Below, in pieces: positions 1-64,000 of a DNA stretch of 64,000 bases. Positions within the stretch are counted from its first letter, which is position 1, and every line of letters begins with the position of its first letter. The translations under genes and the position numbers were made by a program. The stretch lies in the NCBI RefSeq assembly GCF_056746865.1, contig NZ_CM163382.1. One strand, given 5' to 3'. The notes under the pieces were generated by a model. That model had not been told where the DNA came from and did not search any database. It saw only the letters and a list, made by a program, of their open reading frames with translations.

Positions 1-89
1 TGATAGAGTGCTCCAAGGCTTCCACCGGTCATCAAATAACCGCCGAAAACTGTACCGAGAACAACCAGGTAACCTAATAAGATAAGCAC
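1..89 (-). CDS. motA: Flagellar motor stator protein MotA, 5' end only (gene continues beyond window start)
   Basis: Reverse complement of 1-89 translates VLILLGYLVVLGTVFGGYLMTGGSLGALYQ, matching the MotA N-terminus; GTG start at 87-89. Confidence 0.8.
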   Translation of the reverse strand, partial: MLILLGYLVVLGTVFGGYLMTGGSLGALY

Positions 90-157
90 GACATCATCCT
101 TCCACTGTTGACCATGACAGGATGTTCAGTCGTCAGGCGTTAACGCGCGATTGGGGC

Positions 158-190
158 AAAAAAAGCAGCGGTACGTCGTTACCGCTGCTG
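158..190 (-). terminator. Rho-independent terminator downstream of flhC
   Basis: GC-rich inverted repeat gcagcggtacgtcgttaccgctgc (165-188) preceded on the plus strand by an A-run, i.e. hairpin plus U-run on the minus strand. Confidence 0.6.
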
Positions 191-214
191 GAATGTTGCG
201 CCTCACCGTATCAG

Positions 215-793
215 TTAAACAGCCTGTACTCTCTGTTCATCCAGCAGTTGTGGGATAATATCGGCAGGATTCTGGGAAAGTTTACGTCTTTTTACTGCCC
301 GGGATGGCGGTTGACATAAGCTGCAGGCAAAGCTGCCAACAGGCTGGTGAGCGTGGGTAATAAAATTGCCGCCGCAGCAGTTGCAGCTGGAAAGTTGCAG
401 TAATCCACTTTCAACAAACCGCACCAATGTCCAGGCACGGGTTAATGCCAGCAGTGGTCCTTCTTCTGCTTGTGGGCACTGTTCAAGGTATAAACGGTAG
501 GCTTTGATCACCGCATCGACGCCATTACACAAACCGGTTTTCAGTAAAAACTGCCATGCATTACAGAACATCGAAGCATGAACGTTTTGTTCCCAGGTCA
601 TAAACCAGTCGGTTGAGAATGGCAGCATGCCTTTCGGCGGTGGGCTTCCGCGCAGTTCTTTATAAAGTTTTATCAGGCGTCCGCGACTTAACTGTGTTTC
701 GCTTTCCAGCATCTGCAAACGAGCGCCCAGGGTGATCAATTCCATTGCCAGCTGAATATCCCGCGCTTCCTGAACAATGCTTTTTTCACTCAT
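215..793 (-). CDS. flhC: Flagellar master regulator subunit FlhC
   Basis: 192 aa [23 protein letters not shown]... recognised as FlhC; immediately follows flhD. Confidence 0.96.
258..284 (-). promoter_or_regulatory. Candidate sigma28 (FliA) promoter for motA, inside the flhC 3' coding region
   Basis: Minus strand reads TAAACTTT, 11 nt spacer, GCCGATAT; close match to the sigma28 consensus TAAAGTTT-N11-GCCGATAA. Confidence 0.5.
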
Positions 794-795
794 GA

Positions 796-1146
796 TCAGG
801 CCCTTTTCTTGCGCAGCGCTTCTTCAGGCTGATTAACATCATTCAGCAAGCGTGTTGAGAGCATGATGCCGGTATGAATTTGCTGGAGATCGTCAACGCG
901 GGAATCTTGCGTCAACTGAGTAATCGTCTGGTGGCTGTCAAAACGGAAGTGACAAACCAGTTGATTGGTTTCTGCCAGCTTAACCATTTGCGGAAGAGTC
1001 AGTGCCGCTAACGTTGTCGCCATTTCTTCATTTATGCCGAGACGAAACATAGCGGACGCTTTGTCCTGAACAATCAAACGCTGTGCAAGTAGTAAATATG
1101 ACAAGTTGATGTCATAAATGTGTTTCAGCAACTCGGAGGTATGCAT
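796..1146 (-). CDS. flhD: Flagellar master regulator subunit FlhD
   Basis: ORF 796-1155; start trimmed to [19 protein letters not shown] to match the known 116 aa FlhD. Confidence 0.95.
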
Positions 1147-1420
1147 TATTCCCACCCAGAATAACCAACTTTATTTTTATGCGGTTTCACCGCACCCCGT
1201 GATGTCGCCGGGAAGCCCCGGTAAAAAATAATTAGCATTAGAATAGTTGCGATAAGCTGCAATAAGCAGAACCACCTTTTTGGTTTAATATGTCCTTACA
1301 AATAGAAATGGGTCTTTACACTTATCTAAGATTTTTCCTAAATCGACGCAACTGTACTCGTCACTACACGCACATACAACGGAGGGGGGCTGCGATTTTC
1401 AATAATGTGTGATGCAGATC
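1147..1420 (-). promoter_or_regulatory. flhDC long 5' UTR and promoter region
   Basis: AT-rich non-coding stretch upstream of flhD; flhDC is known to have a roughly 200 nt leader. Exact promoter elements not resolved by eye. Confidence 0.45.
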
Positions 1421-1925
1421 ACACAAAACACTCAATTACTTAACATAAATGTATAAGTCATACTTTTGTTTTGGGTGTATTTCAATCTGTTAAAAAGTTT
1501 TTCGCTACGCTAGCAAGCAAAAATGAAACAGGAATAATCGAAATGGGATGTTGCGCACAGTCAAAATAACTCACCGTAAATAATCATCTGCTATAAATAA
1601 TCACTTTCATGCAATACCAGATAAGCTATTTTTAAACAGACACTTACCGCACAACAAACTAATTAAATACAAAGAAAGGCAACAATCAACTTAATGTTAA
1701 TGAAATGTTTTGCATATATTAACCACTTGTTTAATGCGGAGAATCAGTACACTATTTTCTTATAATTACATTTGAAATTATATGATCACCGGGAGTGATT
1801 GATTAATTGTCTTTACTAATAATCAGACTAATATTTACCTGTTTGACCGAGTTGGGATTGCGTCGTTTCTCCATTAGGAGTAAAGCTTTAATGTCACCTG
1901 AAGTTCACAGAATAAGGAACAGGTT

Positions 1926-2354
1926 ATGAGCTATAGCAATATTCTTGTCGCTGTTGCAGTTACACCGGAAAGTCAGCAACTGCTGGCAAAAGCGGTATCT
2001 ATCGCCAGGCCAGTAAAGGGACACATCAGTTTAATTACTCTCGCTTCCGACCCGGAAATGTACAATCAATTAGCTGCGCCGATGCTTGAAGATTTACGCA
2101 GCGTGATGCAGGAAGAAACGCAAAGCTTTCTTGATAAGTTAATTCAGGATGCGGGGTATCCCGTTGACAAGACGTTTATTGCCTACGGTGAGTTAAGCGA
2201 ACATATTCTGGAAGTATGTCACAAGCATCATTTCGATTTGGTGATTTGCGGTAATCACAATCACAGTTTCTTTTCGCGAGCATCCTGCTCGGCGAAAAGA
2301 GTTATTGCCTCAAGTGAGGTCGATGTGCTGTTAGTTCCACTTACGGGAGATTAA
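1926..2354 (+). CDS. uspC: Universal stress protein C
   Basis: 142 aa ORF MSYSNILVAVAVTPESQQLL..., Usp-family; position between flhD and otsA. Confidence 0.9.
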   Translation: MSYSNILVAVAVTPESQQLLAKAVSIARPVKGHISLITLASDPEMYNQLAAPMLEDLRSVMQEETQSFLDKLIQDAGYPVDKTFIAYGELSEHILEVCHKHHFDLVICGNHNHSFFSRASCSAKRVIASSEVDVLLVPLTGD

Positions 2355-2360
2355 CCGCTC

Positions 2361-5713
<3,353 letters not shown>

Positions 5714-5727
5714 CATACTCTCCTTAC

Positions 5728-7242
5728 TCAGGCAACAGCCTGGCTGACTTTAGGCATCGCAAGGCTCAGTGCCTGACGCTCATCTGCCTGCTCGTGTAAC
5801 AATTCACCGGCGATTTCACCTTCCCGCATCACCACAATCCGGTCGGCAACGCCGAGGACTTCAGGTAAGTCGCTGGAGGCAAACAGCACCGCCACGCCCT
5901 GCGCCGCCAGCGCATAAATTACGTTATATATTTCGTGCTTAGCGCCAACATCAATGCCGCGCGTAGGTTCATCCAGCAAAATGACCTTCATCTCTTCCGA
6001 TAACCAGCGGCCCAGAATGGCTTTTTGCTGATTTCCGCCTGAGAGATTCATGATCAGTTGCTCCGCGCCCGGCGTTTTGATGTTGAGCGAACGAATGTGG
6101 TGATCGGCATTGTTTTCTTCCCAACCGTTGTTGATTACACAACCGCCGAGCACATGTTTACGTCTGGCACTGATGTTGATATTGTCGCGAACGGAGTGCA
6201 CGGGAATAATGCCTTCCGCTTTGCGATCTTCCGGGCAGAGCATCATGCCTGCGGCAATGGCGTGGCTCGGTTTACGAATATCGATCGGCTGTTGGTCGAT
6301 ATAAACCTGACCGGCGGTGATTTGCGTCCCGCCAAACATGCCTTTCATTAATTCGCTACGCCCCGCCCCTACCAGACCAAACAGCCCAACAATTTCACCA
6401 CTGCGAACCGCCAGACTTATTGGCGTACGCACGCCTGGTGCTTTCACAGCATCAAGACGTAGGCGCTCCTCGCCATAACTACGCGGTTGCCAGCCGTAGA
6501 TATCGCCAATGTCGCGCCCGACCATCGCCTGCACCAGCGCGTCGTGGTCAACCTGCTGCATATCGGTAAAGGTTTTGACATAACGTCCATCTTTAAAGAC
6601 AGTAATGGCATCGCTGAGGGCAAATATTTCTTCCATACGGTGAGAAACGTATAAGATTACCCGCCCCTCTTTTCGCAGTTCACGAATAACGCGGAAAAGA
6701 TTGTCGATTTCACGGGCAGAGAGGGAGCTGGTTGGCTCATCAAAGGCGATAATTTTGGCGTTACGCGCCAGCGCTTTGGCGATTTCAACCATCTGCCACT
6801 GACCAATGGAGAGATATTTCAGCGGCGTGTCCGGGTCAATATCCATACCAAGATGTTTAAGTTGTAAACCCGCCTCATAATTCAGCAATGAGCGATTCAC
6901 AATGCCGCCTTTATGCGGCAGCTGGCCGAGATAGATGTTTTCCGCGACGGTCATTTCCGGCACGAGATGCAGTTCCTGGTAAATAATCGCCACGCCCGCG
7001 TTAAGTGCTGCGGTCGTGTCGGAAAAGGACATTTCCTGCCCATTAATCACTACAGAACCCGTGGTTGGCGCATAGTTGCCGCTGAGGATTTTTAAGAGAG
7101 TTGATTTTCCTGCGCCATTTTCACCCATCAACGCATGAACCTGACCGGCATAGCAGTCAAAACTAATATCCGTCAGCGCCTTAACGCCGGGAAACGTTTT
7201 ACCGATGCCGCGAAATGAGAGATACGGGGTAGACTGTTGCAT
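5728..7242 (-). CDS. araG: L-arabinose ABC transporter ATP-binding protein
   Basis: ORF 5728-7287; start trimmed to [17 protein letters not shown] (504 aa); two ABC domains with Walker [10 protein letters not shown]. Confidence 0.92.
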
Positions 7243-7311
7243 AACGTCTCCGTGAATCACTGGTCGTTCACACCCCCTCTGCATCATGCAGAGGGGAATT
7301 TTTCCGGCAAA

Positions 7312-8301
7312 TTACTTACCGCCTAAACCTTTTTTCTCCAGTTCTTCTTTAAAGTTGTCACGCGTGATCAGTACCACGTCGGTAACTTCGGTAAATTTTG
7401 GCGGTTCAACGTCTTTTGCTACCCAGTTGTAAAGCATTTCGCTGGATTTATAGCCATGTACGTCCGGGCTTGGCAGCAGGGAACCGTAGAAGCCGGTTGC
7501 CTGTGCTTTAGACAGTTCGCTCACCGCATCCACACCGTTAATGCCAATGCCGATGATATCGGCCGCTTTAAAGCCCTGACCTTCCGTCGCGCGTACGCCG
7601 CCCAGCACGGTGCTGTCGTTCATACCGACGATCAGCCAATGTTTAACTTCCGGATGTTGAACCAGCATTGAGTTGGCAGCGTCAAATGCCCCCGGGATGT
7701 CGTTAGATTTGGTAGGTACCTGATAAATTTGTTTTTCCGGGAATCCGGCCGCTTTCAGCGCATCCATAGATCCCGTAGTACGGCGGCGGGCGGTATCCAG
7801 TTCGTTGGCGGTAATCGCCATCACCGCGCTTTCTTTGACATCCCAGCCACGTTTCTGCATCTCTTTATACAGTTCCTGGCCCTGACGTTCGCCAATTTTA
7901 GTCGCCGCCATCATCACCAGCGGAACGGTATCCATTGGCTTACCTTTGGCGTTAACAAACTGGTCATCCACGGCAATGACTTTCATATCGTAGCCACGCG
8001 CTTTCGCGACGATGGCAGAGCCGAGTTTGGGGTCCGGAGTACAAATAACGAAACCTTTTGCGCCACTGGCAGCCAGGCTGTCGATCGCGTTCAATGTTTT
8101 TTCGCCATCCGGCACGGCAATCTTAATAACCTCAAACCCTAAATCCTTCCCGGCTTTATCGGCAAACTTCCATTCGGTCTGGAACCACGGCTCTTCCGGT
8201 TGCTTCACCAGAAAACCGAGCTTCAGGTTCTCCGCCATAGCGGATTGTGACATAACGGCTGCCAGACCAATGGCTGCCAGGGCTTTAGTAAATTTGTGCA
8301 T
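7312..8301 (-). CDS. araF: L-arabinose periplasmic binding protein
   Basis: ORF 7312-8352; start trimmed to MHKFTKALAAIGLAAVMSQSAMA (signal peptide), 329 aa. Confidence 0.92.
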   Translation of the reverse strand: MHKFTKALAAIGLAAVMSQSAMAENLKLGFLVKQPEEPWFQTEWKFADKAGKDLGFEVIKIAVPDGEKTLNAIDSLAASGAKGFVICTPDPKLGSAIVAKARGYDMKVIAVDDQFVNAKGKPMDTVPLVMMAATKIGERQGQELYKEMQKRGWDVKESAVMAITANELDTARRRTTGSMDALKAAGFPEKQIYQVPTKSNDIPGAFDAANSMLVQHPEVKHWLIVGMNDSTVLGGVRATEGQGFKAADIIGIGINGVDAVSELSKAQATGFYGSLLPSPDVHGYKSSEMLYNWVAKDVEPPKFTEVTDVVLITRDNFKEELEKKGLGGK

Positions 8302-9097
8302 GGTTCTCTCCAGCTTTAGTGTCGTTTTGTGTAGGGCAAAAACGAATGACATTCGTTAAATTAATCGGAAAACAAAGCATTACCTTTTAACTAAAAGATA
8401 AGTGACTGTGTTGACATAGTTTTAGCGAGAAATTAATTCTCCATAGGAGAGCAATATCACATCGCAGAATTACAGTGAGAACGTGCATAAATTTAGCGGG
8501 AAAAGACATAAGGGAAAGCCAATTTGTCAGACAAATTGTCGAATGCACAGCAGATTAATCCATAAGATTAGCCTGGAAATCCTTGTTGTCTTTGGTACCC
8601 ATGCGGGATGTCTTCTTTTTAACCAGTCAATAGGCCGCATTACCTGGCGTTGAGTTTTTGAAATGGTGTAATAACCGCAACTCAAAGATGTGGAAAATGC
8701 ACGTCATTCATTTCGTCATTAATTATCACTGTGCTCATTAATTAACAGAACACGTATAATGAGAGCCATCTCGCAAAAATGAAAAAACGTTTTATAAAAT
8801 CATCACTTCATCATGAATTCAAATTCATTGATTAATATCAACAAGATACAAAAAGCACTATCATTAAAATTCATTGCAGTTACATTGATTTCATCAATGA
8901 AATGTAAAAATATATAAACTTGATGATTTAAGCATTTTCTTATACCCGTTCAGACGTTATTCTTATTTCAGATCATCGTCAGAATTGACTCCACGATCAC
9001 ATTTCGGACCGGCAGAAAGGAATTATTCTGCAAACAGTAATTATGGTGTTTTGATTTATCTTGCACCTCTCCACTTCTGGATATAAGGATATTAGGT

Positions 9098-9601
9098 ATG
9101 GCAACCGCTGGAATGCTTCTCAAACTCAACTCTCAAATGAACCGCGAGTTTTACGCATCCAATCTCTACCTTCACCTGAGTAACTGGTGTTCTGAACAGA
9201 GTCTGAACGGCACCGCCACTTTCCTTCGCGCCCAGGCACAGAGTAATGTGACCCAAATGATGCGCATGTTTAACTTTATGAAGAGTGTCGGCGCTACCCC
9301 CATCGTTAAAGCCATTGATGTTCCCGGTGAAAAACTGAACTCTCTGGAAGAACTGTTCCAAAAAACGATGGAAGAATACGAGCAACGTTCTAGTACGTTG
9401 GCACAGTTAGCCGATGAAGCGAAAGAACTGAATGATGATTCAACCGTCAATTTCCTGCGCGATCTGGAAAAAGAACAGCAGCATGATGGTCTGTTGCTGC
9501 AAACCATTCTTGATGAAGTGCGCAGTGCGAAACTTGCGGGTATGTGCCCTGTGCAGACCGACCAACATGTTCTGAATGTCGTGTCACACCAGCTGCATTG
9601 A
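9098..9601 (+). CDS. ftnB: Ferritin-like protein FtnB
   Basis: 167 aa ORF with ferritin fold, paralogous to the ftnA product downstream. Confidence 0.88.
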
Positions 9602-9647
9602 TCATCATCGGCGCTAATGCATTGCGCCGATGAAGGTTTTGAGAAAC

Positions 9648-9684
9648 CGCTGCCTCATCTGTTTGAAGCAGCGGTTTTTTTAAT
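9648..9684 (+). terminator. Rho-independent terminator after ftnB
   Basis: Inverted repeat ccgctgc...gcagcgg followed by ttttttta. Confidence 0.6.
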
Positions 9685-9931
9685 GGGATTCACCCTGTGG
9701 GGTAAACTTGAGTTCAATAAGCGCGATGGCTTTTTGGATTGCCCGCATGGTGACCGGGTCTGCGGCGGCGGGATGGTTAGTAAAGTCGATATTCTTCAGC
9801 TGACTGGACATTTTTTCACGAACTTCAACGGGCGCGATTACATCGAGAACATCCAGAATTTGTTTGATAACCAACTGGCAAGCAACCACATCAGAAACCA
9901 GTTCCTGATCGGCATTCAGCGGCTGGGACAT
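9680..9931 (-). CDS. yecJ: Uncharacterized protein YecJ
   Basis: 83 aa [23 protein letters not shown]... recognised as YecJ. Confidence 0.85.
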
Positions 9932-10012
9932 CGTAAACTCCTGATAGCATTTTGAAAGCCGTTATAGTAGCGGCTTCACATCTTCAGCGATAGTCACATC
10001 CACCGTCATCAG

Positions 10013-10045
10013 GACACAAAAAAACCTGCCGGAGCAGGTTTTTTG
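10013..10045 (-). terminator. Rho-independent terminator downstream of azuC
   Basis: aaaaaaaacctgccggagcaggttttttgtt: hairpin flanked by A-run and T-run (bidirectional in form). Confidence 0.65.
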
Positions 10046-10132
10046 TTATCGGAACATATTGCCTGGCGGTACGTCTTTGAACGTCTTGCAATAGTTATTG
10101 AACATACTTTTCAGTATTTTGCGCAGTTTCAT
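10046..10132 (-). CDS. azuC: Small protein AzuC (28 aa), carried on the IsrB/AzuCR small RNA
   Basis: Minus-strand translation by hand: MKLRKILKSMFNNYCKTFKDVPPGNMFR then stop. Below the ORF-track length cutoff. Confidence 0.8.
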   Translation of the reverse strand: MKLRKILKSMFNNYCKTFKDVPPGNMFR

Positions 10133-10394
10133 CGCGGCACTCCGACCATTTGTTATACAGGTGTTATTGTCTTTGCACTTATAATATGACAACCATCACA
10201 AAAATCAATCTTTATGTGATGTGAATCACATAAATACCCCTTTAATGTTATAAAAATGATAATCAAAAAGCAGCTACCCCATTTCTGACACCTACAGATG
10301 GCAAGAAATAGCGCCTGCCAGGCGTCTTTTCCGGCCATTGTCGCAGCGCTGTAACGCGTAAAATAGTGCTTTCTTTTACTCTTCTGGCTGGACC

Positions 10395-10718
10395 ATGAGA
10401 CTTCTGATTCTGACTCTTTCATTAATAACGCTGGCGGGGTGTACGGTTACTCGCCAGGCCCATGTGAGCGAAGTTGACGCGGCAACAGGTATTGTACGGT
10501 TGGTTTATGACCAGGCTTTTTTGCAGCATGCCCGTACCGATCGTTATGTCAGTCGCGGGATCGCCGATCGCGCATGCCAGCAGGAAGGCTATACCCACGC
10601 TATCCCCTTTGGTCAGCCAGTAGGCAACTGTAGCCTTTTTGCGGGTTCCTTATGTTTAAATACGGAATTCACTTTGTCATATCAGTGCCATCATTCCGCC
10701 TTCCCTGTCTTTCTCTAA
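10395..10718 (+). CDS. yecR: Lipoprotein YecR
   Basis: 107 aa ORF with lipoprotein signal MRLLILTLSLITLAGC. Confidence 0.85.
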   Translation: MRLLILTLSLITLAGCTVTRQAHVSEVDAATGIVRLVYDQAFLQHARTDRYVSRGIADRACQQEGYTHAIPFGQPVGNCSLFAGSLCLNTEFTLSYQCHHSAFPVFL

Positions 10719-10889
10719 ATGTTTTAATCAGCGAGGGGGATCTTCGCTGATTAAATAAATAGCGGTAATGCGTTTTATTCCCATTCGTATTTTTAATAAA
10801 TGAAGTTTATATTTTACCTTTTGCAAATAATAAAATAACAAATTATAGTGACGCCACAGCAACAAATATAACCTTTGTGGAGCACTATC

Positions 10890-11387
10890 ATGCTGAAACC
10901 AGAAATGATTGAAAAACTTAATGAGCAGATGAACCTGGAACTGTACTCTTCACTGCTTTATCAGCAAATGAGCGCCTGGTGCAGCTATCATACCTTCGAA
11001 GGTGCTGCCGCGTTCCTGCGCCGCCACGCCCAGGAAGAGATGACACATATGCAGCGTCTGTTTGATTACCTGACTGATACCGGAAACTTACCACGTATTA
11101 ATACCGTTGAATCTCCGTTTGCTGAATATTCTTCACTTGATGAATTATTCCAGGAAACCTATAAACACGAACAATTAATCACGCAGAAAATTAACGAACT
11201 GGCTCATGCTGCAATGACCAATCAGGACTACCCAACATTTAATTTCCTGCAATGGTATGTTTCTGAGCAGCATGAAGAAGAGAAACTGTTCAAATCGATT
11301 ATTGATAAATTAAGCCTGGCAGGCAAAAGCGGCGAAGGTCTGTATTTTATCGACAAAGAACTCTCTACCCTCGACACACAAAACTAA
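10890..11387 (+). CDS. ftnA: Ferritin FtnA
   Basis: ORF 10875-11387; start trimmed to [21 protein letters not shown] (165 aa). Confidence 0.93.
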
Positions 11388-11424
11388 TGCTCTCAGGCGG
11401 CAGGTTTTCTGCCGCCGTTTCAAA

Positions 11425-11664
11425 TCAGTGACGGCAAATCTTACTCTGATCGGTCGAAAAACCTTCTTCTGAAGGTATAAATTTGCCTTTTGCTGCCAGA
11501 AACGCCACCAGCTCTCCCGCAGTCATCCCTTCTGCCGAGCAGGTGTGAAAACGTGCCTGTTCACCAAAACGCGCTTTAATTGCTGCTTCCAGACTGGCAT
11601 GCGTATATTGCTCGCCTGATTCAATCATCATATTTAACACTTCATGACCGTGAATAGAGTCCAT
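11425..11664 (-). CDS. yecH: Uncharacterized protein YecH
   Basis: 79 aa ORF MDSIHGHEVLNMMIESGEQY...; convergent with ftnA. Confidence 0.85.
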   Translation of the reverse strand: MDSIHGHEVLNMMIESGEQYTHASLEAAIKARFGEQARFHTCSAEGMTAGELVAFLAAKGKFIPSEEGFSTDQSKICRH

Positions 11665-11744
11665 CGTTCCTCCTCAAAAAAAGCCTAGCGTAGCGATTGC
11701 CGCTTATGAAGACTTTGCGCCAGCGCAGAACTAAACGCTTTTAT

Positions 11745-11785
11745 TGTACATTTATATTTACACTATATGTAACGTCGGTTTGACG
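11745..11785 (+). promoter_or_regulatory. Two adjacent TyrR boxes in the tyrP promoter
   Basis: TGTACATTTATATTTACA (11745-11762) is a near-perfect TyrR box (TGTAAA-N6-TTTACA); TGTAACGTCGGTTTGACG (11768-11785) is a weaker second box. Confidence 0.55.
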
Positions 11786-11853
11786 AAGCAGCCGTTATGC
11801 CTTAACCTGCGCCGCAGATATCACTCATAAAGATCGTCAGGACAGAAGAAAGC

Positions 11854-13065
11854 GTGAAAAACAGAACTCTGGGAAGTGTTTTTATCGTGGCGGGAACCAC
11901 AATTGGCGCAGGCATGCTGGCAATGCCGCTGGCTGCGGCCGGTGTTGGTTTTAGCGTTACGTTAATCTTGTTGATTGGGCTTTGGGCGTTGATGTGCTAC
12001 ACGGCGCTATTACTGCTGGAGGTGTACCAGCATGTTCCGGCAGATACCGGTCTTGGCACGCTGGCAAAACGCTATCTGGGACGCTACGGTCAGTGGCTGA
12101 CGGGCTTCAGTATGATGTTCTTAATGTATGCTCTGACTGCGGCATACATCAGCGGTGCCGGTGAATTGTTGGCCTCCAGCATCAGCGACTGGACAGGTAT
12201 TTCAATGTCGGCAACCGCTGGCGTGCTGTTGTTCACTTTTGTTGCTGGTGGCGTGGTTTGTGTCGGGACATCGCTGGTCGATTTGTTTAACCGTTTTCTG
12301 TTCAGCGCCAAAATTATTTTTCTGGTGGTGATGCTGGTATTGCTGCTACCGCATATTCACAAAGTGAATCTTTTAACCCTGCCGTTGCAACAGGGGCTGG
12401 CTCTGTCCGCAATCCCGGTGATTTTTACCTCGTTTGGTTTTCACGGTAGCGTGCCGAGTATTGTCAGCTATATGGATGGCAACGTTCGTAAGCTACGCTG
12501 GGTGTTTATAACCGGTAGTGCTATCCCCCTGGTGGCATATATTTTCTGGCAGGTGGCAACGCTTGGCAGCATTGATTCAACAACCTTTATGGGATTGCTG
12601 GCTAATCATGCTGGATTAAACGGGCTGTTACAGGCGTTACGCGAAATGGTGGCCTCTCCGCATGTTGAGCTGGCAGTGCATTTATTTGCTGATTTAGCCC
12701 TCGCCACGTCATTTCTCGGCGTTGCGTTAGGCTTATTTGATTATCTGGCTGATTTGTTTCAGCGTTCAAATACCGTTGGTGGACGATTGCAAACTGGTGC
12801 AATTACCTTTCTGCCGCCGTTGGCGTTTGCACTGTTTTATCCACGAGGATTTGTGATGGCGCTGGGTTACGCCGGTGTGGCGCTGGCGGTACTGGCATTG
12901 ATTATCCCTTCACTATTGACCTGGCAAAGCAGAAAGCACAATCCTCAGGCGGGTTACCGGGTGAAAGGTGGTCGTCCGGCGCTGGTGGTGGTGTTTCTCT
13001 GTGGTATTGCTGTGATTGGCGTGCAATTTTTGATTGCGGCAGGGTTGTTACCAGAAGTGGGGTGA
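11854..13065 (+). CDS. tyrP: Tyrosine-specific transport protein
   Basis: 403 aa membrane ORF starting at [28 protein letters not shown]... Confidence 0.93.
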
Positions 13066-13126
13066 TCAGATAGCCTCAAATTCCTTATTGGGTGCCAGAA
13101 TTAACGCTGACACCCAATTTGACTTC

Positions 13127-13792
13127 TTAATGCAGGCAGCACTGCTTAAATTTCTTACCACTGCCGCACGGACAAGGATCGTTACGCCCCGGTTTCTCTT
13201 CTGCTTTGATCGGTTGCTGAACAGCTTTTTCCTGCGGATGCGCCATCCAGTATGCATGTAAATCAAGCGCCGCCAGTCGAATGGCATCTACGCTCTCTTC
13301 AAACGCTTCTGGCGACATCTTCTCTACCCGCTCGAAGTTGTCCTCAGTACCGTGCAGCGCTATCGCCTCCAGCGCTGGTTTTAACGAATCGGGCAATGTT
13401 GACCAGTCAGAAAGTGCCACGCCCCGCATATAGCCAAAGCACCACTCCTCAACAATCGTCAGCTCGCTGCCATCAACTTCTCGCAAGCCGAATAGCGGCT
13501 CAAACTGCTCCGGGAATTCGTTCAGACGCTCTGCGGTATCGGCCATATGTTGAAAGGCCAGGTTCATAAAGCGTGTCATCTCTTTCTCAGACGCCCAGCG
13601 CGGCACATAGTCAGCCCCACCCCACACGGCAACCAGCCACTGTGCCGGTTCAATCTCTTGCGGAGAACTCAACACCGCCGTCAATAAACCGTCCAGCTCC
13701 GCCACATCAAGGATGGCGTGGTCAGTGTTGTATTTGGTCAGAATATCGTCCAGCCATTCCAACTCACTTTCGTTTAACGGTCCCGTTTTCAT
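13127..13792 (-). CDS. yecA: UPF0149-family protein YecA with C-terminal SEC-C motif
   Basis: 221 aa ORF ending ...[17 protein letters not shown] (SEC-C metal-binding motif). Confidence 0.9.
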
Positions 13793-13920
13793 ACGCTTTT
13801 CCTTGTGGATCTCAACTCGCCAGCACCTATCTTACATGCCGGTCCGTATCAGAGATACTTTTTGAGTGGCTTTGCCGGTGATTAAAAATTAAGGAGGGTG
13901 TAACGACAAGTTGCAGGCAC

Positions 13921-13945
13921 AAAAAAACCACCCGAAGGTGGTTTC
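13921..13945 (-). terminator. Rho-independent terminator of the glyW-cysT-leuZ tRNA operon
   Basis: aaaaaaaccacccgaaggtggttt: hairpin with U-run on the minus strand just downstream of leuZ. Confidence 0.65.
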
Positions 13946-13987
13946 ACGACACTGCTTATTGCTTTGATTTTATTCTTATCTTTCCCA

Positions 13988-14074
13988 TGGTACCCGGAGC
14001 GGGACTTGAACCCGCACAGCGCGAACGCCGAGGGATTTTAAATCCCTTGTGTCTACCGATTCCACCATCCGGGC
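13988..14074 (-). tRNA. leuZ: tRNA-Leu (anticodon UAA)
   Basis: Reverse complement matches tRNA-Leu GCCCGGATGGTGGAATCGGTAGACACAAGGGATTTAAAATCCCTCGGCGTTCGCGCTGTGCGGGTTCAAGTCCCGCTCCGGGTACCA. Confidence 0.95.
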
Positions 14075-14086
14075 TCGGGAAGAAAG

Positions 14087-14160
14087 TGGAGGCGCGTTCC
14101 GGAGTCGAACCGGACTAGACGGATTTGCAATCCGCTACATAACCGCTTTGTTAACGCGCC
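14087..14160 (-). tRNA. cysT: tRNA-Cys (anticodon GCA)
   Basis: Reverse complement matches GGCGCGTTAACAAAGCGGTTATGTAGCGGATTGCAAATCCGTCTAGTCCGGTTCGACTCCGGAACGCGCCTCCA. Confidence 0.95.
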
Positions 14161-14213
14161 AAATTCTTCAGGCCTTTCAGCCAGACATCCGCTGACGCCG
14201 ATGTCTTTTAAAC

Positions 14214-14289
<76 letters not shown>

Positions 14290-14440
14290 ATTCATCAAGC
14301 AATCAGTTAATCACTTGATTTTATTATCGTCTGGCAATCAGTGCCGCCGTTCGATGCGTTGCATTCTACTTACCTGGCGCGATGAGTCAACGATATTTTT
14401 CACCACTTTTGATCGTTTGCTGAAAATTGCGCCGAAACGA

Positions 14441-14989
14441 TCACTGATCAAGCAAATCTGCACGCGCAGCGCTCAAATATTGCAACATTGACCACAGAGT
14501 CAGTACCGCAGCCACAAAGAAAAGTGCAATACCGGCGTACTCAACCCAAATGTTCGGACGCCACAGCAGCCAGGCCAACGCCACCATCTGGGCAGTGGTT
14601 TTCACTTTCCCAATCCAGGAGACAGCCACGCTACTGCGTTTACCCAACTCCGCCATCCATTCGCGTAGCGCAGAAATAATAATTTCACGGGCGATCATCG
14701 TTGCCGCCGGTAAGGTCACCCACCAGCTGTGATAATGCTCGGTTACCAGCACCATGGCGATAGCCACGAGAACTTTATCTGCTACAGGGTCAAGGAAAGC
14801 ACCAAACCGGGTACTCTGGTTCCAGCGGCGTGCCAGAAAACCATCGAACCAGTCAGTTACCGCCGCGACGCAGAAAATGAGCGCGGCGGCAAACGGCGAC
14901 CAGGTGACAGGCAGATAAAAGACCAATACAAAGAATGGGATAAGGATGACACGGAACAGTGTAAGCAACGTAGGGATATTAAATTGCAT
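14441..14989 (-). CDS. pgsA: CDP-diacylglycerol--glycerol-3-phosphate 3-phosphatidyltransferase
   Basis: 182 aa ORF with CDP-alcohol phosphatidyltransferase motif ([10 protein letters not shown]...DPVADK). Confidence 0.95.
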
Positions 14990-15045
14990 AATGACGGGTA
15001 ACTATCTGTTGTCAGTAAGATTACCCCTATGTTGCTACAGAGACA

Positions 15046-16878
15046 TCAATGTTTCAACGACCAGAAGATCTTTTCTGCCAGACCTTGCGAAATACCCGGC
15101 ACTTTTGCAATTTCCTCGACGCTGGCGTTACGTAAACCTTGCAAACCGCCCATATATTTCAACAACATTTGCCGGCGTTTTGGCCCGACGCCTTCAATGG
15201 TTTCCAGGGAACTGGTATTTTTGACCTTCGCCCGTTTTTTACGGTGCCCGCCAATCGCGTGATCGTGTGATTCATCGCGAATATGCTGGATAACATGCAG
15301 CGCGGGAGAATCTGGCGGCAAACTGAATCCCTCACCTTCCGGCTCAAAGAACAGCGTTTCCAGCCCAGCCTTACGATCTACTCCTTTGGCAACGCCAAGT
15401 AGCAGCGGATGATTTTTATCCCATGAGACATCCAGTTCGGCGAAGACATTTTTCGCCTGCGCAAGCTGGCCTTTGCCGCCGTCGATAAGTATCACATCCG
15501 GGATCTTACTGTCGTCGATGGCTTTACCATAACGCCGACGCAGCACCTGATTCATCGCCGCATAATCATCGCCCGGCGTGATGCCAGTAATGTTATAGCG
15601 CCGATACTCCGCACGCAGCGGGCCGTTAGCATCAAACACCACACAGGAAGCGACGGTTTGTTCACCCATGGTATGGCTGATGTCAAAGCACTCCATCCGC
15701 TTCACTTCCGGCAATTTCAACACACTGGCAAGTGCTGTAAGCCGCTGGTGAACGGTAGATTGCTGCGAAAGTTTGCTGGTTAAGGCCGTCGCCGCATTGG
15801 TGCGCGCGAGTTTCAGATAACGCGCCCGATCGCCGCGAGGTTTGGTTTGAACATTAATCTTGCGTCCCGCCAGTTCTGAAAGGGAATCGGCGAGCAGCGT
15901 TTTATCGCTAAGATTAAAATCGAGCAGGATCTCACCCGGTAAGGTGCGCATCTGGCTGCCTTGTAAATAGAACTGACCTACGAAGGTTTCTACCACCTCG
16001 CTCAGTTCCGTACCGCCAGGCACTTTCGGGAAATAGCTGCGGCTGCCGAGCACTTTGCCCTGACGAATGAACAATACGTGGACACAAGCCATGCCCGCAT
16101 CGAACGCCACACCAATAACGTCGAGGTCGTCGCCGGTATTGGAAACGAATTGTTTTTCGGTGACGCGTCGCACCGCCTGAATTTGGTCGCGAATACGTGC
16201 CGCTTCTTCAAACTCCAGATTCTGGCTGGCAGTTTCCATACGACTAATGAGTTGCGTAAGCACCTGATCATCTTTGCCAGACAAAAACAGGCGCACATAC
16301 TCGACCTGCTGAGCGTATTCTTCTTCACTCACCAGTCCTTCAACGCACGGTCCCAGACAGCGCCCTATCTGATATTGCAGACACGGACGCGAGCGATTGC
16401 GATAAACACTATTTTCGCACTGGCGAATGGGGAAAATCTTTTGCAGTAGCGCCAGTGTTTCACGTACGGCATAGCCATTCGGGAACGGGCCGAAATATTC
16501 ACCTTTGGCATGCTTCGCACCACGATGCATCGCCAGACGCGGGTGGGTATCGCCACTCAGGAAGATAAAAGGATAAGATTTATCATCGCGTAGCAAAACG
16601 TTGTAACGCGGCTGATAGAGTTTGATGTAGTTGTGTTCCAGCAACAGCGCTTCGGTTTCTGTATGAGTAACCGTTACATCAATTTGCTGGATCTGGGCGA
16701 CCAGCGCTTCGGTTTTGCGCGAAGCGAGGTTGCTACGGAAATAGCTGGAAAGCCGTTTTTTCAGGTCTTTCGCTTTGCCGACATAGATAACCGTACCACC
16801 AGCATCGTACATGCGATAAACGCCTGGCTGGCTGGTTACGGTTTTTAAAAACGCTTTTGCGTCAAACTGATCACTCAC
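15046..16878 (-). CDS. uvrC: Excinuclease ABC subunit C
   Basis: 610 aa [46 protein letters not shown] (GIY-YIG N-terminal domain). Confidence 0.97.
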
Positions 16879-17531
16879 TGACTTGATAATGTCTCCGCAT
16901 TACACAGACCATGGCGAATTGCCAGGTGAGTCAGCTCAACATCGCCATGAATGTTTAGTTTACTGAACATACGATAGCGGTAGCTGTTCACCGTTTTCGG
17001 ACTGAGATTGAGCTGTTCTGAGATCTCATTGACCTTCTGGCCCTTGGTGATCATCAGCATAATCTGCAATTCACGTTCAGACAAACTGGCAAATGGGCTT
17101 TCTGTTTTTTCTGGTTCGATCTGGCTTAACGCCATTTGTTGAGCGATGTCAGAAGCAATGTAACGCTGCCCTGAATAGACAGAACGAATCGCACTCACGA
17201 CTTCCTGCGGAGCCGCGCCTTTGCTGAGGTAGCCCGCAGCACCGGCCTGCATGACTTTCGCTGGTAAAGGGTTTTCTGTATGGACGGTAAGCATGATGAT
17301 TTTGACATCAGCTGTGGAACGCGCGATTTTACGCGTCGCCTCAAGACCGCCAATGCCCGGCATACTCATGTCCATTAGCACCACGTCAACGGCATTTGCC
17401 CGACACCACTTAACGGCGTCTTCACCGCACGATGCCTCACCGACGACTTTTATACCCTTTATATCTTCCAGAATGCGTCGTATCCCTGCGCGCACCAGTT
17501 CGTGGTCATCAACAAGTAGAACGTTGATCAA
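16875..17531 (-). CDS. uvrY: Response regulator UvrY (partner of BarA)
   Basis: 218 aa [22 protein letters not shown]..., receiver plus LuxR-type HTH; 4 bp overlap with uvrC. Confidence 0.95.
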
Positions 17532-17989
17532 AGGAATATCTCCAGAAATAGGGATAACGCTACTGATAGTTAGTCATTCGTATATTAGCGGTTTTTATTG
17601 CAACTTTGAAACGTTAAAAATGGTGGGTATTCGATTTTTCTCTCGTTTTTGTCAATTCGATTGTCCACAGTTATGGTCACGCCCGTCACCAACGGCTTAC
17701 CGGATCGTTTCACAGTAAGCCCTGCGACGAAATGTGACAAAAATTACCTTTATTCAGCAAAAATGAAAATCAGCCCGCTGAATATGTAACATTAATTAAC
17801 CCGAACAATACGGGCAAAAAACATTCATGATAAAAATATTTATTGGTCATTATATTAACGCATTTAATAGCACCGTTGACGATACGCTCAAAAAACAACC
17901 ACTGCTATTTTTAGCAAAGCTTATGGTATACTCCGCCGCCTTAACATTTTTCACCGCAAATTTTCATTGCAACATGACGAGGAAAATAA

Positions 17990-18214
17990 ATGAGTACGCC
18001 TGATTTTTCTACTGCCGAGAATAATCAAGAACTGGCAAATGAAGTCTCCTGCCTGAAAGCGATGCTGACGCTGATGCTGCAGGCGATGGGACAAGCTGAC
18101 GCGGGCCGCGTGATGTTAAAGATGGAAAAACAGCTTGCGCTGATCGAAGACGAAACCCAGGCTGCAGTATTTTCCAAAACGGTTAAGCAAATTAAACAAG
18201 CCTACCGTCAGTAA
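17990..18214 (+). CDS. yecF: Uncharacterized protein YecF
   Basis: 74 aa [28 protein letters not shown]... Confidence 0.85.
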
Positions 18215-18281
18215 TATAAAACCGGCTGATAGCGTGCCTTTCAGCCGGTTTTTGCATCTGGCACGCAGGACAGAAAAGAGA

Positions 18282-19004
18282 TCAAATTAAGCCAGTAGCG
18301 GCCGCGTAACAGGCAACCTGGGTCTTATTCGGTGCATTGATTTTTTTCTGCATGTTTTTCTGATGGAAATTGACCGTATTCTCAGAGATTGACAAAATCA
18401 TCGCTATCTCTGCTGATGTCTTCCCTTCCGCCGTCCATTTCAAAATTTCTTTTTCGCGCTTGCTGAAATTCATCTCTGGCGTCATCACTATTTCATCATT
18501 TAAACGCATCAGAGCCATCAGACTTTCGCGCACCAGTAACTGCATTTTTAATTGCAGTTCATCACTAAGAATGGGTATTTCGCGCGCGCTGCTACGGGAA
18601 AAGGACAAAAAGCCCAGCGCCCGGTTTGGCAGCATTAAATACTGAGTGACACCGCGGCGTAAACCATGTGCGCGCGCGGCTTCCCATAACGGCTGTGCTT
18701 CGCTGAATAAGTCATCATTCCACATTAAATGGCCCTGACTAAAGTTTTCAGGGTTCAGCACCGGATCAATTGCGAGAAAGTTTTTTGCCTGATAATAACT
18801 AACCCACGCCTCAGGGTAATTGGTGTAGAAAGCCACTTTAGGTCGCGTGAATGGTACCGGGTGGCGAACACATAACGAATAGTAATCGTACTCCAGCTGC
18901 TGAGCCTGAAGCTCTATTTCATGGTAGACCTCTTCTGCGGCCTCCATCCTCTGAAAACGCAACAGCATCGTGCGACGCCAGCTGAAAAAATCCGTATCCT
19001 GCAT
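18282..19004 (-). CDS. sdiA: LuxR-family transcriptional regulator SdiA
   Basis: ORF 18282-19016; start trimmed to MQDTDFFSWRRTMLLRFQRMEAAEEVYHE (240 aa). Confidence 0.93.
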   Translation of the reverse strand: MQDTDFFSWRRTMLLRFQRMEAAEEVYHEIELQAQQLEYDYYSLCVRHPVPFTRPKVAFYTNYPEAWVSYYQAKNFLAIDPVLNPENFSQGHLMWNDDLFSEAQPLWEAARAHGLRRGVTQYLMLPNRALGFLSFSRSSAREIPILSDELQLKMQLLVRESLMALMRLNDEIVMTPEMNFSKREKEILKWTAEGKTSAEIAMILSISENTVNFHQKNMQKKINAPNKTQVACYAAATGLI

Positions 19005-19233
19005 AGTAAACCGCAACGCCCCTGAGAGTGAGTATCATTTATAATGATAATTCAAACTATCACATAAATAAGATTTATATATAATTTATATTATTCAGGC
19101 AATGAATTACTTTTGCAAGCCATCGCATTCTCTTATGTTATTAATGAGTTATGCTGATTTGTTAAGCTGTTTTATCACGCTTGAAATGGCGTCCCGCCCC
19201 GACAGGTGAATCGTCGGGGCTGATTTTTTCTTA

Positions 19234-19986
19234 TTATTGCAGCAGAAACTTCTCGAGGAACTGGCGGGTGCGAGGCTGCTGGGGATCGGCAAATAACGCT
19301 TTTGCTGCCCCCTGCTCGACTATCCGCCCCTGGTCCATAAAAATCGCCCGGTCCGCAACATCCCGGGCAAAGCTCATTTCGTGCGTCACAATCACCATCG
19401 TGCGCTTTTCCTGCGCCAGCTGACGGATGGTGTTCAGGACTTCGCCCACCAGCTCTGGATCCAGCGCCGACGTTGGCTCGTCAAACAAAATCACCTCAGG
19501 ACGCATTGCCAGCGCACGTGCAATCGCAACACGTTGCTGTTGACCGCCAGACAAACGACGTGGATAGCTGGTTTCTTTACCGGCCAGCCCAACTTTCGCC
19601 AACAGCTCGCGAGCGCGCGCCGTGGCCTCTTCTTTCGGTTCGCCTTTGACGATCACCGGCCCTTCAATAATGTTTTCCAGCACCGTACGATGCGGAAACA
19701 AATTAAAGTTCTGGAAGACAAACCCGACGTGCTGACGCAACTGGCGAATCAGCGATTTTTGCTGACTTAATGAACGTGCAGTATCAATAGTGATATCGCC
19801 AACGGTGATAGTTCCCGCTTCCGGTTGTTCCAGCAGATTTATGCTGCGTAGCAACGTGGTTTTGCCGGAACCACTCGGACCGATAATTGCCACCACTTCG
19901 CCAGGCTTTACCTCAAGGTCGATACCGTGCAGCACCGTCTGACCGTGAAATTTTTTCACCAGGTTCTTAACTTCAATGGCACTCAT
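19234..19986 (-). CDS. tcyN: Cystine ABC transporter ATP-binding protein
   Basis: 250 aa ABC ATPase, Walker A GPSGSGKTT, signature LSGGQQQRVAIARAL. Confidence 0.92.
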   Translation of the reverse strand: MSAIEVKNLVKKFHGQTVLHGIDLEVKPGEVVAIIGPSGSGKTTLLRSINLLEQPEAGTITVGDITIDTARSLSQQKSLIRQLRQHVGFVFQNFNLFPHRTVLENIIEGPVIVKGEPKEEATARARELLAKVGLAGKETSYPRRLSGGQQQRVAIARALAMRPEVILFDEPTSALDPELVGEVLNTIRQLAQEKRTMVIVTHEMSFARDVADRAIFMDQGRIVEQGAAKALFADPQQPRTRQFLEKFLLQ

Positions 19987-20651
19987 TTTGGTTCTCTCTC
20001 CTGGCGATTAAGTTGATTCTCAAAATGGTTCTGCAACGTCGATAATACTGTCGCCATGATCCAGTAGATGAGCGAAGCCGCCAGGTACATGGTGAACACC
20101 TCCAGCGTGCGCGAGGTAATCAACTGCGCCTGACGGAACAGCTCCGGCACCTGGATTGTCGCGGCCAGCGACGTATCTTTTACCAGGCTGATAAAGCTGT
20201 TCGACAGCGGCGGCAACGCCACCCGCGCCGCCTGTGGCAAAATCGCGCGACGCATGGTCTGCCACGGCGTCATACCAATACTGGCAGCTGCTTCCCACTG
20301 ACCTTTATCAATAGAAGAAATGGCGGCGCGAAGCGTTTCGGCAGCATAGGCGGCAGTGTTGAGCGACAGACCAATCATTGCTGACGGAATGGGATCTAAT
20401 TCGATACCAAACTGCGGCAGGCCGTAATAAATCATAAACAGTTGTGCGATGAGCGGCGTACCACGAAAAATAGAGATATAAAAACGCGCCAGCCAGCGCA
20501 CGGGCCAGATCGGCGACAGGCGCATCAGCGCGAGAATAAACCCGAGCAGTAAGCCAAAAAACATGCCGCCGATACTGAGTTGCAGCGTATACCCAGCACC
20601 TTTCAGCAGGAACGGCAAGGAATCAATAACCAGTTGTATACTTTCTTGCAT
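19983..20651 (-). CDS. tcyL: Cystine ABC transporter permease
   Basis: 222 aa polar amino-acid ABC permease; 4 bp overlap with tcyN. Confidence 0.92.
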   Translation of the reverse strand: MQESIQLVIDSLPFLLKGAGYTLQLSIGGMFFGLLLGFILALMRLSPIWPVRWLARFYISIFRGTPLIAQLFMIYYGLPQFGIELDPIPSAMIGLSLNTAAYAAETLRAAISSIDKGQWEAAASIGMTPWQTMRRAILPQAARVALPPLSNSFISLVKDTSLAATIQVPELFRQAQLITSRTLEVFTMYLAASLIYWIMATVLSTLQNHFENQLNRQEREPK

Positions 20652-20665
20652 GAGCGTTTCCGGAG

Positions 20666-22557
<1,892 letters not shown>

Positions 22558-22644
22558 ATTCACCCCGAATGTTGTTATGTCTGTTTGCAGTGTAGAGCCA
22601 TTGTTTGTAAACACAAAAACAACTCCGCTACATCTTATTCTTAT

Positions 22645-23196
22645 TTAATATATATCAGAAGCAGGCAGGCTGGAGGATTTCTGCACAAGTCCGGTACAGG
22701 TTTGGCGCTGATAGTGTTGATACTTCCGTAATGCGATGCGGTAATTGTTGGTGCTGGTGGTGGGCAGCCACGGGGCGAGGATTTCATCAAGGAAACCGTC
22801 CTGCAGCTGATCGAGGGAAATATTTTGCTCGTGTAGATGATTACCCAAACGGCGCAGACGAACGACATATTCACGCACCGTACCTGGGCTCATTTCAGTT
22901 TGCTCAAAAAGAAATTGCTTAAAGCCGATAATATCGAAAAAATCACTCTGCGTTTTGCAGTGTAAATCACCGCAAAATCGGCACAATGCCGCCCATGACT
23001 GTTGTTCCACTTGCCAGCCATTTTCATCAAGCAGCGTGTCCAGGCGGGTAATCTCGATTTTATTCACTATTTTGCCGTCGCGAACTAAGGTAATGCGATC
23101 GAGTAATTTACGGCAATGCGCGCAATGGGTCTGGCTGTGTTTAAAGTCTTTAAGATAGCGGCTTAATGGCCGTCTTTTCAGGTGCTGCACCATCAT
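22645..23196 (-). CDS. fliZ: Flagellar regulatory protein FliZ
   Basis: ORF 22645-23232; start trimmed to MMVQHLKRRPLSRYLKDFKHSQTHCAHCRKLL (183 aa). Confidence 0.9.
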   Translation of the reverse strand: MMVQHLKRRPLSRYLKDFKHSQTHCAHCRKLLDRITLVRDGKIVNKIEITRLDTLLDENGWQVEQQSWAALCRFCGDLHCKTQSDFFDIIGFKQFLFEQTEMSPGTVREYVVRLRRLGNHLHEQNISLDQLQDGFLDEILAPWLPTTSTNNYRIALRKYQHYQRQTCTGLVQKSSSLPASDIY

Positions 23197-23241
23197 TAAG
23201 AACTCCTGGTAGTCAAAGTTAAAATGCGGCATTTACTGACG

Positions 23242-23961
23242 TTATAACTTACCCAGTTTAGTGCGTAACCGTTTAATGGCCTGGCTGTGTAACTGACTGA
23301 CCCGCGATTCCCCGACCTCCAGCACTGCACCAATCTCTTTGAGATTCAGCTCTTCCTGGTAATAGAGGGTTAATACCAGTTTTTCGCGCTCCGGCAACAT
23401 TTCGATGGCTTCCATCACCCGCTGGCGCAGATTACTGTCCAGCAGTTGTTGTAGCGGGTTTTCTCGCTGATGATCATCAGTAACCAGTTCGATGCTATCG
23501 CCGTGCTCTTCGCGCCACTCATCGTAGGAGAAGAGCTGGCTGTTATTGGTGTCGAGCAACATTTGGCGATAATCGGCTATATCGATCCCTAAACGTTCCG
23601 CTACCTCAGTTTCCGTGGCGTTGCGGCCAAGTTCCTGCTCCAGTTGCCCTATTGCCTGTGCCACTTCACGCGCGTTGCGTCGCACGCTGCGCGGCACCCA
23701 GTCACGGCTGCGAAGTTCATCCAGCATAGCGCCACGGATACGCTGCACTGCGTAAGTTGTAAATGCCGTTCCTTGTAGGGCGTCATAGCGTTCGACGGCA
23801 TTAAGTAACCCAATGCCGCCCGCCTGTAGCAGATCGTCAAGTTCCACGCTCGCGGGCAGTCGAACCTGCAGGCGCAATGCTTCGTGACGCACCAGCGGGA
23901 CATAACGCTGCCACAGCGAGTGTTTATCCATTACACCTTCAGCGGTATAGAGTGAATTCAC
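23242..23961 (-). CDS. fliA: Flagellar sigma factor sigma28 (FliA)
   Basis: 239 aa ORF MNSLYTAEGVMDKHSLWQRYVPLVRHEALRL... Confidence 0.96.
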   Translation of the reverse strand: MNSLYTAEGVMDKHSLWQRYVPLVRHEALRLQVRLPASVELDDLLQAGGIGLLNAVERYDALQGTAFTTYAVQRIRGAMLDELRSRDWVPRSVRRNAREVAQAIGQLEQELGRNATETEVAERLGIDIADYRQMLLDTNNSQLFSYDEWREEHGDSIELVTDDHQRENPLQQLLDSNLRQRVMEAIEMLPEREKLVLTLYYQEELNLKEIGAVLEVGESRVSQLHSQAIKRLRTKLGKL

Positions 23962-24083
23962 GATAAACAGCCCTGCGTTATATGAGTTATCGGCATGATT
24001 ATCCGTTTCTGCAGGGTTTTTAATCGGACGATTAGTGGGTGAAATGAGGGGTTATTTGGGGGTTACCGGTAAATTTCATGCAG

Positions 24084-24106
24084 AAAAAACCCCGCCGGTG
24101 GCGGGG
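24084..24106 (-). terminator. Rho-independent terminator about 175 nt downstream of the fliC stop
   Basis: Minus strand reads gcttccccgccaccggcggggtttttt (hairpin plus U-run). Confidence 0.6.
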
Positions 24107-24138
24107 AAGCACCTTGCTGACAAATTGCGCTTTATGTT

Positions 24139-24238
24139 GCCGGATGCGGCGTAAACGCCTTATCTGGCCTACAAAAATGTGCAAATTCAATAAATTGCAA
24201 TTCAACTTGTAGGCCTGATAAGCGCAGCGCATCAGGCA
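24139..24238. repeat. Pair of inverted REP elements (BIME) in the fliC 3' region
   Basis: gccggatgcggcgtaaacgccttatctggcctac and gtaggcctgataagcgcagcgcatcaggca are classic REP palindromes in opposite orientation. Confidence 0.75.
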
Positions 24239-24280
24239 ATTTGGCGTTGCCGTCAGTCTCAGTTAATCAGGTTACAACGA

Positions 24281-25624
24281 TTAACCCTGCAGCAGAGACA
24301 GAACCTGCTGCGGTACCTGGTTAGCTTTAGACAGCACAGAGTTACCCGCCTGCTGGATGATCTGCGCTTTCGACATGTTGGACACTTCGGTCGCATAGTC
24401 GGCGTCCTGAATACGGGACTGCGCTTCAGACAGGTTGGTGGTGGTGTTATTCAGGTTGGTGACCGCAGAATCCAGACGGTTTTGTACGGCACCGAGGGAG
24501 GAGCGGAAAGTATCAACTTGCGAGATAGCTTTGTCTAAAAGTGCCAGCGGATCGTTGGTTGCAGTACCAGAAAATGTTGCTGTTGCCGCTGTTTTTACAG
24601 AACCATCAACATCGAGTTCATCGGTAAGTTGGATTTTTGTGTCTTCATTTGTTGCAGCGTCACCACCGTTTTCAATTGCATCCTTACCGTCTGCACCAGC
24701 AAGGTAATCTTTGCCTTGAATAGTAACATAGCCAACAGCCGCGCCAGCACTATTCGTCGTGACCTTGATAGGCTGACCTGTCTGTGTTGCTGTGGTAACA
24801 CCGTTCGCAGGATCAGTGAAAGTAACATTGGTGGTATTAAGCGTAACAACGCCACCAGCATTAACGGAAGCCGAATAGAAGTCATTACCAGATTGAACAA
24901 CATAGGTTCCTGTCGCTTTACCATCCGCGCTTTGTACGTTATGTAGGGACAAGCCTGATGTATCACTTATTCCCAATGTTTTAGCCATTGCGGCAGCAGC
25001 GGTATCGTTCGCACCAAATTTAACCGTAACCGGGGCATCGCCAGCATTAGCACCAGGAACTGTAGTTATCGCATCGCTAACTTTTAATGCGTTCCCTGAT
25101 ACCGAGAAACCTTTCAATCCCAGCGTTGAAGAATCAATTTTCTGCAAATCGATAGAGATGGTCTGCCCGTCATTCGCGCCAACCTGAATCTTCATCGAAC
25201 CGTCTTTCGCCAGCACGTTCACGCCGTTGAACTGGGTCTGACCGGAAACGCGGTCAATTTCGTCGAGACGGGATTTGATTTCGTCCTGAATGGAGTCCAG
25301 ATCCGAATCAGAGTTAGTCCCGGTAGAAGCCTGAACCGTCAGTTCACGAATACGCTGTAAGTTGTTGTTGATTTCGGACAGCGCGCCTTCAGTGGTCTGT
25401 GCAACAGAAATACCGTCGTTGGCGTTACGTGCAGCCTGAGTCAGGCCTTTAATGTTAGAAGTAAAACGGTTAGCAATCGCCTGACCTGCGGCGTCATCCT
25501 TCGCGCTGTTAATACGCAAGCCAGAAGACAGACGCTCGATAGAACTCGACAGCGCAGACTGGTTCTTGTTGATATTATTTTGAGTGATCAGCGAGAGGCT
25601 GTTGGTATTAATGACTTGTGCCAT
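24281..25624 (-). CDS. fliC: Flagellin, non-K-12 H-antigen allele (447 aa)
   Basis: Conserved N-terminus MAQVINTNSLSLITQNNINKNQSALSSSIERLSSGLRINSAKDDAAGQAIANRF and C-terminus ...QVPQQVLSLLQG; central region differs from the 498 aa K-12 flagellin. Confidence 0.95.
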   Translation of the reverse strand: MAQVINTNSLSLITQNNINKNQSALSSSIERLSSGLRINSAKDDAAGQAIANRFTSNIKGLTQAARNANDGISVAQTTEGALSEINNNLQRIRELTVQASTGTNSDSDLDSIQDEIKSRLDEIDRVSGQTQFNGVNVLAKDGSMKIQVGANDGQTISIDLQKIDSSTLGLKGFSVSGNALKVSDAITTVPGANAGDAPVTVKFGANDTAAAAMAKTLGISDTSGLSLHNVQSADGKATGTYVVQSGNDFYSASVNAGGVVTLNTTNVTFTDPANGVTTATQTGQPIKVTTNSAGAAVGYVTIQGKDYLAGADGKDAIENGGDAATNEDTKIQLTDELDVDGSVKTAATATFSGTATNDPLALLDKAISQVDTFRSSLGAVQNRLDSAVTNLNNTTTNLSEAQSRIQDADYATEVSNMSKAQIIQQAGNSVLSKANQVPQQVLSLLQG

Positions 25625-25700
25625 GATTCGTTATCCTATATTGCAAGTCGTTGATTACGTATTGGGTTTCCACCCGTCGGCTCAATCGCCGTCAACCCTG

Positions 25701-25727
25701 TTATCGTCTGTCGTAAAACAACCTTTA
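25701..25727 (-). promoter_or_regulatory. sigma28 class 3 promoter of fliC
   Basis: Minus strand reads TAAAGGTT, 11 nt spacer, GACGATAA. Confidence 0.75.
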
Positions 25728-25819
25728 GAATTTTTTTCACAAACAGCCATTTTTTGTTAGTCGCCGAAATACTCTTTTCTCTGCCCCTTATTCCCGCTAT
25801 TAAAAAAAACAATTAAACG

Positions 25820-25846
25820 TAAACTTTGCGCAATTCAGGCCGATAA
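25820..25846 (+). promoter_or_regulatory. sigma28 promoter of fliDST
   Basis: TAAACTTT, 11 nt spacer, GCCGATAA, about 45 nt upstream of the fliD start. Confidence 0.75.
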
Positions 25847-25889
25847 CCCCGGTATTCGTTTTACGTGTCGAAAGATAAAAGGAAATCGC

Positions 25890-27296
25890 ATGGCAAGTAT
25901 TTCATCGCTGGGAGTCGGGTCAGGTCTGGATTTAAGTTCAATCCTTGATAGCCTCACCGCCGCGCAAAAAGCGACGCTAACCCCTATTTCAAATCAGCAA
26001 TCGTCGTTTACCGCTAAACTTAGCGCCTACGGTACGCTGAAAAGCGCGCTGACGACTTTCCAGACCGCCAATACTGCATTGTCTAAAGCCGATCTTTTTT
26101 CCGCCACCAGCACTACCAGCAGCACCACCGCGTTCAGTGCCACCACCGCGGGTAACGCCATCGCCGGGAAATACACCATCAGTGTCACCCATCTGGCGCA
26201 GGCGCAAACCCTGACCACGCGCACCACCAGAGACGATACGAAAACGGCGATCGCCACCAGCGACAGTAAACTCACCATTCAACAAGGCGGCGACAAAGAT
26301 CCGATTACCATTGATATCAGCGCGGCTAACTCGTCGTTAAGCGGGATCCGTGATGCCATCAACAATGCAAAAGCAGGCGTAAGCGCAAGCATCATTAACG
26401 TGGGTAACGGTGAATATCGTCTGTCAGTCACATCAAATGACACCGGCCTTGATAATGCGATGACACTCTCGGTCAGCGGTGATGATGCGCTACAAAGTTT
26501 TATGGGCTATGACGCCAGTGCCAGCAGCAACGGTATGGAAGTCTCGGTCGCCGCCCAGAATGCGCAGCTGACGGTCAACAACGTCGCCATTGAGAACAGC
26601 AGCAACACCATCAGCGACGCGCTGGAAAACATCACCCTGAACCTGAACGATGTCACCACGGGCAACCAGACGCTAACCATCACTCAGGACACCTCCAAAG
26701 CGCAAACAGCGATTAAAGACTGGGTGAATGCTTATAACTCGCTAATAGATACCTTCAGCAGCCTGACCAAATACACCGCCGTAGATGCGGGAGCTGATAG
26801 CCAGAGTTCTAGCAATGGCGCACTGCTCGGCGACTCCACGTTGCGGACGATTCAGACGCAGTTGAAGTCGATGCTGAGTAATACCGTCAGTTCTTCCAAC
26901 TATAAAACGCTGGCGCAGATTGGTATCACGACCGATCCCAGCGATGGCAAACTGGAACTGGATGCCGACAAACTCACCGCTGCACTGAAAAAAGATGCCA
27001 GCGGCGTAGGTGCATTGATTGTTGGCGATGGTAAAAAAACCGGCATCACGACCACCATCGGCAGCAACCTGACCAGTTGGCTTTCGACAACGGGCATTAT
27101 TAAAGCCGCTACCGATGGCGTTAGTAAGACCCTGAATAAATTAACTAAAGACTACAACGCCGCCAGCGATCGCATTGATGCGCAGGTCGCGCGCTATAAA
27201 GAACAATTTACCCAACTGGACGTTTTAATGACCTCGTTAAACAGCACCAGCAGCTACTTAACGCAGCAGTTCGAAAACAACAGTAATTCCAAGTAA
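25890..27296 (+). CDS. fliD: Flagellar filament capping protein
   Basis: 468 aa ORF MASISSLGVGSGLDLSSILDSLTAAQKATLTPISNQQ... Confidence 0.95.
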   Translation: MASISSLGVGSGLDLSSILDSLTAAQKATLTPISNQQSSFTAKLSAYGTLKSALTTFQTANTALSKADLFSATSTTSSTTAFSATTAGNAIAGKYTISVTHLAQAQTLTTRTTRDDTKTAIATSDSKLTIQQGGDKDPITIDISAANSSLSGIRDAINNAKAGVSASIINVGNGEYRLSVTSNDTGLDNAMTLSVSGDDALQSFMGYDASASSNGMEVSVAAQNAQLTVNNVAIENSSNTISDALENITLNLNDVTTGNQTLTITQDTSKAQTAIKDWVNAYNSLIDTFSSLTKYTAVDAGADSQSSSNGALLGDSTLRTIQTQLKSMLSNTVSSSNYKTLAQIGITTDPSDGKLELDADKLTAALKKDASGVGALIVGDGKKTGITTTIGSNLTSWLSTTGIIKAATDGVSKTLNKLTKDYNAASDRIDAQVARYKEQFTQLDVLMTSLNSTSSYLTQQFENNSNSK

Positions 27297-27320
27297 TCAA
27301 TATTCATCGGGAGACAGGTC

Positions 27321-42873: not shown

Positions 42874-43239
42874 ATGAATAACCACGCTACTGTGCAATCT
42901 TCCACGCCGGTTTCTGCTGCGCCACTGCTGCAGGTCAGCGGCGCACTCATCGCCATTATTGCCCTGATCCTCGCTGCTGCCTGGCTGGTAAAACGGTTGG
43001 GATTTGCCCCGAAACGCACTGGCGTTAACGGTCTGAAAATTAGCGCCAGTGCTTCGCTGGGCGCGCGTGAACGGGTTGTGGTGGTCGATGTGGAAGATGC
43101 ACGGCTGGTGCTCGGCGTTACCGCAGGGCAAATCAATCTGCTGCATAAACTTCCCCCTTCAGCACCAACAGAAGAGATACCGCAGACCGATTTTCAGTCG
43201 GTCATGAAAAATTTGCTTAAGCGTAGCGGGAGATCCTGA
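42874..43239 (+). CDS. fliO: Flagellar biosynthesis protein FliO
   Basis: ORF 42871-43239 (MMNNHAT...); second Met taken as start to give 121 aa; start uncertain by one codon. Confidence 0.88.
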
Positions 43240-43976
43240 TGCGTCGTTTGTTGTCTGTCGCCCCTGTCCTTCTCTGGCTGGTTACGCCCCTCGCCTTCGC
43301 GCAACTGCCAGGTATCACCAGCCAGCCGCTGCCTGGCGGTGGACAAAGCTGGTCGCTCCCGGTGCAGACGCTGGTGTTCATCACCTCGTTGACGTTTATT
43401 CCGGCAATTTTACTAATGATGACCAGTTTCACCCGCATCATTATTGTTTTTGGTTTATTGCGTAACGCGCTGGGAACGCCCTCCGCGCCACCTAACCAGG
43501 TATTGCTGGGACTGGCGCTGTTTTTGACCTTTTTTATTATGTCGCCGGTGATCGATAAAATTTATGTCGATGCGTACCAGCCATTCAGCGAAGAGAAAAT
43601 ATCAATGCAGGAGGCGCTGGAAAAAGGGGCGCAGCCGCTGCGTGAGTTTATGCTGCGTCAGACCCGTGAGGCGGATTTAGGGTTGTTTGCCAGACTGGCG
43701 AATACCGGCCCGTTGCAGGGACCTGAAGCCGTGCCGATGCGCATTTTGCTCCCGGCCTACGTGACCAGCGAGTTGAAAACCGCATTTCAGATAGGCTTCA
43801 CGATTTTCATCCCTTTTTTGATTATCGACCTGGTGATTGCCAGCGTGTTGATGGCATTGGGGATGATGATGGTCCCCCCCGCCACCATTGCTCTGCCCTT
43901 TAAACTGATGCTGTTTGTACTGGTGGATGGTTGGCAATTGCTGGTCAGTTCGCTGGCGCAGAGCTTTTACAGCTAG
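43239..43976 (+). CDS. fliP: Flagellar export apparatus protein FliP
   Basis: 245 aa [37 protein letters not shown]... Confidence 0.95.
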
Positions 43977-43985
43977 AGAGGCAAA

Positions 43986-44255
43986 ATGACACCTGAATCG
44001 GTCATGATGATGGGGACTGAAGCGATGAAAGTCGCGCTGGCACTAGCTGCCCCGCTGTTGCTGGTGGCGCTGGTCACGGGCCTTATCATCAGTATTTTGC
44101 AGGCCGCCACACAGATCAACGAAATGACGCTGTCGTTTATACCAAAAATCATCGCCGTATTTATTGCCATTATTATTGCCGGACCGTGGATGCTCAATCT
44201 GTTGCTGGATTACGTCCGCACCTTGTTCACTAACCTGCCGTATATCATCGGGTAG
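43986..44255 (+). CDS. fliQ: Flagellar export apparatus protein FliQ
   Basis: 89 aa [35 protein letters not shown]... Confidence 0.95.
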
Positions 44256-44263
44256 CCCGTACA

Positions 44264-45049
44264 ATGATGCAGGTGACAAGCGATCAATGGCTTTCCTGGT
44301 TAAGCCTCTACTTCTGGCCGTTACTGCGCGTGCTGGCGCTCATTTCTACCGCGCCAATTCTGAGCGAACGCAGCGTGCCGAAACGGGTAAAACTGGGTCT
44401 GGCAATGATGATCACGTTCGCTATTGCCCCATCATTACCTGCCAACGATGTTCCTGTTTTTTCGTTCTTTGCTCTGTGGCTGGCCGTGCAGCAGATCCTG
44501 ATCGGCGTTGCGCTTGGTTTTACCATGCAATTTGCCTTTGCCGCTGTGCGAACCGCTGGCGAAATTATCGGTCTGCAAATGGGGCTGTCATTTGCGACGT
44601 TTGTCGATCCAGCCAGCCATCTCAATATGCCCGTTTTAGCGCGTATCATGGATATGCTGGCGTTACTGCTGTTCCTGACATTTAACGGTCATTTATGGTT
44701 GATTTCACTGCTGGTCGATACCTTTCACACCCTGCCAATTGGTGGCGAACCGTTGAACAGCAATGCGTTTCTGGCACTCACCAAAGCGGGGAGTTTGATT
44801 TTCCTTAACGGGCTGATGCTGGCGTTACCGCTCATTACTCTGCTGCTGACCCTGAATCTGGCATTAGGTTTACTGAATCGTATGGCCCCGCAATTATCCA
44901 TTTTTGTTATTGGATTTCCATTAACTCTGACTGTCGGTATCTCTTTAATGGCGGCATTAATGCCGTTAATTGCGCCTTTTTGCGAACATTTATTCAGTGA
45001 AATTTTTAATTTGCTGGCTGATATTATTAGTGAATTGCCATTAATATAA
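44264..45049 (+). CDS. fliR: Flagellar export apparatus protein FliR
   Basis: 261 aa membrane ORF; last gene of the fliL operon. Confidence 0.95.
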
Positions 45050-45074
45050 TTCCGTAACGTTTATCATGTTATCC

Positions 45075-45088
45075 TAAGGATTATCCGA
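45075..45088 (+). promoter_or_regulatory. Candidate RcsAB box in the rcsA promoter
   Basis: TAAGGATTATCCGA resembles the RcsAB box consensus TaAGaatatTCctA; rcsA is known to be autoregulated. Confidence 0.45.
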
Positions 45089-45338
45089 AAAATAATACCT
45101 GCGAACATCTTCCAGGATACTCCTGTGGCGAAATATTTGTTTTAAGCTCACTCACATATCGCAACATTTACTTTACTTTAAGACAATTCCAGGCAAATTA
45201 TACAACACTTTACGGGATAGTAAGTCCGCCTGAAAAATCGCGAGAGTGGCGCATTAGGTGACCCATGTTGTTCCGTTTAGTCATGATAAAATATTCAGGT
45301 AAGGGGAATTATCGTTACGCATTGAGTGAGGGTATGCC

Positions 45339-45962
45339 ATGTCAACGATTATTATGGATTTATGTAGTTACACCCGACTAGGTTTAACCGGGTATCTGTT
45401 GAGTAGAGGGGTTAAAAAAAGAGAAATCAACGACATTGAAACCGTTGATGACCTTGCCATAGCTTGTGATTCACAGCGCCCTTCAGTGGTGTTTATTAAT
45501 GAGGACTGTTTCATCCATGATGCTTCTAACAGTCAGCGCATCAAGCACATCATTAATCAACATCCCAATACGTTATTTATCGTTTTTATGGCAATTGCCA
45601 ATGTTCATTTTGATGAATATCTATTGGTCAGAAAAAATTTATTGATCAGTTCTAAATCGATTAAACCGGAATCTCTCGACGATATCCTTGGCGATATTCT
45701 GAAAAAAGAGACAACGATAACCTCTTTTTTAAATATGCCGACGTTATCATTGAGCCGAACCGAATCGAGTATGTTGCGAATGTGGATGGCAGGTCAGGGA
45801 ACCATTCAAATCTCTGACCAAATGAATATCAAAGCCAAGACCGTTTCATCGCATAAAGGTAATATTAAACGTAAGATCAAAACGCATAATAAACAGGTTA
45901 TCTACCATGTCGTCCGACTGACGGATAATGTGACTAATGGTATTTTTGTCAACATGCGCTAA
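45339..45962 (+). CDS. rcsA: Capsule synthesis regulator RcsA (LuxR family)
   Basis: 207 aa [41 protein letters not shown]... Confidence 0.95.
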
Positions 45963-46005
45963 CACATTCTGACTGGTGGTTTCCCACCAGTCAGGCTGAA
46001 TAAGA

Positions 46006-46284
<279 letters not shown>

Positions 46285-46356
46285 CTATACTTAAGAGATG
46301 CCAGGCGGACTTAACGACTGGCGGCAACAACAGAGTAACGGTTGCGAGGAAAGATG

Positions 46357-46584
46357 ATGAAAACCGCAAAAGAGTACAGCGATACCGCAAAACGTGAGGT
46401 CAGCGTCGATGTCGATGCCCTGCTGGCGGCGATCAATGAAATTAGCGAAAGCGAAGTTCATCGCAGCCAGAACGATTCTGAACACGTTAGCGTCGATGGA
46501 CGTGAATATCATACATGGCGTGAATTGGCGGATGCCTTCGAACTGGATATTCATGACTTCAGCGTCTCTGAAGTGAATCGTTGA
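46357..46584 (+). CDS. yodD: Stress-induced small protein YodD
   Basis: ORF 46342-46584; start taken at MKTAKEYSDTAKREVSVDVDALLAAINEISE (75 aa); choice among clustered Met codons uncertain. Confidence 0.8.
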   Translation: MKTAKEYSDTAKREVSVDVDALLAAINEISESEVHRSQNDSEHVSVDGREYHTWRELADAFELDIHDFSVSEVNR

Positions 46585-46597
46585 ATGCACAATAAAA

Positions 46598-46684
46598 AAA
46601 TCCCGACCCTGAGGGGGTCGGGATGAAACTTGCTTAAGCAAGAAGCACTTAAAAAATTCGTTACACCAGGAAATCTGATGTGTT
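46598..46684 (-). ncRNA. dsrA: DsrA small regulatory RNA
   Basis: Reverse complement matches DsrA: AACACATCAGATTTCCTGGTGTAACGAATTTTTTAAGTGCTTCTTGCTTAAGCAAGTTTCATCCCGACCCCCTCAGGGTCGGGATTT. Confidence 0.93.
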
Positions 46685-46863
46685 CATCACCTTATCCGCA
46701 ATTTTTTTCGCTGACAAGAAAATATTCGCGATATGAATGATTAACGCTACTTATGAATAGAAATGTGACGTGCGTCACCCCTTGGTGGCTCTGGCGTCAA
46801 CGGGATCGCTCCCGAAAAAATCATCTTTGATTATTTGTGCTGTTTTGAGAATCATCCTGGTAA

Positions 46864-49388
<2,525 letters not shown>

Positions 49389-49469
49389 CCTGACGACTCC
49401 CAACCTGCTTTTTTATGATTCTGGCATAACCTGGCGATAGCGTACCGCAAAACAGCGATAATTTTATAA

Positions 49470-49610
49470 TGGTGGCATGATAAGACGCGACAGACATCGA
49501 TAGTTTTATAACGTAGGCATGATAAGACGCGATAGCGTCGCATCAGGCAATTCAGTGCAGACACTGGCACACCCGACCGGATGCGACGTGAGCGCCACAT
49601 CCGGTCGGGT
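49470..49610. repeat. REP-type palindromic repeat cluster
   Basis: ggcatgataagacgcga occurs twice (49474-49490, 49516-49532); REP palindrome at 49518-49549; long palindrome cccgaccggatgcgacgtgagcgccacatccggtcggg at 49572-49609. Confidence 0.7.
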
Positions 49611-49625
49611 GTTAATGATACCCTT

Positions 49626-49808
49626 TCAAACTTCTTCCGCAGGACGACTCCCCTCCCCTGGAACAAGCTCGGTTTCATGAAAAGCTTCCCGCTTGACCCC
49701 GTAACCGTCATACCAACGACACTCAACCATACCGCTGGAGTATCCAGTGACAATCATCCGCGGGCCGCCCTCTTTAACCGTAACTTCCTCACTAACCATA
49801 AAGCTCAT
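49626..49808 (-). CDS. yodC: Small protein YodC
   Basis: 60 aa ORF MSFMVSEEVTVKEGGPRMIVTGYSSGMVECRWYDGYGVKREAFHE... Confidence 0.85.
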   Translation of the reverse strand: MSFMVSEEVTVKEGGPRMIVTGYSSGMVECRWYDGYGVKREAFHETELVPGEGSRPAEEV

Positions 49809-49886
49809 ACTCGCCTCCTTTTTTCGAGTGAAACTTGTTCACCTTAGTTGAAGATGGCGAATTTTGCATAATAGCCTGTGCGAGTA

Positions 49887-50804
49887 TTAATGTGCCTGAC
49901 CGCGCATTTTCGCTACGGCTTTCACTCCCAGCACCACTATGCCGCCGATGATAAATCCAAGAATCAGATTTAAAACAGTCGGTAATATCATCGCCACCAC
50001 TGCACTTTGCTGCCCGGCGAAATGTTCAATGGCGTGATGCAGCGGCGCAATTCCATGTACCACAATCCCACCGCCGACGAGGAACATCGCCAGCGTGCCT
50101 ACAATTGATAACGCTTTCATCAGCCAGGGCGCAATGATCAATAACCCTTTACCTAATGCCTGCATCAGCGCGCTGGATTTTTCCGCCAGCCAATACCCCA
50201 GGTCATCAATCTTAACGATAACCCCTACCAGACCGTAGACGCCCACGGTCACTACCAGCGCGATGCCTGAAAGCACCAGCACCTGATTAAGCAACGGCGC
50301 TTCGGCCACAATCCCCAGCGTGATGGCGACGATTTCCGCAGACAATATAAAATCGGTACGAATCGCCCCTTTTATTTTGTCCTTTTCAAACTTCAGCGGA
50401 TCCTGCGCCGCCAGCTTCTCCAGACGCTGCTGACTCTGCGCCGGATCTTCTTTATGTTTACGCGCCTCCAGCATATGCAGCACTTTCTCTACCCCTTCAA
50501 AGCAGAGAAACGCGCCGCCAATCATCAACAGTGGCGTAATCGCCCACGGGATAAACGCACTGATGATCAGCGCCAGCGGCACCAGAATCACTTTATTGAT
50601 CAGCGATCCTTTCGCCACGCCCCAGACCACGGGAAGTTCCCGGTTGGCCCGCACGCCTGAAACTTGTTGCGCATTGAGCGATAAGTCATCCCCTAATACA
50701 CCGGCGGTTTTCTTCGCCGCCAGTTTGCCCATCACGGAGATATCGTCCAGTAGAGTGGCGATATCATCGAGCAACGTCAGTAAACTACTCCCGGCCAAAA
50801 GCAT
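49887..50804 (-). CDS. yedI: Inner membrane protein YedI (DUF808)
   Basis: 305 aa membrane [43 protein letters not shown]... Confidence 0.9.
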
Positions 50805-50975
50805 TCCCTCTCATTTTTATTGTTGAAGGGTGTAAGTATGAAGCAAAAACGGCAGCTCTGATACTTGCTTCACAGGTCAACATTTTTTAACAATCAAGTG
50901 CAATTATATCTCTCGCCAGCAGAATGATTTTCACGTTTACTATGAACCACCTTTTTATTTCCACCGTGAGGGATT

Positions 50976-51896
50976 ATGCGTTTCCGCCAGTTGTTACCGC
51001 TTTTTGGCGCGCTGTTTGCGTTGTATATCATTTGGGGCTCAACCTATTTTGTCATTCGGATTGGCGTGGAAAGCTGGCCTCCGTTAATGATGGCAGGCGT
51101 TCGATTCCTGGCAGCCGGTATTTTATTGCTGGCATTTTTGCTACTGCGCGGACACAAACTCCCCCCGCTACGTCCGCTTCTCAATGCCGCGCTGATTGGC
51201 CTGTTATTGCTGGCTGTCGGTAATGGCATGGTGACGGTTGCCGAACATCAAAATGTTCCTTCCGGCATCGCCGCCGTAGTGGTTGCAACCGTGCCCCTCT
51301 TTACCCTGTGCTTCAGCCGCCTGTTTGGCATTAAAACGCGCAAACTGGAATGGGTGGGTATTGCCATTGGGCTTGCCGGAATCATCATGCTCAATAGCGG
51401 TGGAAATTTAAGCGGCAATCCGTGGGGCGCGATTCTGATTTTAATCGGCTCGATTAGCTGGGCGTTTGGCTCGGTTTATGGCTCGCGCATTACCTTACCT
51501 GTAGGGATGATGGCGGGTGCGATTGAGATGCTGGCGGCAGGCGTGGTGTTAATGATCGCGTCGATGATTGCAGGTGAAAAACTGACGGCACTCCCTTCCC
51601 TTTCAGGCTTCCTTGCGGTCGGCTATCTGGCGCTGTTTGGTTCGATTATCGCCATTAACGCTTATATGTATTTAATCCGCAACGTCAGTCCGGCTCTCGC
51701 CACCAGCTACGCCTACGTTAACCCGGTGGTCGCGGTCTTGCTGGGTACGGGACTGGGCGGAGAAACGCTGTCGAAGATTGAATGGCTGGCGCTCGGCGTA
51801 ATTGTCTTCGCGGTGGTACTGGTCACGTTGGGAAAATATCTCTTCCCGGCAAACCCCGTAGTTGCGCCAGTTATTCAGGACGCATCAAGCGAGTAA
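50976..51896 (+). CDS. yedA: EamA/DMT-family transporter YedA
   Basis: 306 aa ORF with about ten predicted transmembrane segments. Confidence 0.9.
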   Translation: MRFRQLLPLFGALFALYIIWGSTYFVIRIGVESWPPLMMAGVRFLAAGILLLAFLLLRGHKLPPLRPLLNAALIGLLLLAVGNGMVTVAEHQNVPSGIAAVVVATVPLFTLCFSRLFGIKTRKLEWVGIAIGLAGIIMLNSGGNLSGNPWGAILILIGSISWAFGSVYGSRITLPVGMMAGAIEMLAAGVVLMIASMIAGEKLTALPSLSGFLAVGYLALFGSIIAINAYMYLIRNVSPALATSYAYVNPVVAVLLGTGLGGETLSKIEWLALGVIVFAVVLVTLGKYLFPANPVVAPVIQDASSE

Positions 51897-52355
51897 ATGA
51901 ATCCCCTGCGTGTCGATCTGCGCGCTGGCACCTTCGCCGCAGATCCACTCTTCCAGACGCTCGCTAAGCGCTTCATCCGTCAGCTTCTCGCGCCCACGTA
52001 ATGCACACTCCCAGACAATCAATACGCGCCAGCCGAGTTCCTGCAAACGACTGATATCGCGGCGATCGCGTTCAACATTTTTACCTATCTTCTCCAGCCA
52101 GAACTCGGTTCGAGTCGCAGGCACTTTAAACAGATAGCAGTGATGATGATGCCAGAAGCAGCCGTGGGTAAATATCACGCAGCGATATTCATCAACGACA
52201 AAATCCGGGCGTCCGGGCAGACTGGCGTCCTGAACGCGAAATGCCAGGCCCTGCCCGGTTAACAGACTGGCGAGGCGCTTCTCTATCGCCGTATCACGCG
52301 TGGCAATCGCGCGCATATTTTTGCTGCGGGTGGCCTTATCGTGAACGTCGGCCAT
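51885..52355 (-). CDS. vsr: Very-short-patch repair endonuclease
   Basis: ORF 51885-52517; start trimmed to [28 protein letters not shown] (156 aa). Confidence 0.93.
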
Positions 52356-53754
52356 GTTGTGCCTCTTGCTGACGCAACGCCACCGCCTGTTTGATTTTTG
52401 GCTCAAGCAGTTTTGCCACCGCGGCAAAGACCGGCACGACCACCGAGTTACCGAACTGGCGATAGGCCTGAGTGTCCGAAACCGGAATGCGGAATTTCGC
52501 TTCTCCCGGCGCTTCAAAACCCATTAAGCGCGCGCATTCCCGAGGCGTTAACCGACGTGGACGATGTTGCTGATTCAGCGGATCGTCAAAGTCTTTCTCA
52601 CCCGTGGCCATATCCCAGCCGCGATCGATTAAAATTTCCGCGCCATCTTTGTAATAACGCGCAGACAGCGTACGCGTGACGCTTTGCGGATTGTTAGGAT
52701 AGACCATTCCATAACCGAAGCCGTTACCGCGCGCCTGATGTTTTTTCGCATAACGATAGAGGTACTTCCACAGCACCGGCGTCAGGATATATTTCGCCTC
52801 GACCATCGGGTCCAGCAGCTGCGCCAGCGTCACTCGCTGTGCAGGGAAACATTCGCTGATATCACGCAGAGTAAAATCGGCTTTCAGATTAAGATCGCGA
52901 CGAAAACCCACCAGCACGATGCGTTCACGGTGCTGCGGCAGAAAATGTTTACCATCGATGATTTTCGGATCGTCCGGCCCGTTATCTTCTGCATCAGCCA
53001 CGTCATAGCCCAGTTCGTCCAGCGTCTGCATGATGATGCGGAACGTTTTACCCTGGTCGTGGCTTTTCAGGTTTTTGACGTTTTCGAGCACAAACATCGC
53101 CGGACGACGCGCGTCGATAATGCGCACCACATCAAAGAACAGCGTGCCCTGAGTATCGCAGGCAAAACCGTGCGCCCGCCCGAGCGAGTTCTTTTTCGAT
53201 ACGCCAGCCAGCGAAAATGGCTGACAAGGGAAACCGGCCAGTAAAACATCGTGTTCAGGAATGTGTTTACGAATATGTTCCGCCGCCGCCTCATCACTCA
53301 CGCCTTCTTTATGGCTGAGGGTGATGTCGCGGATATCTTCATTAAAATGATGCGTCGCCGGGTCGCAATAATGATTGGCTTTATAAGTGCGTACCGCATG
53401 TTTGTTCCATTCGCTGGTAAACACGCATTGTCCGCCAATCGATTCAAAACCGCGACGGATGCCGCCAATTCCGGCAAATAGATCGATAAAGCGAAACGCA
53501 TAATGCGGATGATGTGCCGGTGGTTTGGGTAACAACGTTTGCAGATGGGCGAACTCTTTCTCACTTAAACGGTGCCATGCCGAGTCATTCGCCAGCGCAC
53601 GTTTTAAAATTGCCGCGCTCCAGTGATTCTCACCCACACCATTAAGCTGCGCCACCAGCGTTTTAACATCATAAATTTGCAGCAGTTTCTCCAGCATTGC
53701 CTGTGCGGCATTCCCGGTGCTGTATGAATCGGTTACTGATATATTTTCCTGCAT
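52336..53754 (-). CDS. dcm: DNA cytosine-5 methyltransferase Dcm
   Basis: ORF 52336-53763; start trimmed to [14 protein letters not shown] (472 aa); C5-MTase motifs FAGIGG and PCQ present; overlaps vsr start. Confidence 0.95.
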
Positions 53755-53820
53755 AGATTTCACCGGCCATCTGAGATGGCCGACAGGTTAACATAATTAC
53801 AGCCATTTAGGGCCACGCGC

Positions 53821-54516
53821 TCAGCCAGCGGATGAAAACGCATCTATCACCTTGTGATCGACACCTTCATTCTCCCCCGCCAGTTCGGCACTGAGCTTCG
53901 CCATAAACTCGACTAAAAAATGCGCGTTGTGCTGCGCCAGCTGCTTGCCTCTTGCGGTTTGCATGGTTTGCGGTAGCTTCAGCAACTTAGTCTGGAAATG
54001 ATCCAGCGCGTAGCGTTTATCATCAAGCGGGCGATGCTGTGCGAGCGGATCTTCACCATCAAACAGCGCCACGCCCAATGCCCCTGAAACGGCAAACACG
54101 CGCGCCAGGCCAATCGCTCCCAGGGCTTCCAGCCGATCTGCATCCTGGACGATTTTAGCTTCCGTGGTTAAGGGGGCGATTTGCGCGCTGAAACTGTGAG
54201 CGGCAATAGCATGACAAACGGCCTCAATTTTCTCCGCCGGAAATTGCACGAACTCTTCACGGAGCAGGCGACGCGTCTCTTCTGCTGCCAGGATTGAAGA
54301 ACGCTGCCTTTGCGGATGATTTTTCGCCAGGCTCACAATATCGTGAAAATAACAGGCGGTTAAAATCACCAGCATATCGACGTCGTCATCTGCCGCCAGC
54401 TTCTGTGCCGTAGCCCAGACGCGGCGAAAATGACACACGTCATGGGCCGCGTCCTGGTGCTGATGATGGTTTTTCAACCAGTTTTCGAACTGTGCCTGCC
54501 AGTGTTGTAAGTCCAT
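53821..54516 (-). CDS. yedJ: HD-domain phosphohydrolase YedJ
   Basis: 231 aa ORF with the HD signature (CYFHDIV). Confidence 0.9.
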
Positions 54517-54555
54517 ACGCGCTCCGTTGCCAAAGAGTAGCCACCTTAGCAGTTT

Positions 54556-54939
54556 TTATTCATAGCGTCTGCTACGTGCGGGACGAGGTCGGGTGTACCA
54601 GGCAATGCTGCCTAACAATGCCCCGACCAGAGCCATAAATAAAAATCCGACCAGTGCCCCTAACCACTTTCCCGCGGTAGAGCCTAAATCGCTTTCAAAT
54701 CCCGACACGGGGGCATCGGGGATCCGGCTCATCACCCAGATGTAACGCGCCATTGCCCAGACGAAATAGCCACACCATGTATAGAAAGCCCACAAAGCCA
54801 GTTTGCCGCCAGGGCTGCGAGAGAGTCTCTCTTCCATCTTTGTCGAACCGTATTCCATTTTGAGATAACCCGGAAAATTCAGACTTAGTACTATTATGTG
54901 ATAAAAGTCACATTTTTCCACATTGGATGAGCCAGTCAA
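54556..54939 (-). CDS. yedR: Inner membrane protein YedR (start codon uncertain)
   Basis: 127 aa ORF with two hydrophobic segments; position matches yedR; the true start may be an internal Met. Confidence 0.7.
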   Translation of the reverse strand: MTGSSNVEKCDFYHIIVLSLNFPGYLKMEYGSTKMEERLSRSPGGKLALWAFYTWCGYFVWAMARYIWVMSRIPDAPVSGFESDLGSTAGKWLGALVGFLFMALVGALLGSIAWYTRPRPARSRRYE

Positions 54940-55086
54940 GACTCAATCATTTTTTGAACAAATAGATAAATTTTGCGCAACGGCAGTGAATACAGGAAAA
55001 ATCGTTTTGAGCGATTTTATTTATCTTTGATATCGGCTTTATTAATTCATTTAATCAATATATTAGCACTGATTACAATTATACCT

Positions 55087-55177
55087 TTTTATTATTCTGT
55101 GTCATGATGCTTCCGTTATTAGCCTTTTATCGTCTTGTTTATATTTTTTGGGCCGGCATGATGCCGGCTTTTTTTTA
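55087..55177 (+). ncRNA. rseX: Candidate small RNA ending in an orphan terminator (position expected for RseX)
   Basis: Hairpin ggccggcatgatgccggc plus T8 at 55151-55177 with no plus-strand CDS upstream; RseX is known to lie between yedR and the yedS porin gene. 5' end not determined. Confidence 0.4.
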
Positions 55178-56229
55178 TGCCTTCATTAATGTGCGCCTGA
55201 TCACACCAGCCGTTTGGCGCAACAATCATTGATACCCCCTATGTTTCCGCTCAACTCATAACATATTGATATACATTTATAATTTTCATGAATATTTATA
55301 TTTAGAATTCATAATTCTGAATTATATTAAATAGATTAGAAACATTTTGAAATCTTTTAAATACATTTGTTACATGTAATCCTTAAAATAAAATGAACTT
55401 CATAGAATAGTATCCAAATGTGCTTTTTTTGGATAACGGCACTTATTGATATATTCATGAAGATTATAATCACAAGGGAATACATAATGAAAAGAAAAGT
55501 TCTGGCAATGCTGGTCCCGGCGTTATTAGTTGCTGGCGCAGCAAATGCGGCTGAAATTTACAATAAAGATGGCAATAAAGTTGATTTCTACGGCAAGATG
55601 GTTGGCGAACGCATCTGGTCAAATACTGATGATAATAACAGCGAAAACGAAGATACCTCCTATGCTCGTTTCGGTGTTAAAGGTGAAACCCAAATCACCA
55701 GCGAACTGACTGGTTTTGGTCAGTTTGAATACAACCTCGACGCCAGCAAGCCCGAAGGCTCTAATCAGGAAAAAACCCGTTTAACCTTCGCAGGTTTGAA
55801 ATATAACGAGTTAGGATCTTTCGACTATGGTCGTAACTACGGTGTTGCTTATGATGCCGCAGCTTATACCGATATGTTAGTTGAATGGGGTGGTGATTCC
55901 TGGGCTTCCGCTGACAACTTCATGAACGGTCGTACCAACGGTGTTGCAACCTACCGTAACTCTGATTTCTTTGGTCTGGTTGATGGTCTGAATTTTGCTG
56001 TGCAATATCAAGGTAAGAACAGCAATCGTGGCGTTACTAAACAAAACGGTGATGGCTATGCGTTGTCTGTAGACTACAACATCGAAGGTTTTGGTTTTGT
56101 AGGTGCATATAGCAAATCTGATCGTACTAATGAACAAGCTGGTGACGGCTACGGTGATAACGCTGAAGTGTGGTCATTAGCAGCCAAGTATGATGCAAAT
56201 AATATCTATGCAGCGGTAATGACTCCAAC

Positions 56230-56733
56230 TTATTGATAGTGTTTTATGTTCAGATAATGCCCGATGACTTTGTCATGCAGCTCCACCGATTTTGAGAACG
56301 ACAGCGACTTCCGTCCCAGCCGTGCCAGGTGCTGCCTCAGATTCAGGTTATGCCGCTCAATTCGCTGCGTATATCGCTTGCTGATTACGTGCAGCTTTCC
56401 CTTCAGGCGGGATTCATACAGCGGCCAGCCATCCGTCATCCATATCACCACGTCAAAGGGTGACAGCAGGCTCATAAGACGCCCCAGCGTCGCCATCGTG
56501 CGTTCACCGAATACGTGCGCAACAACCGTCTTCCGGAGCCTGTCATACGCGTAAAACAGCCAGCGCTGGCGCGATTTAGCCCCGACATAGCCCCACTGTT
56601 CGTCCATTTCCGCGCAGACGATGACGTCACTGCCCGGCTGTATGCGCGAGGTTACCGACTGCGGCCTGAGTTTTTTAAGTGACGTAAAATCGTGTTGAGG
56701 CCAACGCCCATAATGCGGGCAGTTGCCCGGCAT
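56230..56733 (-). CDS. insB: IS1 InsB reading frame (expressed as InsAB' transposase by -1 frameshift)
   Basis: 167 aa ORF ...[52 protein letters not shown]...; overlaps insA 3' end. Confidence 0.9.
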
Positions 56734-56927
56734 CCAACGCCATTCATGGCCATATCAATGATTTTCTGGTGCGTACCGGGTTGAGAAGCGGTGTAAGTGA
56801 ACTGCAGTTGCCATGTTTTACGGCAGTGAGAGCAGAGATAGCGCTGATGTCCGGCGGTGCTTTTGCCGTTACGCACCACCCCGTCAGTAGCTGAACAGGA
56901 GGGACAGCTGATAGAAACAGAAGCCAC
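56652..56927 (-). CDS. insA: IS1 protein InsA
   Basis: 91 aa [46 protein letters not shown]... Confidence 0.93.

Positions 56928-64000: not shown

Follow-up and report, generated by a model that had tools for sequence, protein, structure and literature searches.

The Escherichia coli motR locus at the flhC-motA junction: an intragenic sigma-28 promoter, a leader-derived small RNA and synonymous codons frozen downstream of the transcription start

The window, i.e. the whole stretch of 64,000 nucleotides of contig NZ_CM163382.1 (NCBI RefSeq assembly GCF_056746865.1) that was analysed, opens with the junction between flhC and motA, both of which are read from the minus strand (Table 1). Several complete E. 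coli genomes (including APEC20/16 and F11) match the first 1,500 bases at 100% identity and have motA, flhC and flhD annotated there, and the flhC annotation at 793..215 is present in 5,400 E. coli genomes. Judged by its sequence, the window is E. coli and the locus is the motR locus. The last 26 codons of flhC also hold a CpxR-type box, a sigma-28 promoter and nucleotides 1-37 of the small RNA MotR. Conservation was assessed in a sample of 80 flhC loci, with one locus per species, which covered Escherichia, Salmonella, Citrobacter, Enterobacter, Pantoea, Erwinia, Serratia, Pectobacterium and Brenneria. The layout was constant, with motA (GTG start) lying 89 to 218 nt 3' of flhC in 78/78 readable loci, and the GTG start together with a VLILLGY N-terminus was present in all 78 junctions in which motA was found. 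Within the motA leader, GAAGGATGATGTCGTG is kept across the Enterobacteriaceae.

Table 1. Features at the left end of the window (window coordinates)
Feature	Position	Strand	Remarks
motA start (GTG 89..87)	1..89	-	annotated motA; gene continues past the left window end
Rest of motA 5' leader, 3' of the terminator	90..157	-	Shine-Dalgarno-like GGAAGGA at 103..97
U-tract	164..158	-	seven T
Intrinsic terminator hairpin, AGCAGCGGTA/ACGACG/TACCGCTGCT	189..164	-	10-bp stem, 6-nt loop; MotR nt 63-88
UCCAGCAG, MotR nt 60-67	192..185	-	five outer bases of the terminator 5' arm plus three upstream nt; putative competitor partner
MotR seed core GUG, nt 46-48	204..206	-	primers SM467/468 and M1 gBlock; GUG to CAC in MotR-M1
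MotR small RNA	251..158	-	predicted 94 nt here, 95 nt in K-12
Block C, MotR nt 2-19, CAACUGCUGGAUGAACAG	250..233	-	FlhC Q182-Q187
MotR / motAB-cheAW +1 (A)	251	-	7 nt 3' of the -10; primer match
Sigma-28 (FliA) promoter	284..258	-	-35 TAAACTTT 284..277, 11-nt spacer, -10 GCCGATAT 265..258
CpxR-type box GTAAAAAGACGTAAA (putative)	295..281	-	perfect GTAAA-N5-GTAAA; overlaps the -35; flhC codons 167-171
flhC CDS	793..215	-	192 aa, stop TAA 217..215; from the ORF list
flhD end	796	-	

The first-pass annotation had placed a sigma-28 promoter on the minus strand at 258-284, within the 3' end of flhC, and had assigned it to motA. This motif agrees with the class 3 (FliA) consensus TAAAGTTT-N11-GCCGATAA at 14/16 positions (i.e. 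two mismatches, with an 11-nt spacer), and its -10 element coincides with the codons for FlhC Ala177-Asp178. When the 64 kb were scanned for the sigma-28 pattern, allowing three mismatches at most, four matches were returned as compared to 0.59 expected, and one of 100 shuffles reached four. They were located in flhC and otsA and at the promoters of fliC and fliD. As all four are mapped FliA binding sites in ChIP-seq data (Fitzgerald 2014), the scan detects genuine sites. The identical promoter sequence in K-12 is itself a FliA ChIP-seq site, with a FAT (fold-above-threshold) score of 101 and the label (flhC)motAB-cheAW (Fitzgerald 2014). Of 79 Enterobacterales junctions that were scored, 78 had the promoter, in the form TAAACTT(T/A)-N11-GCCGATAn, ending precisely 43 nt short of the flhC end; the sole exception was a genome of Enterobacter cloacae whose spacer has lost 1 nt, a deletion that also frameshifts the FlhC tail. 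Motif scan, ChIP-seq identity and conserved position together confirmed the promoter. Its service to motA is supported by a drop in motA RNA from 302 in the wild type to 1 in a fliA deletion and by the report that the motR promoter, inside the flhC CDS, also drives motAB-cheAW (Melamed et al. 2023, eLife 12:RP87151).

MotR has been described as a sigma-28-dependent, Hfq-binding RNA of ~95 nt that derives from the motA 5' UTR (Melamed et al. 2023, eLife 12:RP87151), and it has been detected in RIL-seq of EPEC and Salmonella. The published +1 primer for MotR cloning (i.e. 5'-phosphorylated SM001, 5'P-ACAACTGCTGGATGAACAGAGAGTAC) matched window 251..226 exactly, which sets the +1 at 251; the start lies at ACAACUGC, under the sigma-28 promoter in the flhC 3' end. 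The description of the MotR* mutant as altered in 'TGC at positions 6-8' corresponds to window 246..244 and is consistent with this start. When the published 95-nt template for T7 transcription of MotR was compared with window 251..158, 94/95 nt were identical and the difference lay in a terminal tract of seven T (T7) as compared to eight (T8). The 236-nt MotR-M1 gBlock likewise matched the window, from 74 nt upstream of the +1 to the motA start codon, except for three engineered bases and one T. The K-12 RefSeq record carries an ncRNA, motR (b4828), at the homologous position, with a length of 95 nt and a 37-nt overlap with flhC. The likeness to MotR that had been noted from the geometry of the locus was thereby borne out as identity. 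Promoter, small RNA and terminator are already known, having been published and annotated in K-12, and the MotR locus itself adds nothing new; it serves as a positive control, in that an intragenic promoter and a small RNA derived from a leader were both recognised from sequence only.

The predicted fold of MotR finishes in a strong 3' hairpin, and the fold as a whole is not unusually stable (z = -1.6). A search of window 1..1600 against Rfam 15, at gathering thresholds and at E <= 1, gave no family match. Nucleotides 43-51 of MotR in the window (ACGGUGAGG) are the same as in K-12, and nt 49, next to the seed, is A in the window and K-12 and U in six other aligned E. coli alleles. Beyond Escherichia and its near relatives this published seed region is variable, and therefore the targets of K-12 MotR may not apply elsewhere.

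A hairpin and U-run terminator had been proposed at 158-190 between flhC and motA and was confirmed at 189..158, where a GC-rich stem (6 GC pairs out of 10 bp), a U-tract and pairing that is maintained across species, the marks of a rho-independent terminator, were all found. The hairpin was present as AGCAGCG…CGCTGCT followed by 6 to 9 T in 71/80 junctions (Enterobacteriaceae and Erwiniaceae), and the readable leaders of Pectobacterium, Brenneria and Serratia instead contained an unrelated stem-loop with a poor U-tract. Across 68 species the hairpin was 98% paired, with compensatory changes in three inner pairs; there were 26 double-change cells, and neither the observed covariation score nor this count was reached by any of 500 column shuffles. 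On these alignments, the hairpin is supported by covariation in the Enterobacteriaceae and Erwiniaceae. The U-tract has a mode of T8 and a range of 6 to 9 across species, with the T7 of the window at the short end. Within E. coli, T7 is a minority allele, as judged from 40 evenly spaced rows taken from 5,376 records, of which 37 span 162 nt (T8) and three span 161 nt. Two isolates depart further from this pattern: 20Y000092 has lost the U-tract and the stem's 3' end through an 11-nt deletion, and FDAARGOS_1300 has an interrupted tract (TTTCTTTT).

The leader had also been said to overlap the flhDC terminator. The hairpin starts 25 nt past the flhC stop codon and is the only terminator-like element between flhC and motA. 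With flhC RNA at 107 and motA RNA at 1 in the fliA deletion, no more than ~1% of flhDC transcription reaches motA at steady state. On the strength of the sole hairpin and these RNA values, the motR hairpin most probably also terminates the flhDC mRNA, and the overlap is supported to that extent. The examined text and supplements of an E. coli 3'-end mapping study (Adams 2021, PMC7815308) did not mention motA, flhC or MotR. A literature search on the flhDC terminator, readthrough into motA and a leader RNA switch returned nothing relevant and no direct 3'-end map of flhDC.

Taken together, the window almost certainly contains the E. coli motR locus working as described for K-12, with a FliA-dependent start at 251, MotR generated by termination at 189..158 and readthrough giving motAB-cheAW. 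Sigma-28 (FliA) activity late in flagellar assembly would lead to initiation at A251, in the final codons of flhC; part of the sigma-28 transcripts would end at the hairpin and U-tract to give the ~94-nt Hfq-binding MotR, and the remainder would pass the hairpin and become motAB-cheAW mRNA. These two outcomes (i.e. a short RNA or readthrough into motA), which the first-pass annotation had anticipated, agree with the ~95-nt band and with the longer northern bands that were put down to transcription past the MotR terminator (Melamed et al. 2023, eLife 12:RP87151). Work by others on the identical K-12 sequence has shown binding by FliA and dependence on it, the position of the 5' end, and an Hfq-bound RNA of ~95 nt together with its targets. 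Through its seed (~nt 46-48), K-12 MotR pairs with sites in the coding regions of rpsJ and fliC; it raises the levels of S10 and flagellin and leads to more flagella (Melamed 2023). Promoter, +1, seed, hairpin and genomic position in the window are the same as those of K-12 MotR (b4828; Melamed et al. 2023, eLife 12:RP87151), which differs in having 8 terminal U as compared to 7, and the strain would be expected to behave like K-12 for MotR, including FliA dependence and Hfq binding.

Two other readings of the promoter, hairpin and short RNA were weighed. Chance occurrence of promoter-like and terminator-like motifs could draw on the generic terminator scan, in which three hairpins were found as compared to 1.8 expected, without enrichment and with the motR hairpin as the strongest of the three, but it is refuted by the ChIP-seq and the RNA-seq results, the exact identity to a characterised RNA, the fixed position in 78/79 junctions and the covariation, and is given practically no weight. 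The short RNA might otherwise be a by-product, devoid of a function of its own, of a leaky flhDC terminator in the motA leader, as the poor conservation of the seed region outside close relatives and the few targets of MotR in RIL-seq (Melamed 2023) would allow. This is improbable, however, as a chromosomal motR-M1 seed mutation lowers the number of flagella in K-12, MotR binds Hfq and regulates rpsJ reporters (Melamed 2023), and the hairpin and long U-tract are conserved in two families.

A functional MotR formed by partial termination has counterparts elsewhere. StxS (from the Shiga-toxin late transcript), RhlS (Pseudomonas) and Rli51 (Listeria) resemble it in that a leader terminator decides whether transcripts from one promoter become a short trans-acting RNA or a full mRNA. 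The motA leader differs from these in starting within the upstream gene and in having a terminator that also appears to end the upstream operon. UhpU, FliX and FlgO are, like MotR, FliA-dependent, Hfq-binding and UTR-derived (Melamed 2023); of these, FliX and FlgO arise by processing of 3' UTRs, and the effect of FliX on flagella synthesis is opposite to that of MotR (Melamed 2023). FliX is also present in the 64-kb window, near 24164..24188.

The synonymous sites of flhC were compared among 70 distinct flhC genes of identical length. Third codon positions were otherwise near saturation, with a median identity to the window of 55%. Codon identity of 100% was found for 16/182 degenerate codons, and 14 of these 16 fell within codons 167-189, where they formed three blocks. 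Block A (codons 167-172; GTA AAA AGA CGT AAA CTT) covers the -35 element and a GTAAA-N5-GTAAA repeat, block B (codons 176-178) covers the -10 element, and block C consists of codons 182-187 (CAA CTG CTG GAT GAA CAG). No other six-codon window in flhC is as well conserved as block C, whose codon identity is 0.998 as compared to a mean of 0.64 for the gene. The SNPs in eight aligned E. coli alleles spare the promoter, block C and the terminator stem. The intragenic promoter is the one that has been presented as a 'duon' in bacteria (Fitzgerald et al. 2014; 2017 preprint, 2018 paper), and the frozen Ala177-Asp178 between variable residues was reproduced in the 70-gene codon analysis; the two additional blocks, codons 167-172 and 182-187, are not discussed in the text of the Fitzgerald preprint.

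Promoter recognition fails to explain block C, because this block lies 3' of the transcription start. Codon preference was tried as the cause of the frozen QLLDEQ codons and was rejected on matched Leu and Gln controls: conserved Leu codons elsewhere in flhC had identities of 0.29-0.71 as compared to 1.00 in block C, and Gln182 is fixed as the non-preferred CAA where every other conserved Gln of flhC prefers CAG. Within the 64-kb window, a complement of MotR nt 2-19 occurs only at the motR locus itself, and no explanation for block C was found in the MotR and flhC literature examined. Across the Enterobacterales, synonymous sites in the ~18 nt past the start of MotR are held as constant as those in the promoter elements. 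We suggest, tentatively, that flhC codons 182-187 reflect a third and previously undescribed non-coding constraint, one that acts downstream of the transcription start.

One candidate for such a constraint is a helix between the start of MotR and its terminator. Nucleotides 5-12 of MotR (CUGCUGGA, window 247..240) are exactly complementary to nt 60-67 (UCCAGCAG). The resulting competitor helix and the terminator stem (nt 63-72/79-88) are mutually exclusive through a common 5' arm, and 5/10 terminator pairs are contested. In flhC, the 5' segment is encoded by codons 183-185 (CTGCTGGAT). It is conceivable, though doubtful as matters stand, that this competitor helix adds to the known picture by tuning the leakiness of the terminator. 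Nucleotides 5-12 would then pair with nt 60-67 as the latter emerge from the polymerase, closure of the outer terminator stem would gain almost no free energy, and part of the polymerases would read through into motA. On flhDC mRNA, ribosomes translating the end of flhC would keep the 5' segment unpaired and termination would be efficient. The terminator might, on this speculative model, be start-dependent, i.e. leaky on untranslated sigma-28 transcripts via the competitor helix and clean on translated class 1 (flhDC) transcripts.

Folding predictions gave the competitor helix a probability of 0.97 in nascent wild-type RNA of 67-82 nt, with the terminator prevailing only once at least 88 nt had emerged, and when the upstream 59 nt were shuffled, the arm was sequestered as strongly in only 0.2% of cases. 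With the competitor formed, closing of the outer terminator pairs was nearly isoenergetic (from -23.1 to a value between -23.5 and -23.8 kcal/mol, by transcript length), so that the helix would weaken termination rather than block it, which fits a leaky terminator for sigma-28 transcripts. In MotR* (nt 6-8 to GAG), the predicted probability of the helix fell to ~0.1. This mutant was found by chance, was reported to be 'more abundant' and was left unexplained (Melamed 2023); its abundance would be accounted for if loss of the helix led to more efficient termination, but MotR* could also just be a stabler RNA. The helix was predicted in 70/71 species with the hairpin, the exception being E. albertii with an A-to-C change in the arm. 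Its 8-bp complementarity is perfect, with the 5' segment frozen at synonymous sites, and covariation is seen in the inner part of the terminator stem with the outer part invariant, as a three-way constraint would give. The helix would also suit the observation that at least 99% of flhDC transcription is kept out of motA, yet sigma-28 transcripts pass the same hairpin.

Several observations weigh against the competitor helix. At equilibrium the terminator wins by 3.8 kcal/mol. The exchange barrier amounts to only ~2.9 kcal/mol, and any effect could therefore be slight. The strings CUGCUG and CAGCAG are common. Across 68 species the helix is 99.4% paired and almost invariant; as 6/8 pairs never vary, with no double changes, it is without support from covariation. 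A second helix (nt 13-19/30-36), stacked on the competitor in the E. coli fold, was considered and discarded, since it is not conserved and one of its pairs is broken in 30/68 species. Block C is, moreover, equally conserved in Pectobacterium, Brenneria and Serratia, all of which are without the motR hairpin, and therefore some other constraint on this block must exist, at least in part. Pairing of block C with the hairpins that these three genera have of their own was not above that of shuffles (fraction at or above the observed value, 0.05-0.9). Readthrough might instead be set by protein factors, through S10-NusB antitermination (Melamed et al.), and not by RNA structure. This reading is unlikely in our estimate: it was presented as speculation by Melamed et al. 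themselves and it leaves the frozen synonymous sites unexplained.

The competitor helix invites comparison with classical attenuators (i.e. trp-type leaders and riboswitch platforms), as here too the 5' arm of a terminator is predicted to be contested by an upstream segment, and the outcome could depend on the position of a ribosome. The motR leader differs from these in being without a leader peptide, a ligand or covariation, and in that 5/10 of its terminator pairs are contested. If the competitor acted as proposed, one hairpin would stop flhDC transcription almost fully and yet allow expression of the motor and chemotaxis operon from a promoter 94 nt upstream of the end of the U-tract, and the behaviour of the MotR* mutant would be explained as well. 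The frozen blocks at flhC synonymous sites, the complementarity of nt 5-12 to the terminator arm and the loss of the helix in MotR* appear to go beyond the papers examined; block C and the competitor helix are put forward as leads for experiments and not as results.

Block A extends upstream of the -35 element into the GTAAA-N5-GTAAA repeat. This CpxR-type box is the sole match in the 64 kb, as compared to 0.12 expected, and both of its half-sites were 100% codon-identical in the 70 flhC genes. PMC9600279 gives GTAAA-N5-GTAAA as the CpxR recognition motif and motA as CpxR-repressed, citing De Wulf 2002. By its match to this motif, the putative box at 295..281 would be a binding site for CpxR.

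The strongest freezing of synonymous sites within flhC was observed at codons 182-187, downstream of the transcription start of the small RNA MotR. These codons are likewise frozen in Pectobacterium, Brenneria and Serratia, genera that lack the E. coli-type terminator. Further upstream in flhC, the sequence GTAAA-AAGAC-GTAAA is a perfect match to a CpxR-type box, with no second match within the 64 kb, and overlaps the -35 element of the motA/motR promoter. Both half-sites of the box exhibited 100% codon identity among 70 flhC genes, and the rare codons AGA and CTT are among those that are 100% identical at codons 167-172 in the same set. With this box overlapping the -35 element and its half-sites conserved, the final 26 codons of flhC therefore hold no fewer than three non-coding signals that overlap one another.

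Features of the window in and around the flhC-motA region and at other sigma-28 and RNA loci
Feature	Position	Strand	Remarks
U-tract	158..164	(-)	seven T
MotR nt 49 polymorphism	203	(-)	adjoins the seed
Frozen synonymous block	233..250	(-)	flhC codons 182-187 (i.e. MotR nt 2-19)
CpxR-type box and -35 block	278..295	(-)	flhC codons 167-172
AsflhD (b4839)	1125..1344	(+)	100% identity to the annotated K-12 antisense RNA
Sigma-28-like motif	3490..3516	(+)	TGAAATTGCACCAGATCGAGCCGATAA, inside otsA
Three tRNA genes	13991..14289	(-)	Rfam matches
FliX-S start	24164..24188	(-)	sister small RNA, fliC 3' UTR; one mismatch
ES036 (CssrF)	24175..24216	(+)	Rfam score on the same REP-containing stretch, opposite strand to FliX-S
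fliC and fliD sigma-28 promoters	25701..25727 and 25820..25846	(-) and (+)	divergent
DsrA	46598..46684	(-)	Rfam match
RseX	55086..55175	(+)	Rfam match

Natural variation was also apparent in the terminator. The U-tract consists of seven T in the window; K-12 has eight, as do the majority of E. coli and of other species. When 40 E. coli genomes were sampled as evenly spaced rows, approximately 3 contained the seven-T allele, and Nissle 1917 is one of these. Two of the flhC-motA loci retrieved from other strains carry further terminator variants: L087 (E. coli 20Y000092, NZ_CP138217.1) has lost the entire U-tract together with the 3' end of the stem through an 11-nt deletion, and the U-tract of L083 (FDAARGOS_1300) is interrupted (TTTCTTTT). 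Both variants should shift the MotR:motA balance and also change how well motA is insulated from flhDC. In locus L069 (Enterobacter cloacae DSM 26481, NZ_CP056117.1), a 1-nt deletion shortens the sigma-28 spacer to 10 nt as compared to 11 nt. It also puts the final ~20 residues of FlhC out of frame, with the altered reading frame running on into the terminator; the deletion may be a genuine variant or an assembly error. In the Pectobacterium and Brenneria loci (L073-L079), the position of the E. coli-type terminator is occupied by a different, well-conserved stem-loop of 14-16 bp (GAAUCUAUCACUGUU…), and a weak U-rich stretch lies downstream of it (UUUCUUCCUC).

Nucleotide 49 of MotR is A (GGUGAGG) in both the window and K-12 but U (GGUGUGG) in the six other aligned E. 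coli alleles and most other Enterobacteriaceae, and therefore the K-12 seed of the published experiments may be the less common allele.

Additional sigma-28 motifs were present in the window. Among the FliA ChIP-seq sites of Fitzgerald 2014 is a weak intragenic one whose sequence is identical to the otsA motif. The -10 element of fliD is GCCGATAA in the window and ACCGATAA in the K-12 table, such that the element in the window's strain is nearer to consensus by one base. Among the other RNAs, AsflhD overlaps the 5' end of flhD, and DsrA, RseX and the three tRNA genes are the neighbours expected in this chromosomal region of E. coli.

Follow-up and report, generated by a model that had tools for sequence, protein, structure and literature searches.

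The uninterrupted flhD–uspC interval of an F11-related Escherichia coli strain at a known insertion-sequence hot spot

Does the lack of an insertion sequence (IS) upstream of flhD say anything about where an Escherichia coli strain comes from, or about how well it moves? The question is raised by a 64,000-nucleotide stretch of contig NZ_CM163382.1 (RefSeq assembly GCF_056746865.1; hereafter the window), for which an earlier note, made from the letters alone, had described the flhD–uspC interval as free of IS elements. That the same interval is an IS hot spot in K-12 lineages, as the note also held, is borne out by the genomes of MG1655, which carries IS1H there, and of W3110, DH10B, MC4100 and BW2952, which carry IS5. 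Our reading, held with high confidence, is that positions 1147–1925 of the window represent the native, never-interrupted flhDC–uspC control region of a phylogroup-A-like commensal/extraintestinal E. coli close to strain F11, and no feature of the sequence speaks against it. What may be concluded from this about lineage and motility is a separate matter.

In the gene map, the flhD–uspC intergenic region corresponds exactly to 1147–1925 (779 bp) and is bordered on both sides by divergent genes. To its left, on the reverse strand, lie flhD (796–1146, 116 amino acids, with the ATG at 1146), flhC (215–793, 192 amino acids) and the start of motA (1–89). Both flhD and flhC are nucleotide-identical to their MG1655 counterparts, and the FlhD and FlhC proteins are identical to those of BW25113 (the FlhD accession, WP_001295647.1, is common to F11 and BW25113). 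To the right, on the forward strand, is uspC (1926–2354), which encodes universal stress protein C and is followed by otsA and then otsB; the uspC promoter would lie towards the uspC end of the interval. Between flhC and motA, in the motA leader, is the annotated small RNA MotR with a terminator at its 3′ end, the U-tract of which corresponds to window 158–164 (an A-run on the forward strand). This T-run is 7 nt long in the window and in F11, one base short of the 8 nt of strain 300709 and MG1655; the shortening may be either genuine variation of the lineage or an error in a homopolymer run.

Several searches were directed at IS remnants within the interval. The longest open reading frame inside 1147–1925 is 40 amino acids long and no transposase-type coding sequence is present there; a Pfam scan of the seven reading frames of at least 30 amino acids in the interval returned no family above cut-off and no transposase, only sub-threshold noise. 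When IS1 (from MG1655) and IS5 (from W3110) were compared by blastn with 1047–2025, nothing beyond chance words of 8–11 bp was seen. The terminal inverted repeats of these two elements, taken from the loci themselves, were not found in the interval even at about 20% mismatch, and the same was true, at the same tolerance, of the terminal repeats of IS2, IS3, IS4, IS10, IS26, IS30, IS150 and IS186. A repeat finder run on the interval gave only brief matches, scattered and no longer than chance would produce, and an Rfam scan of the whole window placed no family inside it (the matches elsewhere being DsrA, RseX, three tRNAs and ES036). Thus, IS terminal repeats and transposase fragments, which the earlier note had named as the observations that would count against it, were looked for in the interval and not found.

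The decisive evidence that the interval is free of IS elements is its gap-free colinearity with IS-free genomes, to which the lack of IS homology can be added. Alignment to BW25113, F11 and strain 300709 is without gaps (779 versus 779 bp), and this is the colinearity expected of a native flhDC–uspC control region. BW25113, a K-12 strain that is itself IS-free, is identical to the window at 776 of the 779 positions; it has the same leader, the same AsflhD region and the same FlhD and FlhC, and its hot spot is likewise empty. The three differences, which separate the window from K-12, are single nucleotides at 1408 (C in K-12 versus T in the window), 1712 (A versus G) and 1809 (A versus G).

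The alignment with MG1655 and W3110, which the earlier note had proposed as a check, leads to the same result: single-nucleotide differences apart, the interval equals theirs once the IS and its duplication are removed. MG1655 (of the CGSC 7740 type) carries the 768 bp IS1H together with an 8-bp duplication of window 1444–1451, about 100–107 bp upstream of the transcription start; the window has neither, its 1444–1451 target is single, and the MG1655 flanks match it apart from the three positions given above. In W3110, DH10B, MC4100 and BW2952 a 1,195 bp IS5 is accompanied by a 4-bp TTAA duplication of 1440–1443 (−96 to −99), whereas in the window the TTAA is intact and there is no IS5. A third event is found in AF56 (NZ_OZ546963.1), where IS1 is flanked by a 9-bp duplication that matches window 1461–1469 (−117 to −125) and where, after removal of the element, the interval again matches the window. 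The targets of the K-12 IS5, the MG1655 IS1H and the AF56 IS1 together define an empty hot spot at 1440–1469, at positions that agree with those published (PMC5100188). Each of the three target sequences is present in single copy in the window, so that no duplication scar is seen. An IS-activated flhDC allele would have an IS between the flhD start and uspC and a target-site duplication of 4 bp (IS5) or 8–9 bp (IS1), and the window has neither of these. The claim that the interval of about 780 bp contains no IS is therefore upheld for all 779 bp, in which complete and fragmentary IS elements and their terminal repeats are alike absent.

How unusual is this? The interval is present in 5,421 of 5,426 complete E. 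coli genomes, and in 5,271 of these 5,421 at least 80% of it is covered in one place. Interruption was estimated with a 456-bp query (1345–1800), in which inserts of more than about 728 bp break the match in two. The query matched 5,586 places in 5,415 genomes, which corresponds to about 171 interrupted genomes (3.2%), with about 97% unsplit; the count is indirect, being derived from place statistics, so that inserts shorter than about 730 bp are missed and rearrangements may be included. Queries made from the junctions themselves detected the IS1 junction of MG1655 in about 49 genomes and the W3110-type IS5 junction in 55, the latter group including W3110, DH10B, MC4100, MC1061, BW2952 and HMS174. 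The roughly 104 genomes with either junction all have the size of a K-12 genome, and the labels of most identify them as laboratory or K-12 strains. Apart from the MG1655 and W3110 events, interruption is seen in only about 1% of genomes. An uninterrupted flhDC–uspC interval is thus the default state of the species, and as such it is already known and ordinary. IS occupancy at the flhDC hot spot is rare, yet it extends beyond laboratory K-12. AF56, with its IS1 in the same hot spot (locus 1839–2536), is a UK blood-culture isolate labelled neither as K-12 nor as a laboratory strain, and in NCTC9008 an IS1-family transposase also underlies the match to the interval.

These frequencies bear directly on the earlier reading, in which the missing IS marked a lineage outside K-12 with poor or normal motility. 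In its favour, MG1655 and W3110 are indeed occupied (by IS1H and IS5, respectively), 104 K-12 laboratory genomes have those same junctions, and the strain studied here truly is non-K-12. We nonetheless consider this reading improbable. Its diagnostic use is refuted by BW25113: because this K-12 strain is also IS-free, the missing IS is no sign of a non-K-12 origin. BW25113 is not alone in this, as C600, W3110-LR and part of the CGSC 7740 MG1655 stock are further documented K-12 stocks without the insertion (10.1101/840991; PMC11237407). Moreover, a state shared by about 97% of genomes has almost no discriminating power. The proposal that the empty interval confirms strain origin falls on these same grounds.

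The motility side of the reading fares no better. That the background is non-hypermotile does not follow from the absence of an IS, given that three uropathogenic (UPEC) strains without an flhDC insertion, one of them of phylogroup A, show fast, flagella-dependent movement (10.1101/840991). In addition, spreading of ECOR natural isolates has been found to correlate with class III (PfliC) activity and not with PflhD activity (PMC5289928). An empty flhDC hot spot is unsuitable for strain typing or for the prediction of motility, and in this respect our result is mainly a caution.

The strain itself is a different matter from the inference. Of the earlier claim of a non-K-12 origin, the part that concerns the strain stands, on the evidence of nucleotide differences, fliC, divergence and kinship with F11, whilst the part that derives it from the missing IS does not. 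None of the K-12 alleles at 1408 (C), 1712 (A) and 1809 (A) is found in the window, which has T, G and G. The fliC gene encodes a 447-amino-acid protein with a central domain unrelated to that of the 498-amino-acid H48 flagellin of K-12. Over 18–64 kb, MG1655 and the window are 96.7–98.4% identical, and yedL is missing from the window. W3110 differs at only 8 positions in the first 10 kb, from flhDC through araF, with divergence jumping to about 2% from around 10 kb onwards and amounting to 2–3% beyond; the relationship to K-12 is a mosaic one. The nearest genome is that of F11 (NZ_CP184143.1, isolated from urine in China), with 7 mismatches and 2 gaps over 64 kb. Among the matches listed in a search of 5,415 genomes, G at 1712 is found only in the window and in F11, with A elsewhere. 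Position 1809, 117 bp before the start codon of uspC, is more variable: three alleles occur in the seven genomes compared, G being shared by the window, 300709 and AF56, whereas K-12 has A and F11 has T, so that the window and F11 differ here whilst having in common both 1712 G and an IS1 in yedS. Taken together, these data indicate that the strain is not K-12.

Might the interval once have been occupied? Precise excision of a former IS, which would make the window a revertant, has some precedent, as K-12 cultures mixed for IS5 upstream of flhDC, and the loss of IS5, have been reported (PMC5100188, PMC11237407), and an intact IS1 is present in this strain 55 kb away. There is, however, no scar in the interval, and the same unbroken sequence is found in F11, the nearest relative, and in thousands of further genomes; excision is a hypothesis that would leave no trace and that nothing makes necessary, and we regard it as very improbable. 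Still less credible is an assembly artefact in which one copy of a repeated IS was merged with another or passed over: such elements are well known to cause assembly errors, but the same window assembles the yedS IS1 with a clean 9-bp duplication, and the interval is colinear, base for base, with independent complete genomes, the independently assembled F11 among them.

A native control region, the reading that we prefer, should also have the anatomy of one, and here the window can be compared with the mapped K-12 promoter. The flhD transcription start at MG1655 1,978,395 corresponds to window 1344, as placed by the MG1655 annotation and alignment, which gives a 198-nt 5′ untranslated leader on the reverse strand (1147–1344) that is the same as in K-12. 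The opposite strand of the leader is covered by the AsflhD antisense RNA region (1125–1344, forward strand; MG1655 1,978,176–1,978,395), which begins 22 nt within the flhD gene and does not differ in sequence from K-12; AsflhD is described as a 220-nt complement of the flhD leader (PMC9600491). A scan of 1100–2000 for sigma-70 consensus promoters and for terminators found nothing, a result that fits a weak, activator-dependent promoter without being positive evidence for one. On the uspC side, a candidate promoter (TTGTCT-16-TAATAT) spanning the polymorphic position 1809 matches 8 of 12 consensus positions and was not reported by the scan. Upstream of the flhD start, at 1408–1423, lies TGTGATGCAGATCACA, a perfect TGTGA-N6-TCACA palindrome centred at −71.5, which we take to be the CRP activator site of PflhD, known to lie at this position. 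Both the 198-nt leader and the CRP palindrome at −71.5, the features by which the native region can be recognised, are present in the window.

Beyond the palindrome, the AT-rich upstream regulatory region (1424–1850) is intact, with a G+C content of about 32% compared with 49% for the window as a whole. The upstream region has been reported to bind H-NS, LrhA, OmpR, RcsAB, Fur, IHF, MatA and YjjQ (PMC5493358, PMC5100188), and the upstream DNA of the window is near-identical to the K-12 DNA of the published binding studies. Activating IS insertions in K-12 are found from −96 out to −476, or approximately window 1820 (PMC5493358, PMC5100188).

The CRP site is where the window and K-12 part company. 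In MG1655, W3110 and BW25113, C at 1408 turns the promoter-proximal half-site into TCACG, at −64, whereas the window has the perfect palindrome. Of 5,368 complete genomes, 2,962 have exactly the 60-mer that surrounds the site in the window, compared with just 399 of 5,338 for the K-12 version. It is conceivable, if rather doubtful, that this single base, and not the missing IS, is the informative K-12 difference. Should the K-12 variant weaken activation, this could help to account for the near lack of motility in IS-free K-12 stocks and for the repeated selection of IS insertions in them; it would also fit with wild strains such as this one being motile although they lack an IS. A C-to-A change at −63 in strain JS111 (PMC5100188) was considered as a change at the same site as the 1408 polymorphism and rejected, as by the numbering of that paper it affects the adjacent base, window 1407.

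From the literature on these regulators, we infer how the region would work. Leftward transcription of flhDC would begin at 1344 from a weak promoter that requires CRP, with cAMP–CRP activating from the −71.5 site (1408–1423). The AT-rich DNA at approximately 1424–1850 would provide a binding platform on which H-NS and the further repressors reported keep the promoter low, and the 198-nt leader and AsflhD would probably add a layer of post-transcriptional control. Certain laboratory lines of K-12 have acquired an IS1 or IS5 that separates the CRP site from the silencing DNA further upstream; an element at this place, just beyond the CRP site, would uncouple the repressors from the promoter and so relieve repression. 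As no IS has landed here, flhDC of this strain would be under ordinary wild-type control, that is, under the native control of CRP, H-NS and related regulators, to judge from the sequence.

The window does contain one IS1 elsewhere. At 56215–56982 there is an intact 768-bp copy, 99.6% identical to the IS1H of MG1655 and with insA and insB present, which interrupts the porin gene yedS and is flanked by a 9-bp duplication, CTATGCAGC; the insertion is shared with F11. Raw material for an insertion at the hot spot is thus available in the strain, 55 kb from the empty site. With the hot spot intact and an active-looking IS1 at this distance, motility-activating insertions could arise during passage in soft agar or in standing culture, as has been documented in K-12.

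Follow-up and report, generated by a model that had tools for sequence, protein, structure and literature searches.

The locus between yecJ and yecR is the chromosomal azuCR gene (older names isrB and IS092) of Escherichia coli, which specifies a dual-function RNA. We put the probability of this identification at about 95%, and no evidence contradicting it was found. The gene is already well studied (PMC8915982, PMC12266141 and PMC12612679 provide the literature behind both the identification and the role), so that its identification in the 64-kb window, by which we mean the whole stretch of DNA analysed, is an ordinary finding and nothing new. An initial annotation of the window had named the azuC/IsrB (AzuCR) arrangement, and the name is borne out by a curated protein family model, by an exact match to the E. 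coli protein and by the presence of azuR and azuC at the orthologous place in K-12. That the same RNA encodes a small protein and base-pairs with other RNAs, as the annotation also held, is established experimentally in K-12 (PMC8915982). The strain would be expected to behave like K-12.

The 28-residue open reading frame is present on the minus strand exactly as the annotation described it, from an ATG at 10132-10130 to a TAA at 10048-10046, and its product is MKLRKILKSMFNNYCKTFKDVPPGNMFR. The list of open reading frames shows it as the C-terminal portion of a 48-aa, TTG-started frame (10046..10192). This in-frame upstream extension was used as a carrier in the search for AzuC homologues and is not proposed as a real protein. 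The product matches the NCBIfam model NF033642, "stress response protein AzuC", over profile positions 1-26 of 26 with 75.9 bits (E 1.3e-21), the model being an equivalog with a cutoff of 30, and it is the exact UniProt AZUC_ECOLI sequence. A local Pfam-A scan of the 28-aa peptide gave no match despite the precomputed assignment of PF28150 to every AzuC match in a large protein collection, most likely because the library versions differ. The peptide has a net charge of +6 and a muH of 0.53-0.60 over residues 1-20 (p ~0.01 against shuffles), and the amphipathic moment of 0.55 over residues 1-21 is reached by 0.6% of shuffles. The predicted amphipathic, cationic helix is consistent with membrane association. 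AzuC is described in the literature as a membrane peptide in K-12, where it binds and activates GlpD (PMC8915982).

The neighbours of azuC are ftnB, yecJ (DUF2766), yecR and ftnA. Between yecJ and yecR the curated K-12 record holds the ncRNA azuR (b4434, 1987843-1988001) and the CDS azuC (b4663, 1987873-1987959) on the same strand. The window aligns with K-12 without indels, and 163 of the 164 transcript bases are identical; codon 6 is ATA here and ATC in K-12, a synonymous change at 10115. Upstream of the transcript, a T stands at -3 (10177) where K-12 has C, and the spacer of the distal CRP/FNR site carries three consecutive changes (10221-10223; TTCACA here, TTTGTA in K-12). None of these differences touches a known functional residue. 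Common to the window and the K-12 azuCR gene (Raina et al. 2022 PNAS) are the order yecJ-azuC-yecR-ftnA, the strand logic, the promoter hexamers, both CRP-type half-site pairs, the FnrS site, the Shine-Dalgarno sequence, the peptide, the pairing segment and the terminator (Table 1).

When a 401-nt region around azuC was used as a query, strain 504838 was 100% identical, and azuC was found to be annotated at the locus in 5,419 of 5,426 complete E. coli genomes. Nearly all matching complete E. coli genomes carry a single chromosomal copy. A plasmid search revealed no mobile copy of azuC; its seven matches lie in records of 0.39-4.9 Mb, which look like chromosomal sequence filed as plasmids.

Table 1. 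Features of the azuCR locus, in window coordinates
Feature	Position	Strand	Basis and remarks
AzuCR (IsrB/IS092) transcript, 164 nt	10011..10174	-	K-12 start 1988001 (PMC8915982) and RefSeq azuR feature, via indel-free alignment
azuC CDS, 28 codons and TAA	10046..10132	-	reading frame, NF033642, dN/dS
Shine-Dalgarno sequence GGAG	10140..10143	-	7 nt upstream of ATG; read from sequence; conserved in nearly all genera
FnrS pairing site CACCUGU	10157..10163	-	AzuCR nt 12-18; 25-31 nt upstream of the ORF, position as in PMC8915982
AzuR base-pairing segment, AzuCR nt 81-114	10061..10094	-	inside codons 13-24; duplex prediction against K-12 targets
Intrinsic terminator: A-tract, CCUGC/GCAGG core, UCCG loop, 7-U run	10018..10044	-	folding, conservation
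-10 hexamer TATTAT	10181..10186	-	promoter scan; invariant across genera; 6 nt upstream of mapped start
-35 hexamer TTGATT, 16-nt spacer	10203..10208	-	promoter scan; nearly invariant across genera
Predicted proximal CRP-type site TGTGATGGTTGTCATA	10185..10200	-	centred at -18.5, overlaps -10; one mismatch to TGTGA-N6-TCACA
Predicted distal CRP-type site TGTGATTCACATCACA	10215..10230	-	centred at -48.5; perfect TGTGA-N6-TCACA match; overlaps published FNR and PhoP sites
Published FNR sites, K-12 1988039-1988058	10212-10231	-	coordinate transfer (PMC12266141)
Published PhoP site, K-12 1988046-1988063	10219-10236	-	coordinate transfer (PMC12266141)
Published NarP repressor site, K-12 1988060-1988076	10233..10249	-	coordinate transfer, indel-free alignment (PMC12266141)

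Transfer of K-12 coordinates places the 5′ end of the transcript at 10174. The 3′ end given by RefSeq for K-12 corresponds to 10016, and a length of 164 nt leads to about 10011; in K-12 the RNA is detected as a discrete species of 164 nt (PMC8915982). The clean hairpin terminator that the initial annotation placed directly after the reading frame is found there, beginning two bases past the azuC stop codon. It is composed of AAAAAACCUGC (10044-10034), the loop UCCG (10033-10030), GCAGGUUUUUU (10029-19) and one further U, and reads as a whole AAAAAACCUGC-UCCG-GCAGGUUUUUUU (10044-10018). Its predicted folding energy is -17.7 kcal/mol, against -5.4 +/- 2.1 kcal/mol for dinucleotide shuffles (z = -5.8), and none of 200 shuffles was as stable. 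A simple terminator scan did not list this hairpin, probably because the T-run is absorbed into the A/T-extended stem, and it was direct folding that revealed it.

A search of the whole window against Rfam 15 at the gathering score returned no family at the locus, and the Rfam check for IsrB suggested in the annotation came back without a match, Rfam 15 having no model for AzuCR. The Rfam family that carries the name isrB is an unrelated Salmonella island sRNA. With E values up to 1, the region 9000-11500 gave only sub-threshold, terminator-driven matches to STnc370 (33.4 and 27 bits against 54) and rsmX (23.4 against 56). Membership of STnc370 (RF02064), the best Rfam match, is rejected at 27-33 bits against a gathering score of 54; the resemblance is confined to the terminator hairpin AAAAAACCUGC...GCAGGUUUUUU, and both strands match because the terminator is symmetrical.

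The promoter region contains two CRP-type sites. The distal one is among only three perfect consensus matches in the 64 kb, and when up to one mismatch is allowed the window holds six sites, two of them in the azuC promoter. Between genera, the half-sites of both operators are kept and the six bases at the centre drift, as is expected of a site bound by a dimer. The position of the predicted proximal site fits repression, and both predicted CRP sites and CRP-mediated repression of azuCR have been reported in K-12 (PMC8915982). A 2025 study mutationally tested FNR, PhoP and NarP repressor sites within K-12 1988039-1988076 (PMC12266141). This range corresponds to 10212-10249 of the window and overlaps the distal CRP-type site; the NarP site lies at the edge of the block conserved across genera, where conservation is weak. 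The range assigned to the locus in the annotation, 10013-10200, covers the transcript, the -10 hexamer and the proximal CRP-like site, and stops short of the -35 hexamer (10208-10203) and of the distal CRP/FNR-type site (10230-10215).

A reading frame of 28 codons is by itself within the range of chance, as 40 ORFs of 20 aa or more overlap the 2.5 kb around it. This abundance, together with the first description of the RNA as the non-coding candidate IS092 (PMC8915982), is what could be said for a purely non-coding sRNA (IsrB) in which the frame is a chance ORF. To examine the frame across species, one genome per species (GTDB r220) was scanned with codons 1-10 back-translated and all synonymous codons allowed. 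There were 59 matches, of which 56 are Enterobacteriaceae loci from 18 named genera. The other three (Treponema, Doudnabacteria and Tatlockia) have unrelated continuations and are attributed to chance. All 56 Enterobacteriaceae loci continue as (F/W)xxYCxTFKDVPP(G/A)xMF, and in all of them the frame stops after 27 or 28 codons, the codons past the tenth being unconstrained by the scan. Loss of the 28-codon frame in related genomes was the observation that the initial annotation had set as the refutation of its reading, and the frame proves to be kept throughout.

The pattern of substitution is that of a coding sequence. Over codons 11-27, the column entropies sum to 1.59, 4.54 and 16.47 at codon positions 1, 2 and 3, respectively. 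In the same codons of 57 sequences, the pooled pairwise pS is 0.58 and pN 0.089, corresponding to a dN/dS of 0.086. Among the alternative frames, +1 is never open and +2 is open in 19 of 57 sequences. In 55 of 57 the antisense frame in register is open, which is expected, since an antisense stop would arise only from a sense TTA, CTA or TCA codon. This pattern indicates that the azuC frame is under strong purifying selection as a protein. The reality of the ORF follows from this cross-genus selection together with the match to NF033642 and the annotation of azuC in nearly all complete E. coli genomes; for K-12, detection of SPA-tagged AzuC and ribosome-profiling support are cited in PMC8915982. 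The selection pattern excludes a purely non-coding RNA, and with the strictly conserved frame length in all 56 species and the curated equivalog match we give that reading practically no credence.

AzuC orthologues are found in Citrobacter, the Klebsiella oxytoca group, Raoultella, Enterobacter, Leclercia, Lelliottia, Cedecea, Buttiauxella, Franconibacter, Siccibacter and other genera. These loci have in common with E. coli the core MKLRKILKSM(F/W)xxYCxTFKDVPP(G/A)xMF, a promoter with two CRP-type sites, the CACCTGC and GGAG motifs and a near-identical terminator. They differ in encoding 27 residues rather than 28, a difference of one base: most genera read TTC-TGA-TAA where Escherichia has TTC-CGA/AGA-TAA. 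They also differ at wobble bases of the segment that serves for pairing in E. coli. In addition, most of these loci have two genes between yecR and azuC that Escherichia lacks, one for an MFS transporter and one that is RpiB/LacAB-like. The block conserved across genera extends from about 10232 to 10013, with sharp ends at the distal CRP site and at the terminator, and contains the two CRP-type sites, the -35 and -10 hexamers, the FnrS pairing site, the Shine-Dalgarno sequence, the ORF and the terminator. All 57 loci have the terminator (CCTGC/GCAGG core in 56, 7-T run in 53), and in Intestinirhabdus alba it has a different, self-complementary stem, a compensated variant.

The arrangement of a short ORF and a terminator on the same strand as yecJ could also, or instead, be read as a leader-peptide attenuator of that gene. 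yecJ lies downstream on the same strand in 53 of the 56 loci, including most of those outside Escherichia, and within 160-225 nt of the azuC ATG in 49. In 51 of 57 loci only 6-10 nt separate the stop codon from the terminator's GC core, a distance at which a terminating ribosome could mask the 5′ arm; the 3′ arm is then predicted to find a partner in the CACCUGU motif of the 5′ UTR. However, in six loci the spacer between stop codon and stem is 19-22 nt, azuC contains no run of regulatory codons, and consensus folding of 26 orthologues did not reveal a covarying antiterminator helix. The terminator, with its seven U residues, is strong, and a discrete 164-nt RNA is known. A conserved -10-like motif, TACTATAA, at 9969-9962 suggests a separate yecJ promoter, and a literature search found no paper linking yecJ expression to azuC. 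We regard attenuation of yecJ as very improbable, and treat the terminator as the end of the azuCR transcript.

Three pairing interactions known from K-12 were examined by predicting duplexes between the AzuCR allele of the window and the K-12 fnrS, cadA and galE sequences. The CACCUGU site in the 5′ UTR is complementary, with one G.U pair, to the 5′ end of K-12 FnrS (GCAGGUG). The energy of this duplex, a 7-bp seed, is indistinguishable from that of shuffles (z 0.11). Support for the site comes from its conservation across genera, most of which read CACCTGC, and not from energy. In K-12, FnrS represses azuC translation by pairing 25-31 nt upstream of the ORF (PMC8915982).

The AzuR segment, by comparison with published data, surrounds the pairing core of nt 89-107, or about 10068-10086 (preprint 10.1101/2021.04.27.441574). 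It is identical to K-12. Nucleotides 81-114 are predicted to pair with positions -15 to +19 of K-12 cadA, which include the ribosome-binding site and start codon, at -32.6 kcal/mol (z -3.9 against shuffles), and with positions +713 to +743 of K-12 galE, well inside the gene's coding region, at -33.2 kcal/mol (z -2.6). The window allele thus keeps the predicted cadA and galE pairing as published. In K-12, AzuR represses cadA and galE by direct pairing, and compensatory mutations restore the regulation (PMC8915982). Both ProQ and Hfq co-immunoprecipitate the RNA (PMC8915982), and ProQ matters more than Hfq for regulation by AzuR; the location of the pairing region inside the ORF causes translation and pairing to interfere with each other (PMC8915982; preprint 10.1101/2021.04.27.441574).

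Across genera, synonymous divergence in the AzuR pairing segment (codons 17-23) is no lower than elsewhere in the ORF (pS 0.60). The lowest value, 0.30, is found in codons 2-10 and may stem from initiation-region constraints or from a bias towards optimal codons ending in C. In place of the E. coli sequence TAT TGC AAG ACG TTC, most genera have TAC TGC AAA ACC TTC, and so lack TTGCAA and AACGTT, the motifs behind the long cadA duplex. When 26 orthologous transcripts were folded to a consensus, the terminator and weak helices were all that emerged; beyond the invariant terminator, 0 of 26 pairs were compensatory and the covariation term was -0.39 kcal/mol. Among the matches listed in a search for CadA homologues (at least 120 clusters at 90% identity, with one representative name each), the only genera named are Escherichia and genera without an azuC match (Salmonella, Edwardsiella, Atlantibacter and others). 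The genera named in the closest listed CadA clusters overlap the azuC-bearing genera only at Escherichia, a weak indication with one name per 90% cluster.

These data are what could be expected if the transcript were a small-protein mRNA only, with the pairing to cadA and galE a weak, overexpression-dependent or Escherichia-specific side effect. Coding explains all of the cross-genus conservation inside the transcript body, as seen in the low dN/dS and in the drift of third positions. The undiminished synonymous divergence of the pairing segment, the loss of the two palindromes of the long cadA duplex in most genera and the lack of covariation-supported structure point in the same direction. 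Furthermore, the published repression of targets comes from plasmid overexpression experiments, in which a stop-codon mutant repressed more strongly (PMC8915982). Against such a reading stand the compensatory mutations, which restored regulation of both cadA and galE, the binding of the RNA by ProQ and Hfq, and the higher expression of cadA-gfp in an azuCR deletion strain (PMC8915982). The pairing segment in the window is, moreover, identical to that of K-12, with good predicted pairing. We therefore consider an exclusively coding role unlikely and retain the dual-function reading for E. coli. What the comparative data independently confirm is the role as an mRNA and its regulation, not the AzuR role, which rests on the K-12 experiments.

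The AzuR role may be lineage-restricted. The freely drifting synonymous sites in the pairing segment imply that the riboregulator may be younger than the peptide. It is possible, at what we would call somewhat less than even odds and on indirect evidence, that much of the Enterobacteriaceae inherited the AzuC peptide, its CRP/FNR-type control, the FnrS site and the terminator from a common ancestor, and that the pairing of AzuR with cadA, and in part with galE, was acquired later in the Escherichia lineage from synonymous positions of the coding sequence.

Taken with the K-12 literature, the features of the window suggest the following course of events. The sigma-70 promoter (TTGATT/TATTAT) would start an RNA of about 164 nt at 10174, and cAMP-CRP, bound at the sites that flank and overlap this promoter, would shut it off when glucose is absent. 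The FNR, PhoP and NarP sites overlapping the distal site would add repression under anaerobic and cation-related conditions. Transcription would end at the strong intrinsic terminator two bases past the stop codon. Ribosomes loading at GGAG would make the cationic (+6), amphipathic AzuC of 28 residues, unless the anaerobic sRNA FnrS paired with CACCUGU in the 5′ UTR and blocked translation. As AzuR, the stretch of the coding sequence at about nt 81-114 would pair with the cadA ribosome-binding region and at an internal site of galE and lower the expression of both, helped more by ProQ than by Hfq. Translation and base pairing would compete, because the pairing stretch lies inside the ORF.

AzuCR is one of few characterized dual-function RNAs of E. 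coli and is part of the curated K-12 annotation. In SgrS/SgrT and Spot 42/SpfP of E. coli and VcdRP of Vibrio cholerae, one small transcript likewise provides a small protein and pairs with mRNAs in connection with carbon metabolism, and Spot 42 and VcdRP are CRP-repressed, as is AzuCR. None of these RNAs has a sequence relationship to AzuCR. They also differ in layout: the pairing region of AzuCR lies inside the ORF, such that its two functions compete directly, whereas the two functions of SgrS and of VcdRP are separate (PMC8915982).

In the PGAP record of the matching strain, the azuC CDS is listed and no RNA gene is given. Genomes annotated by pipeline miss the AzuCR RNA gene because Rfam 15 has no model for it, and the 56 loci collected here are enough for the seed alignment of such a model. 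The same loci offer a first handle on the evolution of the coding and base-pairing roles, a question left by Raina et al.: conservation of the coding role and of its regulation is wide, and the pairing segment is without extra constraint outside Escherichia.

Outside Escherichia, the last residue of AzuC, Arg-28 (codon at window 10049-10051), occurs only in a MAG of Pluralibacter and in a single strain of Citrobacter amalonaticus. Codon 28 is TGA in other genera, usually with TAA directly after it, so that a single base change gains or loses the terminal arginine. At the opposite end of the frame, cross-genus synonymous divergence (pS) in codons 2-10 (window 10103-10129) is 0.30, half the value of approximately 0.58 in codons 11-27. 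This low divergence is not an artefact of the search by which the loci were found, since the pattern for codons 1-10 admitted every synonymous codon. Constraint on the initiation region, selection for optimal codons, or an unrecognised pairing site are all possible explanations. A 48-aa ORF on the opposite strand (window 10043-10189, +) is open in the azuC register in 55 of 57 species. Its openness was ruled out as evidence for an antisense gene, because antisense stops would require TTA, CTA or TCA in the sense frame and the open frame is thus a by-product of the azuC sense codons.

Within the distal operator, the CRP-type site that overlaps the published FNR and PhoP sites, three adjacent bases of the central spacer (window 10221-10223) differ from those of K-12 (TTCACA versus TTTGTA). 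Both half-sites are intact despite this change. Only 484 of 5,419 E. coli genomes match the 401-nt region around azuC at ≥99% identity, and the spacer variant may therefore be a minority allele. The same query was unmatched in 7 of 5,426 E. coli genomes, and the top-matching record contains it at two places. Just 18% of the query was matched in E. coli O157:H7 strain Vac_07.1, where the azuC locus may therefore be disrupted or rearranged.

Variation is also found in the 5′ UTR that pairs with the anaerobic sRNA FnrS. Escherichia albertii NBRC 107761 has CAGATAT in place of the FnrS motif CACCTG(C/T), a substitution which suggests that this strain has lost FnrS control of azuC. The motif is deviant in Siccibacter and Franconibacter as well. 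In the window, CACCUGU (10157-10163) is complementary both to FnrS and to GCAGGU in the 3′ arm of the terminator (10019-10029), and when the 5′ arm of the terminator is masked, the predicted fold joins the 5′ UTR to the 3′ arm. The complementarity between these two parts of the transcript may well be a coincidence.

For the matching strain (NZ_CP025856.1), PGAP records the azuC CDS alone over window 10011-10174, with no ncRNA feature, and Rfam 15 contains no AzuCR/IsrB model. In the same assembly amyA, fliT, fliS and the flagellin gene are marked as frameshifted; these marks may reflect assembly indel errors. Precomputed Pfam assignments place PF28150 on every AzuC match in a large protein collection, and a local Pfam-A scan of the AzuC peptide returned zero families, a discrepancy that is probably a difference in library version. 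Other RNA genes in the 64-kb window, called at the Rfam gathering score, are listed with the neighbouring genes in the table.

Features of the window and of the yecR-azuC interval
Feature	Coordinates	Strand	Remarks
yecJ (DUF2766)	window 9680-9931	same as azuC	downstream of azuC
DsrA	window 46598-46684	-
RseX	window 55086-55175	+
ES036/CssrF	window 24175-24216	+
Three tRNAs	window 13991-14289	-	Leu, Cys and Gly in the matching record's annotation
yecR-azuC segment	6971-9113 of the Citrobacter sedlakii locus		comparable spacing in most non-Escherichia loci

On its downstream side, azuC is tightly linked to yecJ. In 53 of the 56 Enterobacteriaceae loci azuC is followed by yecJ on the same strand, and in 49 yecJ lies 160-225 nt from the azuC ATG. 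A possible -10 element of yecJ's own is TACTATAA, a conserved motif that lies at window 9969-9962. Upstream, the yecR-azuC gap is approximately 2.3 kb longer in most non-Escherichia genera, owing to a segment absent from Escherichia that encodes an MFS transporter (474 aa, PF07690) and an RpiB/LacAB-like sugar-phosphate isomerase (225 aa, PF02502 and DUF3666). Because AzuCR is linked to carbon metabolism, this association of azuC with a transporter and an isomerase may be meaningful.

Follow-up and report, generated by a model that had tools for sequence, protein, structure and literature searches.

The window, i.e. the whole stretch of 64,000 nucleotides that was analysed (NCBI RefSeq assembly GCF_056746865.1, contig NZ_CM163382.1), shows in the region of interest the E. 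coli gene order uvrY - yecF - sdiA - tcyN - tcyL - dcyD. Between sdiA and tcyN lies a hairpin followed by a run of T, oriented as a terminator of the plus strand. An earlier note, made from the letters alone, found this orientation odd, both neighbouring genes being on the minus strand. The features on which the interpretation relies are, in window coordinates:

18282..19004, minus strand: sdiA coding sequence (ATG 19002-19004), divergent from sdsN
19040..19045, plus strand: TATAAT, -10-like hexamer at -12..-7 of the presumed SdsN178 start
19052..19092, plus strand: presumed 5' extension of SdsN178, from the 178-nt isoform length and the common terminator
19080..19085, plus strand: TATAAT, -10-like hexamer upstream of the SdsN137 start, 19093
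19093..19229, plus strand: sdsN gene (SdsN137 isoform), 134/137 identical to MG1655 b4719
19187..19233, minus strand: tcyN 3' UTR, from the base past the stop to the mapped mRNA 3' end
19196..19220, plus strand: terminator stem-loop, 8-bp G+C-rich stem (19196-19203 / 19213-19220) and 9-nt loop
19224..19229, plus strand: T6 run, U-tail of SdsN (annotated sdsN 3' end at 19229)
19234..19986, minus strand: tcyN coding sequence (cystine ABC transporter ATPase), convergent with sdsN

The hairpin and its T-run are as they had been described. The stem arms read GCCCCGAC and GUCGGGGC around the 9-nt loop AGGTGAATC, the 3' arm of the 8-bp stem, opposite GCCCCGAC, being GTCGGGGC. CCCCGAC (19197-19203) pairs with GTCGGGG (19213-19219) and G19196-C19220 makes the eighth pair, so that seven pairs are G-C. 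Downstream of the stem come TGA, then T6, then CTT; this plus-strand tract, UGAUUUUUU, holds 7 U in its first 9 nt, with U6 at 19224-19229. Read in the tcyN sense the order is reversed: A6 precedes the hairpin and GGGACGCCAUUUC comes after it, with a longest U-tract of 3. The U-rich tract that follows the hairpin of an intrinsic terminator is thus absent on the tcyN side, as the earlier note had remarked.

The anomaly of strand is only apparent, because a plus-strand gene had been overlooked. The RefSeq record of MG1655 carries the ncRNA sdsN (b4719) at 1996921-1997057 on the plus strand, with sdiA on one side and tcyN on the other. The comparison with the window is gap-free (window position = MG1655 position - 1977828) and places the 3' end of sdsN exactly on the last T of T6. 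The window gene differs from that of MG1655 by three substitutions, at 19168, 19178 and 19195, and the first 75 nt of SdsN137 are the same as in K-12. Position, strand, hairpin core, U6 tail and the spacing of the -10-like hexamers are also alike, so that both identity and synteny (between sdiA and tcyN, on the plus strand) designate this gene as sdsN. A minus-strand orientation is therefore right for the two protein-coding neighbours, but not for the nearest gene. As sdsN occupies the interval from sdiA to tcyN and is read on the plus strand, a plus-oriented terminator is just what is expected there, and nothing is anomalous. In PGAP-annotated E. coli genomes, only sdiA and tcyN are found under the match, and an Rfam 15 search of 17400-20400, with E-values up to 1, gave no hit; Rfam 15 appears to be without any model recognising SdsN.

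The small RNAs SdsN137, SdsN178 and SdsN124 were reportedly described by Hao, Updegrove, Livingston and Storz in 2016 (Nucleic Acids Res 44:6935). According to reviews and papers, SdsN137 and SdsN178 arise from two RpoS-dependent promoters and have a terminator in common, and the SdsN RNAs are Hfq-dependent and repress narP, nfsA and hmpA; sdsN is an RpoS-dependent gene of the stationary phase. From the length of the longer isoform, 178 nt, and the shared terminator, we infer that SdsN178 starts at 19052. The two TATAAT hexamers are correctly spaced for starts at 19052 and 19093, their RpoS dependence being taken from the literature.

The hexamer at 19040-19045 sits within a promoter block of sdiA that is kept across genera. 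This block (window 19030-19083) precedes the sdiA ATG by about 25-75 nt, reads TTTATGTG(A/T)TAGTT ... TAATAATGATTATC and is found in Salmonella, Citrobacter, Klebsiella, Kluyvera, Leclercia, Enterobacter and Kosakonia; for sdiA it probably acts as core promoter or operator. Since the start of SdsN178 and its -10 hexamer lie inside the block, the transcription of sdsN and that of sdiA may interfere mutually.

An ORF of 35 codons (MNYFCKPSHSLMLL...) is also present within sdsN, at 19102-19209 on the plus strand and 10 nt from the 5' end of SdsN137. A coding role was rejected: the frame is interrupted at codon 8 by a stop in E. albertii and has no ATG in the SCPM strain, another Escherichia species. 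As this ORF is not conserved, the sdsN RNA should be considered non-coding, a dual-function RNA being unlikely.

Folded as plus-sense RNA the hairpin region reaches -16.8 to -17.0 kcal/mol (z -2.5 to -3.1), and as minus-sense RNA -17.6 to -19.0 kcal/mol (z -3.3 to -3.5); z was calculated against dinucleotide shuffles, and both folds are well below the shuffle values. The lower energy of the minus sense (-19.0 kcal/mol) is due to an additional G.U pair, which closes a 7-nt loop. We scanned the window for the terminator motif with a custom pattern—stem of 8 bp or more without mismatches, 6 or more of its pairs being G-C, loop of 3-10 nt, T6 within 4 nt. Four sites were found in the 64 kb, whereas 100 dinucleotide-preserving shuffles had 0.01 on average. 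With about 400 times the expected number, the association of this hairpin with a T-run is no chance match.

The standard promoter/terminator scan, with its loop limit of 8 nt, did not list the sdsN hairpin, and this limit is the only reason for the omission. Together with the silence of Rfam, the omission is what could be put forward for a chance palindrome, or for a repeated element (e.g. REP), having no function in plus-strand termination. Besides the excess over the shuffles, several observations oppose such a reading: the hairpin coincides with the annotated 3' end of an RNA and with mapped termini, its stem displays compensatory substitutions (both detailed below), and the locus is in single copy (median of one place per genome for a 61-mer matched in 5,366 of 5,426 complete E. 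coli genomes), where a REP should be multi-copy. We consider that this explanation can practically be dismissed.

The experimental 3'-end data all come from K-12, whereas the window belongs to a non-K-12 strain, in which the ends are presumably the same. Bar et al. 2023 (TRS), using RNAtag-seq of MG1655 in LB with three libraries, found two termini at the locus. That of the plus strand (peak 1997053-1997062, dominant position 1997056) is "Primary" for sdsN, with a U-tract of 6 and adjusted p of 1.9e-19, 3.5e-51 and 1.8e-46; that of the minus strand (peak 1997013-1997021, dominant position 1997015) is "Primary" for tcyN, with a U-tract of 3. A second, independent RNAtag-seq dataset gives ends at 1997058 (+) and 1997015 (-). 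In the window, 1997056 and 1997058 correspond to 19228 and 19230 on the plus strand, and 1997015 to 19187 on the minus strand. Between these positions, over about 43 nt made up by the hairpin itself, the two convergent transcripts overlap.

The earlier note had envisaged that the hairpin could terminate a divergent transcription coming from near the sdiA promoter, and this is what is observed, since the annotated SdsN stops in the T-run and RNA ends map there in the two datasets. It had also named strand-specific Term-seq as the check, and a lack of plus-strand 3' ends as the result that would speak against termination. RNAtag-seq does display ends on both strands, those of the plus strand at 19228-19230 (K-12), but two Term-seq analyses make no call. 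The curated Term-seq list of Adams et al. 2021 leaves 1996900-1997199 free of 3' ends on both strands and has no entry for sdsN or tcyN; the TRS re-analysis of the Dar and Sorek Term-seq has no end here on either strand, judging from the absence of a row. The direct support thus comes from RNAtag-seq and from the annotation. Adams et al. 2021 place no Rho-dependent region in the tcyN-sdiA interval, which brings slight backing to the Rho-independence of the plus-strand terminator.

On the plus strand we therefore find what defines an intrinsic terminator, i.e. a G+C-rich stem-loop, a U-tract and 3' ends in vivo (K-12 data), and it is very probable that the hairpin and T-run are the Rho-independent terminator of the known sRNA gene sdsN. 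This finding is already known and ordinary. Two promoters, beside or inside the promoter region of sdiA, would start SdsN178 (about 19052) and SdsN137 (19093), and transcription would proceed away from sdiA. The 8-10-bp G+C hairpin would then form in the nascent SdsN while the U6 tract weakens the RNA-DNA hybrid; melting of the U6:dA hybrid would free an RNA ending at about 19229, with a stem-loop and a U tail. Read on the opposite strand, the same palindrome would mark where the tcyN mRNA ends (19187), so that one hairpin would close two convergent units, with a canonical U-tract on the sdsN side only.

The hairpin and U tail are probably also the 3' Hfq-binding module of SdsN. According to PMC9765468, where the SgrS terminator is studied, Hfq-dependent sRNAs typically carry a terminator stem-loop and a U tail. 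SdsN compares with these canonical terminators, of which SgrS is an example, by a G+C stem-loop and U6 at the 3' end of an Hfq-dependent sRNA; it differs from them by a rather long loop (9 nt) and, in the window allele, by a UGA spacer before U6.

The terminator is not the same in all E. coli. In K-12 the stem has 10 bp (19194-19222), because A19195 pairs with U19221; a single A precedes U6 and the energy is -20.7 kcal/mol. By contrast C19195 of the window makes a C.U mismatch and loses this A-U pair, the second from the stem base, which leaves an 8-bp stem, a 3-nt UGA spacer and -16.8 kcal/mol; the window stem is thus 3.9 kcal/mol weaker. C19195 is found in five of the six E. coli alleles that we aligned (the window and four of the other five). 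As this majority has the 8-bp stem, the K-12 reference may make the SdsN terminator look stronger than it is in the species at large. The exact 61-mer allele of the window occurs in 2,377 of the 5,366 matched genomes, and that of K-12 in 519. About 60 of the 5,426 complete genomes are without a match to the 61-mer, a few carry it twice, and in one case it is plasmid-borne.

Six divergent E. coli alleles share an unchanged stem core and T-run, and vary in the loop and on the 5' side of the stem. The T6 run is the same in eight of the nine aligned Escherichia sequences, the exception being E. albertii with GTTTTT. Compensatory double changes are found within Escherichia at 19195.19221 (A-U to U-A) and 19202.19214 (A-U to G-C). 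Stem pairing over the nine sequences amounts to 88.9% in the plus sense and 86.7% in the minus sense, values too close to call. The E. albertii hairpin folds with a much lower energy in the tcyN sense (-22.8 kcal/mol) than in the sdsN sense (-13.1 kcal/mol), because two G.U pairs turn into A.C mismatches in the latter. With this less stable plus-sense hairpin and an interrupted T-run, SdsN termination may be weaker in E. albertii.

On the minus strand, the stop codon of tcyN is at 19234-19236 and the palindrome lies 13 nt beyond. The tcyN 3' UTR holds A6 and the hairpin, whose minus-sense stem has 9 bp, including one G.U, and a 7-nt loop; the mapped mRNA 3' end, 19187, is 7-9 nt beyond the hairpin. 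The other proposal of the earlier note, that of a tcyN terminator devoid of a U-run, is thus at least positionally right. Weak termination at the hairpin, termination assisted by collision, and exonucleolytic trimming could each produce this end.

In the case of trimming, 19187 would be a processing product, longer tcyN transcripts, which run on in the direction of sdiA or are halted farther along, being cut back to the hairpin by exonucleases. The lack of a U-tract beyond the hairpin in the tcyN sense would agree with this, as would the nature of RNAtag-seq, which displays steady-state and not nascent 3' ends. The only nearby minus-strand Rho region of Adams et al. 2021, at 1995939, lies past sdiA, which fits a minus-strand transcription that continues across the locus; on the other hand, the same study has no such region between tcyN and sdiA. 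In addition, overlapping 3' ends of convergent genes have been described in E. coli as genuine Rho-independent bidirectional termination sites. We hold trimming for a serious possibility, somewhat short of an even chance.

The overlapping bidirectional terminators between convergent genes are said to have been described by Ju, Li and Liu in 2019 (Nat Microbiol). The sdsN/tcyN pair resembles this class: the two units are convergent and both 3' ends, 19228-19230 (+) and 19187 (-), lie on either side of one palindrome, the transcripts overlapping by about 43 nt. It differs by its asymmetry, the U-tract being on the sdsN side only, while on the tcyN side A6 comes before the hairpin and no more than U3 after it; besides, one of the partners is an sRNA and not an mRNA. 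The class, defined by SEnd-seq (follow-up bioRxiv 10.1101/2022.10.23.513370), covers hundreds of E. coli genes, and a head-on collision of the sdsN and tcyN polymerases at the hairpin could in this way end both transcripts. However, the sdsN side has all that a canonical intrinsic terminator requires, and no collision is needed for it. Furthermore sdsN is RpoS-dependent and expressed in stationary phase, the expression of tcyN is low, and the model predicts a poor efficiency for weakly expressed pairs. Collision at this hairpin therefore seems unlikely.

A second hairpin of this type is found close by, between yecF (+) and sdiA (-), at about 18218-18253 within 18216-18255 (AAAACCGGCUGA...UCAGCCGGUUUU); it was not listed by the standard scan either. 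TRS gives ends at 1996082/1996083 on the plus strand (window 18254/18255) and a "Primary" end of sdiA at 1996039 (window 18211). As for sdsN/tcyN, one hairpin serves a convergent pair and has 3' ends on both strands, but here an A-run flanks one side and a T-run the opposite one: this is a symmetric, textbook bidirectional intrinsic terminator, whereas that of sdsN/tcyN is asymmetric. The minus-strand Rho-dependent region at 1995939 (Adams et al. 2021; window about 18111) is antisense to yecF and downstream of sdiA, so that some minus-strand transcription must get past the yecF/sdiA hairpin. In the same vicinity, an ORF of 58 codons at 17827-18003 (+) overlaps the start of yecF and is the small protein gene yecU (b4752) of MG1655.

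The age of the hairpin can be approached by comparison with other genera. We scanned one genome per species with a degenerate pattern for the C-terminus of TcyN (TRQFLEKF) and obtained 120 loci, about 80 of which are true tcyN orthologues (about 75 non-Escherichia). A strong G+C hairpin lies 3-16 nt past the tcyN stop in almost every orthologue, with or without sdiA next to it. The A-run before the hairpin, i.e. the T-run in the sdsN sense, is only found in the four Escherichia loci of the scan: the window, E. albertii and two divergent species representatives labelled "E. coli". A recognisable sdsN body, at 78-84% identity, is likewise limited to the three of these loci that come from other genomes. 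Outside Escherichia, nhmmer, blastn and the inspection of the roughly 75 tcyN orthologue loci revealed no sdsN body, the sole match being of about 30 nt (19052-19083). This match was rejected as an sdsN homologue: the alignment is that of the sdiA core-promoter block, TTTATGTG...TAATAATGATTATC.

In the 75 non-Escherichia loci, the better fold is that of the tcyN sense in 45 cases against 30, with a mean difference of -1.7 kcal/mol and 115 G.U pairs against 77 (Wilcoxon p = 0.006, a strand-bias statistic that ignores phylogeny and is obtained from folding windows reaching past the hairpin). A canonical U-run in the tcyN sense is present in several genera without sdiA, namely Pantoea, LSJC7, Pluralibacter UBA7423 and Mixta. 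Across the genera the hairpins have a common position and no obvious likeness of sequence.

These data point to the idea that the hairpin arose as, and mainly is, an element of the tcyN mRNA 3' end—a weak terminator or a block to 3'-to-5' exonucleases—and that its use by sdsN is secondary. Such an origin would complement the role of sdsN terminator, without excluding it. Apart from the post-stop hairpins in loci devoid of sdsN, the strand bias and the tcyN-sense U-runs, this idea is in keeping with the tcyN 3' terminus of K-12, 7 nt beyond the stem, with the additional G.U pair of the minus-sense stem in E. coli and with the preference for the tcyN sense in E. albertii. Arguing the other way, no U-run longer than U3 exists on the minus side in Escherichia, where pair counts do not favour the minus sense either; the bias across genera comes with the reservations given above on phylogeny and on folding windows; and hairpins that share a position without an obvious sequence likeness are not demonstrated homologues. 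On balance we lean slightly towards the ancestral tcyN element.

The hairpin position being widespread and sdsN being restricted to Escherichia among the genomes retrieved, a co-option by a young sRNA is suggested. The stem-loop after tcyN would be an old feature of the tcyN mRNA 3' end in Enterobacteriaceae; the Escherichia lineage would have gained an A-run between the tcyN stop and the hairpin, i.e. a T-run on the other strand; and transcription leaking out of the AT-rich promoter region of sdiA would have been stopped there, the intergenic region becoming a properly terminated sRNA that binds Hfq. The element might now work as an asymmetric two-way terminator. We put forward this scenario, in which the tcyN hairpin predates the sRNA and SdsN was born by co-option, as a tentative one, with chances rather below even.

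What is new in the present analysis is comparative only: sdsN limited to Escherichia against a widespread hairpin, and the weaker 8-bp stem in five of six E. coli alleles. The locus also illustrates that a terminator standing alone and pointing the wrong way between protein-coding genes often reveals an unannotated small RNA; here sdsN was missed by PGAP and Rfam, and only the hand-curated record of K-12 carries it. SdsN ties the stationary phase and RpoS to the stress of nitrogen compounds, via nfsA, hmpA and narP, and its terminator supplies the U tail that Hfq could bind. If the co-option is true, SdsN would be a datable case of the birth of an sRNA from the terminator of a neighbouring gene, a neat but modest case study.

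Follow-up and report, generated by a model that had tools for sequence, protein, structure and literature searches.

Melamed et al. (2023, eLife 12:RP87151, PMC10578931) described in Escherichia coli K-12 a sigma-28-dependent, Hfq-bound small RNA of about 200 nt, FliX, and its sensitivity to a 5'-phosphate-dependent exonuclease marked it as a processing product of the fliC mRNA. The RNA co-immunoprecipitates with Hfq as two bands of about 200 and about 100 nt. The smaller species, FliX-S, contains one REP sequence and turned out to be more active than full-length FliX in the K-12 assays (PMC10578931). FliX was found to base-pair inside the coding regions of fliC, rplC, rpsS and rpsQ and to reduce flagella synthesis. 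Its overexpression lowers the levels of flagellin and fliC mRNA as well as the number of flagella, the effect of FliX-S being the stronger one (PMC10578931). FliX-S gives footprints on rpsS; this binding is lost with the M1 mutation, which turns GCA into CGU (CGT in DNA) within GTCAGCAACGTG, and is regained with a compensatory change in rpsS (PMC10578931). In a K-12 strain with the chromosomal fliX-M1 allele, flagella are slightly more numerous and fliC mRNA is increased, with motility unchanged (PMC10578931).

The same authors reported two related RNAs. FlgO, derived from the flgL 3' UTR, resembles FliX in its sigma-28-dependent parental transcript, its terminator hairpin with a U-tail and its processed 5' ends, but FlgO has few targets, whereas FliX has REP sequences and pairs within coding sequences (PMC10578931). 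UhpU, derived from the uhpT 3' UTR, is a similar 3'-UTR-derived Hfq-binding sRNA, but one with its own internal promoter (PMC10578931). The RefSeq annotation of strain MG1655 lists FliX as an ncRNA gene, fliX (b4827, "small RNA FliX"), at 2001912-2002106, which is 195 nt long and starts 4 nt past the fliC stop. The second described system that bears on this locus is the dispersed REP/BIME repeat. For such elements roles at the DNA level, namely the binding of IHF or gyrase and nucleoid organisation, have been considered, and REP hairpins stabilise upstream mRNA. A REP pair separated by a linker with an IHF site is classed as BIME-1 (RIP/RIB).

The window analysed here is a stretch of 64,000 nucleotides of contig NZ_CM163382.1 (assembly GCF_056746865.1). 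It carries fliC on the minus strand, with the stop codon TAA at 24283-24281 in the list of open reading frames, and the product scores 637 bits for the NCBIfam FliC/FljB family flagellin, whose cut-off is 619. Downstream of fliC on the same strand lies fliA (23961-23242); the intergenic region is 319 nt long, and both REP palindromes fall within it. The promoter-like motif upstream of fliC agrees at 7 of 8 positions per box with the sigma-28 consensus, TAAAGTTT-N11-GCCGATAA, and would drive the parental fliC-FliX transcript. A search for the exact consensus gave zero matches, the fliC promoter differing from it at one position per box. Two open reading frames that cross the REPs and the terminator, 24032-24232 on the minus strand and 24078-24212 on the plus strand, were not taken as genes. 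The coordinates of the features are collected in Table 1.

Table 1. Features of the fliC 3' UTR and its parental gene in the window
Feature	Coordinates	Strand	Basis or remark
fliC (447-aa flagellin)	24281..25624	-	parental gene of the 3' UTR; list of open reading frames and NCBIfam
Promoter-like motif for fliC, sigma-28 (class 3) type, TAAAGGTT-N11-GACGATAA	25701..25727	-	read by eye
Full-length FliX orthologue, 194 nt	24084..24277	-	aligns with MG1655 fliX b4827; primer SM044; fold z
5' arm, FliX nt 15-28, ACUGAGACUGACGG	24250..24263	-	predicted pairing with the seed region (MFE and centroid structures)
REP1, REP palindrome of putative Y type (UUGCCUGAUGCGCUGCGCUUAUCAGGCCUACAA)	24207..24239	-	inverted-repeat arms
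Linker of the REP pair (BIME), AT-rich, 32 nt	24175..24206	-	Rfam ES036 match on the plus strand
FliX-S orthologue, 105 nt: REP2, seed region, terminator	24084..24188	-	5' end from primer SM673
REP2, REP palindrome of putative Z type, carries G113A at 24165	24137..24174	-	inverted-repeat arms; partial naRNA4 match
Seed region AAUUUGUCAGCAAGGUGC, FliX nt 152-169	24109..24126	-	published M1 mutation; alignment to b4827
Intrinsic terminator, likely Hfq-binding 3' end	24084..24106	-	stem-loop 24106-24090 and U6 24089-24084

In our estimate the interval is, with a probability of about 0.9, the fliC 3' UTR that encodes the FliX orthologue of this strain. The first-pass annotation had suggested that a long structured UTR at 24084-24280 may yield a FliX-like 3'-derived sRNA; this is borne out by the near-identity to the characterised K-12 locus, and the proposed limits agree with those of the orthologue to within 3 nt. 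The segment 24277-24084, which begins 4 nt past the fliC stop and runs to the last letter of the U-tract, aligns with MG1655 fliX end to end over 195 columns with two substitutions and one T fewer. The differences are G113A in REP2, C165G at 24113 and the missing T in the tail (U6 here vs. U7 in K-12), all other positions being identical. The 339-nt intergenic stretch as a whole shows 98.2% identity to K-12-type genomes. The published primers SM044 (TTGTAACCTG...) and SM673 (GAATTTGCAC...) place the +1 of FliX at 24277 and that of FliX-S at 24188, respectively, so that the same 5' ends as in K-12 define the full-length form and a 105-nt product. The seed core UUUGUCAGCA, at 24124-24115, is identical to that of K-12. 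It includes the M1 triplet GCA (24117-24115) within GUCAGCAACGUG, the sequence mutated in M1, while the flanking position 165 is G and not C.

FliX is thus recognised here by its position, by homology over the full length, by the seed core and by the terminator with its U-tail. The order REP1-linker-REP2-seed-terminator is also that of K-12, and the length is of the same class (194 vs. 195 nt). The parental fliC does differ, since it encodes a flagellin of 447 aa in this strain vs. 498 aa, of type H48, in K-12. Given the near-identity of the RNA, sigma-28 dependence, processing, Hfq binding and target regulation would be expected in this strain as in K-12. FliX is already annotated and characterised in E. 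coli K-12, and the finding is correct, not new. An Rfam scan of the interval revealed no FliX family in that database. Its matches to ES036, naRNA4 and mir-192 were rejected as gene calls, being repeat-derived or due to chance.

Two observations concern the surroundings of the interval. Over 21800-27140 the window is identical to E. coli strain D2, a dog isolate (NZ_CP010137.1), at 5335 of 5340 positions, and the fliC genes of the two strains differ by 1 nt. The fliA upstream region, 23962-24066, adjoins the terminator directly and hardly varies between the 15 aligned E. coli loci, independently of the fliC allele; it is partially conserved in other genera, and probably holds the fliA promoters and the FlhDC site.

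The architecture of the UTR proved to be as the first-pass annotation had read it, with the first terminator about 175 nt downstream of the fliC stop and two inverted REP palindromes in between. The terminator stem starts exactly 175 nt after the stop. Both pairs of inverted-repeat arms were found. The arms 24159-24174 and 24207-24222 are complementary at 94% over 16 nt, the arms 24137-24148 and 24228-24239 at 92% over 12 nt. The inverted REP pair spans 24239-24137 of the minus strand. It consists of imperfect palindromes of about 35 nt that are multicopy per genome, as is typical of REP/BIME elements; REP-length query pieces match at a median of 13 places per E. coli genome. A further REP copy lies in the window at 63247-63281, where 35 nt show 86% identity to the REP2 described here. 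As in BIME-1, two REPs, apparently of different type, stand in inverted orientation on either side of an AT-rich linker, which is about 32 nt long and has an IHF-like motif, and copies are dispersed in the genome. What sets the fliC copy apart is that it sits in an mRNA 3' UTR and that the single-copy sequence on its flanks, about 50 nt, carries the seed. The BIME-1/RIP subtype combines Y and Z1 REPs with an IHF-binding L linker; the Y and Z1 types were assigned here by eye and are tentative.

The terminator hairpin reads CCCCGCCACCGGCGGGG, with seven G-C pairs, and is followed by TTTTTT. It is the single terminator-like site on the minus strand between 23500 and 26200; the scan as a whole found three terminator-like sites vs. 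3.4 expected from shuffles, a number not above expectation. The hairpin is kept in all 38 loci with a detected fliC-fliA terminator, which come from six genera, and at one of these loci it shows a compensatory double change (CCCTGCC..GGCAGGG).

Folding is in line with the description of the UTR as structured. The predicted energy of the 194-nt RNA is -72.1 kcal/mol vs. -53.5 +/- 4.2 kcal/mol for shuffled sequences (z = -4.44), and none of 200 shuffles was as stable. For FliX-S the corresponding values are -38.1 kcal/mol and z = -3.08. In the predicted fold of full-length FliX, REP1 and REP2 pair with each other, and the 5' arm (nt 15-28) meets nt 155-167 of the seed region. The predicted unpaired probabilities of the seed core UUGUCAG are 0.00-0.26 there. 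They rise to 0.55-0.89 for UUUGUC, the 5' half of the core, in FliX-S, whose AGCA part is predicted to be largely paired (0.05-0.34). The K-12 FliX and FliX-S give unpaired probabilities similar to those of this strain. The 5' arm is single-copy per genome and is present in long-form genomes only (see below). In the predicted structure the REPs of full-length FliX would zip into one long hairpin, placing the 5' arm on the seed, and processing to FliX-S would unmask it. Such unmasking, proposed here from a thermodynamic prediction, would explain the higher activity of FliX-S, as the seed would be freed from the 5' arm. G113A, for its part, is predicted to introduce an A-C mismatch into the own hairpin of REP2 in FliX-S and to weaken this hairpin.

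Beside the seed core, at a distance of two nucleotides 3' of the M1 triplet, this strain carries the substitution C165G. The 47-mer with G165 is rare: of 5426 complete E. coli genomes, 33 contain it. The K-12 form of this 47-mer matched 2832 genomes, 1387 of them at a coverage of at least 80%. Position 165 is T in strain PMV-1. Among the sampled long-form alleles the seed core is altered only in EC16 and ABU 83972, which have one T-to-C change in common and read UUUGCCAGC where the others read UUUGUCAGC, while the neighbouring positions vary. At the rpsS site (nt 243-267) the predicted duplex energies are -21.3 kcal/mol for K-12, -19.8 kcal/mol for this strain and -15.1 kcal/mol for M1. At rpsQ they are -19.4 and -16.2 kcal/mol for K-12 and this strain, respectively. 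The predicted cost of C165G is therefore 1.5 kcal/mol for the rpsS site and 3.2 kcal/mol for the one in rpsQ. These energies were computed in silico against K-12 target sequences, the S10 operon being outside the window. Only the compact rpsS and rpsQ sites were kept. RNAduplex runs of the long seed region over whole coding sequences were discarded, as for fliC and rplC they produced huge internal loops and were uninformative. The expected effect of C165G is a mild weakening of pairing with no loss of function.

The conservation of the interval among fliC alleles, to which the first-pass annotation had pointed as a check, holds in part: the FliX-bearing form is found in 64.5% of 5426 complete E. 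coli genomes and is absent from about 34%. A genome was counted for a form if its match extended over 80% or more of the query, and the collection leans to clinical lineages. The long form, with REP pair, seed and terminator, occurs in 3502 genomes, K-12 and O157:H7 among them. Three short forms were distinguished. S1, in which fliC ends in LLR and TAATTTACACTTATCGCTCAAA precedes the terminator, was found in 817 genomes (15.1%; e.g., O111:H8). In S2 and S3 fliC ends in LLQG, followed by TAATCGCCTGAATGCCTCTCAAA and the terminator in S2 (227 genomes, 4.2%; e.g., NMBU-W10C18) and by TAATGGCCTTAACCTGCCTGA and the terminator in S3 (785 genomes, 14.5%; e.g., O104:H4). No form was assigned to 95 genomes (1.8%). 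In all three short forms the REP pair, the 5' arm and UUUGUCAGCA are absent, and the terminator starts about 20 nt past the stop. In terms of flagellin alleles, H4 (e.g., O104:H4) corresponds to one of the short forms, and H8 (e.g., O111:H8) is also short.

To look beyond E. coli, species-representative genomes were scanned with the 21-mer AAATAACCCCTCATTTCACCC from the fliA upstream region. A short 3' UTR was found at 22 of 22 fliC-fliA loci from Citrobacter, Pseudocitrobacter, Enterobacter, Lelliottia and Buttiauxella, with both the LLR and the LLQG classes represented. These loci share with E. coli the CCCCGC-loop-GCGGGG terminator and the 21-mer. The short UTRs of other E. coli H-type alleles and of the five genera have a matching terminator, CCCCGC-loop-GCGGGG-U5-7, and a matching fliA upstream region. 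The distance from stop to terminator is 18-34 nt, usually about 20, and the REP pair, the 5' arm and the seed are missing. The scan was non-exhaustive: it listed no record of Escherichia, Shigella or Salmonella, though the 21-mer is invariant in 15 E. coli loci. Its sole long form came from a contig that resembles E. coli but belongs to a "Collinsella" MAG. This MAG, JAIJJM01 (labelled Collinsella sp.), contains two E. coli-type fliC-fliA junctions (L024 and L025), one long (FliX) and one short (S1), which suggests contamination by two E. coli strains. At four further scanned loci (L031-L033 and one other), other genes lie upstream of fliA.

The sequence specific to the long form amounts to about 150 nt, made up of the 103-nt REP pair and single-copy flanks of about 50 nt, in which the seed lies. 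With short UTRs of no more than about 20 nt to align to, the boundaries of the segment are ambiguous in pairwise alignments. Both non-REP flanks are single-copy per genome, and a search of E. coli genomes for a donor copy of them found none. The short 3' UTR looks ancestral. The simplest reading, with the closest outgroups Escherichia, Shigella and Salmonella lying outside the scan, is that the long form would be a derived state of some fliC alleles. We tentatively propose, at somewhat less than even odds, that FliX is a young regulator whose presence is tied to the fliC allele, the long-form segment occurring beside a single class of E. coli fliC alleles, and that the REP pair acts as a processing-dependent mask of the seed. 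The FliX literature that we found consists of the eLife paper (PMC10578931), its preprint and a handful of citing papers. In this set, the species alignment in the eLife supplement being outside the search, we found no paper on variation within E. coli, a REP origin of FliX, allele-tied presence or seed masking.

On the model of K-12, the following course of events would apply. fliC would be transcribed from its sigma-28 promoter up to the intrinsic terminator, and a cut just past the fliC stop codon would free the 194-nt Hfq-bound RNA. A second cut, in the AU-rich linker between the REPs, would then give the 105-nt FliX-S. The stretch from REP2 to the terminator, with UUUGUCAGCA, would base-pair inside the coding regions of fliC, rplC, rpsS and rpsQ and reduce their expression, which would damp flagella synthesis late in the flagellar programme. 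The contribution of FliX is dispensable, since about a third of E. coli genomes are without the whole element.

The interval could also be viewed as one dispersed REP/BIME copy with a role, if any, at the DNA level, the RNA being a by-product without a significant role in trans in this strain. Such an explanation would suit the multiplicity of the repeat (a median of 13 REP-piece matches per genome and another copy at 63247-63281). It would also suit the absence of the element from about 34% of E. coli and from all sampled fliC loci of other genera, as well as the subtle phenotype of fliX-M1 in K-12 (PMC10578931). In Rfam, moreover, the linker matches two families derived from repeats, ES036 and naRNA4, the latter through its 5' hairpin, which REP2 matches with 36.5 bits, below the gathering score of 59.5. 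The linker also has an IHF-like site at 24185-24197 with one mismatch to the consensus. Chance would account for this IHF-like site, however, as 63 such matches occur in the window vs. 66.6 expected, and by itself it is no evidence. The functional seed, moreover, lies outside the REPs in single-copy sequence, and its core is changed only in EC16 and ABU 83972 among the sampled long-form alleles. Finally, in K-12 the pairing with rpsS is specific, as the compensatory mutation attests, and both FliX and FliX-S have regulatory effects (PMC10578931). We therefore regard an explanation by the repeat at the DNA level as quite unlikely.

It is very unlikely that the main role of the element is in cis, with the REP hairpins and the terminator shielding the 3' end of the fliC mRNA from exonucleases or insulating fliC transcription from the adjoining fliA promoter region. 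The very stable structure (-72.1 kcal/mol) would fit such a role, as would the ability of REP hairpins to stabilise upstream mRNA and the position of the fliA regulatory region, which begins right past the terminator and hardly varies between alleles or genera. The short-form alleles, however, do with the terminator alone, and hence the REP pair is unnecessary for termination or for protection of the 3' end. A cis role would also leave unexplained how FliX-S expressed from a plasmid acts in trans in K-12 (PMC10578931). A role in cis is compatible with the sRNA role and not exclusive of it. The last alternative, an antisense sRNA of the ES036/CssrF type transcribed from the plus strand of the linker (24175-24216), appears extremely unlikely. 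The plus strand does match Rfam ES036 at 24175-24216 with 42.9 bits, above the gathering score of 37.6, but the match covers the repeated BIME linker and so reports the repeat family rather than a gene at this locus. On the plus strand no promoter-like site was found in the vicinity of 24175, a terminator-like site is likewise missing past 24216, and the sequence upstream is antisense of fliA only; ES036 (RF02751) was accordingly rejected as an independently transcribed plus-strand gene here. The reading of the interval as the FliX-encoding fliC 3' UTR is the one that we retain.

The core finding in itself matters little, as it rediscovers an annotated and characterised sRNA that the first-pass annotation had already named. 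Within the literature searched, the allele-tied presence of FliX, the short form of all sampled loci from other genera, C165G and the predicted masking of the seed appear to be new, and we give them modest weight. The predicted masking of the seed offers a testable explanation for the greater activity of FliX-S as compared to full-length FliX. The long form exemplifies how an insertion containing a REP pair may create a trans-acting sRNA in a 3' UTR. The E. coli lineages with and without FliX, together with the rare variant in the flank of the seed, provide a natural test bed for the contribution of this RNA. If the presence of FliX is indeed tied to the fliC allele, the exchange of flagellin alleles by recombination would also switch on or off the link between ribosome production and flagella synthesis.

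Follow-up and report, generated by a model that had tools for sequence, protein, structure and literature searches.

Assignment of the chromosomal fliC gene of an Escherichia coli strain to the known H-antigen genotype H52

The stretch of DNA analysed here, 64,000 nucleotides of contig NZ_CM163382.1 from NCBI RefSeq assembly GCF_056746865.1 (hereafter, the window), contains a flagellin gene that is very probably (about 93%) the chromosomal fliC gene in the form of a known allele, H52: that is, a gene with conserved ends that would build the filament core, with an exposed centre, and with its sequence borne on a segment acquired by recombination. The finding is of an H-antigen allele already catalogued, in its usual locus, and is not new. 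It has been known since the late 1990s that E. coli fliC combines conserved polymerisation ends with a hypervariable exposed centre and undergoes whole-gene replacement by recombination, and the H52 finding adds nothing new on flagellin biology; the H52 genotype narrows the lineage of the source E. coli, and its value is limited to strain typing. Coordinates of the gene, its parts and its surroundings are given in Table 1.

Table 1. The fliC gene and associated features, in window coordinates
Feature	Position	Strand	Basis or remark
fliA (sigma-28, transcribes fliC)	23242..23961	-	99.2% DNA identity to K-12, full length
Patch of clustered differences relative to ATCC 8739, ~1.4 kb	24076..25490	.	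putative recombinant segment bearing the allele
Terminator-like GC-rich hairpin and T-run	24084..24106	-	terminator scan; ~175 nt past the fliC stop
fliC coding sequence, H52 genotype	24281..25624	-	447 aa plus stop, 1344 bp; list of open reading frames
Conserved C-terminal part, residues 357-447 plus stop	24281..24556	-	predicted D1/D0 helices; 91% amino acid identity to K-12
Variable central region, residues 178-356, H-antigen determinant (predicted outer domains)	24557..25093	-	divergence from K-12 and H25
In-silico H52 diagnostic amplicon	24758..24925	.	all three H52 oligos with zero mismatches
H52-R primer site	24758-24776	+	PMC11529414, Table S8-5
H52 probe site	24824-24848		PMC11529414, Table S8-5
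H52-F primer site	24906-24925	-	PMC11529414, Table S8-5
Conserved N-terminal part, residues 1-177	25094..25624	-	predicted D0/D1 helices, by homology to solved flagellins
sigma-28 (FliA) promoter of fliC	25701..25727	-	TAAAGGTT, 11-nt spacer, GACGATAA; read from the sequence
fliD-fliS-fliT (filament cap, FliC export chaperone, regulator)	25890..28096	+	98.4-99.3% identical to K-12, full length

Assignment of the H type

We compared the window fliC with a panel of 53 published H-genotyping oligo sets, each consisting of primers and a probe (PMC11529414, Table S8-5). The results indicate that the H52 primers and probe match the gene with 0/0/0 mismatches and in the correct orientation, that the H52 set is the sole perfect set among the 53, and that each of the other 52 sets has at least 7 mismatches, the two primers summed. 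Controls confirm the behaviour of the panel: K-12 fliC is typed H48 at 0/0/0, while three alleles of 1332 bp, taken from other genomes, are typed H25 at 0/0/1, the same three alleles giving 0/0/0 with an independent H25 assay (PMC4441469). A second, independent comparison uses the mismatch fingerprint reported in the H1/H12 qPCR paper for the H52 reference strain C2187-69 (AY250028.1), in which the fliCH1 set counts 0/1/1 and the fliCH12 set 0/3/1. The window fliC shows 0/1/1 mismatches with the fliCH1 oligos and 0/3/1 mismatches with the fliCH12 oligos, corresponding exactly to the published counts. Because the H52 oligos alone match perfectly, and because the mismatch pattern equals that of the reference strain, we conclude that the allele is, as judged from diagnostic oligos totalling ~190 nt rather than from full-length identity, fliC-H52. 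The preliminary description of this DNA had left the H type unassigned; the oligo panel and the mismatch fingerprint now supply it.

The exact window protein is present in UniProt as Q842A8, which is found on 444 contigs in a large protein collection and which probably belongs to the reference set deposited in 2003. The literature searched contained no mention of Q842A8.

Locus and expression of the gene

The product of the open reading frame begins with MAQVINTNSL, ends with SLLQG, and matches Flagellin_N at residues 5-140 of its 447 residues (Pfam PF00669, E=9e-47) and Flagellin_C at residues 361-445 (PF00700, E=1e-31). It scores 637.4 bits with the NCBIfam FliC/FljB model NF005953 (cut-off 619) and 511.1 bits with a second FliC/FljB model, NF005294 (cut-off 387); for this protein NCBIfam has no H-type-specific model, only the general FliC/FljB family. 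Eight complete genomes contain a gene identical in DNA to the window fliC and annotated as FliC/FljB family flagellin. The helical end domains, the curated NCBIfam score, and the chromosomal position together with a sigma-28 promoter identify the product as a flagellin of this family.

In the Salmonella FliC structures (1io1, 1ucu) the D0/D1 coiled-coil core, from which the filament is built and which contains the TLR5 site, consists of the conserved ends, and the centre of a flagellin forms the outer D2/D3 domains, which are exposed and antigenic. Strong matches of the window protein to the PDB are confined to its N- and C-terminal parts, e.g. with the E. coli filaments 7sqj, 7sn7, 8cxm and 7sn4 and with Salmonella 1ucu; with chain 7sqj_A, residues 1-156 are identical in the printed alignment. 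None of the PDB matches is a solved structure covering the H52 outer domains, and an AlphaFold2 model on a 12-sequence alignment (mean pLDDT 51.6, pTM 0.29) is too poor to confirm their fold. By homology to the Salmonella and E. coli flagellin structures, we infer that the conserved helices of H52 FliC, residues 1-177 and 357-447, would make up the D0/D1 core by which subunits assemble into a filament, and that the 179-residue centre would form the exposed outer domains that antibodies recognise as the H antigen.

The order of genes is as in K-12, that is, tcyJ-fliZ-fliA-fliC followed by divergent fliD-fliS-fliT-amyA, and the flanking genes are 97.7-99.3% identical to those of K-12, as are 99.2% of positions in the fliC-fliD intergenic region and 98.1% of positions in the fliC-fliA intergenic region. 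The sigma-28 consensus is TAAAGTTT-N11-GCCGATAA. The fliC promoter agrees with this consensus at 7/8 positions in each of its two elements, one base being off per element, and a search of the sequence for the exact consensus pattern gave no match. The hairpin of Table 1 lies at the end of the fliC 3' UTR, which corresponds to the FliX sRNA region of K-12, where fliX is annotated directly downstream of fliC. In the fliC-fliA intergenic region, on the strand opposite to the 3' UTR, there is at 24175-24216 (+) a gathering-level Rfam match to the ES036 (CssrF) sRNA (42.9 bits; cut-off 37.6). Far from the locus, a 60-nt stretch at 63222-63281 resembles a portion of the fliA-fliC intergenic region of K-12 (82% identity) and may be a short dispersed repeat. 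The open reading frames of two neighbours are longer in the list than annotated, 195 aa vs. 183 aa for fliZ (22645-23232, -) and 285 aa vs. 266 aa for tcyJ (21757-22614, -); because upstream in-frame start codons account for the added length, neither is a real difference.

As in K-12, this sigma-28 promoter would drive transcription of fliC; export of FliC would involve FliS, and FliD would form the cap, the genes for both being adjacent. Each of the 22 flagellar genes of the window (flhDC, fliZ, fliA, fliC, fliDST, fliE-R) is full length, and we infer from the intact fliC gene, its promoter, and the 21 other intact flagellar genes that the H52 antigen is probably expressed. It is unlikely that the genotype is H52 and the expressed H antigen is another or none, whether through repression of fliC by a second flagellin locus, such as one of the flkA, fllA or flmA type elsewhere in the genome, or through loss of motility. 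In favour of this reading, types such as H3, H17, H35, H36, H44, H47 and H53-H55 are encoded outside fliC, flkA, fllA, flmA and flnA are target genes in the published H-genotyping panel (PMC11529414), and in the MS-H study the first test of the H52 reference strain yielded no serotyping titre; against a second locus, however, no other flagellin gene occurs within the 64-kb window, and against non-expression, fliC, its promoter, flhDC, fliA, fliZ, and fliD-T and fliE-R are all intact.

Other content of the window is as follows. A porin gene at ~55488-57338 is split by an IS1A-family element (IS1, ~56231-56928), as identified through 99.99% near-identity to the annotated genome of EC17CM13. A DUF5503 gene at ~32585-33719, between yedK and fliE, is annotated in near-identical EC17CM13, and also in ATCC 8739, as frameshifted and containing an internal stop. 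Rfam matches at 46598-46684 (-), 55086-55175 (+) and 13991-14289 (-) correspond to DsrA, rseX and three tRNAs; the three tRNAs are Leu, Cys and Gly according to the matching EC17CM13 annotation and are ordinary content for the region.

Relation to H25 and H56

The next best oligo sets after H52 are H56, with mismatches of 3/3/4, and then H25, with mismatches of 3/5/9. H25 was first suspected from the length of the gene, and H56 was suspected from Escherichia ruysiae members of the protein cluster; both were rejected. It is highly improbable that the window fliC, instead of being H52, is an H25 variant or an H56-like allele, the two types that resemble it in length and in part of the sequence. 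Within complete E. coli genomes no other allele is nearer than H25, which is colinear and has a centre that is 56% identical, but the mismatches with the panel oligos are accompanied by mismatches of 9/3/8 with the independent H25 assay, the published H25 primer has no match in the window gene within three mismatches, and the window gene is 1344 bp vs. 1332 bp (443 aa) for H25. For H56, the 90% protein cluster includes E. ruysiae flagellins, and E. ruysiae is often typed H56-like; however, the same E. ruysiae paper reports both H56-like and H52-like alleles in that species, and the E. ruysiae members of the cluster are 96% identical to the window protein. Since the species is reported with H52-like alleles and its proteins are this similar, the cluster members fit the H52 call. 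In addition, E. marmotae is typically H56, with alleles 99.7-100% identical to the H56 reference, yet species-representative genomes, when scanned with six peptides of the H52 centre, yielded no relative of it, though E. marmotae carries reference-type H56.

Comparison with K-12

The fliC product of K-12 MG1655 (b1923) has 498 aa, and the difference from 447 aa in the window was correctly noted in the preliminary description. In BLASTP the two proteins are 60% identical overall, and the 77 gap positions all lie mid-protein. Amino acid identity is 92.1% for residues 1-177 and 91.2% for the last 91 residues, whereas the centre (residues 178-356, 179 aa) has 59 residues identical to the 230-aa centre of K-12, or ~33%. 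At the level of DNA, the alignment with K-12 fliC is limited to 24281-24560 and 25119-25624 (88-90% identity), and 24561-25118 is unaligned. The results of BLASTP, of region-wise amino acid identity, and of DNA alignment bear out the earlier statement that the termini are conserved and that the centre is different and shorter, and the full-length alignment that had been proposed as a possible refutation returned 60%, not identity. The earlier statement that the strain is of an H type other than that of K-12 likewise holds, the H48 oligos mismatching at 8/7/11, and H48 was rejected as a type for the window gene.

Two details of the earlier account are adjusted. The interval first proposed for the different centre, 24480-25090, covers most of the variable region, since the unaligned DNA spans 24561-25118, but ~77 nt of it runs into the conserved C-terminal part. 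Similarly, residues ~180-380 had been given as variable; the divergence of the protein stops near residue 356, and not 380.

One might suppose that an internal deletion of ~51 residues in a K-12-type (H48) flagellin gave rise to the shorter protein, and the confinement of the whole length difference to the central region would agree with this. The idea has next to no chance of being correct and is already refuted by the alignments, given that the remaining centre is so divergent in protein and unaligned as DNA, that the H48 oligos do not match, and that the fliC ends are 88-90% identical vs. 98-99% for the flanks.

Origin and distribution of the allele

As a reference for the origin of the segment we used ATCC 8739, the closest backbone that is not H52, in which fliC is 1719 bp. 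Differences between the window and ATCC 8739 are clustered in a patch of ~1.4 kb (Table 1). Positions 25500-27499 show 2 differences only, fliD being essentially identical, and the FliD and FliS protein accessions are identical between EC17CM13 and ATCC 8739. As judged from the distribution of SNPs, the clustered patch fits the known pattern in which homologous recombination exchanges a segment of about the size of fliC. Because the cluster starts in the fliC 3' UTR, most of the region equivalent to FliX seems to belong to the exchanged segment. The 3' UTR interval itself, 24076-24276, has 12 differences from ATCC 8739, yet is 98.1% identical to K-12.

The allele would differ from K-12 because the whole ~1.4 kb fliC segment has an evolutionary history of its own, and the allele would have entered an otherwise ordinary E. 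coli backbone by homologous recombination in the flanks and the conserved ends of the gene. Outside the fliC region, positions 1-14000 of the window (flhDC-otsBA-araFGH-ftnAB-tyrP) are identical to F11 and to several further genomes, not all of which belong to the 11 H52 genomes described below, and differ at 80 positions from the H52 strain EC17CM13, while fliC and its 24-kb surroundings are identical to those of EC17CM13; this difference points to mosaic ancestry within the lineage.

In a search with the central 537 nt (sensitive mode), 11 of 5426 complete E. coli genomes (0.2%) match at 99% DNA identity or more, and the allele is thus rare; strains with exactly this allele include F11, EC17CM13 and D2. 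The other central-region hits, in 147 genomes, are partial and lie in the 60-80% identity band (65.6-69.4% among those listed), and those examined are H25; within complete E. coli genomes, H25 is the nearest relative of the H52 centre. With the whole gene as query, complete E. coli genomes outside the 11 match through the gene ends only. The 11 H52 genomes have the 24-kb surroundings of fliC in common at 99.8% identity or more, which means that complete genomes show the allele in a single local backbone. The closest complete genomes (F11, HCM-25C-3, 300490, EC17CM13 and others) include many from multidrug-resistant strains, from humans and poultry; the literature searched by strain name gave no serotype for the 11 matching strains.

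It is conceivable, though doubtful, that the H52 allele moved as the ~1.4 kb patch between E. coli and E. ruysiae, a cryptic-clade Escherichia. If it did, the fliC locus would be an example of recent inter-species exchange of an H antigen.

Discussion

The closest known counterpart of the window gene is the fliC-H52 reference (C2187-69, AY250028.1), from which no difference was detected at the oligo sites or in the mismatch pattern. With fliC-H25 (443 aa; e.g. AY250007 and O145:H25 alleles) the window gene shares near-equal length, a colinear sequence with few gaps, termini that are 95% identical, and, in the centre, the motifs LSLHN, DGKAT, YVVQSG and VTLNT; it differs from fliC-H25 in a centre that is only 56% identical as protein, in DNA identity of 65.6-69.4% over the partial matches among those listed, and in oligos that do not match. 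Since the two centres are 56% identical, colinear, and interrupted by few gaps, H52 and H25 would share one outer-domain architecture. With K-12 FliC (H48; PDB 8cxm) and Salmonella FliC (1ucu, 1io1), H52 FliC shares the family, the locus, the sigma-28 promoter, and the predicted D0/D1 core, whereas the centre of K-12 FliC is 51 residues longer than that of H52 and ~33% identical to it.

Follow-up and report, generated by a model that had tools for sequence, protein, structure and literature searches.

A short direct repeat lying among palindromes between two genes raises the questions of what kind of element it belongs to, how the repeat came about and what the element might do for the genes on either side. 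Such a compound repeat cluster had been predicted between dgcQ and yodC in the 64 kb stretch of Escherichia coli DNA analysed here (the window), and this placement agrees with the RefSeq annotation of strains that match the 261-nt interval with 100% identity. Both genes lie on the - strand with yodC first, and their spacer measures 237 bp in the window. The first base of the REP cluster lies 14 nt past the yodC stop codon and the last 64 nt ahead of the dgcQ start codon, a GTG at 49388 that is preceded by a GGGAG Shine-Dalgarno sequence.

The interval is best explained as a BIME-2-type cluster of REPs that has partly decayed; it is of an already-known kind and implies no new element or mechanism. 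The explanation developed below, in which a two-unit BIME-2-type array would have decayed, its repeats would serve as a recombination substrate and its remaining hairpins would act in the 3' untranslated region of yodC, is taken as a whole very likely. The RefSeq record of MG1655 (NC_000913.3) annotates no repeat feature at dgcQ-yodC. REP features are missing from this record even at yaiL-frmB, which is a textbook BIME-2 in strain BW25113, so the lack of annotation at dgcQ-yodC is uninformative.

Anatomy of the repeat cluster

REPs of E. coli are imperfect palindromes that form a stem-loop of ~29-37 nt, carry GTAG directly on their 5' side, contain an AA/GC mismatch and fall into the y, z1 and z2 types (PMC8266576). 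The REP palindrome expected in the interval was located as a Z2-type copy of 37 nt, GTAGGCATGATAAGACGCG-ATAG-CGTCGCATCAGGCA, with GTAG at 49513-49516 on the + strand and the AA versus GC bulge retained (GATAAGACG opposite CGTCGCATC). It carries one additional mismatch, GCA for the canonical GCC, and differs from the canonical Z2 of yaiL-frmB, GTAGGCCTGATAAGACGCGCAAAGCGTCGCATCAGGCA, by one substitution and a loop shorter by one base. The coordinates of this and the other features of the locus are collected in Table 1.

Table 1. Features of the yodC-dgcQ locus, ordered by position in the window
Feature	Position	Strand	Composition, basis or role
dgcQ (yedQ)	47694-49388	-	Downstream member of the tandem pair; diguanylate cyclase regulating cellulose synthesis
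Possible third, much older REP vestige	49434-49449		- strand TGCGGTACGCTATCGC resembles Z2 head arm plus loop TGCGACGCTATCGC
Unit A of the 42-nt repeat	49452-49493	+	Flank (ACAGCGATAATTTTATAAT), GGTG replacing GTAG, orphan Z2 tail arm; first 17-mer 49474-49490
Unit B of the 42-nt repeat	49494-49535	+	Flank (ACATCGATAGTTTTATAAC), GTAG, tail arm of the intact Z2 REP; second 17-mer 49516-49532
Z2-type REP	49513-49549	+ (GTAG-first)	GTAG GCATGATAAGACGCG ATAG CGTCGCATCAGGC A; REP-arm regular expression and alignment to the second hairpin of naRNA4
Z2-Y linker, head-to-head	49550-49568		Small hairpin CAGTG-CAGA-CACTG
Y-derived REP hairpin	49569-49612	-	Inverted repeat, RNA folds and alignment to the first hairpin of naRNA4
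yodC	49626-49808	-	Upstream member of the tandem pair; REP cluster within its predicted 3' untranslated region

A second, near-perfect palindrome of 38 bp had also been described. It is real, but larger than stated: two 20-nt arms (49569-49588 and 49593-49612) that are 90% complementary enclose a 4-nt loop, giving 44 bp in all. On the yodC-sense (-) strand the arms form an uninterrupted 20-bp stem, including two G.U pairs, and the opposite strand has C.A mismatches where the sense strand has G.U. RNA folds of the two strands of this Y-derived element gave z-scores of -5.9 and -4.8. The stem-loop typical of a REP is thus present in both the Z2 copy and the Y-derived copy. In the latter, GTAG has been lost (ACCC on the - strand), two G.U pairs take the place of the AA/GC bulge, and the stem reaches into both flanks. 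Judged by these characters, the hairpin is best described as a REP derivative, not a canonical REP. The linker that separates the two palindromes is ~13-15 nt longer than those of the naRNA4 model and the yaiL-frmB BIME-2.

The 17-mer GGCATGATAAGACGCGA proved as reported, with two exact copies on the + strand 42 bp apart from start to start. No further match to it was found in the 64 kb window with up to three mismatches allowed; 0.25 matches are expected by chance, and two were reached in 1 of 100 shuffles. The 17-mer sits at the centre of a longer tandem duplication, of 42 nt, whose units are 86% identical without indels, differing at 6 of 42 positions, and which TRF recovers as a period-42 array of 1.9 copies with a score of 127. 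Unit A was found in every E. coli allele examined, K-12 included. Its arm is preceded by GGTG, at 49471-49474, where a REP would have GTAG.

Relationship to known REP and BIME families

The original prediction of a composite BIME-like element was borne out. The Z2 REP reads GTAG-first on the + strand, and the Y-derived copy stands in inverse orientation 20 nt away. When the - strand was compared with Rfam, the Y-Z2 pair aligned over the full naRNA4 model (RF02564, positions 1-77) with 43.3 bits and an E value of 9e-7, a score below the family's gathering score of 59.5 bits. The shortfall arises because the linker is 13 nt longer and the Y copy is divergent. The pair is homologous to naRNA4 in architecture and not a member by Rfam's own criterion. 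At a permissive threshold, the only Rfam matches beyond naRNA4 were chance-level microRNA and lncRNA matches to the palindrome.

Dispersed relatives were found in nearly every genome searched. When 5426 complete E. coli genomes were searched with the 107-nt unit by word-11 BLAST, all but one of them (5425) held at least 36 related places each (median at least 39), in keeping with the dispersed extragenic copies that characterize REPs; the locus itself lies between two coding sequences. Full-length relatives, at 76-81% identity, include the canonical BIME-2 at yaiL-frmB, and strains without the window allele have best matches at other sites that span 86-89% of the unit, again at 76-81% identity. 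Given the REP hallmarks, the naRNA4 alignment and these relatives, the element belongs to the REP/BIME family. With megablast, an 82-nt allele-specific segment was found at this locus alone (median of 1 place per genome). Its reading as unique sequence was rejected, as the word-11 search showed the result to be a limit of megablast sensitivity.

Within this family, the pairing of Y with Z2 is that of BIME-2. Like REP325 in yjdM-yjdN, which is the source of naRNA4, and the yaiL-frmB array, the locus holds Y and Z2 in inverse, head-to-head arrangement, with Y transcribed before Z2; it is extragenic between same-strand genes, has dispersed high-copy relatives, and shows multiplication of the whole unit in tandem, here only in outgroups that carry two units each. 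It differs from them in having a single complete unit followed by a truncated second one, in its longer linker with a mini-hairpin of its own, and in a Y copy that forms a longer, perfect hairpin without GTAG and the AA/GC bulge. The tail sides differ as well: the tail-to-tail linker of yaiL-frmB is ACTTCGCCCGTAAGCC, whereas the tail-side flank here begins GTTATAAAA.

BIME-2 elements are known to bind gyrase. The suggestion that the cluster might also provide an IHF site did not hold, as the consensus WATCAANNNNTTR was not found on either strand of 49389-49640 with up to one mismatch allowed. Because this consensus is absent from the spacer, the element is not of the BIME-1 or RIP type (Y-L-Z1 with an IHF site). 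It shares with that type two inverted REPs separated by a linker, and differs in that the partner of Y is Z2, not Z1.

Probable origin of the direct repeat in a two-unit array

We compared the yodC neighbourhood in one genome per species. Among the species compared, E. coli-type REP arms occur in the yodC-dgcQ spacer of six Escherichia representatives only: Escherichia sp. MOD1-EC7003, Escherichia sp. E1V33, E. albertii, E. whittamii, SCPM-O-B-8794 and E69, of which the last two are diverged records titled E. coli. All six carry Y-linker-Z2 directly after yodC. Spacers of non-Escherichia Enterobacteriaceae gave no match to the Y/Z2 arm patterns, those of E. coli being the patterns searched. 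With the BIME present in all six Escherichia representatives and in none of the other genera, the element is old in the genus. The order of yodC and dgcQ is itself conserved more widely, in Citrobacter, Salmonella, Enterobacter, Kosakonia, Klebsiella, Buttiauxella and others, with spacers of roughly 60-370 bp.

In E. whittamii and E69, the spacer holds two tandem Y-linker-Z2 units of ~133 nt each, and it is these arrays that explain the direct repeat. The - strand of the window aligns to the E. whittamii array with 91% identity (217 of 238 positions) and a single 79-nt gap, into which fall the Y REP and linker of unit 2 and the head arm of its Z2; alignment to the E69 array shows the same at 88% identity. 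Unit B is orthologous to the tail and flank of unit 1 of the E. whittamii array, and its flank agrees at 20 of 22 positions with the unit-1 flank, which in E. whittamii precedes the second Y REP. Since the window aligns to a two-unit array across one 79-nt gap, the two 17-mers are best read as tail arms belonging to two directly oriented Z2 REPs, of which the second is truncated. Unit A would then be the stump of a second BIME unit that has lost its Y REP, its linker and the head arm of its Z2. The description of a direct repeat combined with REPs thus needs correction in one respect: the repeat is real, but the E. whittamii alignment makes it the Z2 tail arms themselves and not an extra feature.

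Read in yodC sense, the proposed anatomy starts with the Y-derived hairpin, continues through the linker to a complete Z2 REP ending in CCTAC, and passes over a 22-nt flank to the orphan tail arm of the second Z2, which ends in CCACC and would be followed by its own homologous flank. A 79-nt deletion within a two-unit array of ~133 nt per unit would leave what looks like a 42-nt tandem repeat. In the arrays of both E. whittamii and E69, the second Z2 REP has lost the top of its stem-loop, at GCCTGATGC|CTCGTATCATGCC and GCCTGATGCG|TCTTATCATGG; internal deletions that gut a REP therefore recur at this site in several lineages.

A third and still older REP vestige may lie on the dgcQ-proximal side, at 49434-49449. 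Local alignment of this block to Z2 scored 21, against a shuffle mean of 11.6, and 4 of 2000 shuffles reached 21. The 10-mer GCGATAGCGT occurs at 49434 and again at 49529 (49529-49538), 95 bp apart, and the block is conserved throughout the Escherichia sequences that were compared.

Allele series within E. coli

The interval is present in 5363 of 5426 genomes. Comparison of strains for copy-number variation, a check proposed for this locus, revealed alleles with one, two and three copies of the 42-nt unit, and these REP-bearing alleles together account for 1214-1221 of the 5426 genomes (about 22%). The two-copy allele of the window (spacer 237 bp) is found in ~1145 genomes, including ATCC 8739 and E2865. 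The one-copy allele (spacer 195 bp; ~61 genomes, e.g., LZYWN_4 and HS30-1) has both REPs intact and a single 42-nt unit, whose junction is exactly the left part of A, the 17-mer and the right part of B. The three-copy allele (spacer 279 bp) occurs in two genomes, UTAK-12 and 00_3305, with the 25-nt inter-repeat spacer duplicated identically. One- and three-copy variants thus differ from the window allele by a length step of exactly 42 bp, in register with the 17-mer. At the DNA level, the 17-bp direct repeats would serve slippage or unequal recombination, generating alleles of one, two and three copies in 42-bp steps, a proposal for which the register of the variants provides partial demonstration. 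The direction of these copy-number events is our inference. The one-copy allele occurs together with a distinct yodC haplotype and is similar to the MOD1-EC7003 allele, which has a single unit; it could be an old allele, not a recent deletion.

Most remaining genomes, including K-12 MG1655, CFT073 and O157:H7, carry a short allele with a spacer of 170 bp. It is colinear with an intact single unit, from which it differs by two deletions, one of 13 nt within the Y REP and one of ~11 nt that takes out the Z2 head arm, leaving a hairpin with a 13-bp stem and an orphan 17-mer. The K-12 allele would accordingly be the same element after two more internal deletions. Whether the short allele derives instead from the other unit of the ancestral array is a point on which the alignments do not discriminate. 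One locus displays, across the genus, all stages of decay together: a two-unit array, one unit with a stump, a single unit and gutted REPs. What looks like an odd direct repeat in the letters alone is the trace left by the decay of a BIME array, and beyond this the repeat adds little.

In a separate genome, AST205 (NZ_AP043614.1, 2105081-2108126), an IS1A lies 92 bp upstream of dgcQ and is followed by a 5'-truncated hchA. With the IS1A abutting the truncated hchA, this strain lacks yodC, the REP cluster and the genes next to them, a loss apparently mediated by IS1.

Alternative origins of the 42-nt unit

The 42-bp step of the alleles could also be accounted for by a recent local tandem duplication, that is, a simple VNTR that happened to catch half a REP and has no history as a multi-unit BIME array. 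The clean period-42 array of 1.9 copies without indels found by TRF agrees with such an event, as does copy number changing in steps of 42 bp. Against it stand the 6 mismatches between the two 42-nt units, set in a spacer that otherwise hardly varies within E. coli, its flanks being 98-100% identical between strains; units diverge to this extent because the duplication is old, not recent. The 20 of 22 positions that unit B shares with the E. whittamii unit-1 flank, and the alignment to a two-unit array with one 79-nt gap, are likewise at odds with a purely local event. Only the step from two to three copies resembles a recent duplication, because the added spacer is identical. As an account of the repeat itself, a simple VNTR is quite unlikely.

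A further possibility is that the 42-nt unit is a duplicated regulatory site of dgcQ, either a -10 region (TATAAAAT, - strand) or an operator, and that its similarity to REPs is incidental. Each unit has an A/T-rich TTATAAAA(T/C)TATCG on the - strand, and the units are located between 64 and 147 nt ahead of the start codon; the unit-A motif is conserved across Escherichia and reads TATAAT in MOD1-EC7003, and no better promoter is predicted in the spacer. However, no acceptable -35 element occurs at 15-19 nt from either motif copy (the best has 2-3 of 6 positions), a Z2 REP arm unmistakably makes up half of each unit, and the boundaries between units are those of the outgroup BIME units. Literature on the yodC/yedQ regulatory region that might favour this reading was not found. 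We regard a duplicated regulatory site as very improbable, and equally so its consequence that copy number would set dgcQ transcription directly.

Mobility offers the last alternative. A REPIN, the doublet mobilised by a RAYT (TnpA-REP), also consists of inverted REPs with a spacer, and TnpA-REP requires GTAG and the bulge (PMC8266576). The Z2 copy at yodC-dgcQ keeps the bulge as well as GTAG, the guide. Neither is present in the Y copy, and the element sits genus-wide at an orthologous site across the six Escherichia representatives, decaying and without sign of recent insertion. A recent RAYT insertion of a REP or REPIN into a REP-free spacer in ~22% of strains, with K-12 as the empty ancestral site, would fit the restriction of the allele to 1214-1221 of 5426 genomes and the determinants retained by Z2, but it is extremely improbable: the K-12/CFT073 allele is not empty, retaining the Z2 tail arm, the linker and a Y hairpin shortened internally by 13 nt, all colinear with intact single-unit alleles, and the BIME stands at this site in six other Escherichia representatives while other genera with yodC-dgcQ synteny are without it. 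The preferred reading of the 42-nt repeat remains that of a remnant of an old two-unit BIME-2-type array.

Hairpins in the predicted yodC 3' untranslated region and probable function

At the RNA level, the cluster would be transcribed as the 3' untranslated region of yodC, and comparison of alleles bears on whether its hairpins matter there. Between the alleles of the window, MOD1-EC7003 and K-12/CFT073, two pairs of the Y stem are altered on both sides (C-G to A-T and A-T to G-C), and a K-12-specific substitution in the stem again yields G.U, which pairs on the sense strand only. Pairing that holds on the sense strand alone, together with the paired stem changes, suggests that an RNA hairpin in the 3' untranslated region of yodC is under constraint. 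Palindrome-templated repair, instead of selection on the RNA, could also be the source of the compensatory changes. RNAalifold returned a weak covariation term (+0.77) for the Y hairpin across species, because the register of the alignment shifts by 1 nt in the more distant ones; for this reason, the compensatory changes cited here come from direct inspection of the alleles of E. coli and MOD1-EC7003, not from RNAalifold.

The means by which dgcQ is transcribed are relevant to any such role. A promoter scan predicted no sigma-70-like promoter on the - strand of the spacer, so dgcQ may depend partly on read-through from yodC; a relaxed scan of the spacer returned -10-like hexamers only, without a -35 element. 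A terminator scan predicted no intrinsic terminator in the spacer, and neither hairpin is followed by a U-tract. A search for literature on the yodC/yedQ regulatory region or the dgcQ start site yielded nothing usable.

Elements with comparable placement offer a guide. A preprint describes two roles for REP325 in yjdMN: it attenuates the downstream gene, in part through Rho, and it stabilises the upstream mRNA. The same work reports that tandem gene pairs with REPs between them show a raised ratio of upstream to downstream expression, that REP positions vary between strains, and that REP effects are strongly context-dependent, not uniform (bioRxiv 10.64898/2026.03.23.713779). Similar to the 3'-UTR stabilisers or terminators of malE-malF and of yjdMN, the cluster lies directly past a stop codon in a tandem gene pair and has stable hairpins on the sense strand; it is unlike them in lacking a U-tract, and its role is assigned by analogy. 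On this analogy, the Y and Z2 hairpins most likely shield yodC mRNA from 3' exonucleases and stop part of the transcription that runs on into dgcQ, and both the stabilising of yodC mRNA and the damping of read-through would be stronger with the window allele than with the K-12 allele. As the K-12 allele is further deleted, the degree of uncoupling between yodC and dgcQ probably varies among strains.

A bolder proposal is that the 42-bp unit acts as a strain-level tuning knob and that selection by niche keeps the four allele classes (decayed, one, two and three copies). If true, recombination between the 17-bp repeats would change the number of REP-derived hairpins and A/T-rich motifs between the genes, altering read-through into dgcQ or its initiation and hence c-di-GMP-dependent cellulose production. 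We consider this quite unlikely. The short, one-, two- and three-copy alleles nevertheless form a natural series for testing REPs between tandem genes as combined stabilisers and attenuators, and the series precedes a gene with an easy phenotype, as dgcQ controls cellulose production.

Other REPs in the window

REPs also occur elsewhere in the window. A canonical-looking BIME-1 (Y-L-Z1) lies at 24139-24239, where the Y REP TGCCGGATGCGGCGTAAACGCCTTATCTGGCCTAC faces an inverted Z1-type REP, GTAGGCCTGATAAGCGCAGCGCATCAGGCA; its A/T-rich linker of 36 nt contains ATTCAATAAATTG, which by eye is IHF-like with one mismatch. Additionally, a single Y-type REP, GCCGGATGCGGCGCGAGCGCCCTATCCGGCCTAC, is found on the + strand at 63248-63281.

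Follow-up and report, generated by a model that had tools for sequence, protein, structure and literature searches.

Overlapping dcm and vsr genes and their convergent neighbor yedA: a K-12-like arrangement with a 20-nucleotide overlap shared by several enterobacterial genera

Dcm converts the inner cytosine of CCWGG to 5-methylcytosine, whose spontaneous deamination gives a T:G mismatch. The Vsr endonuclease nicks the DNA 5' of the mismatched T, a short patch is then resynthesized and the C:G pair is restored, a process stimulated by MutS and MutL. The CCWGG specificity of Dcm has been stated (PMC4924334). K-12 Vsr nicks 5' of the T at T:G mismatches within CTWGG/CCWGG, and removal of the first 14 Vsr residues lowers activity and abolishes activation by MutL (PMC2715241). 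The two genes form one operon (PMC4924334, PMC12907096), and the pair and its overlap are already known, having been described since 1990 (Sohail 1990; Dar & Bhagwat 1993; both as cited in PMC4924334 and PMC4444293). Other bacterial and plasmid pairs are alike in that a Vsr homologue adjoins, and sometimes overlaps, a C5 methyltransferase gene; in plasmids of Klebsiella, Aeromonas, Acidithiobacillus and Thauera both coding sequences lay under one Vsr match. These plasmid and other Vsr proteins are 40-77% identical, act on different target sites and are often part of restriction-modification systems, whereas E. coli Dcm is a solitary methyltransferase. The Neisseria vsr genes are linked to methyltransferase genes and Caulobacter VsrA is unlinked to its own methyltransferase (PMC12907096).

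The window analyzed here is a stretch of 64,000 nucleotides from contig NZ_CM163382.1 (NCBI RefSeq assembly GCF_056746865.1). Its yedA, vsr and dcm genes (Table 1) have the order, strands and lengths (921/471/1419 nt) of the E. coli K-12 MG1655 genes b1959, b1960 and b1961, from which they differ by 44 nucleotides over the three genes and by one residue in each protein. Neither overlap shows any sequence difference from K-12, nor does the dcm leader, and the RefSeq gene boundaries agree in MG1655 and in a strain that is 100% identical across the segment. When the open reading frames were re-read from the sequence, every coordinate given in the initial annotation proved exact, and Pfam and NCBIfam profile matches supported its three gene names. 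It had also called the pair intact, and neither a frameshift nor a premature stop was found in dcm or vsr. The comparison with a reference that it proposed for the two junctions gave a base for base match with MG1655 at 52336-52355 and 51885-51896. The locus is almost certainly the E. coli chromosomal dcm-vsr operon with its convergent neighbor yedA, intact and in the K-12 arrangement, and no observation spoke against this identification. The closest strain overall was EC6563 (99.95%), with a 2-base offset and an IS1 insertion in the blastn comparison. Of 5426 complete E. coli genomes, 5367 carry the module; BL21(DE3) has lost it to an IS1 deletion.

Table 1 Features of the yedA-vsr-dcm segment (positions are those of the window)
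Feature	Coordinates	Strand	Description
yedA, EamA/DMT-family exporter, convergent with vsr	50976..51896	+	306 aa, 921 nt, intact ORF; ATG at 50976, TAA at 51894-51896; zero internal stops
Putative 3' untranslated extension of dcm-vsr mRNA	51533..51884	-	Antisense to last third of yedA
vsr, very-short-patch repair T:G mismatch endonuclease	51885..52355	-	156 aa, 471 nt, intact ORF; ATG at 52355, TGA at 51887-51885; zero internal stops
vsr/yedA tail-to-tail overlap	51885..51896	.	12 bp, TCAAGCGAGTAA; identical to K-12
dcm, DNA cytosine-5 methyltransferase (M.EcoKDcm type, CCWGG)	52336..53754	-	472 aa, 1419 nt, intact ORF; ATG at 53754, TAA at 52338-52336; zero internal stops
dcm/vsr overlap	52336..52355	-	20 nt, ATGGCCGACGTTCACGATAA; identical to K-12
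Shine-Dalgarno-like AAGAGG for vsr	52362..52367	-	Within dcm coding sequence, 6 nt upstream of vsr ATG; read from sequence
yedJ-dcm intergenic leader	53755..53820	-	66 nt; identical to K-12

The conserved motifs of C5 methyltransferases are FxGxGG (motif I, which binds AdoMet), PCQ (motif IV, whose Cys is catalytic) and ENV (motif VI), and Dcm of the window has FAGIGG at 93, PCQ at 176-178 (Cys177) and ENV at 224. The protein matched PF00145 (DNA_methylase; 260 bits versus a cut-off of 22, 3.9e-77), PF18284 (DNA_meth_N; 72 bits versus 25) and NCBIfam NF007772 (951 bits versus 710) and is near-identical to PDB entries 3ME5 and 3LX6. As 471 of its 472 residues are those of K-12 Dcm, the sole change being Q163K, it would be expected to methylate the second C of CCWGG. 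Vsr matched PF03852 (134 bits versus a cut-off of 27, 1.2e-39) and TIGR00632 (183 bits versus 98), and the solved E. coli structure PDB 1CW0 was covered over residues 2-156 (E 6.7e-106) with one substitution, T131S. The same substitution is the single difference from the K-12 nicking enzyme. Residues D51, T63, H64, C66, F67, W68, H69, H71, C73, W86 and C117 are all present, of which we take Asp51 and His69 to be catalytic, Cys66, His71, Cys73 and Cys117 to be zinc ligands and Phe67, Trp68 and Trp86 to intercalate into DNA. YedA matched PF00892 (EamA) in two stretches (147 bits) and the NCBIfam YedA equivalog NF008432 (513 bits versus 270), and differs from the K-12 protein only by K293N.

The vsr start had been placed inside the 3' end of dcm in a different frame, and so it lies: (53754-52355) mod 3 is 1, which puts vsr in the +1 frame of dcm. 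The overlap spans the first six vsr codons and two bases of the seventh, together with the last six dcm codons and the TAA. Purine-rich elements occupy the position of the vsr Shine-Dalgarno sequence in most related loci. Translationally coupled, overlapping operon genes in general, such as the fli genes (overlaps of 1, 4 and 8 nt) and otsBA (26 nt) of the same window, likewise run in one direction with the downstream start inside the upstream gene and the Shine-Dalgarno sequence in coding sequence. The dcm-vsr overlap exceeds the 1 or 4 nt usual among them and seems to be held by conserved N-terminal codons of the downstream protein. Overlap per se is common in the window (16 of 73 adjacent CDS pairs); the non-random part is the retention of exactly 20 nt across several genera.

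This retention emerged from a cross-species comparison of our own. Among loci gathered by an HHHH-motif DNA pattern, rather than by an unbiased Vsr profile, the overlap was exactly 20 nt in 16 species-representative loci of Escherichia, Salmonella, Citrobacter, Klebsiella and Enterobacter, and probably 17 nt in two further loci where the vsr start has moved by one codon. Amino acid identity of Dcm across those five genera has fallen to about 77-88%, with the overlap still at 20 nt. The Vsr N-terminus is near-invariant (MADVHDKAT), whereas the Dcm tail is variable (HGRRSR, DGGRSR, HGGCSR, NDGCAQ, GGRPR), and the dcm stop, read in the other frame, sits within conserved Vsr codons 6-7 (GAT/AAT AAG). 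Since the dcm TAA is built from these conserved codons, we infer that the head overlap is held in place by constraint on the Vsr N-terminus, with the C-terminal tail of Dcm drifting freely. No head overlap was found in Cedecea, Shimwellia, Buttiauxella or the Erwiniaceae. The dcm-vsr gap is 10 nt in Cedecea and Shimwellia, 35 nt in Buttiauxella sp. B2 (from its ORF listing) and larger in Mixta and Erwinia; as Cedecea, Shimwellia and Buttiauxella sp. B2 keep the pair with gaps, the overlap is not required for its persistence. Some Erwinia and Pantoea have vsr at the same syntenic position without an adjacent dcm, and in Pantoea septica and P. latae dcm is present but divergent from vsr.

The vsr and yedA 3' ends overlap by the 12 bp that had been reported, at 51885-51896. 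Among Enterobacterales this tail overlap takes values, by genus, of 12, 9, 26-86, 0, -1 to -8 and -54 bp, and because its length ranges so widely between genera the overlap looks incidental, the result of two converging genes lacking a spacer. RNA folds at the junction were not significant relative to shuffled sequences on either strand (z = -0.89 and +0.79). The initial annotation had described the whole as notable for being a compact overlapping-gene module. That description needs qualifying: the head overlap has long been described, and the tail overlap varies in length between genera and gave no sign of a functional part in the module.

The yedJ-dcm leader carries the dcm ribosome binding site GGTGA, a -10-like TTATGTTAAC block and, at 53764-53782, a 19-nt perfect palindrome. 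A consensus promoter scan found no match within the leader, where we would place the dcm promoter. The same scan of the minus strand from 52356 to 53820 found no promoter-like site, and thus none inside dcm for vsr. From the K-12 literature, vsr would be transcribed together with dcm. It would be translated from its own AAGAGG and ATG, the latter lying within the last seven dcm codons in the +1 frame, and ribosomes ending dcm translation would pass across this start, such that Vsr expression is predicted to depend on upstream dcm expression. According to PMC4444293, which cites Dar & Bhagwat 1993, vsr activity is lost as well in the dcm-6 mutant, which has a nonsense codon at position 45 of dcm. 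Either translational coupling or Rho polarity could underlie the dependence physically. An RNA structure that occludes the vsr ribosome binding site until dcm is translated was set aside for lack of evidence, as the RNA fold of 52316-52435 (minus strand) was no better than those of shuffled sequences (z = -0.95). Co-transcription, translational dependence and Rho termination are carried over from K-12 by analogy, both junctions being identical here. Note that Vsr protein is growth-phase regulated according to reference 17 as cited in PMC2715241, and simple coupling fails to explain this regulation.

A search of the minus strand 3' of vsr found no intrinsic terminator. Supplementary file 2 of Adams et al. 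2021 (PMC7815308) places a K-12 Rho termination region at 2030096 on the minus strand, with a Rho score of 10.35 (p 5e-10); transferred to the window this position falls at about 51533, at the resolution of several hundred nt that the published method affords. With no spacer between the convergent vsr and yedA, the dcm-vsr mRNA would run antisense into yedA, continuing for about 350 nt until stopped by Rho. The RNA of this extension has C-rich, G-poor stretches, and the Term-seq tables of the TERMITe paper contained no yedA or vsr entry. Antisense read-through has been shown in K-12 and could in principle let the two units control one another, whether through transcriptional interference or RNA duplex formation. 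Such mutual regulation seems very unlikely; if real, it could link expression of yedA to dcm-vsr activity or add to the growth-phase control of Vsr.

Three other explanations of the locus were weighed. Both overlaps could have arisen by neutral compaction of the genome and play no part in expression, in which case vsr would be made equally well if it were merely adjacent to dcm. The abundance of overlaps among adjacent pairs in the window, the free variation of the tail overlap between genera, the gaps of 10-35 nt in Cedecea, Shimwellia and Buttiauxella sp. B2 and the larger ones in Mixta and Erwinia, and the lack of an occluding RNA structure at the dcm/vsr junction are all as this explanation would have it. 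It does not account for an overlap kept at exactly 20 nt in five genera despite the divergence of Dcm, nor for the loss of Vsr activity caused by an early dcm nonsense mutation, as reported in PMC4444293. However, the conservation of the 20 nt could stem wholly from constraint on the Vsr N-terminus rather than from selection for overlap, and neutrality is therefore only partly excluded for the overlap itself. On balance we consider neutral compaction a somewhat unlikely account and favor dependence of vsr on dcm expression.

To a proposal that vsr is partly self-expressed and tuned by an antisense yedA mRNA that runs through vsr and ends at a hairpin and T-run (52297-52323) we give very little credence. 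It could explain a growth-phase change in Vsr but not Dcm, Vsr being growth-phase regulated according to the secondary citation in PMC2715241, and it draws on the presence of vsr without an adjacent dcm in some Erwinia and Pantoea and on a terminator-like site on the plus strand at 52297-52313, followed by CATATTTTTG. However, over 33 species the stability of this hairpin ranged from 0 to -8.7 kcal/mol (-2.8 in Salmonella), and it gave no covariation: 76.8% of cells were paired versus 74.3% in shuffles, and of 500 shuffles 55 did as well on pairing and 69 on the covariation score. The T-run is simply conserved Ser-Lys-Asn-Met codons read backwards, no promoter-like site was found on the minus strand of dcm, and vsr is absent from the supplementary tables of Adams et al. 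2021 (PMC7815308), so no 3' end is assigned to it there. The hairpin was therefore rejected as the end of yedA mRNA. The chance that a frameshift, a stop or the loss of catalytic residues has left this strain with a decaying or inactive module is close to nil. Nothing spoke for it, Dcm and Vsr each having one substitution relative to K-12, and it is already refuted at the sequence level by the full-length open frames of dcm and vsr, the Dcm catalytic motifs, the Vsr residues for catalysis, zinc binding and DNA intercalation and the existence of other sequenced strains that carry a 100% identical segment.

What this copy adds to the known operon is modest and comparative: a head overlap shared across the core Enterobacteriaceae, a tail overlap of variable length and, from the K-12 data, a Rho-dependent end within yedA. 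The dcm-vsr pair is a textbook case in which the gene for a mutagenic DNA modification lies alongside that for the enzyme dedicated to its repair; the window holds an intact copy. Judged from its genes, the strain should be Dcm+ Vsr+, in contrast to strains of the B lineage.

The dcm, vsr and yedA frames lie exactly where the initial annotation had placed them, and all three were read at full length without an internal stop, in agreement with its view that the module is intact. The start of vsr falls inside the 3' end of dcm in a different frame, and the proposed 12-bp overlap of the vsr and yedA 3' ends was also found. The vsr Shine-Dalgarno sequence, AAGAGG, is within dcm, 6 nt 5' of the vsr ATG. 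A mechanical ORF list gave longer in-frame starts for dcm (GTG 53763) and vsr (TTG 52517), which were rejected: RefSeq uses the ATG codons and the solved Vsr structure begins at Ala2. Overlaps are found in 16 of the 73 adjacent CDS pairs of the window, among them otsBA (26 nt) and yedP/dgcQ (4 bp), the latter convergent like vsr/yedA.

Coordinates of the dcm-vsr-yedA module and other features of the window
Feature	Position	Strand	Details
dcm	ATG 53754 to TAA 52338-52336	minus	1419 nt, 472 aa
vsr	ATG 52355 to TGA 51887-51885	minus	471 nt, 156 aa
yedA	ATG 50976 to TAA 51894-51896	plus	921 nt, 306 aa
dcm/vsr overlap	52336-52355	minus	20 nt, ATGGCCGACGTTCACGATAA, vsr in +1 frame
vsr/yedA tail-to-tail overlap	51885-51896		12 bp, TCAAGCGAGTAA
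Palindrome, yedJ-dcm spacer	53764-53782	minus	19 nt, perfect, CGGCCATCTCAGATGGCCG
Terminator-like hairpin plus T-run	52297-52323	plus (yedA strand)	inside vsr codons 11-20
IS1	56215-56982	minus	768 bp, terminal inverted repeats 23 bp
InsA ORF	56652-56927
InsB ORF	56230-56733
IS1 target duplication	56206-56214 and 56983-56991		9 bp, CTATGCAGC
DsrA	46598-46684	minus	Rfam
RseX	55086-55175	plus	Rfam; terminator 55150-55170
ES036/CssrF	24175-24216	plus	Rfam
tRNA Leu-Cys-Gly cluster	13991-14289	minus	Rfam

Several sequenced E. coli chromosomes match segment 50900-53850 at 100% identity and have yedA, vsr, dcm and yedJ annotated with the same boundaries. The geometry is also that of K-12 MG1655 (b1959-b1961), from which yedA, vsr and dcm differ by 12, 8 and 24 nucleotides and each protein by one residue (YedA K293N, Vsr T131S and Dcm Q163K); no difference falls in either junction or in the 66-nt dcm leader. 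The pairing of Dcm methyltransferase with very-short-patch (VSP) repair was supported by profile, structure and motif matches. Dcm matched PF00145, PF18284 and NCBIfam NF007772 (951 bits) plus the near-identical structures PDB 3ME5 and 3LX6, and carries the methyltransferase motifs FAGIGG, PCQ and ENV. Vsr matched PF03852, TIGR00632 and the E. coli Vsr structures 1CW0, 1VSR and 1ODG, whereas YedA has two EamA domains and matched equivalog NF008432. Vsr retains its catalytic (D51 and H69), zinc-binding (C66, H71, C73 and C117) and intercalating (F67, W68 and W86) residues.

The palindrome immediately before the dcm ribosome binding site is identical in K-12, has one change in other Escherichia and is degenerate in Salmonella and Citrobacter; possible roles are a stem-loop at the 5' end of the dcm mRNA and a site for protein binding. 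Directly upstream is a -10-like block, TTATGTTAAC, which is more widely conserved.

For comparison outside E. coli, a collection of species-representative genomes was scanned for the Vsr motif GCFWHHHHC by means of a degenerate DNA pattern, giving 42 loci (41 in Enterobacterales) in a sample skewed to Vsr proteins carrying the HHHH motif. Junctions were measured at each locus by tblastn and stop-codon extension. The dcm/vsr overlap is exactly 20 nt in the +1 frame in Escherichia (albertii, whittamii and cryptic clades), Salmonella arizonae and diarizonae, Citrobacter, Klebsiella and Enterobacter soli, and is probably 17 nt, with the start displaced by one codon, in one Enterobacter and one Raoultella. 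Gaps replace the overlap in Cedecea and Shimwellia (10 nt), Buttiauxella sp. B2 (only 35 nt) and Erwinia psidii, E. mallotivora and Mixta (30 to 206 nt). At two other Buttiauxella loci the genes are about 0.9 kb apart, separated by an opposite-strand 172-aa ORF (loci L037 6422-6940 and L029 2419-2937) having a signal-peptide-like N-terminus. The Dcm homologue is divergent from vsr in Pantoea septica and P. latae (L020 and L041), and several Erwinia and Pantoea have no dcm within several kb. Among the latter, three loci of Erwinia and Pantoea coffeiphila have a syntenic vsr beside yedA (L026 and L034) or yedI (L018) with a QueH-like ORF upstream. The vsr genes of these five loci look solitary or uncoupled. 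In Klebsiella indica (L022 9036-9738) the Dcm detected upstream of intact vsr is only a 51-residue fragment (query 297-347), and the dcm-side frame still runs to the usual TAA within vsr; this species may have a degraded dcm alongside a retained vsr. Distant bacteria, too, have plasmids on which a methyltransferase gene and vsr are annotated as overlapping.

In every overlapping locus the dcm TAA forms part of vsr codons 6-7 (GAT/AAT then AAG/AAA). The constraint lies on the vsr frame, since the Vsr N-terminus (MADVHDKAT) is nearly invariant among the compared loci while the Dcm tail varies (HGRRSR, DGGRSR, HGGCSR, NDGCAQ or GGRPR), altered by each synonymous vsr change. This fits the finding that Vsr lacking its first 14 residues has lower activity and is not activated by MutL (PMC2715241). 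The vsr/yedA tail overlap is 12 bp in Escherichia, Salmonella and Citrobacter sp. NCU1, 9 bp in other Citrobacter, 26 to 86 bp in Klebsiella, Enterobacter soli, Raoultella and one proteobacterial MAG, 0 to -8 bp in Buttiauxella, Erwinia, Pantoea, Winslowiella and one Enterobacter, and -54 bp in Mixta. As conservation like that of the dcm/vsr overlap was not seen, we read the tail overlap as incidental.

Of 5426 complete E. coli genomes, 5367 carry the dcm-vsr segment, 5358 of them over at least 80% of its length. In BL21(DE3) truncated uvrY and truncated hchA are joined by a single IS1 in the region NC_012971.2 1939844-1941833 (locus L048 14844-16833), a deletion equivalent to about 17.5-57.3 kb of the window that removed sdiA, fli genes, rcsA, dsrA, yedA, vsr, dcm and the porin gene. 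Because of this deletion B strains are Dcm- and non-motile, and the B lineage makes up at least part of the unmatched genomes. In the laboratory K-12 derivative CM13 (NZ_CP114893.1; L047 4452-4523) dcm has been cleanly deleted except for its final 72 nt, and vsr is intact; the deletion was apparently designed so as not to disturb the vsr start in the overlap.

The base methylated by Dcm is the second C of CCWGG, and the T:G mismatches left by deamination are repaired by Vsr (PMC4924334, PMC2715241), which acts mainly in stationary phase according to PMC2715241. The genes form a single operon (PMC4924334, PMC12907096), and the dcm-6 allele, a nonsense mutation in codon 45, is reported to abolish the activity of Vsr as well (PMC4444293, citing Dar & Bhagwat 1993). 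This dependence could be due to translational coupling, Rho polarity or both. No minus-strand promoter-like site was found within dcm, and RNA folding at the dcm/vsr junction did not point to a structure that would mask the vsr ribosome binding site. No intrinsic terminator was found after vsr. Adams et al. 2021 list an MG1655 Rho termination region at 2030096 on the dcm-vsr strand, antisense to yedA (Supplementary file 2, PMC7815308; Rho score 10.35, p 5e-10). The K-12 and window copies of yedA align without indels, so the region transfers to about 51533, roughly 350 nt beyond the vsr stop, where the RNA has C-rich, G-poor stretches. The converse arrangement, in which yedA mRNA covers vsr as an antisense RNA ending at the hairpin within vsr, was rejected: across 33 species the hairpin energy is 0 to -8.7 kcal/mol, stem covariation is not above that of shuffles, the T-run is conserved Ser-Lys-Asn-Met codons in reverse, and vsr is unmentioned in the tables of Adams et al. 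2021, which thus assign it no 3' end.

The window has 156 CCWGG sites (2.44 per kb) and, in raw counts, 27 of the deamination products CTWGG and CCWAG combined; such an excess is what VSP repair acting over a long time would be expected to leave, and general CTAG avoidance may contribute to it. The IS1 of the window interrupts an OmpC-family porin gene (a yedS homologue starting at about 55488) that is intact in the closest strain, EC6563 (otherwise 99.95% identical), and a pseudogene in K-12. The Rfam matches, all above gathering score, are those expected for this E. coli region.

The dcm-vsr overlap was described as early as 1990, and its presence in this strain is nothing unusual. If anything here is new, it would be regulatory cross-talk between dcm-vsr and yedA through a Rho-terminated antisense extension into yedA, which we consider unlikely.

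Follow-up and report, generated by a model that had tools for sequence, protein, structure and literature searches.

The small RNA gene rseX ends at the isolated terminator between drpB (yedR) and a yedS-type porin gene

The 64,000-nucleotide stretch of contig NZ_CM163382.1 (RefSeq assembly GCF_056746865.1) that was analyzed as a whole, hereafter the window, contains an intergenic spacer bounded by drpB (yedR), which is encoded on the minus strand together with the more distal yedJ, and by a yedS-type porin gene on the plus strand (Table 1). The G+C content of this spacer is 30% compared to 49% for the window, which fits binding by H-NS and the silencing described in the literature. An earlier note, made from the letters of the sequence, had drawn attention to a hairpin followed by eight T on the plus strand of the spacer that is not preceded by any coding gene on that strand. 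Such a gene is indeed lacking: yedJ and drpB are both transcribed in the opposite direction, the porin gene begins only at 55487, and the plus-strand open reading frames (ORFs) near the hairpin are limited to two chance ORFs of 44 and 42 amino acids.

Table 1. Features of the drpB-porin locus, in window coordinates
Feature	Position	Strand	Basis or remark
yedJ	53821-54516	-	beyond drpB
drpB (yedR)	54556-54858	-	flank of rseX
Candidate rseX sigma-70 -10 hexamer, TACAAT	55074..55079	+	read from sequence; ends 7 nt before annotated +1
rseX, 91-nt small regulatory RNA gene (K-12 b4603)	55086..55176	+	Rfam match, MG1655 identity
Conserved RseX core, nt 12-50, CUGUGUCAU..AU......CGUUAUUAGCCUUUUAUCGUC	55097..55135	+	invariant columns, 10-homolog alignment
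5' hairpin of the Rfam consensus (G14-C38, U15-G37, A19-U34 to U23-G30), weak	55099..55123	+	Rfam structure line
U-rich stretch, nt 59-64, just 5' of the terminator	55144..55149	+	U-run listing
Rho-independent terminator of rseX	55152-55176	+	stem-loop 55152-55168, U8 tail 55169-55176
yedS-type porin gene	55487-57337, IS1 inside	+	downstream of rseX

The Rfam search that the earlier note had proposed returned a full-length match to RF01401 (rseX) on the plus strand (55086-55175, model positions 1-94 of 94, E = 3.2e-12), with a score of 97.7 bits compared to the gathering score of 50 bits for this family. The gene and its flanks (55030-55200) are identical to the sequence of E. coli K-12 MG1655 in all 171 of the 171 alignment columns, and the MG1655 non-coding RNA gene rseX (b4603, 2033649-2033739), which the annotation places between drpB and the yedS pseudogene, maps to window positions 55086-55176. 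The feature is the known small RNA (sRNA) gene rseX, it encodes an RNA that does not differ from the K-12 copy, and it is not novel; RseX has been named as an sRNA since the 2000s. The isolated terminator constitutes the 3' end of this gene. The suggestion of a short independent transcript, probably RseX, is supported by the Rfam match, the identity with K-12 and the gene order of K-12, and the position between yedR and yedS that the earlier note gave for RseX agrees with the order drpB(yedR)-rseX-yedS in MG1655. The interval originally given for the RNA, 55087-55177, proved correct in location to within one base, with the annotated ends being 55086 and 55176. The window and K-12 share the same 91-nt sequence, the same terminator and the same flanking genes, drpB/yedR and yedS; the context differs in that the downstream porin gene of the window is another allele than the yedS pseudogene of K-12 and is split by IS1.

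A comparison of window positions 51937-56016 with K-12 identifies 189 differing positions, none of which falls within 54800-55300 and nearly all of which are located beyond about 55550, within the coding sequence of the porin gene. The porin allele is strongly diverged from K-12 yedS, with 130 differences in 55600-55999, next to an intergenic region and an rseX gene that are identical. The sharp boundary of divergence at the porin gene suggests, as judged from this comparison, that the porin gene has undergone recombination or is under diversifying selection. The IS1 element that splits the gene is complete (768 bp, 56215-56982, minus orientation), contains the InsA and InsB ORFs, and is flanked by a 9-bp duplication, CTATGCAGC, at 56206-56214 and 56983-56991; excision of IS1 together with one of the two 9-bp repeats would restore an uninterrupted porin ORF of 357 codons. 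This IS1-porin junction was found in only 3-6 of the 5426 complete E. coli genomes, including those of strains EC17CM13 and F11. In many RefSeq E. coli genomes, the yedS-type porin next to rseX is labeled 'ompC: porin OmpC', a label that probably misnames a paralog.

As read from the sequence, positions 55150-55179 of the plus strand are GGGCCGGCATGATGCCGGCTTTTTTTTATG. The hairpin noticed earlier corresponds to the stem GCCGGCA-TGA-TGCCGGC at 55152-55168, in which 7 Watson-Crick pairs, including 6 G-C pairs, enclose a loop of 3 nt; with two additional G-U pairs, the stem can reach 55150-55170. The eight T occupy 55169-55176 and are followed by an A at 55177. In Citrobacter amalonaticus, the outermost pair of the stem shows one compensatory change, from G-C to A-U. 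A consensus terminator scan identified this hairpin as the sole terminator-like site in the region 54500-55600 on both strands, in a permissive search in which shuffled sequences yield a mean of 1.1 sites for the same region. Because the consensus scan is lax, the whole window was rescanned under strict rules (a perfect stem of 7 or more pairs, 5 or more G-C pairs, and 7 or 8 T among the 8 bases that follow), and only four distinct sites were detected in the 64 kb on both strands (128 kb of strand), the rseX terminator and the DsrA terminator being two of these. The rarity of such sites implies that the hairpin is real rather than a chance feature. DsrA itself is encoded on the minus strand at 46598-46684 (Rfam, 102.5 bits); the window additionally encompasses a member of the ES036/CssrF sRNA family (24175-24216, plus strand, 42.9 bits compared to the gathering score of 37.6) and a cluster of three tRNA genes (13991-14289, minus strand).

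The terminator hairpin also dominates the centroid fold of the RNA, at -14.6 kcal/mol, and there is little stable structure outside of it: the minimum free energy (MFE) of the whole RNA is -16.5 kcal/mol, with a z-score of -1.58 compared to shuffled sequences. For the 5' hairpin of the Rfam consensus, no covariation was detected among 10 homologs, sequences that are too similar to each other to test the Rfam structure, and the G21-U32 pair of this hairpin is broken in 2 of the 10; the MFE fold of the RseX sequence from the window prefers another, marginal 5' pairing over this hairpin. Runs of U are located at nt 1-5, 40-43, 59-64 and 84-91. The stretch at nt 59-64, jointly with the 3' U-tail, probably comprises the Hfq-binding module, a role that is assigned to it from general knowledge of Hfq-dependent sRNAs.

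A 92-nt query (55086-55177) matches 4879 of the 5426 complete E. coli genomes, 1622 of them at an identity of at least 99% and 2972 at 95-99%. The absence of rseX from about 10% of the E. coli genomes is consistent with published findings, according to which the gene is variable within E. coli and Shigella via secondary loss (PMC3318445). In 29 of the 30 E. coli genomes that we sampled, RefSeq has no annotation under the rseX match, and in the remaining one, the annotation is 'hypothetical protein'. A pattern scan that fixes 23 bases of the RNA core, run against one genome per species, was positive in six records, namely, E. albertii, E. whittamii, two further Escherichia species, another E. 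coli and Citrobacter amalonaticus. All six homologs exceed the Rfam threshold, with scores of 70.9-95.2 bits (70.9-94.2 bits for the five species other than E. coli). At every homologous locus with enough flanking sequence, the gene order is the same: drpB on the opposite strand, rseX, and a porin gene on the rseX strand.

The alignment of the 10 homologs contains an invariant core at nt 12-50 of RseX, an invariance that is partly built in given that 6 of the 10 sequences were fetched with the pattern that fixes 23 core bases; the three divergent E. coli copies in the alignment came from BLAST and are free of this bias. The porins encoded next to the homologous rseX genes are only 53-60% identical to the porin of the window, and the Citrobacter DrpB is 64% identical to the DrpB of the window. 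The RNA core is far better conserved than the adjoining porin gene.

The sequence upstream of rseX was also inspected for a promoter, as the earlier note had likewise proposed. A well-placed candidate -10 hexamer, TACAAT, precedes the annotated start and takes the form TACAAT, TAAAAT, TACCAT or TACGAT across the Escherichia homologs; the best -35 candidate, TTAATC (55051-55056, 17-nt spacer), is poor, with 3 of 6 consensus positions, and the consensus promoter scan left the rseX promoter uncalled because the -35 element falls below 4 of 6. According to Douchin 2006, as cited in PMC8313858, 5' RACE supports a sigma-70 promoter for rseX. In wild-type cells, RseX is undetectable; the transcript of about 91 nt and a form of about 75 nt were observed only in the absence of H-NS (PMC8313858).

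The opposite strand contains a sigma-70-like site that is close to the consensus (ATGACA-16-TATAAT, 55105..55078, minus strand, 11 of 12 positions). Its -10 element overlaps the -10 hexamer of rseX, and its -35 element is located within the first 20 nt of rseX and coincides with the invariant GUGUCAU of RseX. This is one of two sites with at least 11 of 12 matches in the 64-kb window, and 6.3% of the spacer shuffles give one. We considered and rejected the possibility that this site is the promoter of drpB. That promoter has been mapped between the old GTG-1 and ATG-22, that is, to window positions 54858-54921, and the start codon of drpB has been remapped to ATG-22, at window position 54858 (PMC7648144). 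Two promoter-like sequences, TTGACT-16-AAAAAT with a TG and TGGAAA-16-CATAAT, are present on the minus strand at 54893-54939, within what used to be annotated as the 5' part of yedR, and agree with the published reassignment of the promoter and start of drpB; the latter sequence (54920..54893) fits the mapped promoter position. It is conceivable, but unlikely, that the site at 55105..55078 is a divergent promoter that would vie with the rseX promoter for RNA polymerase, add to the effect of H-NS in keeping native RseX from being detected and yield an unannotated transcript towards drpB.

According to published descriptions, RseX is 91 nt long, downregulates OmpA and OmpC (PMC7648144) and is Hfq-dependent (PMC8313858). 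When overexpressed, it lowers the mRNA levels of ompA and ompC and makes RseP dispensable, as reported by Douchin 2006 in the account of that work given in PMC8313858 and PMC7648144. The ompA, fimB and ihfB RNAs are bound by RseX in vitro and the respective gfp fusions are repressed; the same study states that the RseX binding site on ompA is unmapped (PMC8313858). In a windowed local search, the best duplex with ompA involves RseX nt 37-51 and mRNA positions -23..-7 (-17.5 kcal/mol), and the best duplex with ompC involves nt 29-44 and positions -15..0 (-16.4 kcal/mol), energies that are marginal with respect to chance, with dinucleotide-shuffled RseX sequences giving equal or better duplexes in 11 of 100 cases for ompA and in 10 of 100 for ompC. 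Both predicted duplexes cover the Shine-Dalgarno regions of the targets and both use the invariant core of RseX. The predicted ompA site falls within the region of ompA to which MicA is also directed. Unconstrained RNAduplex predictions for RseX nt 1-64 and the 5' regions of ompA, ompC and the local porin gene produced long, loop-rich duplexes that are equivalent to those of shuffled sequences. The modeled duplexes are consistent with occlusion of the ribosome-binding sites of both mRNAs, which falls short of proof.

On top of the gene identity, the terminator, the conservation and the synteny that are directly observed in this analysis, a mechanism can be proposed in which the nucleotides that pair with ompA and ompC (approximately nt 29-51) and the place of Hfq binding are predicted. 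A weak sigma-70 promoter (-10 TACAAT, poor -35) within the AT-rich, H-NS-silenced spacer would drive transcription from 55086 to the hairpin and U8 (55152-55176). Hfq would be bound by the U-tail and the internal U-run, and the single-stranded conserved core (approximately nt 29-51) would pair with the ompA and ompC mRNAs in the regions where ribosomes bind. The pairing would then block translation initiation and lead to mRNA decay, resulting in a lower load of outer-membrane proteins; in this scheme, the lower load would explain how cells that overexpress RseX can dispense with the RseP protease and with sigma-E activation. It appears highly likely that rseX is an independently transcribed gene for a 91-nt, Hfq-dependent and trans-acting sRNA.

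The arrangement of the locus could also be taken to mean that the hairpin belongs to a leader or attenuator that controls the yedS-type porin gene in cis, with no separate sRNA, given that rseX is co-oriented with the porin gene and, in each of the seven species-level genomes that were inspected, precedes the porin start codon by 310 nt. This possibility is very improbable considering the strength of the terminator, with its 6 G-C pairs and U8, and the character of the gap that separates it from the porin gene, which spans 310 nt with 28% G+C and includes promoter-like sites of its own (55301-55328 and 55367-55394, consensus scan). Furthermore, the published products are discrete, at about 91 and 75 nt, rather than long (PMC8313858), and plasmid-borne RseX works in trans (PMC8313858, PMC7648144); in the windowed search, the pairing of RseX with the 5' region of the local porin gene is at the level of chance, with 44 of 100 shuffles performing as well. 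A cis-acting element aside, the region contains a 42-codon ORF (55104-55232, starting with ATG ATG) that encloses the hairpin and that might be translated into a small protein, in line with the 'hypothetical protein' annotated here in one RefSeq genome. We rejected this ORF as a coding gene, and the chance that a protein is encoded is minimal: the ATG is not preceded by a Shine-Dalgarno sequence, the ORF extends 56 nt beyond the terminator, the 42-aa product has no Pfam match, and the frame is shifted among homologs by single-base differences in the length of the T-runs at 55144-55149 and 55169-55176. Conservation follows the pattern of an RNA: the core does not vary, the hairpin loop does, and there is no third-position pattern.

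It could finally be argued that the hairpin and the T-run arose by chance in an AT-rich spacer, or are a vestige there, and give rise to no transcript, in view of the shuffles that, in the lax terminator scan, match the count of the region and of the failure to detect RseX in wild-type cells (PMC8313858). The probability of this explanation is next to nil. Only four sites of such quality were detected in the scan of 128 kb of strand, published northern blots of hns mutants show a transcript of the expected size (PMC8313858), and the conservation across Escherichia and into Citrobacter involves not only the hairpin but the full 91 nt, which excludes pure chance. The preferred interpretation is that the terminator delimits rseX, a separate sRNA gene.

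Among the sRNAs that act on outer-membrane protein genes, micF and micC adjoin porin genes, as rseX does. MicA, RybB, MicC and MicF are, likewise, short Hfq-binding RNAs with a Rho-independent terminator that pair at or near the ribosome-binding sites of omp mRNAs; none of the Rfam models for these four families matches the rseX region. Unlike these sRNAs, RseX is silenced by H-NS and StpA, is not activated by sigma-E or OmpR, and is undetectable in the wild type (PMC8313858). The sequence-only reading from which this analysis started placed rseX to within one base. RseX already has a name, an Rfam family and an annotation in K-12, and the significance of the finding lies mainly in the correct annotation of this gene.
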